The position numbers and the translations under genes were made by a program. A DNA stretch of 64,000 nt from Podospora anserina (Eukaryota). Location: assembly GCA_017654855.1 (NCBI GenBank), contig CM030337.1:4092001-4156000 (forward strand), written 5' to 3'. Within the stretch, counting starts at the first letter, position 1, and the number at the start of each line of letters is the position of its first letter. This document shows, piece by piece, positions 1 to 64,000 of this stretch. The notes beneath the pieces are model-generated. The model saw nothing but the letters and a program-made list of their open reading frames with translations. It made no database searches and was not told where the DNA came from.

Positions 1-416
1 TACCCAGTGAACGCCTTGGACGTTGACCAGGAAGCTGGAAGAGAGGTTGTCCCTTTGGAAGTGTCAGCGCTCGTTCAGGAGGAACCGATGGATCAAGAAG
101 GCACTCACATGGACTTTGTCCCTTGGAACGCATATTCACAGATACCAGCATTGTTGATCAGGACATCGAGACCCTTGCCGCCGAGCTTGGCCTCTGTCTC
201 GGCAGCGGCCTTCTTGATGGACTCTTGGTCTGTCACGTCAAGCTTGACCCATTCGGCACGGCCAGAAGAGCTGTTGACAACTTCACTGAGGGTTGAAGAG
301 TCGCTGCGGGAAGAAGCGATAATTTTGCTGACTTTGGAAGTGGGCAGAGCTAAAAGCTCCTTGACCAGAGCCAAGCCGAATCCTCTAGAGGCACCGGTGA
401 TGAAGAAGGAAGCCAT
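1..416 (-). CDS. Short-chain dehydrogenase/reductase (SDR), 5' part; runs off the left edge
   Basis: ITGASRGFG Rossmann motif, LDVTD, LINNAG. Intron 53-108 (GTGAGT..GCTGAC..AAG); the next exon reads DNLSSSFLVNVQGVHWV. Confidence 0.9.
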
Positions 417-1205
417 GGTTGTGAGTTTGTGTATGCAAGCTTGGAAATGGTGTCGATTTCGTGCGTGCGTTAGTGAGTATGAGATTTCTGGTGGTTGTGT
501 GGGCTATAGATGGACCTCACTCAGAATATGCAGTGGAGGAAATATGGGATACCCGATAATGTATAGCGGCCAAGCCATATCACGGTACGCATGCGGTTAG
601 GGCCAGAGACGGAAATGCAGGCCATTTCCATGATCCCAGGATTTGTCAGCGAGGGGGTGGTTGAGAATGACCAATGGTTATGGTGGGGAATATGCGGCTC
701 GATGGTGGATGATCTGCCCTTCTTTGTTTGTTTAATGGATGCATTTGCGACCGTCACCAACAAGTTTCCAACATGGCAAATGAGGATGAATACAGTTCTA
801 TGATTGGACAAAGACAACGGGAGGATGCGTGGAAACTTTCGACCGATGCCCGATGGTTATGTCCGATATCAAATCGGATTTCGACAAACGCGATCATATC
901 ATCCCACACCCCTGCGCTGCCTGCTTTGTTTTGGCCACAATGGCGGGTCAGGGGTTGAGGCATCGCTGTACTTGTCGGTATCAAATTTGTTCGGCCGACT
1001 GTGCTCGACGATACTGGATGAGCAAGTTGCACCAATCACGAAATAAACAAGGGCTCTATGAGCCTAGATGAGATACCTGATGCTATGTTCAAGACTGCAA
1101 ATAGATCGGGCATAAGGTAGGTTTGGCGCTATACTTTCTCCATCTCGATCATTTGCCAAAACTTGAATCCTCCACTGCTTTTGTGTCCACATACCTACCT
1201 GAGCA

Positions 1206-2138
1206 ATGTCAGCAAAAGCTTCGTCCGTATCACTATCACATGAGAAGATGAGCTCAGTAGGCTCAGATTGGAAACTCACCAACGGCGCAGGCTACATCCT
1301 CGACCGTGACCGCAGCCACGCCGCCGCCTCTCGTCTCAACCTCCAGTTCTACCTCTGGAAAGACAGTCTTGGATTCAACATCCACCCGACCATCTCACAG
1401 TCACTATTTCCTTCCACCAAGAGCAATGAGCTCGTCGGCAGCCAAAGCCCCGTCGCGATCTGCGAGGTAGCCTCGGGGACTGGGATCTGGTTAACCGACG
1501 TTGCTCGCTCCGTCCCGCCGTCCACCATTCTCACCGGTTTGGACTACAACCTCTCGCAGTCCCCTCCGGCAGCATGGCTTCCCCCCAACATGTCCATGCG
1601 CCACTGGAACGTTTTCGACCCCGTGCCCGAGGATTTGGTCGGCAAATACGACTATGTCCATACTCGCCTGCTCGTCTTGGTAGTCGGAGAGTCCAAAGAC
1701 CCGGGTCCAATTATAAGGAACCTCTTCAAGTTGCTCAAACCAGGCGGCTGGCTACAATGGGACGAGTTGGACACGGTGAATATGTCTATCCAAAAGGTCG
1801 ACCCGGCACTCGAGACGCCAGCGTTGGAAGAGCTGAGGAAGTGGTCTTGGGCGGATGGGAGGCTGGACTGGACGGTGAAGCTGCCTGAATTTATGGAGAA
1901 GGAGGGGTTCACAGAGGTGAAGGGGGATCTATTTGGGGATCCGCCCGCGTTGGCGAGGGCGTTCACCGAGCAGCATTTGCTGACGGCGGAGGAGTTTGCG
2001 GAGGGGTTGATCAAGCTGGGGAAGAGGGAAGTGGGGGAGAAGTATTTTGGGTTGGTGCACAAGGCGCACCAAGAGGCTATTGAGGGGGCGGCGCTGTGTG
2101 TGCCGAGGATTGTTTGTGTGGGGAGGAAGCCGCTATAG
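1206..2138 (+). CDS. Class I SAM-dependent methyltransferase (LaeA/TAM-like fungal family)
   Basis: Intronless 310-aa ORF; SRLNLQFYLW, EVASGTGIW motif I, YDYVHTRL, LLKPGGWLQWDE. Confidence 0.85.
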   Translation: MSAKASSVSLSHEKMSSVGSDWKLTNGAGYILDRDRSHAAASRLNLQFYLWKDSLGFNIHPTISQSLFPSTKSNELVGSQSPVAICEVASGTGIWLTDVARSVPPSTILTGLDYNLSQSPPAAWLPPNMSMRHWNVFDPVPEDLVGKYDYVHTRLLVLVVGESKDPGPIIRNLFKLLKPGGWLQWDELDTVNMSIQKVDPALETPALEELRKWSWADGRLDWTVKLPEFMEKEGFTEVKGDLFGDPPALARAFTEQHLLTAEEFAEGLIKLGKREVGEKYFGLVHKAHQEAIEGAALCVPRIVCVGRKPL

Positions 2139-2897
2139 GGAACGAGCATGATGTTTGACGATGAGTAGAAATCGCATGATGCAAGGATATACCGTAAGAA
2201 ATTTGCTAAATGAATGCGACTTATCTGAGACTGGTTTGAGCAAAGGACTTTCTAGTTACCTGGCAGGAATGGACCTCGACAGACTGAGGGAAAGGCGGAA
2301 GGTTATGTGCATTCGACATTTCCATGAGGGTCGGTGACGGCTGACTTCTTCATACCTAATGTGCTGTGGTCTACAACGAATTCACTCTCAATCATCCGGG
2401 TCGTTGCTGAGATTTTTCTGCATGCTCCGAAGCCTCGGCCCGGGCCCGTACGGGTTTGGAAACTGACAAATGTGGGTGGAGGACGCATCACATCACAGCT
2501 CTCAGCACGCATGGCTGCAGACACTAGAGATCTAGACCGTCTGTGATACCCACTTATCAGCTCAGCCAGCCATTCGGACGAATCACAGCATTGTTGCGAC
2601 CCGTCAGCTCTGTGCAGTCTCAAAGGCTTGACTCCTTTCAGACAAAATGGGGTCTTTAATGCACAGTCAAACTCATAGTTGAGTTAAGCCTTCTGTAAAA
2701 TCCATCAATATTGCGCTTTTGCTGCATCCTTCCTGTCACTAGAGAAGCTGAAAGGAAACAAGGAGTTAGACTCGAGCGATGAAGATGCATCATTACATCC
2801 AGTGGCAAGCTGAGCTATGCGAAAAGAGGGGTCCAGAGCACAGGAACATCGAGGCCGTTGAGGCCAGTTTGTCATGCTCAGTGGGAGTGCGAGGGCA

Positions 2898-2904
2898 TAT
2901 AAAA
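2898..2904 (+). promoter_or_regulatory. Putative TATA box of the tyrosinase gene
   Basis: TATAAAA about 105 nt upstream of the ATG at 3008. Confidence 0.4.
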
Positions 2905-3007
2905 CAAGACATCGAAACCCCAACTTTCGTTTGTTGTTGTCCAGCTCAATAGGCACCCATCAAAGCCCCGGTCGAACCCCCTCATACCACCAGCCCAACC
3001 CAGCACG

Positions 3008-5304
3008 ATGTCGGAAGAGCGTCCCAGTCATGTTGTCATTCAGGGCATCCTGCCCAAGGAGGCTCCCGGCATCCGAAGAGAATTCTCCTACTGGGCCAAA
3101 GACCATGAGAACAACATTCAGGTGTCTCTCTTCATCCGCGCCCTGCAAAAGTTCTACGACATCCCCTACACTGAAACCCTCTCCTACTTCCAGGTCGCTG
3201 GTATCCACGGCTACCCCGGAAACCTGAAGTGGGACGGCGCTGTTGCTCCTCCTCACGACAGAGACGCGAGGCATTACATCTACTGCACCCACAATCACTT
3301 CAACTTTCCCACTTGGCACCGTCCTTACATGGTCCTGTTTGAGGAGACCCTCTGGAAGCTGATGGGGGAGGTCATCGAGAAGGATCTCGAGTTTCACGAT
3401 GATGCTGACAAGAAGCTGTGGCTTGAAGAGCGGAACAAGTGGCGACTTCCTTACTGGGATTGGGCTCTCAACTCGGCCCAGGGCAAGGTTCCTGATCTAT
3501 TCGTTCCCTACAGCATCAACATCAGGCAGCCTGTGGGGAAAGGTGGATCTCAGCAGGAGTCGGAGAATGTCCCAAATCCGCTCGCCCGTTTCCAGGTCAA
3601 AGAGAACGGTGTGCCCATCAAGATGGGCAAGCTTCCCAAGAAGTACAGGGTTGATAGCGTCCCGTTGGGTGATGGCAGCTACCTGCCTGTGAGTCATTGA
3701 AACCGCTACCCTCGTGATTGCGCTCTAACAGTATTTGCACCACAGTGGGCAGAATGCTCCGGCACCAGCCGCTGGGGCATCAAGCCTCACACCCAGCCTG
3801 ACGAATGGACCGAGGGCGTCAACAAGACCGAGATGATCGCCCCCGCCATCAACAACCACGAGTGGTACTTTTCGCCAGACAGAAGGAAGCCCGAAGACCG
3901 GAAGAAGAGAGAGGAGGCGATCTTCAAACACCCAGTTGGGGATCTCCTTCATCGCCTTTTCAAAATTGACAACTGGGAAGACTTCTCATCTACGCGAGTA
4001 AACCAGGCGCCCAGCGACATAGACTGGGAGAAGTGGGTCTCGCTGGAGTATGTCCACAACAACCTGCATGTGAGCTGAGTGTCCAGGTCCTTTTCCATGC
4101 CAAAGTCTCAGTTGAGCTGACGACAACCAGGGGTTCATTGGCGGCGACGGTGTCGAGGGCATTGGACACATGCAAAACGTTCCTTCGGCCGCGTTTGACC
4201 CCATCTTTTACATGCACCATTGCAACATTGATCGCATCACCGCCATGTGGCAGACGCTGCACGAGGGTGTCTGGTTTGAGAACGATGTCCTCGCCGAGAG
4301 AGAGCTCTACCCCTTCCGCGGGCCAAAGCTGGACGGCGAGATCGACTACTTCACGTCCAATGATGTGCGGGACTGGACCCGGTTCGGTTACCAGTACGAG
4401 ATCCTCGAACTCAGAGATGGGGAGACCGAGGTGGGACGCAAAAGGCGCATCAATGAGTTCATCGACAAGTCGTACTTCAGCACCGCCCAGGTCTTGCTCA
4501 AGGACGAGGGTCACTTGTTTCACGATGGTTCAGATATCGAATCCTTCGCCGCCCGCAACGACTTTGAGGATTACATCATCGATGTCATCTATGACCGGCA
4601 AGTTATTCCTCTCACGTTGTTGATCGCCCTATCCGTTGCTAACAGGGTCTCAAAGCTATGCTCTGAATGGAGATCCCTACATGATCCATTTCTTCCTCGG
4701 TGCCCCGGTGCCTCAGCCCGAGTCCAACGGGGTGACGGCCAAGATAACCTTCAAGTCACCCAAGCACGTCGGGATGGTCTACAACTTCTCGACTCCTTGG
4801 CTCGGAAACGGCAACAACACCGAATCGGCCATGTCTGACGTGGAGTCTGACGGGGAGGAGCCTGAGCCGGAATCTGACCAGCCCACGTGCGGCAACTGCG
4901 TGTCCCAGCAAGCGGAAAACATCCTCAGCAACGCCATGATTCCCTTGACGATCCCACTCTACAATGCCGCAGCAGACAAAGACATCGAGGGCCTCGAAAA
5001 CATCCACCCGGATCAGGTCAGGGACTTCCTCGCCAACGAGCTTACCTGGGTTGCCGTGAGCGTGAGTAGCCACCTCTCTTCCCACTACAGGTCTAAACTG
5101 ACTCCCGTGGTGCTGTAGACGAACGGCACAATCATCCCCTGGGAACACCTCCCCAAGACCAAGGTTTTCGTCCTCAAGGGCAAGGCCAAGCATTACACCG
5201 AAAACTCGAAGCTGTCGTCGTACAAGGAGTATGACGCTTTGGGCCACATCACGCACAACAAGCTAGCCGGTGCTTCTCATGCCGACTATGGACAGTATGC
5301 TTGA
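3008..5304 (+). CDS. Cytosolic fungal tyrosinase (type-3 copper) with C-terminal shielding domain; 5 exons
   Basis: CuA: AGIHG, YCTHNHFNFPTWHRPY. CuB: HNNLH..AAFDPIFYMHHCNIDR. C-terminal CGNC. Introns 3689-3745, 4070-4130, 4598-4655 (GC-AG), 5062-5118; stop TGA 5302-5304. Confidence 0.93.
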
Positions 5305-5433
5305 TTGGAGATTGGCCTGAGCAAGAAGGCATGGCTGGACAGTAGAGGACAAGTGATCAGTTTAATTCAGTACGTACGTGGTAGTCAAATGAATCGAAAG
5401 GTTTAGGGTATATTATACAATAAGTCCAGTCAG

Positions 5434-6663
5434 CTATAAGCCTGAACAACATCTTTCCGATGTAACATGGATATGAACAGGACGCAGCGAAGTGAAATCG
5501 GCCGGTAAAATTCCTCCTTCCACCAATCTGGGTCTCGGTATTGGTGGCTTGATGAACTGCAACACCCTTGAACCCACAAGCTGGGTGGGCTCTTCTTCTG
5601 GCTCGTTCACTTTTGGTACCTGCGAGGAGCGCGGGGCTGAAAACTGAGTCATTGGCGTGAGCAGGGAGGGGATGTAATCTTCAGTCTTGTAGGTTGAAGA
5701 ACACGTCAGATCGCCGCTTTGGGTGGGTGGGGTTGGTAGTTGGGGTGGGGGTGACACCCTCCGGCGCCGAGGTCGTTGAGATCTCCTTTGCTGCCTTGGG
5801 TTTGAGGCGGCAGGCTCCGGTGTTGAGTGGTGGGAGCGCAATCGTTGTGATCGCCTGCGCGGCGTGTTGTCGGCTGCCGCTCCTTGCATGTCTTGGCGGA
5901 TATCTCTTGGCGGTGTCCTGGGCACCCACCCACACAAGTTGTTGACAGTCGGACACATCTTTTGTATCAGGTTGCGCACATCGTCCAAAATGCGGTCGGA
6001 CTCGATAGACATGGAGTAGTTCTCGAGGTACCGACAGAACATGCGATAGAACTGGAGGTATTGCCCTATTTCGACTTCGATTGGCGTCATCCATCTGATG
6101 CATTCGTCAGAATATGTGTCATGTTGGTCTTCTCTAGCATCCTGACAGGTCCGGACAGCGAGGTGCAAAATGTGGTTGATGGTGTGGTCTACGTGGTGGT
6201 CAACACCATAGGCGTGATGGAGCATGATAGCTTCAAAAAGCTGGTTGATATGTGGTAGCAGGTGCAGGTTGTGAAGCTTGGCGGGTGGGCTGTGCATCGC
6301 ATGTCCAGCGACACAGATGGTCTTGAAAGCATCTTTCCAGCGATATTCGTCCAGGTATTGTATTGCGGACGTTAACAGCTGGGTCTCTGAAGACGGCAAT
6401 CGTACATATGGCCCCAAAGGTGATGGTAGTGGCGAGGGTGATGGTGATGGTGATGGTGATGGTGATGGTGATGGTGATGGTGATGGTGATGGTGACGTGG
6501 TGGACATAATAATATGCCAAATTGTGGGCGGGATGAGGGTGTTGATGAAAAGGAGAATGGGGTTCGGCAAAAACAACAAGAATGGTGGGATGTTGGATGG
6601 ATGGGGGGAGTGCAGCATCGGGGAGGTGGATGGTATCACACTGGGAGAAGAGAAGAGGTGCAC
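5434..6663 (-). CDS. Orphan hypothetical protein with Ser-Pro repeat and R/P-rich tail (real start may be MSTT near 6507)
   Basis: 409-codon uninterrupted ORF; no recognisable domain. Confidence 0.5.
   Translation of the reverse strand: MHLFSSPSVIPSTSPMLHSPHPSNIPPFLLFLPNPILLFINTLIPPTIWHIIMSTTSPSPSPSPSPSPSPSPSPSPSPLPSPLGPYVRLPSSETQLLTSAIQYLDEYRWKDAFKTICVAGHAMHSPPAKLHNLHLLPHINQLFEAIMLHHAYGVDHHVDHTINHILHLAVRTCQDAREDQHDTYSDECIRWMTPIEVEIGQYLQFYRMFCRYLENYSMSIESDRILDDVRNLIQKMCPTVNNLCGWVPRTPPRDIRQDMQGAAADNTPRRRSQRLRSHHSTPEPAASNPRQQRRSQRPRRRRVSPPPQLPTPPTQSGDLTCSSTYKTEDYIPSLLTPMTQFSAPRSSQVPKVNEPEEEPTQLVGSRVLQFIKPPIPRPRLVEGGILPADFTSLRPVHIHVTSERCCSGL
6437..6495. repeat. (GGTGAT)n hexanucleotide microsatellite, about 10 copies
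   Basis: Directly visible; encodes (SP)n in the minus-strand ORF. Confidence 0.95.
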
Positions 6664-8151
6664 AGGGGGGGAAGGTCGAAAAAAATGGGTGGACGGGGTT
6701 TTTATACCTGCAGATTGTCAGTAAAATCGACCAATGAAATAAGAGTGCGAAATCGTACGTCCACGGGTCCTCTGATTTGTTATAGAGCAGCAATATATCA
6801 GTAGGGGGTTGGAAGGGGTGGAACACGCAGTGGGTTGGTCCATCAGCTTAAAGCGGCGGGCACCCCCGGCTGGGCACCCACTCCCTCCCATCCACCCATA
6901 TCCCCCCCTCCCCCCTCCCGCCTTCTCCCCAACATCAGCCCCTCCCCACTTCTCACTCTATCTCATCAACAAAAATCCGACCTGTCGCCCGCCGAGAATT
7001 GATGCGCATCAGCGACCCATTTGCGTCTTTCTGGGATGCTTTCTGCGTGATAGTGACTGTTGGTGTGATGTTTGGGGGCAGATGGTGGAAGCAGACTTCA
7101 CCATATATCGTATAGAATATGGTGTGCATTTTCTATATTGTGAATGGTGAGCACTTATTGATGGAGTGAGAGTCTTTTCATGTTCGAAGTTTTGTGGTTT
7201 GCTGATTAGGGGAGGAGTTGGACTTATCATTGACAATGGTCGCACACATATCTGTTAGTGGGCTGGTCAATGCTCAGTCCAGACTTGGTGCAAGTCAGGG
7301 CTCCAGAGGAGCGCGGGCAAACACTGATGAATTAAAATGAGAAAACCCTGTTGGGGTGTAATTGAAGCCTTTTTTATCGTTATAATGATGATTTTGAGAG
7401 ACCATGTATCATTTTGAGATGGGCTGCGATGGAAAAAAGAGGTTGCTTGGGGGGCGGTTGTGGTAGATGGGATGAGATGTCGTTGGATGATTAGATAATC
7501 TCCGGACCCACCTTCAACCTCTGTTCTCAGCTGACCCATTCCCGACAAAAACAGGCATACAAACTCTTTTTCAATGCCCATGAATCATATTTCAACCCCT
7601 ATCAACCATCTTTCGAGGCCTATCCAGTCCATCGCCTCGTTCAGTGTGCTTATGTCAAAAGATGTTATACTATTTGACCTTGGTGTTGGTATCAAAGTTT
7701 TGTTTCGAGCTCTCCTAGCATCAGAATTGCACCCGCGCTTATACACGATGACCCTTTCGGCAAGTCGCGAAAAGTTGATGAAAATCGATGAAAATAGCCT
7801 GCAAGGCGCGCGGAAGAAAGGAGGGCCCAAAACCTACGGCACGCAACGAAGGGCAAAATGATGAATATATGATATCGTGATGGCATGGAAAGGAACGAAA
7901 AGGCCAGTGGCCCAAGCTGCAATGGACAAACAGGAGCAAAGTGGGTGGTCAGTGCCCACGCCGCCACAGTCCGTCTCTGTCAATCTGGCAAGCCTTTCAT
8001 TCACCCGCCGCCAAGTCAGACGATATGATTGGCCGGATACAAGTTAATAATATAGGCTCAATGGCGTTTCTGTATACGGGACCGAGAGATGTTGTTTGTG
8101 TATGTGCCAACAGCCTTCACGGTTTGTGACGGTTTGTCAACAAAGACCATC

Positions 8152-9678
8152 TTACAGCCCCTCTACAATTCTATCCAGCATCTGATCGTTAAACTTCCAC
8201 AGCATGGTCGTAAAATCAGCAGCAATCCCATTCCCGGTGAACCAAGTCGACCTCTTCCCTTGAAGGGCGTACATGTCCTCCATCCACCCCTCTCTCAGTT
8301 CCTGAGCGCTGACTCCGAAGCCGCCAGGGCCATGATCAGACCACGCAACAAACTCGACCTCTTCGCCCTCAAGGTCTGGCAAAGTCCCGGCGTCGACCAT
8401 CGTTTGAATCGCTTTCCGTGCGACCTTTTTCGCTTCAGATGGAGGGAACGCGGTGTAGTTTGTACCGCTGGATCCAAGACTGAAGAGTGGTGAGTCGGTG
8501 ACAAGGCTGGTGAAACTCAGGACGAAGGGGGTTTGGAGGAAAGGGGAGAGGGGGTTGGCGGTCGCTGACAAAGGAAGATTGCGGAGCTGAACGCCAGCGG
8601 GGAGCTTGGAGTGTTTCGCAATGGCGGTATGGCTTCGACCGTATTTTGGTTTGGAGAAGTGGGCTTTCTCTGCTGGGGTCAGGTCGAACGGGGCGAGGTT
8701 TTCTCTGGTTGGTGGAATGGCGAGGAGGAGCTTCTTGGCAATGATGAGCTTCTTGGTCGCCTTTCCTTTTCCTTTCCCCTTCCGACTCTTGCCGGGTTGC
8801 TCTTCGTCATCGTCGAGCCGAGCTGAGTCAACGACCAGTTCAATTCCAGAATTGCTCCTCTTCGAATTGACAACCTGAGAATTGTACAAGACATCTTTTC
8901 CGAGAAGAGTACTGATCTTATCGTACAGGAACTGGTTGCCGCCATCGATGCTGAACATGGCCACTTCGCCGAAGAAGACCTTGGACCATGCTGTCGGGAA
9001 AGCCTTGATAATGCTCAAGGTCAAAATGTCCTCAAAGTTGCCCCTGGACCCCACGCCGCCACCGGTGGACGGATACATGGTTGAGAGCATGGCTTCAATC
9101 CCGTGCTTCTTGGCAAACTGGCCGATTGGGAGCAAAAGGTCGGCTGGGATGTCTTTGCCAGCTGGAAAGCCCCAGTAGCCCGGTTGGGTCATGTTGTCCC
9201 AGCCATTTGCTGTCATCAGGTCGTGGAATTTCTTGACGGCAATCGGGCCAGCAGACTCATCAGGTGGCTGAAAGGTGCTGGTAAGCTCTTGCCCAGAGGT
9301 GAAGTCGATGTATCGAACCTCGTTGCCTCCGGCGGGGAACCATGGCGAGAGCGTGACGTTTATTTCCGGGCGGCTGAAGAAGTCAAACGAGTCTAGGTAG
9401 GGAAAGTAGAGGGCGAGACCGTAATCGTGGGTTCTGCCGGTTGTTTTGTCGACATAGGTATCGACATGGCCGCCCAGAATTGGCTCTCTTTCAACGACTA
9501 CCACGCTTTTGTTGTAATCCTGTCGCAACCGAACGGCTGCGTGAGCCCCTGACGCACCTCCTCCAATGATCGCCACATCTTTGTAGATGATGTCCTCGCG
9601 GCGGAAATCAGCACGGTTGATGCGGCCAGCAGATGCTGCCGAGATGGCGCCTGCAGTTAGAATAGTTGCTGTACGCAT
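8152..9678 (-). CDS. Secreted FAD-dependent oxidoreductase (amine-oxidase / CpaO-like)
   Basis: Signal-peptide-like N-terminus; DVAIIGGGASG..VVVERE..LGGH dinucleotide-binding motif; C-terminal LQGKRSTWFTG. Intronless, 508 aa. Confidence 0.85.
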   Translation of the reverse strand: MRTATILTAGAISAASAGRINRADFRREDIIYKDVAIIGGGASGAHAAVRLRQDYNKSVVVVEREPILGGHVDTYVDKTTGRTHDYGLALYFPYLDSFDFFSRPEINVTLSPWFPAGGNEVRYIDFTSGQELTSTFQPPDESAGPIAVKKFHDLMTANGWDNMTQPGYWGFPAGKDIPADLLLPIGQFAKKHGIEAMLSTMYPSTGGGVGSRGNFEDILTLSIIKAFPTAWSKVFFGEVAMFSIDGGNQFLYDKISTLLGKDVLYNSQVVNSKRSNSGIELVVDSARLDDDEEQPGKSRKGKGKGKATKKLIIAKKLLLAIPPTRENLAPFDLTPAEKAHFSKPKYGRSHTAIAKHSKLPAGVQLRNLPLSATANPLSPFLQTPFVLSFTSLVTDSPLFSLGSSGTNYTAFPPSEAKKVARKAIQTMVDAGTLPDLEGEEVEFVAWSDHGPGGFGVSAQELREGWMEDMYALQGKRSTWFTGNGIAADFTTMLWKFNDQMLDRIVEGL

Positions 9679-10273
9679 CCTGACCGGGGGTTATCGCAGG
9701 GTTGCCGATGCGTTGGAGTTTGACGAGAAAGCCTGACAGCGAGGAGCAACAAGGGAGCCGTGAGTTGGACCTTCAAATATAGGTAGGTAAAGGACTGGGT
9801 CGCATCGACATTCCACTCTAACTGAATGGCAAAATAATATCGCCGGACACATGGCTATATGAAGAATGCTACCGGACCATGTGAAGACTCTGCAAGTCAG
9901 AAATTAGCAGCAATTAGCATTGTGGTTCTCCATCTGCAGGGACCTTGTGGTAACATGAACTCCGTTTGCAGAGTGGCCAATACCTGGTCGCCGTTATTGC
10001 CGGATTGTGCACCATGGTCGATAAGAACTTCTTTTGCTGGCAGTCTGACCGGCTGAAAGAGCCCAGATTATCCGATCTCGAGGCAATGTGAGCAATATCG
10101 AGGAGGCAAAGATATAAAAACGACTTGTTATTATTCCGGTATCTTGATACTTCTATCTTCAAGCTTCCATGTGGGCCATTCCTTTGCGCTTCCACATCCC
10201 TTATCTCTACTCACTCCACAGCACTCTCTCCCCGCTAGTCCTACTAGGTATATAGTCCAGCCAACCCACCGTC

Positions 10274-10987
10274 CTAGTCATACTGGCTCCAGTCAATCGC
10301 GCCAACATCCTCATAGCAGGGAGCGTCAAGCTGGTGGATATTCAACTCGTCAACCCCCTCAAACACATCCTCGGGTAGCGTAGCACACTGCGCCAAGAAT
10401 GTAACGGCGACGCAGTTCTCGGGAATAGACTCCACACTCGGGGCAACTTTGACCGCGTGCTGGGGACGACCATAGGCGGGCTCTGTCTCGTTGCAGACGA
10501 TAAAGTAAGGGTAGGGAGTGAAAGCCTGTGCCCAAGGACTTCTCAAACCCCCCACCACTCCTGCGCCGATGTTGCCAGGGCCAAAGTTGAGACCGAGGTT
10601 GGTAGCGTGCTCGATGGGGCCCATGGGGAATCGCAGACCCATGGGGGTGGCACCGCCTTGGTATTTGATGGGAGGAAGACCAATCGAGGTAGCTTGGGCT
10701 GAGACATCACGGCCGGTGCCGTTGACGAAGAGGGTGGCTGCTGCGTCGACGTTGGGCACCAGGATGGCTGCGTTGAGACCGGCGCCGACGTGGACGCCGG
10801 AGAGGAACCAGTTATGGACGGGTGGGTCGAAGATGTCGGAGGGTGTGGATATATTGGCCACGAGCTTGAAGCCATTGGCGGTCGTGCGAGGGGGATAGTT
10901 TCCTTGAAACTGGCGTTGTGTGAGTGAGAGGGGCGAGGCAACTGTCAGGCCAGCCATGAGGGCGGAGAAGAGCGCGGTGGTGAACAT
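10274..10987 (-). CDS. Secreted hypothetical protein (237 aa, 4 Cys)
   Basis: Hydrophobic signal peptide MFTTALFSALMAGLTVA; GFKLVAN..HVGAGLN segment resembles a fungal secreted family of unknown function. Confidence 0.75.
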   Translation of the reverse strand: MFTTALFSALMAGLTVASPLSLTQRQFQGNYPPRTTANGFKLVANISTPSDIFDPPVHNWFLSGVHVGAGLNAAILVPNVDAAATLFVNGTGRDVSAQATSIGLPPIKYQGGATPMGLRFPMGPIEHATNLGLNFGPGNIGAGVVGGLRSPWAQAFTPYPYFIVCNETEPAYGRPQHAVKVAPSVESIPENCVAVTFLAQCATLPEDVFEGVDELNIHQLDAPCYEDVGAIDWSQYD

Positions 10988-12064
10988 GCTGGGCGATTAT
11001 GTGAATTAACTGTATTAAAAATTAGACTTGTATGAGAGTAGATGAATGAGAAGCTCAAAAGTTGCTGAATGATGGGCCTGGGCATTTGACGGCATGGTGA
11101 ACGTCTCGTCCAGTCTTCTTATACGGCGTTCGAAGACCAGTTGGCTACCTAGATTTCGGCCGAGCCACGGCGCTTCCTTTGAACGACGCGACTAAATTTA
11201 CATTCTCACTATCATCATATTACTGCTTGATCATTCTCATGTTCGTACCGGCGCTGAACTTGTGTCATCATCCTACCAATTAGCCGGCAGCCGAGGTGGC
11301 GGAGTCGAGCCAACAACCTGAGATGTGAACGGACACGAGGAAAATGGGGGCCAAAACAGATTGATGGGACTGTGGCTGGTGTCCAACAGTGAAGCAGTTA
11401 GTGCTCTCACCGCCCCTAGCGACCGTTAACAGCGTCGCATTTACTACGTTGCACAACCTGAACCTGGCGCTGACGTTGGGTGCGCCATCCTTCTATCAAT
11501 ACGACACGACACTTCAAAATGATGCGCTAAAGATTCTATGATCCTTCCTGTACCACATACTATCTTGATGCAGTAAGGTTTAGCAGATTGTAGGCCGGAC
11601 TGATCGGGGGCGCCGTGGGCTCAAGGGTTCAGGGGCTCAGTCGATCCCCGGCATTTCCATCATGTTTGGAACTCAAAGGTATGAAGGAGAAGAGAGGAGA
11701 GAAACAACATGGAATAAATTGAATCGGTTATATGACTCACATGAACTCAACGAGCAGCTCCCTTCCCTAGCTACCTGACTGCTAATGTTGACAGGGTCCG
11801 TTTTCTATTCGGGATCGTGCTCAACCTCAAGGTGCAATGGGAAATCGTATACCTTATCGTATATGGTAAAGTATGTCATACATCCATTTGTCTAGTTCCA
11901 AATTGGAGATTTCTTGGGTAGAACAACAATAAATTAAATCCATGCAATTGCTTGCCCAACTAAACGCATTAACAACAAGGGGTATCTCCAAATCACTTCC
12001 CGTCGACAGGTCCATCCACACACTCGTAACACGTTTCGCATTCCACATACAACAAACCCATGCA

Positions 12065-13838
12065 TCAGAGACTCTTCCACAGCTTCTTATACCAGGGCAA
12101 AGTCGAGTCAATCTCCTCACCATCGGCGAGAGGTCGTCTTCCATCATCCAAATCCTTTCTCCTGCCCTCCTGAAGGTCGACTGTGTGAATGTTGACAGTT
12201 TTTGTCTTGTTCCAGAACTTGTAGACGACATAAATGACGCCGAAGAGAGGCAGTAGAATGTAGGCGTCGACAAAGTCGACGGCGTCAAAAGGCGCAAAGG
12301 TGGCCCAGCCCTGGATGAGCGCAAGGAAGATGTTGGTGCCGAGACCAAACCAGGCATTGTAGGGGTAGAGCATTGACTTGAAAGGCAGCTCGGAGTCGGA
12401 GTGTCCCTGAGCTGCCCAAGCCTTTCTGAAGCGGATATGAGTCCAGCTGATGGCGGCCCATACCAAAAAGGTAGAGACACCGCTGAGGTTGACAATGTAG
12501 GAGTAGGCATCCTGGGCACCCGTGCTGACATTCATCATGCTCAATGCACCAAACAGGTTGGTGAAGATGATGGCAGGGACGGGGACACCTCTCTTGTTGG
12601 TCCATCCCAAGAACTTGGGAGCCTTTTGAGTCTGAGCCATGAACAGAATGGTGCGACTGCCAATGAAGATGGAAGAGTTGACGGCGCTAAGGCAAGTGAC
12701 AAGGATAAAAGCATTGATCAGATGCTTGCCGCCCTCCCACCCGGCGTTCGCGATGGCGATTGTCATGGGACTGCGCAACGCACGTTGTGTAGCCGATGTC
12801 AGGTCGGGACTGTTGGCGGGGCAGACGAGCCCGAAGAAAAAGGCACTGCCCATGTACACCACCACAATGCGAATAAATACCTGTCGAATGGCCAATGGCA
12901 CGGCGCGACGGGGATTCTTAGTCTCGGTAGCGGCGACGGCAACGGATTCGACTCCGGCGTAAAAGGTGCTGCAGAAAACAAAGACCGAGGCAACACCGCG
13001 GAAGCCATCCGTAAAGGCACCGGGGTCACGCCAGTAGCTGAATCCAATAGCTTCGGCGCCAATCACACCACCAGATGCGTAGCTGGCAATTGTTAGCACA
13101 AATGTAACCGACCCTCGAGTAATACTAGATTCTTACATCAGGCTGAAGAAGAAGAAGGCGATCAAGCCAACAAGCTTGAAAAGCGCCAGCCAGAACTCGG
13201 CCTCGCCAAAGGTTTCGACACCCAACATCTGGAAGGCGGTGAAGGAGAACTGTGGGCAAAGTATCAGCATAAAGCCCATATATCCCACGCTATGGAGGAC
13301 TCACCCAAAAGATCAAGAACCACCCCCAAATGGGAATGGCATCCGTCCAGTCAACCATGATGCTCGAGATGACGTTGTACTCGTTCGCCAAGACACAGAA
13401 CCAAATGATAAAGTAATTCCACCCAACAGCCACACCAAACGCCTTGTCAACGAATCTGTCTGACAGCCCGGTAAAAGCACCGCCGGTCGGGTACAGCGTG
13501 GTGAGTTCACCCAGACTCTGCATGATGGAAAAGGCAATGATACCAATCACGCCAAAGCCAATTAACAGAGCAGCCGGGCCACCATTTGCCAGAGCTCGGC
13601 CCGATCCAATGAGAAGACCGGGTCCAATGATGCCGGCGAGAGCCATCATGGAAAGGTGACGGGTCTTGAGGCCGCGCTTCACGCCCGAATTTGGGTCAAT
13701 GGCGGCAAAGTCGTCCGACTCGGAGCCGGATATACCGGCATTGTTCTCAACAGCCACGCCATCCTCAGACCCCTTTTTCGAGACTGATACATCTTCACCA
13801 CGCTTTCCGCGCAAGGCGGAGAAGGATGGGAAGCCCAT
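12065..13838 (-). CDS. Amino-acid permease (APC superfamily, yeast AAT/YAT family); 3 exons
   Basis: RGLKTRHLSMMALAGIIGPGLL, FGEAEFWLA, ETKNPRRAVP, many TM segments. Introns 13250-13304 and 13083-13136. Confidence 0.93.
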
Positions 13839-14794
13839 ATTCGAGAGGTGCTCGGTACGTCGTGGTGAAGGTGATGTCGGAATGTAGACCCAGATTGGGA
13901 AGGTCGAGGTGTTGATCCGGGTCACTCCTTGACAGCAGATCGTGGAGAGACACAAGAGACACCAGTGAGACGCGAGAAACTGGGGAAAGCAACGATGTTT
14001 AAACTTTGAGCTCAAGACAGACCCTGCATGCTGCCATGCAAGTCTGTCCCAGGATCATGGATGGTGTCGTTGCCCAGACTCCACTAGTCGTCGTGTCGAC
14101 ATGGCACTCTCGCTGCGTCGTACTGCATTCGGATTGTCTATTGTCCATAGACGTGGTGCGGGGACGTCGCGTGGGTTGGAGGTGCGAAGGTGCATCAGGA
14201 AGCATTAAGCGACCACTAACAGCTTGTCGTAGTTTGTTTGCGGTGGTCGTGATAGTGACGGGTGGTTGTGGCATTATTCCTGGCACAGATTGCGCAATTG
14301 CACTGGCGTCCAGGTCGACGTCGTCGTGAGTGGGTCTGATTGGCCTGCCAAGGGGGAGAGTGGGGGTCGTTCAGCGGCTTGATCCCGCGGAGCATCCACT
14401 TTTTACCTGTTGGCTTTGAAGGCTTTGGACTACGCTTTCACGCTTTGTCGACCACAGGGAAGGGCCAAGAATTGGAATCACGCAACCAACATGGCAAGAT
14501 TCGAAGGAGACACCTAACAGAAATGCCGGGGCAGTTTTACCGATTCCGGCCACCCGACTCCCTGTCCACGGCCCGGCACCTGGATATGACGTCACTCGCT
14601 CGGCTCAAAAAACACTTGCCGGAAATAATATCATCCCATCAATGAACGCGTCTCTATCAAATATCAAATCCATTTAAAAGGGTTCGACCGAAACATGCGA
14701 ATCCCGCACAAACTTGCGGATGTTGCGCCAGATCTTGGCGTTGCGCTACGAATGAAACGGGTCAGCAACCGACATCTTCCCTCCAGTCAATGCC

Positions 14795-15827
14795 TTATTC
14801 ACATACCTGTTTGGCGGCGTCCTCGGCGTAGTCCTTTCGCTCCTCAAACACCTCAGTGAACCGGCGAAGGTCTCCCTGCATTTGGGTGCGCCAAGACTTG
14901 TCTCCATCTTGGACGATCGAATCCAGCTTGGCGATCAGAGGGCCCAGGGAGTCGACCGTCGTGGTGAATAGCTTGGCCAGCTCCCGAGCGACCTTCAACC
15001 GGGTCCGGGCGCTCAAGACTTCAGTGTACAGCTCCACGAGAGGTTCGCCCTTGAGTCTGAGTCCAGGGTGGAGCAGTTCCGAGACTTTCTTGAGCTCGGC
15101 AGCAGCTGTCAGGACGTTGTAGTAGACCACGGTGATCATCTTGCTGAGTAGGGCGGCATCTTTAATCCACTCCCTTTTCTCCTCGTCCATCAGGTAGAGC
15201 TCATCGGTCATGGATGACTGGGAACAAACGGGTTAGTGAAATGGGTGCCAAGGTTGGGACGTCAACGGTTCGCAAACCTTCATCGTACGCTCAAGACAAG
15301 CACCAAAGCTGTTGTACGTCGTCGCCATTTCCTCAGAAAGCACCACACACCTCTCCATCTGTCTCCCAGCAGCCCCAAGAGGCCTTTCGAATCCACCAAC
15401 GGGTCCCTCTCTGTACTCAATGGTAGCCCGCTCGATAAAGTTGGACGTGATTTCCGATCGCTCGATGATTTCCTTGAGATTGGCTGTAATCCCCCGGAGG
15501 TTGCGGAGCCCGGTAGAGGCAAGGTTAAGAATTTCGCGGACGGGCTTTGGCATCTCAGAAGGACTGAGCCTACGGCAGCGATTCAGTAAAAGATGATGAG
15601 TGGTGGACGATACAGAATCAGGAAAATACTTACCGCTCACCCTGACGGCCTGACAACCATCCATACTTCCTGACCTGCTTGTCCTCAAGCAAAGCCGTGT
15701 AGTAAACCGAGCCCAGCTTGTGAATCCATCTGGGCAACACGGCCATATTGTGGTCCCAGTTCTTGCGCTCACCACAGAGGATGCCCTCCAGTGCGATCTG
15801 GACGGAATGAGTGTTGATGGTTGGCAT
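14795..15827 (-). CDS. Hypothetical helical protein of about 300 aa; 3 exons
   Basis: Three ORF-track fragments join in frame via introns 15570-15633 (GTAAGT..TAG) and about 15218-15277 (GTTTGC..CTAAC..CAG). Confidence 0.6.
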
Positions 15828-16459
15828 GGTTGCTTGTCTCTTGAGATGGCAAGTCTGCGATGTGTCGTGTGGTCGAGAGGAAGATGAGAGGCCGACTGAA
15901 AAGCCAACAGAGAAAGCTTTTATCCTGGTCTGCTATGATATTCACTTTGGTCCGTCTGTGTGGGAACAATCCGGTGAGTGTCTGGTGGGGCCGTGAGATG
16001 TTCCAGAATGCGAGTGAATACATGGGTGTAAACAGCTGCTCCTACCTATTTAACTGCTTAAAAGTTGCTCCCTGTCACATCTTGGGATGAACCAGAGCAG
16101 CCTTTCCCCCTGTTCTTGATGCGGCTGACGGTGCACCACAGGGCAGTTGCGAGAAGCACACGGAAGACTGGCTGTCGTGATGAATCCGTGAACAAACTCT
16201 ATCGGCTGCAGACTTATCACCAGCCAGAGAGCTCACAAGTCTTGATTCGACTACAACAGGTATCATACTGCGCATTGGGAATCGCTCAATTGGATCCTCC
16301 ACACTGAAATGTCTTCCGCTTAAGACTAGCCCTACACAGACTTGTTCACTTCAACGCTTTCATCAGGCAACTTTCTGTGAGTGCTGCGCATGTGAAAAAA
16401 GACTCGAGATGTAACATCACCAAAAAGGTATGTTTCAAGGAAAAAGAGAGAAAAATAAA

Positions 16460-16533
16460 CTCCTCCGGGAAGGCTCGAACTTCCAACCTCCTGATTAACA
16501 GTCAGACGCGCTAGCCAATTGCGCCACAGAGGA
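16460..16533 (-). tRNA. tRNA-Asn (anticodon GTT)
   Basis: TCCTCTG/CGGAGGA acceptor stem, TGGCGCAATTGG A-box, CTGAC-TGTTAA-TCAG anticodon arm, GTTCGAG T-loop, oligo-T downstream. Confidence 0.95.
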
Positions 16534-16612
16534 TCTGTTCTGCGGGCCTCGAACTAGCGCCTATGTGCCAAACCGTCTTGGCACCTTCAGCTGCCCTTTT
16601 CACCCTATAATG

Positions 16613-18854
16613 TCAACCCCCCCGGACTTCACTCCTAGAAACAACCACTTCATTCCCGTCGATCTTCACCCGAAGACTCTTTGCAGCCTTCTCCATCACC
16701 TCCCTGGGCCCGAGTCCGCCGCCAGCCTCACTTCGACACTGTTGACCAAGAGCGAGGAGAGGGGCGATGGCAGCGTCTTTGTAGTCAAAAAACATCTCAC
16801 TATAGTCAGATCCTGCCTCGTGTCTGGCTGCCTTGCGCATTCTGACTTGTCCAATAATGGTGGCAACCAAGAAGATGGACGCGACGAGTAGCTCAACCGC
16901 CAAAAAGGTCAGCCACGGCCAGGTGATGTGAACATAGGATTCCTGCTTCCACGCCTGCCCTGTGACGTTGAAAGCATCGCTGGACAGCTGGAGTTCTTGA
17001 TCGGTCGTTCTAAGTCTGAGGGAGTGTCAGTCAAACAACATGCCCGGTCATGTGAAGAGAAACATACCGGTAAGAGATACTCGTGGCGATATTCTTGAAG
17101 AGATATGTCATGGTATCTATTCGCGCCGTCGTGTTGATGATGGTCGTCTCGGTGTACAAGACCATTTGCATGATGGTTTTGATAAAGTCACTTCTTGTTA
17201 CAACCCCACGGCTGGGCGAGTCCCACGGCTCGTAGTATGTTTCCCGCCCAGATCCCATCATGTATGTCTTCATCTCGCCCGCGATGAACTCCATGGCACG
17301 GTAGTTGGCACTGAAGCTCCCCGACGGAATCGAAGAGTTGGGTGGGCTCTCGAGATGCAGCGTGATATTCCACTTGGACGACGGGCTATGACGGCATCCA
17401 GTGGGCACGCCCACTTTGGAGCTGCAGTTCATGTTGAGGAAGAAGTCAGAGTCCTCCGGTGTTGGCTGTGAAGTGGTAGCAATAAGCTGGTTGTCGTGTA
17501 TACCATTTCGGACAGTGGTGTTGTAGGTTTGGACGCATAGGTGAAACAGAAACTCGAGGGCTTCGTGTCGAAACTGGTGTGTTGCACTGGCAATGTTGGA
17601 GCCGTTGGACATATCTGTCAGCTGCCGCATGTTCTCGTCGTCTTGCGGGATAGGGACAGTGTAGAGCTCCACAAACGACGCTATCCGTGTCGCCATCAAA
17701 GTGGGATTGTCTGCAAACCCAACGGTCTGGTTGCCCACGAGCATATCGGACACAGCAGCCATTCGACTTTGGTGAACCAGATCGACGTGCGTGCCGGGGA
17801 GAGAGGCGTTCCATATGGTGCGTCTGGGGTAAAAGGGATCGCCCATCATAACCACAGATCCGTTGTTCTTGACAACAGCCTCCTCTCCAGGCTCCGGACC
17901 CGGCCAGCTTTGCACGACTATCGCTGAGGAAATGTCGACCATCTCCACACAGACGCCCAAGGAGTGGAACACATCAAAGGTGCAATTGCCAGTCGGACAG
18001 GTCGCTCCAGTAGGTGCCATGCGTACTCTGCGGCTTTGCTTTCCGTCGGGAGTAATGGCTTCCAGCATTGCAGTGCGCGTCGCAAACGTGACTTCATCTC
18101 TGGGCGACATGACGGTGCGAACCGCTGGAACTTCTGCAAGCTCGGCTGCCACAACCTCCCGAACTGGGTAGCTGATGGCCAACTGTGTTATCGGAGATGT
18201 CACCACACTTATGATGGTAATGAAAGCCCCAATAACGACGATATGCTTCGTACGGATTCGAGTGAGCAAAACGATAGAGCCCCACGGTCCCCTGCTTGCT
18301 TGGTCGATGACATGAAAGTCGTGCAGCGGTCTTTCGTCCAGGAACCAGGACCACTGAGCTTGGCTAATTGCTATTGATACTGGAACCATGAAGGCTGCTT
18401 TGGAAAGGGTGGTGAAGAAAGCAAGAAAGGTGTTGAGTGAGATTTTCAGTGGCCAGTCTGGTAGTTGCTGGCGGTCGAACTTGAAGAGTGTGACGACTAT
18501 GGTGATAAAGGCAAGTAGGCTGAGAAGAACGCATAGCATCTCCAGCATCCATATCCTCCAGAGTGGTTTGGTCAAGGTACCACTCGCGGCTTCAGACCGG
18601 TGACTCGAGACCCGTACACCCTTCAGTTCCCGATTGGAGTCGTGGGTGAAGGCAGGTTGTCGCCCTTCTTGCCCTCGTTTGCTGCTCGCAGCGCTTGGAC
18701 CTTCCAGAGTGTTGACCCATTGAGTCGTGCTGTCAAAGTCCCTTGTCGACGGGGCAGCATCATAATGTCCTGGAGGAACTCCGGTGTATGGATCTGCCAC
18801 AGGCCCATAGCCGTGTCCATGATGGTAGATGTGGTTGGCGTTTAAATGATCCAT
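16613..18854 (-). CDS. DUF3176-family membrane protein; 2 exons
   Basis: WPLKISLNT..ISQAQWSWF..DQASRGPWGS and CPTGNCTF motifs. Intron 17016-17067; last exon contains YVHITWPWL TM segment. Confidence 0.85.
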
Positions 18855-19532
18855 TGCCTTTCGGCTGTCATCAACCCATGTAAGAGGCTGAGTCTTGAGT
18901 CAAGGGAAACAAGAATGTTTTGGTAATATACAACCAAAGATGCTGTGAAATGGTCCGTCAGAAAGAGGGCAAAGTGTACGACGCCCTTTCAGTCACAGGA
19001 ATAAATATATCCAGCATGGGCGCCTGGCATCTTAAGCTAGAATATACCAGTCCTGGCCATGAAAATGCAGTGGAAGCTGCCCGTTTAGTCTTGTCCAATG
19101 GGCGTCAGACCATCAACTGGCAAGGATATTGTTGGTGACTTGCCTAGACCCGAGTACGGAGCCTTCCGTGTTGATGCAGTGGGTGAGTCAGGGTACGATG
19201 TCGATCGTCAATCATCGTTGGATTTGGTCCAATAGGTTCATAGATGTGGTGTAGCACTGCATGATTCTATTTCGGTGAGATCGCACAACATGGCGCCAAT
19301 GCTTTACTTGAAACTCGAGTCCCTGTGAACCTGCAGCCTGGTTTGCGTGACCCTTATCCCACCAAAGTGAGTAGCACATAGAAGAGCATACAGTATCACC
19401 TCAGGCTGTGGATGAGGAAGACGTCAAAACGCATCCTACTTGAAGCGTTGCCACAAGAAAAGGGCAGAGATATGAAATAGGCTCGTTAGGATAAAAGACC
19501 TTTTCCCAAACACGTCTTGCTACATTCTCACC

Positions 19533-22500
19533 TCATCCGACGGTCACTCTTTGAACCCCCTCTTCACCCAGAAACCCGCCCGGCATATAGCCCACTCCAA
19601 TTCGCTGATAGATCGTCTCATGGCCATCGCCCTCAGTAAGAGCCGTGATAATAAGCAAGTAATGCGTTCTGTGTTCCACAGGCACAATCTCCCCCTTTGC
19701 TATCCGTCTGGTCCCCACAACCACCGCTTTCCACCCTTCCCATCCCGTAACTCCTTGTGCATTCCCAGCGTCCAGAATAACATCAACACTCTCTCCCGGC
19801 TCGCCAACAGGCTCAAAAACAAATGGTCGTGCCATCGCTTTCAACACGGCTGTCTCATTTGAGGGATCATTGCGACCCGAGCCGGGAGAAGAAAACGGGT
19901 CAAGCACCGCATCATTCCTCCAGTCGACACCTCCAAGCGGTAAGTCCAGGTAGTCAATCGCACCGTCATACGCCATCCAACTCCAGCTAGGCAAGCTCTT
20001 CCCTTCCTTTTGCTTGGCTTTCGAAAAGTCCACCCTGTTCAATGTCGATGCCTCGGCGCCACGTCTCCAGAGCAGTGATCGAGACAACAAGCTGCCGCCG
20101 TCATGGAAAATTCCATACCCGCCTTTGGCCTTCAAGTTGTTGATCATTCGCTGCTCAAGTCCGGCTATGGCAACGGGGCGATCGGTGAGGCGGGTGAAGT
20201 TGAGGCGGGAATATTGTCGGTACAGGTCCTCGTAGAAGCGGATGCGCTCACCTCGGTCGAAACCTTTGTCGGAGAGGGAGCTTGATAGTTTCGATGGGAA
20301 GGACGGGTCGCCGAGAAAGGAGACGAGTTTACTGTGTTTTTTTGTCAGTATGACCGAGGACAAAATTCAAGTAGAGTTTGAGGCAGGAGCGGTGTAAACA
20401 ACAGGCGAAGTGGGGCGCAAGAAAGGTTCACGGGTTCAGGGGTAAAAACACCAGACATACTTGTCAATCTTGGTCAGGGTTTCGCATCTCACTCCGCAGC
20501 CGCACTCCCAGTAGGTTTGCCAGTCGGTAAAGTAGATTGTCCTTCGGGCCAAGGCGCGTTCTTGCAGGACCCAACCCCTCTTGCTCAAGGGCCCATTCAG
20601 CACGTGCTCCGCAAAGTTGTCAATAAACCGGCAGACGTACAGACTGCCCTTCTGGTTGGAACTACTGGACTCGCCACGTAGTTGAAGGAATTGCCTTTCC
20701 TTTCTGGTTCTGAGAAACCCATCCCTTTGCCCTCGTGCGCTACTTGCGGCAATGACACAGTAGGCTGCGCTGAAGACATCTTCCATTCTCTTGGCTTCCT
20801 TCTCAAAGTCGCCGTGGGGCCCTTGGATGATACATATGGAGTCTATCCACAAATACCGAACACCTAGAGCACGAGTGGCGGCTATTGCGTCACGGAAGGT
20901 GTCAGGGAAGTTGGGGCTCCGCACAGGAATAGCTGCTTTGTGTTGAGCAAGGTTGTGAGGAAAAGTACAAAACGAATGACCTTGGCCCCATGGATGCGAG
21001 AGAGCAATGTATTTGACGGTCTCCGTGGTTGTTGTTTGGATGAGACGCACGACGGGAGCGTCAGGGCTGCCAAGATCAATAAGTCTGGTGGGAGGTGGGT
21101 ATTTCTTTACCGGATCGCATCCTCGGTGGTTCTCGTCACAGTCGTTGAGCCATTCTGTCAGAAAGGCAAAGTGGGTCGTCGAAGCAGGCGCTGGAAGGCT
21201 GGGAAACCCAATCTGAATGTGATTGGAGTTTGGCGCCATGAAATCTTTTCCTCGTTAGTACGTAATACAGGTTGACCGGGGAATAGAATTGGCGAGCACT
21301 GACCAGGGCTTCGGCAGATTGACAAGACCGGAATGGGATTCTCGTTAAGCTTGAGCATTGACTGCTCGCGGTCGAAGCGGACTGTCTGTACCAGGCCCCG
21401 GTTGATATGGTGGCATGCCTCGTACCTCAACTTGCAGAAATCACACAGGGCACGCTTGACATCGAGCTCTGCCAGAGTGTCTGTAATGTGAAATTGAGGC
21501 ACGCAGAGATCGTACGCGGCGCAGGTTCCACAGAGGCGAGCTTGCGCGAGCTTCACTGGGTAGATGTCTGGAACGCTCAGCGCTGAAACAAGCTGCCGGG
21601 CGAACTTGTTGTCGACGGGATACTCGGTTCTGTCAAGCTTTAGATGATGTTAGACATCAGGATGACAAGAATATCAGGTGATACCAGCTGAAAGAGGATG
21701 TTTACCTACCTTTGACTTTTTTTCTCTGGTTAACTCATCGCCGCAGGGATTTCAATCTCAGAAGTCACTTACGGCCTAAGATGGTTAGCCTTCAACATTC
21801 CACAGATGGGAAGATTCCTTACGTTCTGCTTATCAAGTGTCAGTGCCGGAATAATCTCTACCACAATTAAGAATCGTAGAATGCACTTACACGCTACAAG
21901 GCTACCTGTCAGCCATGCGAGTCTACAATGTATTAACCGCTCAGGGAATAGCATTAACACTTACGTACTAAAACACAACTGTCAGAATCTCTGTCTTTTA
22001 ACTCATTTCAGCGGAATTTACTGGTGCTTACCTCCTATATCCGCGCCGCGGGCATTCGATTAGCTGTGCCCTTCAAAGTATTGTCCTGTCCTAGGTGGGT
22101 CTGTGGGGAGTCATACATCCTGAGATATCTTAGCATAAACCAAAGCCTCGTTAGACCGGTAATCATACTCGTCTTGTTTTTGCTTCAACAACTGTAATTA
22201 CAGGGACCATCAAGCTTGGCTGATCCTCGAATCCGGCATCAGGAATTATACCACCGCCATTCTCTCCAAGGGGCCTCAAAGGGGGCCTAGGTCGGAGGGG
22301 CCGGTTTCCTCCTACCGCTGAGTTTGGCGAAAGGAAGGAAGACTCTGGTGCTCTGTCGACCTTCAAGTCTTTGATATGCTCGCGGCTGGCGCCCGTGAAC
22401 CAGTATGACTCGTCGGTTTTGCCTCGAGCCACAATATCATCTAGACGCTCCATGAGTTCTTGAGAGTATGCGCGAGAGCCGTTGGTGGACCTTGGGGGGG

Positions 22501-24092
22501 CTGAACTGCTGACGGGTGTGGCTGGAGGGTCCAGTTCCACGACGAGAAGTTTGGTCTTGACGATGGTGAGAAGCTCCTTCAGTGCAGTCTCTGCCTTGCA
22601 TTCTGGATCGTAATACAGGGCTCTGATTGTCGCCTGGACATGGGGATGCACGAATGCCTCGTCTTTATCTTTGTCGACCTTGAACCAGTGGCTTCTATGC
22701 CTTCCCTCGTCGATGATCTGGCTGTTGAACCTTTCCAGATGATCGGTGCCATACAGCAGCCAGATCATCATCTCCAAAATCACGCATCCGAATGACCACA
22801 TGTCGTATCGTCGGGAACGGCCAAGCTCGGACTTCAAGGCCACCTCGGGAGGTTCGTAGCGGGTTGTCGTGTATTGAGTTGATGTGTTGTGTCGCAGTTG
22901 GGTAGCAATGTTGTGATGTTTTGCAAGTCCCATGTCGGAAATCTTGAGAATAGGAAAGCCGAACTGGCCGTCTCGAGGTGGTTGGCCGACCACACACAGG
23001 ATGTTTTCGGGTTTCAAGTCTCCATGCCGGTATGAGCCTCCTCCGTAGCGGTAATTGTGCAGCTTGTCGAGCGCATCCGCCATTCCTTGGATCTGCATGA
23101 TGACGGCTCGGACAAGCTCTCTTGTCACGACTGGACGCTTGTGTTCAGGCATTTCCCAAAACTTTCTTAGGCTTCCCTCCTCTGCCCAGCGAAAAAGCAG
23201 ATATCGGTCACTGCCACGCTTGATGGCGGCGATAAACTCGATGATATTCTGATGTTTGAGGTTGCGCATCTCAATGTGAGCCTTGACTTCGCGTACCCAT
23301 TCATCTCGAAGTTGATCCAGTTCGTTTTCATCCGTGGTGTCGCGATAAACCGGCCTGATGACCTTGATGGCAACATCGGCTCGTTTGCCATCATACTATG
23401 TGAGCGTGAATATCAGCACCTAATACATGCGAGAGACCTGTTCTGAGGTAAAGCAAACAAACCTTCATGATGGGATTCAGATGGTGCTCTTCGTGGATCT
23501 TGACCTGGAAAACTTCGCCGAAAGCACCTGATTCGCCCGCTCTTGACTTTTCAGTAATGGGAAGAATACAATCCGGATCAAGATCCAGCTCGGGGTTGCT
23601 CTCTGAGATGATTGGTACGAGAACCGTCCATTGGTTTCGACGAAAACTGCGCCTGGACACCTCAGTCCATGGTTCCAGAAATTCACCAGCTTCGTCAACG
23701 AATGCGCTGTCAGGAAGAGGTAGGGAGTTGTCGTTCACAGATTTTGTCTCAAATTGTATCATGGCTGTTGCTAGCTCCTCGTCTTTGTCGGTAAGTCCGG
23801 CCAGCAGTGACGTGATAAAAAGTTTGGGGGCACTTTTCATCACAAAGTTGACAACATCTTCTTCCAACTCCGGGTCATCGGACAGGTGCAGTTCCCGACG
23901 AACAGCAGCTGGGGTGAGAAGAGTCTCGATGCAAGTATTGGGTAGGAATTCTCGAATGTGTTCATCGAAAACACTCTTCTGTAGGTTGCCCAGAATGTCT
24001 GAGCCAAGAGAGGACTTTTTACTCTTCTTGGCCAGAAAAGATGCCTTTCGGTCTTCTTTGGAGATGAACTTTGGTTCCTCTTGGAGCGGCAT
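19533..24092 (-). CDS. Protein kinase-HET (heterokaryon incompatibility domain) fusion, ~1265 aa, 12 exons including 7 micro-exons
   Basis: Kinase: GESGAFGEV, VAIK, HGDLKPEN, DMG, YEPPE, DMWSFG. HET: PTRLID, YIALSHPWG, YLWIDSICIIQG, RGWVLQE. Exons 24092-23463, 23395-22169, six 3-nt and one 6-nt exon, 21637-21304, 21244-20461, 20331-19533; total 3798 nt in frame. Confidence 0.88.
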
Positions 24093-24506
24093 CTTGCATG
24101 ATGAGACTGTTTGAGATGGAAATGATCTTGTGCGGTAAATGACAATGTGTCAGCTCAATGGAAAATGAGAAAATAATAACGCGGGTAGGTACTCTAAGAC
24201 ACTTTTACGACTTTGACTGGCGTTAGTTAGGGGGCACTGAACTTGTACTAGCTTCCCGCAGCCTGGTCCATCCTCATGCCATTTCTTGGCTTCGACCCCC
24301 TCATCAGGCACACCACCCTGACTGGACTGGATGATGCGCCACCATTGATAAGATACCCCAATATTTCCAGGGCGACACGGGCTTGTCATCACAATGGCAC
24401 TGCGCATGCGGCACGTATCACTATCCTTCGCAAAACAGGGCGTGAACATGACAGCCTCGTCCTACATCATTGCCACTTGGGTGCCCGTCATGACCGTTGC
24501 CCGAAT

Positions 24507-24772
24507 TTAGACCCCTCTGCACTGTGCGATTTCGTCCAGAGAAAGCTGTCTGGGGATGCGGATGTTGTAGGAGCTTCTGATCATCTACCAAGGTGTCAGC
24601 TCTGACATGCCTTTTATCTTCCTTTTTTGGATGGATTTGAGAGCCTGCCCACCGATATCTCATAGCGACCAAGTCCAAACTGGGAACGTAACAGGCCTAT
24701 CAGCTTGAGAGGGTCTATGGCCCTCGCTGGAAGGTTTTGTGTGGATTCGAGCTGAAGTGTGTCCTCCATCAT
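24507..24772 (-). CDS. Small 65-aa two-exon protein of unknown function
   Basis: Exon 24772-24653 (40 codons), intron 24585-24652 (GTGGGC..GCTGAC..TAG), exon 24584-24507. Product MMEDTLQLESTQNLPARAIDPLKLIGLLRSQFGLGRYEISMIRSSYNIRIPRQLSLDEIAQCRGV. Confidence 0.7.
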
Positions 24773-37367: not shown

Positions 37368-37825
37368 ATGTCCGTAACACATACCGTTCTCTTCCAGATC
37401 AAGGCCGATGCCGATGCTAATGATGTGAAGGCCGTGTGTACTTATTTCCTTGGCTTGACAGCCCGTCTGTGCTAACCTCAGTTGTCACATAGGCTTGAGA
37501 TCGCTTCATTGCGCTCAAAGACAGCTGCCTCCACCCCACAAGCAATACACCCTATATCAAGACGATCAAAGGTGGCAAGGACAACTCACCAGAGGGGCTC
37601 CAGGTGTGTGATGAGCTGAGGTACCTTCCATCCTAGGATATCATAATCTTACTGACAGTCAATCGAAAGAATGGCATCACCCACGGCTTCGTGGTTGAGT
37701 TCTCCTCGGCAGAGGACAGAGACTACTACGTCTCGACCGACCCTTCTCATCAGGCTTTTGTGAAGAGCATCGGCGCTTTGGTAGAGAAGGTCATCGTGGT
37801 AGACTTTGTTGACGGTCTGTACTAG
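37368..37825 (+). pseudogene. Stress-responsive A/B barrel (Dabb) protein with in-frame TGA at codon 24
   Basis: Absent from the ORF track. Exons 37368-37433, 37493-37603, 37670-37825 read MSVTHTVLFQIK..A*DRFIALKDSCLHP..GGKDNSPEGLQNGITHGFVVEF..DRDYYV..DPSH. Confidence 0.8.
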
Positions 37826-38202
37826 GTACCGACCTGTTGTGTCTTCCAGGTTGTCAGGCTTTTGGATGGCTTGGCTCCAAAAAAGCTTGCGAGTAGAAAT
37901 TTCAAGGTGTAAACTTTTTCTGTGCAAAGCCTAAATCACCACATCATCCCTGTGATCATAGTGTTCCAAAGTATCACGGTGCGATATAAGCTTTGTATCC
38001 ACTTACAGTACTGAGAGGCTTCATGATCTGTCGCCACAGCATGCAGTCATAATGTCGTGGCTGAGATTTGTGCTAAATCTAAAATACCAGTTTGTTTTAT
38101 CTTCCCTAAAATGCGAGCGTCTTCCAGTTGTCTTGACACGCCAGGTTCCAATTACCTTACCTATCATTCTGCCCCAGGTCATACTCACCTCTACACATAT
38201 CA

Positions 38203-38292
38203 ACGAGCCCACGAGCACCAAGAGCCCACGAACCCACGCGCCCACAAGCCCATGCGCCCACAAGCCCACGCACCTACGCGCTCACGAGACCA
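38203..38292. repeat. Degenerate 8-bp tandem repeat (consensus ACGAGCCC), about 11 copies
   Basis: acgagccc acgagcacc aagagccc acgaaccc acgcgccc acaagccc atgcgccc acaagccc acgcacct acgcgctc acgagacc. Confidence 0.85.
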
Positions 38293-38303
38293 CAATCACC
38301 AAC

Positions 38304-38888
38304 ATGGCGCCCAACAGCCCAGACGAAGGGGAGAACTCACGGTACCATACCCCACGGCCAGGCGCAGTCCGCACTCGCCGGCCCTCATGTTCGATCGAAC
38401 GCGGACGTGACCCATATGGGGACATAGATACCGAGCCGGCTCGCAGGTCTCGCTCCGTGCCTGCATACCCGGATCGAGCCAGGCAAGCTCTCGACTGGGA
38501 TACACTCCGCCATATAGTCACGTCATTGGCCCCCAACAACACTGCTGAGAACCAGACTAGTTCTGGAAGTCGGAGGCCGAGAAGAAGGAGAAACCGGCGC
38601 TGGGCAAAAAGGCGATGGGCAAAAAGAATGAAAGCGGAGAGTCAGAACCAAGCTGTGGACGAGTCAGATGACGAGCCATATGTTAGAGGGGATAGTGGGA
38701 AAGAGGATCTTGAGGGAGAACATAAGGAACAGGATCAACAGAGGCCTTTTGGGGTGAATTACGATGGTTTGTGGAGGAACGCACTGTCTGCCGATCGTGA
38801 CAGGATGCGCGCTTGCTTTTGGTACGGCGGGCGGAGCGCGCATATCGAGCCATCCTTCAGGGTGGATTCAGTGTGGACAATCACCTGA
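38304..38888 (+). CDS. Orphan basic/disordered protein whose C-terminus is truncated by a MITE
   Basis: CAACATGG start (MAPNSPDE); R/K-rich NLS-like segment; the stop codon lies inside the left TIR of the MITE. Confidence 0.5.
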   Translation: MAPNSPDEGENSRYHTPRPGAVRTRRPSCSIERGRDPYGDIDTEPARRSRSVPAYPDRARQALDWDTLRHIVTSLAPNNTAENQTSSGSRRPRRRRNRRWAKRRWAKRMKAESQNQAVDESDDEPYVRGDSGKEDLEGEHKEQDQQRPFGVNYDGLWRNALSADRDRMRACFWYGGRSAHIEPSFRVDSVWTIT

Positions 38889-39022
38889 GCCAAGTCAAGT
38901 CAACCCTATATTGGCCTGAGCCAAGTCAAGCCGTGATACCCTCAAGTCAAGCCGACCCGGAAATCCTGAGCCAAGTCAAGCCCAGAGCCGGCTCAGCTCA
39001 GATCAGTTGATTGTCCACACTG
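38869..39022. mobile_element. 154-bp non-autonomous hAT-like element (MITE)
   Basis: 20-bp TIRs CAGTGTGGACAATCACCTGA / TCAGTTGATTGTCCACACTG (19/20 match); 8-bp TSD GGTGGATT / GGCGGATT; internal CCTGAGCCAAGTCAAG x3. Confidence 0.85.
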
Positions 39023-39205
39023 GGCGGATTTGGACACATTGCTAGAATATAGGTATCATAATGTCTTCAGCCCAGAGCGAGTGATGGGCTGAGATGAAAA
39101 GTATATACAGGGAAGAGAGAAGGCGAAAAGATGTCAAGTAGGTATGTACACGAAGATCTAACGAATGACCTTGACTTCTCAAAAAAGCTGCTCCTGTTGC
39201 CATGA

Positions 39206-40184
39206 TCATGTGGAATAGTGAGCGACATATCCCACCTCCATCATCGAGCCGTAACCGTCGGCCGTGTTTCCGTTGGGGTACCCTGGCTGTTTGACCGTTA
39301 GCGCTACTCTCCCTTATGCATTCCTCGAATACAAGACCTACCCAGTCACCTCCTACAGCCACGTTGAGAATGAAGAAGAGCGGTTTCTGGGCCAAGCTCG
39401 CCCACACACCAGCATCGTTGATCTGATCGCCCCTGACCTGGTGGAACTGCTGCCCGTTCATGTACCAAGTTATGTGCTCGCTTCTCCAATCGGAAGAGGT
39501 CCTGTCAAAGATGACCCGCCACTTTTGCCAGCCTTGGTTGGGGATATTGATGGCCCCCCCTCGGCCGGTGGGCTCGTTGCAAGCGCCCCCTGGATAGACT
39601 AGGTAGGTACCGCATCTGTTAGCCACCTTCAACCATGCCTACCTGTGGTGCAGCAGGGATAATAACATACCATGGCAGTGAACCGTCCCATACCCCGTCA
39701 ACAACCCATTGACCGTCTCCATGATGTCCACCTCGCCACATGCCGGCCAGCCAGTCCCGGTCCGGATGCTTTGACCCAGCAGCCAAAACGCAGGCCAGAT
39801 CCCCTGCTTCTGAGAGATGTCATTCCCTCCAAATCTAATCTCGGCCTCTACCAACGTCCTTCTCCCTGCGCCCGGGGTGAAGGTGTACCTCGACTCTATT
39901 CTGCCAGATGTCCATTGAAGCTGGCTGTCGCGCCAGGGGACAATTTGAAGAGTCTGGCCACCAGAAAGCTGGATTTGCCTGGGGTCGGCGCGGTATGTCT
40001 GGAGCTCATTGTTGACGCCAATGTTTCGGTTGATAATGTCCCAGTTTGAAGAGGACGGGAGGGTGGCCGAGGAACCGGAAAAAGTGTCAGCCCAGAGGAG
40101 AGAGTAGCCCGCGTAAGAGGGAGGTTGATAAGCAGATGCCAACAGGGGCAAGAGAGGAAGGGCAAGATAGGAAGAAAGATGCAT
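39206..40184 (-). CDS. Secreted GH16 endo-beta-1,3(4)-glucanase; 3 exons
   Basis: Signal peptide, NNELQTY, WTSGRIES, GIWPAFW, catalytic EVDIME, LNVAVGGDWPG. Introns 39599-39670 and 39287-39341. Confidence 0.92.
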
Positions 40185-42002
40185 GGTGAGAGAGCTCAAC
40201 AAAAAAAAGGAGTGATAAGAAGAATAAGTATGTACAAGCGGTCGCTAAGATGAAAAGCTCAAATGTTTGCAAAGGAGTGTCTCAGAATCCAAGGAATGTG
40301 AAGGTGTCTTGGAAAAGGAATGTGGTTGAAGACCTAGACCCTAGCCTCTCAAGACCGAAACACAGGAAGAGAGGCTCAACTTATATACAGATTCCTGTCG
40401 GCCATCTAGAACCTGACATCTGGGTCTGGAGTAAATGAAGCGGTGCCATGAAGTGACCAGTTAGGAGCACGAGAGGGTGCACTGTGATAGCAACAAACCA
40501 CATGGGATCCATGCTACCCCTGCTTCGACATGGCAAAGTCCACAAGATCAGGTCAGGGCATCTTCCCAAGTGGTCACCTCCGGTGTATGCCACGCCGTCC
40601 CCACAGTGACTTCTTCAGAAAACATGCAACGGTGTAACATGAAACCCAGGACTTGCGGAGCTGTCTTGGTAGCAGGCGGTTCAGGCCGTTATGGCCCACT
40701 CGTCCACAGCCTGGTACGGTAGTCAGCCTGGTCGAGGCCTGGAAAAGGATGGTAAGGGAATAATTGGGGCGTAAGGTTCATGCGGCCCATTCTGGGGTCT
40801 TGACGAGGTGATTGGGCATCCCTTGAGATCTTCCAGGGGTACATAGGCTCGGCACGCAAACTGTGCCTCCTATTAAGCACTCTGGCACATCTCCCGCTTC
40901 AAGACTCAGGATTTCTGGGGCTGCAAACCCGCTGAATGGGCCACTGCTTAGTCTTGGAAGTGCTCCATGCGATTATTGGGCGTCGGACAAAATCTGCAAA
41001 CTGGCAGGCTTCGACCTCATGCCTTATGACTGAGATCCTGTCATCAACGCTCAAGTGCTCAGATGGAGCCGGAAATAAAGCTGTCAGGGGGTCGACCGTT
41101 TCTGACAAAAGGCAGTCATCAAGCCAGTTGCATTGAAACGAGACCAAAGTACCGCTCGGCCGGGTCCCAAAAAGGACAATGGTTCCCGGGTTGATGACAC
41201 ATCTACCCCAGCTTTTGGGTTGCATTGGGGACATCTGCTGGCCGGTGCACACGGTAGTTGCGCCGAACTGCATCTTTGAGGAATTTTGCAGACCATAGAC
41301 ACTTGATCGCATGTGAAGCTAGTGTAACGTTGTCTCTGAACTGTTGTAAACGTTGCTTAAAGGGTTCAAACAAACTGTGCAGGTTTTCCTCTGAAAAGAG
41401 TTGACACTTCTGACTCTGGTGAGACTGAAGCCGCCGAGAGCAAGATGAAAACTCTTTCTTCATGATTTCGAATTCTTTTGGCTGATTTGGTACCAGGGAT
41501 GGTGGACAATGTGTCAAAACAGGACAGAGACAAGTGATGTGAGCAATGCCATTGGCCGGCGGGAAAACAGGGTAAATGGGCAAAGAACGCCAAAAAGGGG
41601 CGCACTTACGCCACTCACACCTTTTTTTTTCCCTTGGGGAATTAAGTGGGTCGGTTAACTGATATCCAGATGCTCAAGCCTCAGTCATTGTGGAAGAGAG
41701 GTTTCCACGCTTATCAGATGAATGGCTTTGAGGATCGAGTTTAGTTTTGGAGGCGCCAAAACTCTATCCCTAAGTGGATCTTTGCTGCCTGGCTCCATCA
41801 TGACATGTATCTAAAGTTGGATTGCCAGACGGCAATTATGATTGAATCTAACTTTGCAAAGGACAAACCTTCGACCTGGCGTCTTCCTTTTCACGAATGG
41901 CTACAAAGAGGAGACACCAGTTAAAAACTGCGATTCTCTTCTCCTTTTCTCGATTTCGCAACTCAACAAACTACTTAGTACAGAGAACATTCAGATTCAA
42001 AA

Positions 42003-42249
42003 CATGTCAGTCACAATAATGATCAAGGCCCACGACCTCTCGCGGTTCCAGGGCCTGCCTTTGGAGATTCAGGATACTATCCTGAAAGAAGTTGTACGCA
42101 TGAGGTTTCCAGAGCAATCTCTTCGCAGAGAAGCGATTGACCTCATCTCTGTCATGCGCGCCGGTAGAAGAGCTCGTGCTTCCGAGATTCGGAACCCAAA
42201 CGCTGGTCGGAATTTTAACAAGACTCGGCGAGGTCGAAAGAGATTTTAG
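42003..42249 (+). CDS. Possible small basic hypothetical protein (~81 aa, MSVTIMIK..)
   Basis: AAACATG context after a pyrimidine-rich leader; FQGLPLEIQDTIL resembles F-box/2EXR-like starts. Otherwise unsupported. Confidence 0.3.
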
Positions 42250-42673
42250 TTTCAACACCCGACTTTATCATTGTTCATCGTTCCTCGACAACTCCCTACT
42301 ACCTTAGTAGCACGCGTTTTCTCTTCCCCATTCAGCCTTGACAGAATCGTGGCTATGAATGTGGTTTCCCACTGATATTAAAAATCCATCATAGGTAGGT
42401 AGCTTTGCCCCCTTCCGTCATGGTCTTCTTTTGTTGATAACAGGAAAAAAAAGGACAAAACTTTTGTCATACAACAACATACCTAAGCTAATGTACCTAG
42501 GTAAGGTAGGTTACCCCTCCCTCTCCAGCTCCCCGGTTACATCACCCGCCGGCGCTAAGTTCCCCACTTCCGAGGTTCACCGGATGCCTTTCTTCTTCTC
42601 ATCATCCGACACATCATCCCACCAACCTCAGCACCCATTTCAACCTTCAGATCAGGCCCCCAAGAGCTTCAAC

Positions 42674-43408
42674 ATGACAGAGCCCAACCAAACCCGCTTC
42701 AACCAAGAAGCCGCAAACTGGGACTCCAACCCCTCGGTCGTCCTCGCCACTGAACTTGCCGTCGAATCGTACCTCCCTTTCTGCAGCGCCTCGTTTGATA
42801 TCCTCGATTTGGGCTGCGGGACAGGCCTTTTGTCTCTCCTTCTCGCTCCTCATGTGAGATCGATCACAGCAGTTGATTCGGCCTCGGGAATGATCGATGT
42901 CCTCACAGCCAAGCTTTCTTCCTCTGGCTCTCACCAAAACGTCAAAAATGTTCTCGCTGTGTGCGCACTTTTGCAGGATCCGGATGATGCAAGGCTTCAA
43001 ATCGACCCGTTGACAAAAGCCACCCTGGGATCTGAGACACGGGCGAGGACGTTTGACCTTGTGGTATCGCACCTGGTATTGCACCATATCCCGGATCTGG
43101 CGGCCGTTTTCAAGACGATTTACGGGTTGCTGAAACCAGGAGGCAAAGTTGCGGTGACTGACTTTGAGGACTTCGGGCCCGAGGCGAGGAAGTTTCATCC
43201 CGAGAGCAAGATGGATGGGGTGGAGAGGCATGGGGTCAAAAGAGAGGATATTCAGAAGATCATTGAAGAGGCTGGATTTGAGAGCGTGACGGTGGAAACA
43301 GCGTTCGAGTTGCCCAAGAGGGTGGAGAGTGAGCCTGGAAAGGGGGATATTGAGAGCGGGCCGACAAAGGTTTTCCCTTTTCTTATCTGCAGCGGCACGA
43401 AGCCATGA
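42674..43408 (+). CDS. Class I SAM-dependent methyltransferase
   Basis: FNQEAANWD, ILDLGCGTG, AVDSASGM, FDLVVSHLVLHH, LLKPGG; intronless. Confidence 0.9.
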   Translation: MTEPNQTRFNQEAANWDSNPSVVLATELAVESYLPFCSASFDILDLGCGTGLLSLLLAPHVRSITAVDSASGMIDVLTAKLSSSGSHQNVKNVLAVCALLQDPDDARLQIDPLTKATLGSETRARTFDLVVSHLVLHHIPDLAAVFKTIYGLLKPGGKVAVTDFEDFGPEARKFHPESKMDGVERHGVKREDIQKIIEEAGFESVTVETAFELPKRVESEPGKGDIESGPTKVFPFLICSGTKP

Positions 43409-43801
43409 TTTTCAGTGGACCATGAGAGGAAATGGACAGGCAAATGCTTTCACCATTGTTGGCAGTCCCGTCAGTGAGTGTGTAAACGACTATCCAAATA
43501 GCAGAACGACGCTGCTGGTGTGCTTCAAATCCAACCTGCTGCTTCATTCTCGTTGCCAGGTTCTCTTTCCTGCAGTTGATCTGACGGTTACCTAGAGAGG
43601 CAAGTGCTCCTAGAACTGGTTGGGAAGTGGCCGACATACTACCAGAAGGGGCGCCCCAGATGTCGACTCGTGTTTCGCCTCCGACCAGTCCCATTCCATC
43701 CCATCAGCTCCAGAACACATCATCTAATCCAACCTTTGTCCACACCCCATCAACAGCATATACCCTCCCAGTCTCCCACGGAAGCCAGTCAACCTACAAC
43801 C

Positions 43802-44440
43802 ATGCCCACCGACCTGCGGGATGTTACGAAGCCTCCTGGCTGTTCAGGCGGCCCCCCTGGACCATTGCCTTTTGCACCAGACACCAAAAAGATAACGCCA
43901 GTTCATGAGCCATATGTTCCAGGCGTCACATTCAGCAACCCATTCAACGAGGACCCCCAAACCAGAGCAAGGCGTGACGCACAGGATTTTATCGAGCATC
44001 AACGCAAAGATTGGGAAAACGCAACGAAAAGGGCAAAGCAAGAGTGGGACGCGCTCTTTGAGAAGCAACGGCCTGAACAGCCCGAACAGCCCGAACAGAG
44101 ACGGACACGTCCATGTGACAGCGGTACCAACGACCGCATCAACTTCGACCGCCCCTCCCGCCGCGCCTCCTCCAGCAAGTCCAACAACCACAACATCCTC
44201 AAGCGCTTCTCCCTCGCCCCCTCGGGCAAATCCAAATCCTCCACCACTCACACCAAAAGCTCCCGCAGCCAGAAGTTCAGAGATGGCACGAAAAAGATAG
44301 CCGAGAGCGTGAAATCCCAGTCCAAGTCTGTGCTTGGCAAAATAAAGAAATTCAGGTCCTGGTTCAAGAAGAGGCTGGGCAACAACAAGAAGAAGAAGAA
44401 GAGGAAGCCGAGCAAGAAGAGGAAGCAAAAGACAGCTTGA
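43802..44440 (+). CDS. Hypothetical basic protein with coiled-coil and poly-Lys/Arg tail
   Basis: ACCATG start (MPTDLRD); 212-aa ORF; (PEQ)3; C-terminal NKKKKKRKPSKKRKQK. Confidence 0.55.
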   Translation: MPTDLRDVTKPPGCSGGPPGPLPFAPDTKKITPVHEPYVPGVTFSNPFNEDPQTRARRDAQDFIEHQRKDWENATKRAKQEWDALFEKQRPEQPEQPEQRRTRPCDSGTNDRINFDRPSRRASSSKSNNHNILKRFSLAPSGKSKSSTTHTKSSRSQKFRDGTKKIAESVKSQSKSVLGKIKKFRSWFKKRLGNNKKKKKRKPSKKRKQKTA

Positions 44441-45018
44441 TGTTCAAGCTGGAGGGTGCAGCTGGAGAATCCGACGGATGCGGGGGTGGTTTGGCAAGAA
44501 GTAACAATGACCTGGGTTGAACTCGCTCAAGGCTTACAGACACAGAGACTTGAGATTGGAATCGACACTCCTGTTCTGCTGCTGTCGTATGATGCGGCAG
44601 ACAATCTGTATACAACAGCAAGCATGCAGTAAGAGGTAGATATTTGGTAAAGGCTGGATAGGGTACATTCAGGGGTAATAATACCATCGACAAGAACGCT
44701 CTCTATCTGATGTAATGTGCCTTGAAATAGGACAGCACTCTTTACCCGCAAACCGCCAGATTACACTCAACATTAAAGCTAGTCTACTACTGCATCGAAC
44801 TATAAGGATATATACCTGTGACTTGAAGCACCAAAAAAGATAATAAAAAACGCGAAGAGCATCATCCAGGAGCAAACTGGCGATCAACAAGGCTGACGAT
44901 GAAGATGATACAAGAATAAAAATACGTTCCGCCCTTGCAAAGAAGCCCTCTTCCTTTTCCAAAACACAGATGACACCCGGTATGCAAACTCTCTGAACCC
45001 TTATCCCAAATGCATGCA

Positions 45019-45059
45019 TGTGTGTGTGTGTGTGTGTGTGTGCGTGTGTGTGCGTGTGT
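45019..45059. repeat. (TG)n microsatellite
   Basis: Directly visible, just past the stop codon of the hydrolase gene. Confidence 0.95.
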
Positions 45060-45067
45060 AGACAACT

Positions 45068-48000
45068 TCATCTCGCCTGTCCAATCGTCCCTCTTCTTCC
45101 CCTCCCCTCTTCTCTCCGCGTGGTCGCACCTGTGACTCTGCTCCACTCTTCCCACTCCTGGCTGATCTCCATCAGCACTCCGCCCATGACCTGGGCACTC
45201 GCCATCAAACCGTGGCCCTCGCCCTCGAGCACCCGCACCTCACACCGGCGCATGGTCTTGCCCAGCCATCTGACATTATCGACGGGCACGCGCGTGTCGC
45301 GGCTGCCGTGGTGGATAATCACCGGTCGGGTGATGTCGACGTACCGGAAGCCAATCGTGTGGCGCCGCTCGAGGCACACAAGCAGATCGACGGCGGGGTT
45401 GGCTCCGGTGGTGGCCAGCTGCCAGATGGAATGCGTCAGCCGGTTGTCGTACAGCTCCTGTCTTTCACGGTCAGCCAGCTGCGAGGTAGCAAGCGCCGCT
45501 GCCGCCGACAGGAGATCCTCCTTGTCCGAAGTCCGCCGGTTTCCTTGCTGTGTCGAGTTGGACCGATTGTGACGGTGACCCATGTTATCGCCGCCGGTAG
45601 GGTTCGTCTCCGTTGGTTTTACGTGGTCCATGTACTCGTCGGCCGCCGGAATCTGAGAGGCGCCCTTGGACCCGTCATCGTGCATGCGGTTCTCCTTATT
45701 GTCCGCACCATGTGACGAGCTTTTGGACTGCTCCTTGCTCTCCCTGGCCGCGTTATTCTTCCTCTCTCGCCGTGCTCGCTTTTGCTTCGGTAGAGAGCTA
45801 GTGATGCTGGAACTGGTGGCCGTCATGAAGCTGCTGTTGGCGGCCTTGAGAATAGGGGTAGGGAGGGCGCGCAATATCCGTTGGCTTGTGGGGATGGCAT
45901 TTGTTGGTGGTAAAGGCGTCTGCGCGCTCGATCCTATGACATTCATTTGCGACGGTGGAATCCATGGCGCCAAGAGGTGTATCCTGCCACGAATGTGTTG
46001 GGGCATACGAAGTGCCGTGGCCAGCGCGTAGATGGCTCCGGCTGAATGGGCTAGAATGGAGAACTTGGTGATTTTGAGCGATTGGCAGATTGCATAGACA
46101 TCATCTGAACCCAGTTAGTATCAGCCTCAGCTAGACTAGAAAGTGATAGAAAATAACATACCGGGCCAGCCCAAAGGTGTTGCAGTCCCCTCAGCGTATG
46201 GCTCGCTGTCTCCCACGCCAGGGCGGTCTGGGGTGATCAGCCGGAGCTTGAGGGTCAATGCCAGCTCATCATAAAACGCCGTGATATATCTCGTCAGCCC
46301 CATGCCGACACAGCAAAACACAGCGCTTCCATTCGGGTCGCCAACCTCACTAAAGCTGATGACACGTCCCGTCTGTGGGTGCCGAATCTTTTGGCTCAGC
46401 CGAGGGCTACAAAGGTAGCTTTCCACCGCGTCGTCGATACTATCCGCACTCGGTGGTCGCTCGTACGCAATGTGTGGGTGGTCACCTTTCGAATGGCTCG
46501 ATGCACGATGATCTAAGGCCTTGTCGGGGGTCGGACTTGGGGCTCCAGAGAGTCTCTTGAGCCGAGTGCTGCTCCGCTTCGACTTAACAGCGACACCACC
46601 GCCCTCGCTTGCGTATCCACCAAAAGGATCAGGGGTGGTTCTGCCGGATCGTCGTCGTTTCGCATCGGTGCTGGTCTCGCGGTCTCTGCGGCGTCCTTGA
46701 GCAATGGCCGGCGACGGTGCGCCGTCGTCGAGGGGCTCCAAATCAGGAAACATGCTGGCCATGGGCGTTACAGGAGGGGCGCTGTGTACTTCAGGTTGAA
46801 GCCTGTCCGAGCTGTACTGCGGGATGTCGGCGGAGAGCCTCAGAGGATCGAGCGGCTTCTGTCTGGAGTTTCGTGACTTTGTGTCGTCAAAAAAGGCACG
46901 GCCCTCGGAGCCTTGTTCTTCAAGCTCGGGGATAGTCCCGCTTTCACGCTTTGAGTTCCGCGAGGCACGGGTAGAGGAGCGCTTAGCACCACTTCCCGTC
47001 TTCCTCAGGGATGAGTCTCTGGTAGGGATGGCCCTTGGACTGGAAAGCGTGCTGCTCAGACCGTCTCTGCCAAGGTCGAGGTTCGTTTCCTCGTTGATTA
47101 TGGACTCGGCCGAAAGTGGATCCAGTCGCGGTGTTGTGCTTCCACTCGGGGGGTTATATCCTGGAGTGCCGTAGCTGGTTCTCTTCTTGTCGGCTTCCTT
47201 TTCTCGCAGGATTTCCTTGCTGCTCATATACTTGAGGCTGCGCTGACTTCGTCCGTTCTTCCAGCCCCAGCTTTCAAAGGACCGCTGCTTTCTGAGTCCG
47301 TGTCCTTCGGGGCCCGGTGAGACGGGCTCGTTCCTGGTTTCGACACTGAGCTTCCCGAAGCTGTTGCCGATGCTCTCTGCTCCTCCCGATGTCAATGATC
47401 CCTTGCTTGACGGCCGAGACAAGGCACTGCTGCTCCCTCGTGACAGGAGGCCCTTTAATCCGCCAGAACTCTCCCTCGGGCCGGCGCTCTTCGGAGACTT
47501 GGGTGCTGTGAGTACAGACAGGCCACTTGGGGGCTTGGAGGTCCGGATCACCGGAGGGCTCGCAGCAAGTTCATCTAACGGCACATCCTCCTCTCTGAGA
47601 TCTCCCAAGGACGGTTTGGAAAAGGCGCCGTAGTCGACGCCAAACGAACCACCGCCGGCGGCCTGTGTGGGCGACCCGGGAAAGGAGATGCTGATGGGGC
47701 TTCCTGGTCCGATGGGCGCGAGGTAGGACGGGCTGTCAAAGTGGTTGCTGAGCGGCCTCGATATGGCCGACAGGGATGTGATGAGGGACGATATTACTTC
47801 GGGTGACGCAGGCGTGGGTGGGGCGGCGATGGTGTGTTCAGAGTCTCGTCCTCTTTCTTTGGGTTTGGGGTAACGGTTGGCGTAAACCTGTCGGTCTCGG
47901 TCGGTCCAGTCGGCAAAGATGTCGGGCTCTCGATCGCGCCTCGAGTCGAGGATAGGAGGAGGGTCGAGGGCGAGACGGCGGGAGTCCGAATGACGAGGAC

Positions 48001-48079
48001 GGTCTCGCTCGCGGGACTTGCGGGGAATTGCAGGCGGTGGTGGTACGACGGACGACAACTCCAGGTGGTGGTGGTCCAT
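45068..48079 (-). CDS. Alpha/beta-hydrolase-domain protein with long disordered N-terminus; 2 exons
   Basis: ISFSEVGDP, LITPDRPGVGDS, nucleophile AHSAG, HHGSRDTRVP, EGHGLM. Intron 46105-46161. Confidence 0.88.
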
Positions 48080-49277
48080 GGTGGCGGAGGCAGAGGGCGG
48101 CGGGCGCGGCGCGGGACGAGGGGCTAGGTATTAACGTTCGGGGCCAACCTGGTTGACGGGCAGGCTAATGTGTTGAGACGCTCTCCTGCAGGACGAAGCG
48201 ATCGCCGGTCGAAACGGAAAACGTCACGGTACCGGGAAACTCCCCTCTGGCCAACGGTGGCTTGCAGACGCGAGGAGGTCCTTGGTCAAAGCCCACACGC
48301 GCTAGACAAGCAGCATCGTTGGAAGAAAAGAGGGAGAGGAGCAGCGAGGAGAGTCGCCAAGCGGGGATGGCGCAGGACAGTCAGGGACAATTGCTGCAGC
48401 ACAACGAGACCTGTGTGGTTGCGACGACTGGAATTGACTTTTTCGATTTGATGAACCCCCCAAAAAAATAACAGCCGGACCGTGCGCTTCGAGGGTCAGC
48501 TGGACAAATAAGAGTATCTTACGAGGACATAACAGATGGGTAATGTTAGTATTTGCCTGCTGAAAACCCCCAGGCAGCTAACTCCAGCATGATGGAGAGG
48601 GAGAGAGAGAAAAAAAAGAAATACTTTATTACTTCTGCAGGAATAAAGAATCACAGTACGGTGTCACGGTGCTCTGGCCTCTCGCGCGCCTTGTGGTCTT
48701 GTGGTCCCCGGGCCCCTGAATTGGCTGGTCCATCCAATTGGGACCCTGAAAGCAGCTGTGGGAGCACGGGCCATCTGCAATCTGCATGCACCTGCCCCTC
48801 CCTTCCCCACGCGTGCATTTCAAGTGCCCCGTCTCCCCTGATTGACCCCGAGAGGGAGCTCAACAAGAGAGTGAATGCTACCGTGCAGAGGAAGCGAGGA
48901 CGATCTGATGGAATAGACAAGGTCAAGACGTTGCATTCTGAACTTGTTCTATCTCAAAGACCCACGTACTGGACCTCGGCAGCATCTTATAATGGAAGAT
49001 TGCCTCTTCTAGAAGACGACGAGCGGGCCGTCCCTTTGCAGTTGATGAAGCTCGTCGTCCTTCAGTTGACTCCCCATCAACGCGAGACAAGTGACACAGC
49101 CCGTTTTCGCTGTAGGGTTGCTTTTCTGTGGTGATCAATCATCACCGCATGGACCGTTCCCGACCATACAATCATGTTGGAAGAGTGTCGATCGAAGCCA
49201 TTAAGATAAAATCATCACATGCTGCGGCTAGCCCTCATAGACTTAAACTACTCCCAATATTTGAACAATTAAATACG

Positions 49278-49362
49278 GCGCGGTTAGTTTAGTGGTTAGA
49301 ATCCTCGCTTCCCATCTCACGTGGACAAGCGAGGGACCCGGGTTCGAATCCCGGATCGCGCA
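49278..49362 (+). tRNA. tRNA-Gly (anticodon CCC) with 13-nt intron
   Basis: GCGCGGT/ATCGCGC acceptor stem plus A; CTCGC-TTCCCA[tctcacgtggaca]A-GCGAG anticodon arm; CCGGG-TTCGAAT-CCCGG T arm; T-run downstream. Confidence 0.92.
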
Positions 49363-49994
49363 ATTGCGCCGTTTCTTTTGCATTTTTGGCTCTGCTCTTG
49401 ACTCTCAGCTTAAGACCTGTTTCCATTTTGACCTCCAATACGGAGTATCGTCCACATCCAAAGATAAAGCAAAAAGATCAAACAAGTGTGAAATACTCAA
49501 TTTCTCTTCGAAACAGCACTGATCTCGATTGCGGCGGTGTTTTGATTGCAAGACTGCCAGGCCATGGCACAGTGGGGGCTCTTATCAGTCTTTTGGAAAT
49601 GAAGGATTCCAATGATTGTAGGGGCACAGGGGCTCCTCCGATTCTGCATCTGTAGACCGCTCTCTGCACAGAAAACTCTACTGACGTCATTGGCCCTCTT
49701 AAAAGAACAGGGATGCTGACGACGAGTTGGGACTGCGTGCCAAGGAAGAGACAACAGTGCCTCATGCTTCACTGGGCACAACTTCTTCTGAGAAAAGCAG
49801 AGCCAGATATGCTTTCACATATTCTTTTAATTGACTCGCCCTTTTACCTCACTTGAACACGGCTCACAAGCTCAGTTGCTCTGCCGAAACAAAGAACCAC
49901 TCAGCCGGCTCAAAACTGCCCCTTGATTGTACTTGACTCACTAGCTACCTCTCATGTTCACATAAGGGGTTACTCAATCTCACAAACAAACGCT

Positions 49995-51134
49995 ATGGAC
50001 ATCCTCTTATCCCTCCCAATAGCCTCCTACTTCTTCTCTACCTCGGTCACATCATGGTCAACCTCACTCAACCTCCTCTTCTTTTACATGACCTGGTCGA
50101 CCCTGGTGCTCACTCACTCCCCCATCCAAATCGAACTCATCGGCACAACCGCCATCCGCCTCGTCTTTTGGCTGATACCATCCCTCTTATTCCTGCTGTT
50201 CGATAATCTCATCCCCTCCGTCGCCCGAACAATAAAACACAACGGCGCATCCGCCCTGCCACCAACCGACTTCAAAACCCTCTCCAGACTTCTCGCCCTA
50301 GCCCTCTTCAACCTCGCTCTCGAAACCGCTGTTGAAGCTGGCCTGTCCCTCGGCCTCTCCCTCCTCCTCAAACAACCCGTCTTCCGCACCTCCACCACGC
50401 TGCCTCTCCCATGGCAAATAGCCAAGCAACTCGCCCTGCTGTTCACCCTTCGCGAGATACTCACCTACTACACCCACCGCTACTGGCTCCACGGCACACC
50501 CCCTCCCGCCCCGCCATCCACCATCAGCAAAAGGGTCAAGCTCCCCAAGGCACCCAAACCACGCTACCTCCCGTCACTGCACAAATCCTACGCCCATCGA
50601 TACCGCTCCCCTCCCTTTGCCCTCCAAGTCAGAGTCGACCACCCCTTTTCTTTTCTGCTCCACCGTTTCGTGCCAACCTACCTCCCTGCTCTCATCCTGC
50701 GTAATAACCTCCACCTGCTCACGTTTTTTGTGTTTCTCGCCCTCACGACGGCGGAAGAAACACTGTCGCATTCTTCCTACACCATCATCCCGGGCGTGAT
50801 CATGGGTGGGATAACCAGGCGGACGTGTATGCACTACACGGGGAGGAAGCCAGGAAATTACGGGACGTGGGGGGTGTTGGATTGGGTCCATGGGACTGGA
50901 CTGGGGAAGAGGGATGTCTGGGATGATGTAAGGGATGAGGCGTCCAAGCATCAGCTGAGGGAGAGGGGGGAAGATCTGGTGGATGATGCCGGGGGCAAGG
51001 TGGAAAAGGCGTTGAGGAGGAGCAAGAGGAATTTGAACAGGAGTAAAAGCGGGAAGAGGGGGATGAGCAATAAGCGGGGGAAGGGGTGGATGGTGGAGGA
51101 TGAGGATGATTCGGAGGGAGATTGGGTGCCTTGA
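49995..51134 (+). CDS. Sterol desaturase / fatty-acid hydroxylase superfamily membrane protein (degenerate His boxes)
   Basis: TM segments, YYTHRYWLH, LHKSYAH, DHP, HSSY, GNYGTWGVLDWVHGT. Confidence 0.8.
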   Translation: MDILLSLPIASYFFSTSVTSWSTSLNLLFFYMTWSTLVLTHSPIQIELIGTTAIRLVFWLIPSLLFLLFDNLIPSVARTIKHNGASALPPTDFKTLSRLLALALFNLALETAVEAGLSLGLSLLLKQPVFRTSTTLPLPWQIAKQLALLFTLREILTYYTHRYWLHGTPPPAPPSTISKRVKLPKAPKPRYLPSLHKSYAHRYRSPPFALQVRVDHPFSFLLHRFVPTYLPALILRNNLHLLTFFVFLALTTAEETLSHSSYTIIPGVIMGGITRRTCMHYTGRKPGNYGTWGVLDWVHGTGLGKRDVWDDVRDEASKHQLRERGEDLVDDAGGKVEKALRRSKRNLNRSKSGKRGMSNKRGKGWMVEDEDDSEGDWVP

Positions 51135-51379
51135 TTCTTGGATAAGCGACACGCGTAGGTAATCACGGCTGTAAATGAAGAAACGAAGCAATGTATTGAA
51201 CTTGATGACCCATCCGTGTATCCCTTGCATATCCCGCTGTCTGAGTATGGCTCGGTCGATATCAATACAGGTCTAGATCCAATATGTCCCCATGTGTATC
51301 ACCGCCTGTCCCCCCACAAGTAACCCAACGCCGTTCCATGCAAAATTCTTAGCCAACTCCTCGCTGTCCCATCCCCAGC

Positions 51380-53907
51380 TTACGCCCAGCCTTTCTTGTC
51401 CTTGAACCACCGTAACGTCTCGGAGCCAGCCTTGACTCTGATCCCAAATCGTGCATCCAGCACGAAGCCCTCCCATCTGGACACCTTTTCCAGATATTGC
51501 TGACACTCTTCTGTTTTTGCTTTGCGGAAGTCTTCGGGATTGGCCTCTGGCCAGGCCTCGGGATCACAGACCTCCATCCAGGCAACCGATGCCGCCTCGT
51601 AGTGAGCAGCGGCAAGGCAGTAATCGTCCCTCGTTGGACCCTTGAAGATGTTTCTAGTCATCCACATTAGTTTCTGAACAACCTGCAAAGATATCTGATC
51701 CAAACATACCTGTCCATGCTGAGCAAAGGCTCCACGAGAGCCCTTGCCTGCTTCCCCTGACCCAGCTGTCTCAGCAACGCACACTCCGCCAAAGTCGAAA
51801 TAGCAAGCTCATCCTTTTCTTCCTTAATCTTGTCCAGCTTGTCCTTGGGAGCAGTACATCTTTCCCAGCTGAGATAGCCCCTCGCCCTTTCCAGCAAGAG
51901 AGCACCCATCCTCTTTGTTCCATTCCACAGGTAAATCATCTCAATGGCCGGACTGACGGCAATAACGTCGACCAGCTCCATGCCCAAATTCTTCGCCCTG
52001 TCCTCCCACTTCTGCAGCTTCCTGCAAGCAAACACCTCAAAGGGCAGTTGTCTCGCCATAAATCTCTTCTTCCCAGCCACGGTTGGCGCTTTCCTCAGAT
52101 ACTCCTCGGCAAGCTTCTTGTGTTTGGCCAGCTCCGTCTCCAGTACACTCTTCTCCTGCCCCTCAGCCGTCTTGAACTTGTGGAACGCATCTCTGTACAT
52201 CTCCACCTCAGCACACCCAGCAATATAGTAATACAGCGCGTGGCTCCAGTTGTTCAGCTCGACGCATCTCAGAAAGTTGTCCTTCATAGACGGCCAGTCC
52301 ATCACATACATCGATGCCATGCTCAGCTCAAAGTTCATCAAGGCCGCCACCTGGCGCATCTTGCTGTCCATGTTATTCTTGAGCGTCTCAATAGCCTCGT
52401 CGAGTTTCTTCTCGTTGGCGAGCATCCTCGCTTCTTCCAGCTTCCAGAGCCTCGAGTCCGGGTAGCGCTCTCTCATGGCAACCAACAACGCGGCACACTT
52501 CTCCTTGGGGTAGCTGACAGCCTCGAGTTCTGACGAGGCGGCAGAGTCGCCGTCATCGACTTGCTCGAGCTCGTGGTCGGGCGGTAGGATGTCTGCCATG
52601 CCGATAAATGTGTTGTAGTAAGTAAGAAGAAACAAACCAGCCATGGCCCCGTTGATGTTGGGGAACTTGGTGGCCTGCCAAAGCATACGCACTCCACGAT
52701 CCCGGTCACCCTTGAAGCCGATCACATACAAGAGCTTCGAAAAGACAGGCGGAACCATGGAGATGATCAGGAGAAGCACGCCAAAGCACATGTTGGCGCC
52801 GCTGTGGACAAAGATATCCACGGTAGACTTGAACAGCGCCGTATCTGCGCCCGCGGCATTCATTTGCGCCAGCTGCGCGGCGCTCGAAGGCGTCTGCGCG
52901 CCATCTTGTGGTGTGTCGATATCTTTGCCCTTGACAGATGGTGGTCGTGATTGAAGAGGTGTTTGGAAATTTTCCGGTGTTCCGGGAGACGATGACGCCA
53001 GTTTTCCGAGTTTCTCATCCAGTACAGCCGTGTCGTCGGCTTTTGGTTTCGTGCCTGCCCCCTTCTCGTCCGTCTCTTCGGGTATCGGGGTGGGTGGATC
53101 TTCAAGGTCGGCGAATTCGGACTCGTCAAATGTGCCCGGCATGGGATCCTCGGAGAAGCTCGTCCTCCTCCCAGAAGCAGTTCTCCCCGCTGATGGTCGC
53201 GCGGAAGCCTCGGAAGAAACACCATTGACTGAGTCAAGGTACTGCTGTTCGGCCGTCATGATCCCTTCCAACGTGACAAATGCCTTGCGCAGCTTGTAAA
53301 ACCCCTTGATGCCCTCAGTCAAACTCTCATGCATGACGGCAACAACAGCATTCATCAGCTGCGCCTCGGCATGAACAAGTGCAAACTCCGAACCAGGAGG
53401 GTAGATGTTGCTCGTCCCTCCCTCTGCCGGGCCAGTAGGTTTCGCAGCAGACGAATACCAATACCCAGCCGAAGCCGTACCGTTGGCTTTGGCCGCCTCC
53501 TTCTCGGCCTTTGTCTTGTCATCCCAAGCCCTGGCTTCCGTTGCATTCAGCCTAGTTGCGGCCTCGTTCATGATATCCTTTTCGAAACTGAGAATGCTCC
53601 TCATAAACGTCGAAACTCCCATTCCGAGGGCGTGGAAGGTTGAGGAATCTTCCCGCATGCGCAGCCGCACCTCTGCCCCCTCGATATCGTCATTCATTAT
53701 CAGGCCGGCGGCCACCATGGCATCCTCCATGTCCTGAATTTCTTGCTCATTTTCGGAAACGGTTCCCTTTTTCTTCTTGCTACCGAACTTGGCGCCATTG
53801 AGAGAATGGGTGCTTGTCGTGGGACTCGACACTGTACTTGGAGGTTTCGTAGACGATTTGGAGGCTGGGGCAGCAGAGCCGCGGAACCACGATCGAAGGC
53901 CCGACAT
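51380..53907 (-). CDS. IML2: IML2/TTC39-family TPR-like protein; 2 exons
   Basis: [15 protein letters not shown]-like [35 protein letters not shown]. Intron 51654-51709. Confidence 0.88.
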
Positions 53908-54970
53908 GGCGGCGCCAGTGAGGTTGGTGGCGAATACGTCGAGACAGCTTCGAGAAGAAAGTAGCCAAGGCTGAAGAAGTGTGGCTGTCGATATTATTCG
54001 CAGGTCTGCTCGGACTGCAGAGATCAAGAGAAGAGTCCAAGTTATATGCTGTGGAGCAATGCCGTTGAACAACGAAGCGAGAGGAAGAGAAAACCGGCAG
54101 CACCGGTAGTCGCAAGTGGAGAGAAACTGCAAAGAGGATAGAGAATACCTCGAGGCTGTGGAGGGTTTTGTTTCTTTGAGTTCCAAGGCGGGCTGTTGAA
54201 CGTCCCGATCCCTGCGAGCGCCTCCAACGGCGTTAAGGAAACCGCTGACGCAGGCAGGGGGCAGGGAAGAGCCCCGCTACCTCCAGGGCCTTGCGGTACC
54301 CGGAGCCCCAGGTAGCTTGTGGTCGGGTGCCTGGAATGAACTTAACCCCACGGCACCGGTCAGTGAGAGATGACGGCTAGATCGCAGCGCCATTGGGGGT
54401 TTCCGTGTCCATCACGTTCATTAACTATTTGCCAACCGCGCCAATGACATAACCAAGCTTTTGCAAAGATCTGCTTGGCGATGGATGAGATGATGACTGT
54501 AGTGACGTCCATAGGAATTACTGAATACCACACAGCATAGGTACCATCCTTGGCCTACCCCGATCCCCTTGCTATCTCCCGTCCATATTGTGCCTGGAAA
54601 ATAAACACAAAACTCTCCGAACCCAGAAGTAAACCCCCAGACACAGCCTGACTCGTCAGCGCTACACAGTCGTTTAGAATCAAAAGTGACGTGAGCGGCG
54701 GCTGTGCTCTTATCTAATCATTTCCCCGCTGGTCTGTGCTTCTGTTGCTCCGCCTTTTCGAGCTGATCCTTGTCCCTCCCGGGCGGCCCAGGCATCACAA
54801 GGCAATCGCAATCCCCAGTCTGGGCACCAAGCGCAAGCAACAGCCGCCCGCCGCCGGCTTTACTCTGTACATCAACAACGCCTCCGATCCCCCCTCCAAC
54901 TCAACCGACTTCCCCTCCTGAAACCAGATACGACCCAGATCCTACCCACACCACAACCACTCACATCAAA

Positions 54971-55373
54971 ATGGCCACCTCCAAAGCCCCCTCTGCGGAC
55001 CCCAAGTCCAGCTCCGACCTCCCCGCCGAGCAGCCCCAACAGCAAAAGCAGCAGACCCTCGAGGAGGATGACGAGTTTGAGGACTTCCCTGTCGATGGTA
55101 CAACCCCCTTTCTTGCTGCCATATCCACAACAGGACAACTAATCCGGGTCATGGGGAAACAGACTGGCAAGCGGATGACACAGAAGCCACCCAGAACCAG
55201 CAGCCACAGCATCTCTGGGAGGAGTCCTGGGACGACGATGACACGACAGATGATTTTTCCAACCAACTCAAGTACGCGTTTTCTCCTACAGCCTACGATG
55301 CAATGGAACTAATACGAAACAACCAAACAGGGAGGAGCTTAAAAGGGTCGAGGCGTCCAAGAACAAACGGTGA
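54971..55373 (+). CDS. SEM1: 26S proteasome subunit DSS1/SEM1; 3 exons
   Basis: LEEDDEFEDFPVDDW..HLWEESWDDDD..DDFSNQLKEEL. Introns 55098-55162 and 55272-55330. Confidence 0.95.
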
Positions 55374-55697
55374 TTCGATTTGGCGAGCAAACACCGAGTC
55401 ATCAAGGGGAAGGGACATCGAGAAAATATAATTATGATTATTGTCACATAAATATGAAGGCCATTTCATGTTCGACGCGCCACTCTCATGGACATTAGAG
55501 GTACGCCCAAGGAAATAGACAAAGGACAGGAAATACACCAGCCACGCCGCGTGACGTTAGGGCCTGGTTGATACAAACTAATAAACTTCCGTCTTGCCAA
55601 AAGAAATGCTCAGTTGCTCTATCTAGGTATTGCGATTCAGGTATTTGCGACACTAAAGACTACAGAAACTCCGTAATTTTCCCACACGGCCCATGAT

Positions 55698-57076
55698 CTA
55701 CTTGCGCTCGCTCAGCGCCGTGACACCGGGCAGCTCCTTGCCCTCGAGAAGCTCCAAGCTGGCACCACCACCAGTCGAGACGTGGCTGAGCTTGTCCTCG
55801 ACACCATACTTGGCCGCAACAGTGGCGGTGTCACCACCACCAATGATGACGACCTTGCCGTTCTGGGCAGCGTCTACCGCAGCATCAAGGGTAGCCTTGG
55901 TGCCGTTGGCAAACTTGTCGAACTCGAACACGCCAGCGGGGCCGTTCCAGAGGATGGTCTGGGCCTCATCGATGGCCTGCTTGTAGAGCTTGACGGACTC
56001 CTCGCCGCAGTCAAGACCCATCCAGCCATCGGGGATGCCCTCAGAGTCGGTAGCCTTGCCAGTGTTGGCGTCCTTGTCAAACTTGTCGGCAGTGATGTAG
56101 TCGACGGGGAGGACAACCTTGACGTTGTTCTTCTTGGCCTTCTCCATCAGGTCACCAACAGTCTTGGAGCCAGCCTCGTCAAAGAGGGAGTTGCCAATGG
56201 GGACATTGTAGAGGGTCTTCTTGAAGGTGAAAGCCATGCCACCGCACACAATGAGTGTGTTGACCTTCTCGAGGAGGTTGTCGATGAGCTGGATCTTGTC
56301 AGAGACCTTGGCACCACCAAGGATGGCGAGGAATGGTCTCTTGGGGTTCTCGAGAGCCTGGGCAAAGTAGTCAAGCTCCTTCTTCATGAGGAAACCGGCA
56401 GCCTTTTGGGGAAGGTCGACGCCAACCATGGAGGAGTGGGCGCGATGGGCAGTGCCGAAGGCATCGTCTGATGGCCGTTAGCAATCAGATCATGTAGAGC
56501 AGTCAGGATAGTTCAACTTACTGACGTAGATGTCACCGAGCTTGGTGAGCCCCTTGCGGAACTCGTCAACCTTGGCCTTGTCGGCCTTGACCTTGTTGCC
56601 CTCGGCATCGACACCCTTGCCCTCCTCCTCAACGTGGAAGCGGAGGTTCTCGAGAAGGACGACGTCTCCGTTATCGGCCTTGTTGACAATCTCCTCCACC
56701 TCGGGACCAACGCAGTCGGGGGCGAAAGTGACCTTCTTGCCGAGCTGCTTCTCAAGCTCGGGGAGGACGGGCTTCAGGGAGTACTTGGGGTTGACCTGGC
56801 CGTTGGGGCGGCCGAGATGGGACATGAGGATGACGGCCTTGGCGCCATGGTCGACGGCATACTTGATGGTGGGGATGGCACCGACGATACGCTGGGGGTT
56901 GGTGACGTTCTTGTCGGCGTCAAGGGGGACGTTGAAGTCGACCTGAGATGAGAAGCCAATGGTTAGTTTACAGATCGGATGGGCGGGATCTCAGGGAGCC
57001 AAAGACATACGCGGATGAGGACGCGCTTGCCCTTGAGGTCAACGTCCTCGATGGAGAGCTTGTTGGCGAGAGACAT
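55698..57076 (-). CDS. PGK1: Phosphoglycerate kinase; 3 exons
   Basis: [57 protein letters not shown]. Introns 56943-57010 and 56468-56521. Confidence 0.98.
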
Positions 57077-57970
57077 GTTGACTAGCAATTGACGAACTGA
57101 CAGTCTATGGGAGAGTGGATAGAGTGGGCGAATGATGCTTATCACGGAGACTTGAGGAAACAGACGAAAAAAAGACGCAGGCAGGTGAGAGCTGGGCTGA
57201 TGTTCCAAGACCGGGGTGCAGGGTGGGAGACGGGCAAAGCTGGAGGGGTAGAGGGGTAAAAAGCTAGTGTGGGGTCATGCTAGAGCTGGTTGTGACGTCG
57301 ACGGTTGGTTGGCTGTCTTTGCCCATCCGGTCTCGCTTCCGCCTTATACTCCTTCAATATACGGAAATTGTTGAGCAACGGAAAGCTCGAGTTTCACAAA
57401 ATGACAACTGCCTTAGTTAACGGTTGCGAAGGGGAAAAGAGAGAGACCTGGATGACTGTTCTTGACGGGCACCTCATACTCGCCAGGGTCAAACGCTCCT
57501 TAGGATATCCGGTCTTCCTGCTTACACCGTGATGCCTCATGATGTGCAGATGTCCGGTTCTACACAGCCAATTCGTTTTGCTGTCAGCTGAAGCTTCTCG
57601 CTACAAATGAACAGACCAAGGCTAGCAGTGCTTCGTCAACTTCAGTGCCGGATATAAGCTGAACTGGATTCATAAACCATGTCAAAACAGACCATCTATA
57701 AAGCCAGAAACGAGAGGTCTAATAAGGTCCTCAACTCCGTGCGCCGCCAGCCATGGCAAAGTCTACCGCCAAGCCGATCCCAACGTCATCCCATGTATGT
57801 CCCAACCCATGCAGAAAGATGCTGTGGTGTAAGAGAAAAGTAGAAACAAACCCCCTTATACCAATTCCCTACACGTAATACAATCTGGTGCTGTCGCCTC
57901 GTGTTCCGTCCGTTAGTGTATCCTGTATGTCTTGTAGCAGTCATGATAATGGCCGCCGTCGTCGTCGTAA

Positions 57971-59127
57971 TCATCTCGGCAGGCTCTCCAGTTCCGTATT
58001 ATCCGGCTTGCTTGCCGGCTGCACGTTCTCGGCAGCATTTGTCAGAGACAGATACGCAGTCCAGGCGATACCAACCGTGGATACGAAAGGCTGTTGACAA
58101 CATTAGCTGACTCCCAACAAACACAAGGTAGACTACAGTCAACTTACGAGCTGGAACTGCACCGGCATCAACCGAAAGTTGACAACCTGCACCGCAGGCC
58201 ACAAAATGTAGTTCGCCTTCAACGTAGGAAAGTACATGTCCTTCATCTTCTGGGAGACCCCATTGGTACCGCCACCCTCGGCCAGTGTCATGGCCGTGAA
58301 GAAGGCCGCCACGCCAAACGGCGCAAAGACCAGCTGATCACACGCCACCCGCTTCATCGCCGGAACAAATGCGCTGGCTTTGGTCAAAGGAAACGTGCTC
58401 TCGAGAAACTTGAACCACCGAAATTGTACGGGTGCCATGCAGAAGCCGTAGGCCATAAAGCGGGTCAAGCGCTCAAAGTCGAAGGGGGGTGGGAGGGCTT
58501 TGGAGTCGGGGATGAGGTCGCGGTCGCTCAGGGGGTTCTTGCGGTCGAGTTCGTGAATTTCGATGGCAGCCGCGTCTTCTCGAGCGTCGAGGCCATAGGG
58601 GTGCTTGCGAACAGCGCGCTGACGAATCGCCGTGATGGACTGGGCGACCGTATCGGCTATGCCACCCAGGATGGCGTTGCTCACCATCATGGTGAGAACT
58701 TGAAACAAAACTGTCAGCATGTTTTTAAAGGAGTCATCAGGATGATGGAAGAATCACGTACTCGGTCGTTCCTCGTAGTAGCCATTAAAACGGCTGGTAA
58801 GTCGTGCGAAGAGAGCCATCTCGATACAGAAGATGATTGTGTGTAGTAAAGGCTGGTGGTTGAGGCATTCCAGTCAGTGATTATTCGACACACGCAATGA
58901 TAAAGAAAAGACGCCGAAAAATGCAGGTGCCAAGACAGAACAAATCGATGTCGCCAATGCTGAAGCCGTTGATGCTGATAGATAGTGGCATGGACCCGCG
59001 ACACAGCACTCAGGTGCCGCCAAGAAACCCCAACATGGTGAAAGAAAGGGATACTTACCACTGTCCCATAGATGAATCTAGAGTTGAGGGAGCGAAGCCA
59101 GCGCCTACGATTTAGTTCCCAAGTCAT
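57971..59127 (-). CDS. Mpv17/PMP22-family membrane protein (SYM1-like); 4 exons
   Basis: GGIADTVAQ, FDFERLTRF, KRVACDQ, WPAVQVVNF..P, last exon PFVSTVGIAWTAYLS; canonical introns join the pieces. Confidence 0.88.
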
Positions 59128-59691
59128 CTCGGAAGAAAAAGTAGTTGTAGTAGTCCATCCAACGGGGTCGCTGATGATATCAGATGCAAAGAGGGACGCT
59201 TCAAGATTCATTGTGCCCTGTTCCCGTCTGTTGGCCAGCGGGCCAAGCCAGCGCCCAGTGCACCTCTATGACGACACTGGGTGGCACAGGGGACGCCCCC
59301 CCAGCACTGCCAGTCTGCTGGCAGCTAGCTTATCTCCAGCGGGCGATAAGGACGGGAAGTGTCTTGCTGCCTGTCCACTGATTTGACTTCCAGCGTGTGA
59401 GGTGAGTTCAAGCAAGCAATGAACGATGACTATAGGTATCTCGGGTGCAAGCCCATTCAGCAAATCAACTAGGGATGGGATGTGAAAATATTTATTTCTC
59501 GTCAAAGAATCTAGACCCCTATTCCCCCACGCACCCGACCGTCTGTCACTTTAGCCGCAGCTCAATTCAGCCCCGTCCCGCCTCACCACCACTCCACTGT
59601 TTACATTGAGGCTACACCACATTCATTCACCCCAAACATCGGCACCAAGATTAACCTCCCGTCAAGATATTACTTCCGCATCTCGCCTCGC

Positions 59692-61449
59692 TCAATCCGT
59701 CGTCTCCAGGCCGCTCGAAACCCAGTTTTGACAAACTCTTCTCATCTCCGCATCCTCGCCACTTCCATAGACGCCCTGAATCGAGCTAGGGCTCCCTTCC
59801 ACCAAAGTGAGGGCAAACCCCTGATGTATATGCCACTGGATATGGCAGTGGAGTAACCAACTGCCTGGGTTGTCTGTCTGGAACGCCAACACCACATACC
59901 CGCTCTGCGGTAGATTGAACGTGTCCCTCCTCGGCGGACTCTCAAGGTCCAGGCTCGTCAGGAGCTCCACATACGGCCCTGTTCCTCTGGCTAGAACATA
60001 CGTGTCATGGCCATGAAGATGCAGAGGGTGAGGCAGTGGAGCAAGTGACTCGACGATGAGATACACCCATGACGAGGGAGCCAAAGACGTCAGGTCGATG
60101 GGATTGAAGTCGGCTGTGAGGTTGACAGCCGCGGTATCAATAACTTGCTTCACAACGGGATTGTTCTTGGGCGGGCGGTACGGCTCAGAACCGCCTACTC
60201 GCCATCTCACTGCGTAGTTGTCGCCCTGGCTGGGGAGGAGCACAGCGTTAAAGTTCTGAGTGAGGGCAGATGGGCCGACCGAATGAGTAATATGAGGCAC
60301 CAAGTTGGAGAGGTCTTCGTCCGCGCAAGTGTCGAGCATCAACCACGAGGTACTTGTTGGGTCGCCTGTGACGGGGGTATCGGATTCGTACCGGACAATG
60401 GCCCGAATATCGGTTGACATGAGGTTGATGGCGAAACAGCTCGTCATGGGAACACCTCGAGCCCAGTACGCAACGTCGGGAGACTGGTCGGCTTCGATGA
60501 TGACATCGTAGCGCTGGCCGATGGCGATGAGGAGTGTATCGGTTTCGAAAGGCTGGATGGGGATGAAATCCATGGCTACCACGGTCATGCGGTGCTGGTC
60601 GACTGCGAAGCGAAAGATCATCTCTGAGCCGGTGTTGACGAGGCGCAAAAGGTGCTTCTTGCCAGGGGTAAAGGTGAACTCAGCACGGCTGCCGGTGCCG
60701 GTCAAGTACGCGTTCTTGCCATTCATCAGACCATTCACAGCAACCGGGGGGATGCCGATGAGGCTGGTCAGGGGTTCGTCTGCCAGATCAAAGACTGATT
60801 CGTGATAGTGATCGGTGATGAGCAGAGGCCCGAGGTCAATATCCCAGTTGGCCGTGGTAGGCCCGTGGATCACAATGGCTCCAAGCAACCCATCGCCATA
60901 TTGCAACGAATAGTGGGAGTGGTACCAGCTGGAGCCGTGCTGGGTGGCTTTGAAGCGGTAGGTGTGGCAGTCACCTGGCGCAATAGGGCATTCGGTCTGA
61001 GAGACAGCACCATCGGCATGGTTGGTGTTCAAATGACGCACGCCGTGAAAGTGAATGCTGGTCCCGTTCTGGGACAAGTTGTTGCAGACTTCGACTTGGA
61101 CGCTGTCGCCCCAGTTTGCTTCAATGGTAGGTCCTGGATACTGTCCATTGACAACCATCATGACTTTCTCGACTCCATCTGGCGCAAGGGTTGCCAGGCC
61201 GACATCAAACGAGTACTGCTCTTGTCAACAAAAGTATCGAGACAGTTCCAAGTATTGTTGACTTACAGAGCGGGTCACGCCTGTGTCAGGCCATGTATAA
61301 GTCACGTCGTCGTCGATGCTAAAGTCACCCCAGCAGTTCCTCGCGGTCGGGCCATTCGCGCAACTCTGTCTCTTGGTGTGCTCGAGAGGGACAGCAACCG
61401 TCCAAGTGGCCCAGCCGAGGAAGGTTCCGAAAAAGAAGCTGAACCTCAT
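59692..61449 (-). CDS. Secreted laccase-type multicopper oxidase (AA1); 2 exons
   Basis: Copper motifs HFHG, WYHSH, HPLHLHGH, HCHIQWHIHQGF; signal peptide and KR site. Intron 61216-61266. Confidence 0.95.
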
Positions 61450-63536
61450 CTTGTTCAGTTCTGAAGATTTCAAGGCTTGGTGTTGTTGACCCGCAGCTTG
61501 AAGACGAATAAACTATCCATCGTCGCCCTTTTATTTTCAGACCGTCCTATACAAGTCTAGGTAGCTGCTCAACCTTGACAGTAATGATGTCGTCGTGCAG
61601 CCCGAACCACAAGTCCAAACGATAAGGCACGGTCTGTAGAGAGCTCAAAGGCATGACTTCTACGCAACTGTACAGCATCTGGTTGTATTTCACGGCTCCC
61701 AGGGGCACAAACAACCCCCTTCTCGGTCTTGGCTCCGGCCGAAGTGGTTGAGTCTTCTTTCAGCTGTACGACAGAGAAAGAAAGAAGCCGTTTCTGATTG
61801 CAACTCTGAATGGTAGCCTTCGCGATGCCTTTTTCAGCACTATTTAGCTGAAGGCTCGTGGTGTTGCCTCACTCAGGGCAGTGATCTACAGACGGGAGAG
61901 AAAGTGTAACACTTTATTGGCTAGAGCCATTCGCCGAGACGGGCTGTCAAATCTGCACAGACGGCCATGAAAACCTGTTTCTGCTGCCGCCTTTACCAAA
62001 AATGATCCCTCCATCCCACTTGACAGTATGAATTCAAAAGGGTAAGGTGGTAGTGAAAAGGGAATGGAGGCACGTGGCGAGGCAGAGAGCATGAGAAGTA
62101 GCTGTAAATGTGCCGCCCTTCGGGGGGGTTGCAGAAACCGGAGCCGATGGCGATTATCCGTGCCGAATCTCAGGGACCAGCTTCAGATTAAGCATAGGAA
62201 ACGCCACAAGTGCTACACTGATCATCAGTGAGCAAAGTCCACTGATAATGCGCCGATGATGGCTAACGGGATGTATCTTGTACGTTTCTCAACTCTCTAT
62301 CTCATAAAGATGTGATTCCCACGATATCTGTGGTAGAACTGTTTTTCACAAGGGAAAATGAGACACAAGCATTGCTTTCAAACGCAACAAGCCTGCTTTT
62401 AAGCCTGTCATTCGTTTGGTGATTGTTGGCGAAAATCATCTCATCGACTCACCTAAACCTCCATCAATAGGTAAAGTACTCAACAGTAGATACCTACAAG
62501 CCAAGTCACTCACAAGTTATTAGAGAAAGATATGACGATGGCTATCTACTTGACTTTCGTCCACACTTATAGCTGGGTGACCTTCTGAGAGATAATGCGG
62601 GTTAGGGTTACCCCTGAGCCCCTATTCCGCCCTTTTATTTCCTCAAGAACCCCCACCCACCACACCGTGGTCACACCGTCCCCACCCCGCCCCATCTCAC
62701 CGAACCCAGCAAACGCCCATCTCATAATTTTCGAAGAATCCCATTCCCTTCTGACAAACATCCTTATCATCGTTGGTCGTAAACCCCCAAAATGCCGTCA
62801 TCTGCCTTTACAACCTCGAGAAGTGTCCTGCACCCGTGATTGGCTGCTTCGCCATCGCTCCTAAAAGCACGCCATACCCCTGTCGGTCATCTCGCCTGGA
62901 CGTCTGGGTCATCCCCACAGCTGTGGTGAAACCTGTCCCGTCTTGTGGACGGGAGTTTCGACGTCTGGGTTTTGGGTTTTGAGGGATGAAAGAACATTCG
63001 GAGCTTTGCCGTTGGATTCTCCCGTCCAAGGATTCATCAGTATCCAAGCCAAGCGGTAGGGGTGGGAATGATAACTGGCGTATAGACACGCACACACACA
63101 CCGATGTTGGTTGGGTCTCCTCTTGGGGCGTTATTCCATTGAATGGGCACACATACGCACACACACTTCACCACCCGGTGGCAGAGAGATAACCCCCGCG
63201 GCGCGCCGTATCGGTCCCGCGCCCGCCGCTTGTCTCAAATTACGCCTTGGGATGGTTCCGATGAGATCAGGATCGGGCACCGGCATTACACCAGTCGATG
63301 ATGCAGATGACTGGGCAGAAGACTGGCACCAGCCTGGCGGTGGTGGTGGTGCCAATGGTGGTGCCAATGGTGTCAGTGAGGAGGCAGGTGGTGCTATAAG
63401 GTATGTGTGTACTTTTGTATCCCGCCTTCCCTTCTCATGGTGTTATCTTTCTTTTTTTCTTTTGGCTAGTTTTAGTTTTTGTTTTCATCAACCCAGTGGG
63501 ATGACTGGAATGTGAGTTTGAGACTTAACACACACA

Positions 63537-64000
63537 ATGCCGTTGAAGCAACAGTCGCTATACGCCACCTTTGGCACTTCATCCACCGGAGGCCAGAATA
63601 ATGATAATAACCGAGTCGAGCTAACGGCCGGGGCAAGACTGCGAGACTGGACAGCAAGGTCAAACACGGACGAGGACGATGATGCCAGATCACAATATGG
63701 CTCCGAGATTAGCAAAGAGGACGCAGATGTCACCACGGCCTTGATATTCACCGAGGGCGGCCCCCTCGGCGAGCCAGAGCCAAAAAGGGGACGGTTTTGG
63801 TTTTCACCCCCTGGAGGCAAGGGGGAGGAAACGGATCTTGATGCCATCGCCACGCAACGAAGTGTTTTTGACGACCCTGACCTGGCGGGACAATATCAAC
63901 CACAACCAGACTGGTATGCTGTTTCTGCCCGCTTACATATCCTCGTTTTCGGGCTGGTCCTGACAGTAATCATAGGGAAAACATCCATCGCTTCGACCCG
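63537..64000 (+). CDS. MFS transporter (allantoate-permease-like), 5' end only; start may lie upstream near 63260
   Basis: DLDAIATQRSVFDDP..YQPQPDW, an intron (GTATGC..CTGAC..TAG), then ENIHRFDP: an N-terminal signature of this fungal MFS group. Confidence 0.7.
   Translation, partial: MPLKQQSLYATFGTSSTGGQNNDNNRVELTAGARLRDWTARSNTDEDDDARSQYGSEISKEDADVTTALIFTEGGPLGEPEPKRGRFWFSPPGGKGEETDLDAIATQRSVFDDPDLAGQYQPQPDWYAVSARLHILVFGLVLTVIIGKTSIAST

What the first reader, a model, noticed from the sequence alone, without database searches (positions are those of the whole stretch)
21638..22168. Array of six single-codon (3-nt) exons plus one 6-nt exon linking a kinase to a HET domain
Seen in sequence (minus strand): this apparently non-coding gap is tiled by eight introns, each with a GT donor, a branch-like motif and an AG acceptor: 22168-22120, 22116-22035, 22031-21968, 21964-21894, 21890-21826, 21822-21776, 21772-21716, 21709-21638. 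Between them lie exons GAT (22119-22117), GAG (22034-22032), TAC (21967-21965), CGT (21893-21891), AAC (21825-21823), GCC (21775-21773) and TCAAAG (21715-21710). All junctions are phase 0, giving ..EAKTRR-D-E-Y-R-N-A-SK-LDRTEYPVDN.. in frame with both flanking ORFs. Six consecutive YAG|NNN|GTA junctions are very unlikely by chance, and gene finders would probably split the gene. Established: HET domains are cell-death effectors in fungal non-self recognition. Inference: any subset of the micro-exons can be skipped without frameshift (up to 128 linker variants), so the array could diversify or gate the kinase-HET linker.
Basis: partly seen in the sequence, partly recalled or inferred. Interest (0 to 1): 0.95.

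Follow-up and report, generated by a model that had tools for sequence, protein, structure and literature searches.

The report
Conserved run of single-codon exons
In a Podospora-like fungus, eight short introns spaced one codon apart join a kinase to a cell-death (HET) domain, RNA data show the tiny exons are spliced in, and the same layout recurs in distant fungal relatives.

Summary
On the minus strand, 22168-21638 holds eight GT..AG introns of 47-82 nt. They are separated by six 3-nt exons and one 6-nt exon.

RNA-type contigs from public runs carry the predicted 24 nt (D-E-Y-R-N-A-S-K) between the kinase and HET reading frames. A second form has an extra CAG from a tandem acceptor. Partly spliced contigs show individual introns removed separately. 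No exon-skipping form was seen.

The array is not lineage-specific. 12 of 80 metagenomic relatives have chains of at least 3 such introns at the same place, all on the gene strand and none on the opposite strand. Two of them (L001, L010) have the same 3,3,3,3,3,3,6 layout and the same six amino acids, with synonymous codon changes and unalignable introns. One locus (L026) has about 29 tandem copies of an "intron plus codon" unit.

The motif is conserved and is uninterrupted in one metagenomic locus (L039); other relatives have an uninterrupted linker without it.

My reading is an old, constitutively spliced micro-exon array that encodes a conserved linker motif, not a generator of 128 variants. 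The closest precedent is the codon-sized mini-exons of Tuber melanosporum nank genes.

The parts
23463..24092 (-). exon 1 (ATG at 24092; 210 codons, N-terminal region without Pfam match)
   Evidence: ORF. Joint 23395/23463 in 4 of 4 runs. Frame check. No Pfam family.
23396..23462 (-). ordinary intron, 67 nt
   Evidence: Skipped in contigs of 4 of 4 runs.
22169..23395 (-). exon 2: protein kinase domain and tail ending ..EAKTRR
   Evidence: Pfam Pkinase E 4e-26. Covered by RNA contigs in 4 of 4 runs.
22120..22168 (-). array intron 1 (49 nt, GTATGA..CAG); if retained the frame reads V then stop
   Evidence: Direct joint 22118/22168 in X1.
22117..22119 (-). micro-exon GAT (Asp)
   Evidence: Present in the joined letters of X1 and X2 and in loose ends of X2 and X5.
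22035..22116 (-). array intron 2 (82 nt)
   Evidence: Retained in partly spliced contigs X1 record 3 and X2 record 8, absent from the full joint.
22032..22034 (-). micro-exon GAG (Glu)
21968..22031 (-). array intron 3 (64 nt)
   Evidence: Direct joint 21967/22032 in X1.
21965..21967 (-). micro-exon TAC (Tyr), the unit most often kept in relatives
   Evidence: A TAY single-codon exon is seen in 10 of the 12 array loci.
21894..21964 (-). array intron 4 (71 nt)
   Evidence: Retained in X1 record 3 and X2 record 7, absent from the full joint.
21891..21893 (-). micro-exon CGT (Arg)
21826..21890 (-). array intron 5 (65 nt) with a tandem acceptor: ending at 21829 instead leaves CAG in the mRNA (62-nt intron, exon CAGAAC)
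   Evidence: Joint 21828/21891 in X1. Letters between joints occur with and without CAG in both X1 and X2.
21823..21825 (-). micro-exon AAC (Asn); 21823-21828 CAGAAC in the longer form
21776..21822 (-). array intron 6 (47 nt, GTAAGG donor); retention shifts the frame
   Evidence: Retained in X1 record 2.
21773..21775 (-). micro-exon GCC (Ala)
21716..21772 (-). array intron 7 (57 nt, AAG acceptor)
   Evidence: Absent from the full joints.
21710..21715 (-). micro-exon TCAAAG (Ser-Lys)
21638..21709 (-). array intron 8 (72 nt, AAG acceptor)
   Evidence: Joint 21637/21710 in X1 and X2.
21304..21637 (-). exon: N-terminal region that precedes HET domains (LDRTEYPVDNKF.., Cys-rich)
   Evidence: It has no ATG before its residue 97, so it needs upstream exons.
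21245..21303 (-). ordinary intron, 59 nt
   Evidence: Skipped in 4 of 4 runs.
20461..21244 (-). exon with HET domain
   Evidence: Pfam HET E 4e-30.
20332..20460 (-). ordinary intron, 129 nt
   Evidence: Skipped in 4 of 4 runs.
19533..20331 (-). last exon, up to the stop codon

Best explanation
This is a real and old micro-exon array inside one gene for a 1265-residue kinase-HET protein. Shown: eight short introns are each removed on their own, in no strict 5'-to-3' order. The mature mRNA keeps all seven micro-exons, which spell D-E-Y-R-(Q)-N-A-S-K between ..TRR and LDRTEYPVDN... Shown: the same place in distant relatives holds the same kind of array. Two loci have the identical 3,3,3,3,3,3,6 layout and the same six residues. 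Inferred: removal works by ordinary intron definition, as is usual for short fungal introns, so no exon has to be recognised as a unit. U1 pairs with positions -3 to +6 of a donor and so covers the whole micro-exon and the upstream acceptor; neighbouring introns probably cannot be engaged at once. Inferred origin: tandem amplification of an 'intron plus one codon' unit in a linker, then divergence of the introns while the codons came under protein-level selection. Relatives with an uninterrupted linker would have lost the introns later. Consequence (shown from sequence): any single unspliced intron stops or shifts the frame before the HET part. Whether that is used as a splicing-dependent brake on a cell-death protein is open; I put it at about 0.3.
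For: Sequence: and (signals; one open frame). RNA: in X1 the letters between 22168 and 21641, reverse-complemented and read with the shared flanking bases, give GAT GAG TAC CGT AAC GCC TCAAAG (depth 25.3). In X2 the same appears with CAG before AAC (depth 7.2). Loose ends of the long X5 contigs read into the chain from both sides. Three ordinary introns are skipped in 4 of 4 runs, which shows these runs are RNA. Partly spliced contigs: X1 record 3 has introns 1 and 3 out and 2 and 4 in. X2 record 8 has 3-5 out and 2 in. X2 record 7 has 1-3 out and 4 in. X1 record 2 has 5 out and 6 in. Chance. Relatives: 15 chains of at least 3 introns in 12 of 80 loci (476,310 nt) on the gene strand, 0 on the other strand. 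L001 reads K|D|E|Y|R|N|A|AQ|IDKTEF and L010 reads TRR|D|E|Y|R|N|A|IE|VDRVGF. The codons are GAT/GAT/GAT, GAG/GAA/GAA, TAC/TAT/TAT, CGT/CGA/CGT, AAC/AAC/AAT, GCC/GCG/GCA. So 6 of 6 residues are kept and 5 of 6 codons differ at the third base; introns at the same position are no more alike than introns at other positions; the motif [DN]EYRNA is written in annotated proteins P0007, P0009, P0010, P0013, P0015 and P0026. L039 has it uninterrupted; arrays occur in every major clade of a 26-row tree; L001 (array) is sister to L039 (uninterrupted), support 98. L026 has about 29 tandem units of a 65/70-nt intron plus 3 nt.
Against: The runs are labelled 'RNA?' by guess. The single-transcript reading therefore rests on several short contigs and loose ends, not on one long molecule. 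Contigs cannot show rare isoforms, so skipping at low level is not excluded. The arrays in the metagenomic loci are read from DNA only. The window's introns show no trace of common descent, so tandem amplification as their origin is an analogy with L026, not shown. The tree is a quick search with 7 of 22 open forks and long branches. It does not tell gains from losses. Contig depths differ strongly between the kinase part and the HET part in X1 (1788 against 134). One simple transcript does not explain that.
Confidence: 0.85

Rival explanations
1. Selected splicing gate: the array is kept because eight closely packed splicing events must all succeed before the HET cell-death part is translated. 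Failures yield a kinase-only product, so splicing efficiency sets the dose of the dangerous full-length protein.
For: Read-through of 7 of 8 introns hits a stop within 2-12 codons, and the eighth (47 nt) shifts the frame. Intron 1 gives a stop after one codon. Partly spliced contigs are present beside the finished form in X1 and X2. The array has persisted in several deep clades.
Against: About as many relatives have an uninterrupted linker (12 loci) as have arrays (10 loci) among the 26 with room to judge. The gate is therefore dispensable. No condition-dependent splicing was measured, and contig depths cannot be used for that. Stops in retained introns are expected of any intron.
Confidence: 0.3
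2. Combinatorial diversifier: subsets of micro-exons are skipped to make many linker variants.
For: All exons are phase 0 and multiples of 3, so any subset keeps the frame. One in-frame variant (plus or minus CAG) exists in X1 and X2. In L026 the three exonic bases are the most variable columns of the repeated unit.
Against: No contig in 4 runs lacks a micro-exon. The six residues are identical in window, L010 and L001 despite saturated intron divergence. The motif is fixed in annotated relatives.
Confidence: 0.08
3. Repeated independent intron gain at successive codon boundaries of an originally uninterrupted DEYRNA exon (an insertion hot spot), rather than one old array with later losses.
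For: Uninterrupted forms are common and lie next to array forms on the tree. The window's introns share no sequence.
Against: The same eight positions and the same 3,3,3,3,3,3,6 layout occur in three loci whose introns are unalignable. A lone Tyr codon exon recurs in other subfamilies with different neighbours. Loss of adjacent introns together through cDNA is a known route (from general knowledge, not tested here).
Confidence: 0.12
4. Chance pattern inside one long intron, or an intergenic gap between a kinase gene (ending ..TRRV-stop) and a separate HET gene.
For: The kinase frame does end with a stop two codons into intron 1.
Against: The joined 24/27-nt form and the single-intron joints are seen in RNA contigs. 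The simulated longest chain is 2-3. The HET-side exon has no start codon near its beginning. Kinase-HET fusions are the rule among relatives.
Confidence: 0.01

Closest known systems
Codon-sized mini-exons of the Tuber melanosporum nank (NACHT-ANK) gene family (Iotti et al. 2012, Fungal Biol 116:261). The paper is not held. I saw it only as cited passages in PMC3689799, PMC4986451, PMC10197012 and PMC13449251.
   Same: Many consecutive 3-nt exons in a fungal gene of the non-self recognition / cell-death class. L026 here, with about 29 units, resembles 'tens of' mini-exons.
   Different: The gene family differs (kinase-HET, not NACHT-ANK). Here the exons are included constitutively as far as contigs show, they encode a conserved motif, and the array is shared by distant lineages. 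The Tuber case is described as a lineage-specific diversification device based on alternative splicing.
Single ultra-short exons in fungi and plants: the 1-nt exon of Fusarium CYP621A (PMC12940212, abstract and passages read), the 1-nt exon of Arabidopsis APC11 (PMC4674806, listing only), and the Trichoderma Xlr2 microexon switch (PMC11121469, passages read).
   Same: Exons far below the usual size, inside a conserved motif, missed by gene finders and confirmed from public RNA runs.
   Different: Those are single exons. Here seven follow each other, six of them one codon long.
Recursive splicing and stwintrons (PMC6224609, listing only; PMC6616335, one methods passage read)
   Same: Stepwise removal of adjoining intervening sequences; a donor lies directly after an acceptor region.
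   Different: In those cases the intermediate exon is zero-length or is removed again. Here the 3 nt stay in the mRNA and are translated.
Introner-like elements of Dothideomycetes (PMC4457414, listing only)
   Same: Multiplication of intron sequences as a source of new introns, as seen in L026.
   Different: Introner-like elements are dispersed near-identical introns in many genes. In L026 the copies are tandem within one gene and each carries a codon. The window's introns are not alike.

Membership tests
Codon-sized micro-exon arrays (Tuber nank type) | Several consecutive 3-nt exons separated by short canonical introns | tested here: met
   Six 3-nt exons and one 6-nt exon, eight GT..AG introns, present in RNA contigs.
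Codon-sized micro-exon arrays (Tuber nank type) | Host gene is a NACHT-ANK NLR | tested here: not met
   Pfam finds Pkinase and HET only. Relatives are Pkinase+HET.
Codon-sized micro-exon arrays (Tuber nank type) | Extensive alternative splicing of the mini-exons | tested here: inconclusive
   Only a plus/minus CAG tandem acceptor variant was seen in contigs of 4 runs, with no skipping. Contigs drop rare forms.
Pkinase-HET fusion proteins of Pezizomycotina | Protein kinase domain upstream of a HET domain in one reading frame | tested here: met
   (both domains). (one 1265-codon frame). (in-frame join in RNA contigs, short sides). (most of the 120 listed relatives carry both Pfam families; best 85% identity).
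Pkinase-HET fusion proteins of Pezizomycotina | Conserved linker motif ..[DN]EYRNA.. followed by [LI]D.T.FPVDN.F | tested here: met
   Window: DEYRNASK + LDRTEYPVDNKF. Same motif in P0007, P0009, P0010, P0013, P0015, P0026 and in L001, L010, L039.
Recursive splice sites / stwintrons | Intermediate exon of zero length, or a splice signal rebuilt by a first excision | tested here: not met
   Each intron has its own complete signals and the 3-nt exons remain in the mRNA.
Introner-like elements | Near-identical intron copies | tested here: not met
   Window introns: 41% mean column identity, only GTA..AG shared. No repeat family.
NAGNAG tandem acceptors | Two AG acceptors 3 nt apart, both used | tested here: met
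   Intron 5 ends AAG|CAG|AAC. Forms with and without CAG occur in X1 and X2.
Known structured RNA families | Match to an Rfam model or unusually stable fold | tested here: not met
   0 Rfam matches at E up to 1. Fold z-score -0.03.

The most novel reading that the evidence does not exclude
Tandem amplification of 'one short intron plus one codon' is a general way in which filamentous fungi build and remodel linker or variable peptides in cell-death and non-self recognition genes. It would underlie Tuber nank, the kinase-HET family and L026. The old DEYRNA array would be kept by selection as a multi-step splicing fuse that limits how much HET-bearing protein is made. That would also give a tractable natural system for asking how a spliceosome handles 3-nt exons and in what order neighbouring introns must go.
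Probability: 0.25. Interest if true: 0.9.

Novelty: new variant of a known kind. Interest (0 to 1): 0.8.

Why it matters
Exons of 3 nt are usually treated as rare single oddities. Here six in a row, plus a 6-nt one, appear to be spliced correctly as a matter of routine, and the layout has outlasted complete divergence of the intron sequences in distant fungi. That gives a natural test bed, in a relative of a genetic model fungus, for several questions: the limits of intron definition, the splicing order of abutting introns, and how introns multiply (L026 shows the process caught in the act).

It also has a practical side. Public protein models of related species omit a conserved motif because gene finders cannot see these exons. 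Family alignments and domain boundaries of kinase-HET proteins are therefore wrong at this spot. Finally, it links a second family of fungal cell-death genes to the codon-sized exon phenomenon so far reported only for truffle NLR genes.

Tried and rejected
- No listed run is on record as RNA ('RNA?' is a guess). I relied on the clean skipping of three ordinary introns to treat X1, X2, X5 and X6 as RNA.
- Parts without cover in X5 and X6 inside the array say nothing either way.
- No whole genome is held for this window, so paralogues in the same genome and genome-wide counts of such arrays could not be examined.
That their arrays exist is inferred only from protein models that skip the motif.
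- AlphaFold2 model of P0009 from the 16-row alignment A2: mean pLDDT 58, linker residues 338-406 below 50. It gives no information on what the motif does, and I ran no fold search.
- A relaxed chain finder (weak donors, any acceptor, exons up to 12 nt) gave many chains on both strands and was dropped as unspecific. My in-frame path search tied or failed on L001 and L020, so I read L001 and L010 by eye.
- Rfam and RNA folding of the array: nothing.
- Earlier notes of this scan: only mitochondrial mini-exons between group I/II introns, which are unrelated; nothing for this genome or this sequence.
- Literature: searches found no paper on a micro-exon array in kinase-HET genes or in Podospora. 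The P. anserina re-annotation paper (PMC9801653, term search only) has no hit for small or short exons. Iotti et al. 2012 is not held. Supplements were not opened.
- I did not run the 'near'-length protein search that would show how the window's own species annotates the gene.
Full report
**What is in the sequence**

- It holds eight introns of 49, 82, 64, 71, 65, 47, 57 and 72 nt.
- Each intron has a GTA-type donor: GTATGA twice, GTAAGC, GTAAGT three times, GTAAGG and GTAGGT.
- Each has a CTRAY-like branch motif 9-31 nt before the acceptor, and each ends in AG.
- Between the introns lie GAT, GAG, TAC, CGT, AAC, GCC and TCAAAG.
- Upstream is an exon with a protein kinase domain (Pfam Pkinase, E 4e-26). 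Downstream is the Cys-rich region that precedes a HET domain (Pfam HET, E 4e-30 in the next exon).
- With three further ordinary introns, the whole gene reads as one frame of 1265 codons from an ATG at 24092 to a stop at 19533.
- The eight introns are not copies of one another. Mean column identity is 41%, only GTA..AG is invariant, and no tandem or dispersed repeat is present.

**Is it more than chance?**

I wrote a simple chain finder. It looks for a donor hexamer, a length of 40-140 nt, a branch motif and a non-GAG acceptor, and then requires the next donor 1-9 nt further on.
- It found one chain in the 64-kb window, on the minus strand at this place, and none on the plus strand.
- In 100 Markov-1 simulated windows the longest chain was 2 introns (77 windows) or 3 introns (23 windows).

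**RNA evidence**

One search listed 14 runs of transcriptome size that hold 0.56-0.84 of the sampled words of the gene. It also listed 6 genome-size runs that hold all of them. I laid four of the former, from four studies, on 19500-24200.

*Are these runs RNA?* All four skip the three ordinary introns cleanly (20332-20460, 21245-21303, 23396-23462). So they are RNA, although the tool labels that a guess.

*The finished forms.*
- In X1 a contig of depth 25.3 joins 22168 to 21641 with 19 letters between. Reverse-complemented and read with the bases shared at both sides, these letters give GAT GAG TAC CGT AAC GCC TCAAAG.
- In X2 the same joint carries 22 letters. The extra three are CAG before AAC. 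This is the use of the AG at 21830-21829 instead of 21827-21826, a tandem acceptor.
- Both forms occur in X1 and in X2, as shown by shorter contigs.
- In X5 the long HET-side contig runs 11 letters into the chain, and the long kinase-side contig runs 10 letters into it. Both agree with the shorter form.

*Partly spliced contigs.* These show that the introns are separate units.

| Contig | Introns removed | Introns retained |
|---|---|---|
| X1 record 3 | 1 and 3 | 2 and 4 |
| X2 record 8 | 3, 4 and 5 | 2 |
| X2 record 7 | 1-3 | 4 |
| X1 record 2 | 5 (CAG form) | 6 |

No contig joins the flanking exons directly or omits a codon.

*Caveats.*
- The contigs with the full joint have only 19-22 letters on their shorter side, below the tool's threshold of 31 for a bridge.
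- Contigs cannot show rare isoforms, and depths cannot be compared between parts of a gene.

**The motif is conserved**

A search with the kinase exon among longer proteins gave 140 hits at E up to 1e-10 (120 listed). Most carry Pkinase and HET, and they come from many classes of Pezizomycotina. The best hit is 85% identical, from a Triangularia species, which places the window in the Sordariales.

In one search I located the linker in the first 45 of these proteins.
- Six of them (P0007, P0009, P0010, P0013, P0015, P0026) read ..SVTQ...[DN]EYRNA.. directly before ID.T.FPVDN.
- Two Sordariaceae proteins read ..NEYQKAT.. at the same place.
- The closest relatives omit the motif. P0003 and P0004 pass from ..TRR straight to LD.TEF. 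This is what a gene finder would produce if it spliced from the first donor to the last acceptor. P0001, P0002 and P0006 are similar.

**The array is shared by distant relatives**

No genome is held for the window. I therefore fetched 80 metagenomic loci that encode relatives (476,310 nt).

*Scan result.* A strict scan for chains with 3- or 6-nt exons found 15 chains of at least 3 introns in 12 loci: L001, L010, L011, L014, L018, L020, L022, L024, L025, L026, L051 and L055. All lie on the gene strand. On the opposite strand there were none, only 15 chains of 2.

*Position.* In the 10 of these 12 loci that have the N-terminal anchor hit, the chain ends within 200 nt of the FPVDN anchor. L051 and L055 lack that hit, and I placed them by reading the sequence.

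*Identical layouts.* Read by eye, two loci have eight introns, six 3-nt exons and one 6-nt exon, as in the window.
- L001 is ..ALK|D|E|Y|R|N|A|AQ|IDKTEFPVDN.
- L010 is ..TRR|D|E|Y|R|N|A|IE|VDRVGFPVDN.

*Codon conservation.* Across window, L010 and L001 the six residues are the same and 5 of 6 codons differ at the third base.

| Residue | Window | L010 | L001 |
|---|---|---|---|
| Asp | GAT | GAT | GAT |
| Glu | GAG | GAA | GAA |
| Tyr | TAC | TAT | TAT |
| Arg | CGT | CGA | CGT |
| Asn | AAC | AAC | AAT |
| Ala | GCC | GCG | GCA |

*Intron divergence.* Intron sequences at matching positions score no better than at non-matching positions. These are old copies under protein-level selection, not recent transfers.

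*Other subfamilies.* They have the same kind of array with other residues (these parses are partly my own reading of the printed sequence).
- L020: A|D|Y|G|Q|P|H
- L022: E|T|Y|S|H|S|L
- L014: I|D|S|H|P|K
- L018: I|Y|E|R
- L051: R|PLD|Y|A|V|P
- L055: E|DKT|Y|HHQP

A Tyr codon standing alone recurs in 10 of the 12 array loci.

*Counts.* 30 loci have the N-terminal anchor. Dropping 4 with under 400 nt of room upstream leaves 26.
- 10 have arrays.
- 12 have an uninterrupted frame of at least 140 codons, among them L039 with the DEYRNA-type motif.
- 4 fall in neither class. Three of them (L016, L017, L029) have one or two introns there. L066 was not examined.

*Tree.* On a quick tree of the HET region (26 rows; L066, L051 and L055 left out) arrays occur in every major clade.
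- L001 (array) is sister to L039 (uninterrupted), support 98. L026 (array) is sister to L040 (uninterrupted), support 96.
- At least 4 changes of state are forced by well-supported branches, and 8 on the best tree.
- Identical positions are unlikely to arise many times, so I read this as one old array with repeated partial or complete loss. The tree alone cannot prove the direction.

**A clue to the origin**

L026 carries, just upstream of its HET N-terminal region, about 29 tandem copies (86% matches) of a 68- or 73-nt unit. The unit is a 65/70-nt intron (GTAAGT .. CTGAT .. TATAG) plus three bases.
- The acceptor TATAG is invariant in 29 of 29 units.
- The three exonic bases are the most variable columns of the unit.
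- 11 of 30 donors have become AT, and three of the 29 codons are TAG, so part of the array may be decaying.
- Substitutions are mostly transitions (134 of 171), chiefly G to A.

This shows that 'intron plus codon' units can multiply in tandem. It is the simplest source for arrays like the one in the window, but for the window it remains an analogy.

**How it most likely works**

Shown: the introns are removed one by one and the micro-exons stay in the mRNA.

Inferred from established knowledge, recalled and not tested here:
- Short fungal introns are recognised across the intron (intron definition), so a 3-nt exon need not be recognised at all.
- U1 pairs with donor positions -3 to +6. It therefore covers the micro-exon and the preceding acceptor, so abutting introns probably cannot be engaged together.
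- The contig with introns 1 and 3 out and 2 and 4 in fits that picture, but it is a single observation.

Retention of any intron stops the frame (7 of 8) or shifts it (intron 6) before the HET part. Intron 1 gives a stop after one codon. Whether cells use this as a brake on a cell-death protein is not known. Half of the relatives do without the introns.

**What was excluded**

There is no Rfam family and no unusual RNA fold (z -0.03). The AlphaFold2 model of a relative is of low confidence in the linker, so the role of the motif stays open.

**Comparison with what is known**

[quoted passage not shown] The original paper is not held.
- Single ultra-short exons are known in fungi: the 1-nt exon in Fusarium CYP621A (PMC12940212) and the Trichoderma Xlr2 microexon (PMC11121469).
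- My searches found nothing on such an array in kinase-HET genes or in Podospora.

The present case differs from the truffle one in four ways: the gene family, the apparently constitutive inclusion, the conserved peptide it encodes, and its spread across distant lineages.

**Verdict**

It is a new variant of a known but obscure kind, and of high interest for splicing mechanics and intron evolution.

Noticed in passing
L026:224-2268: About 29 tandem copies (86% matches) of a 68/73-nt unit made of a short intron plus 3 nt, upstream of a HET N-terminal region. The acceptor TATAG is invariant in 29 of 29 units and the three exonic bases are the most variable columns. 11 of 30 donors are AT and three of the 29 codons are TAG. 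Substitutions are mostly G to A. The locus seems to start with a short coding exon and has no kinase in the 117 nt available upstream.
   Followed up: partly
window 22169-24200 versus 19500-21641: In run X1 the contig over the kinase exons has mean word depth 1788 and the contig over the HET exons 134. In X2, X5 and X6 the two parts are within about 3-fold of each other. This might reflect transcripts that end in the array, or an overlapping transcript. Contig depth is a poor measure, so it remains unexplained.
   Followed up: no
proteins P0001-P0006: Public protein models of the closest named species omit the conserved DEYRNA-type motif and pass from the kinase tail directly to LD.TEFPVDN. 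This is probably mis-annotation caused by unseen micro-exons.
   Followed up: partly
L014:430-1090: The micro-exon chain I|D|S|H|P|K seems to follow a first coding exon of only ATG TTA. No kinase frame is seen in the 460 nt upstream. If so, arrays also occur in HET genes without a kinase (my reading).
   Followed up: no
L001:3655-3670: Intron 7 of this relative ends ..CCAGTAG. Only the second AG keeps the frame open (AQ), because the first would put TAG in frame. This is another tandem acceptor inside an array.
   Followed up: no
L016:7270-7330, L029:1465-1625: These relatives have only one or two introns at the array position. L029 has a 21-nt exon LDYAHPN between two introns. They look like stages of intron loss.
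   Followed up: partly
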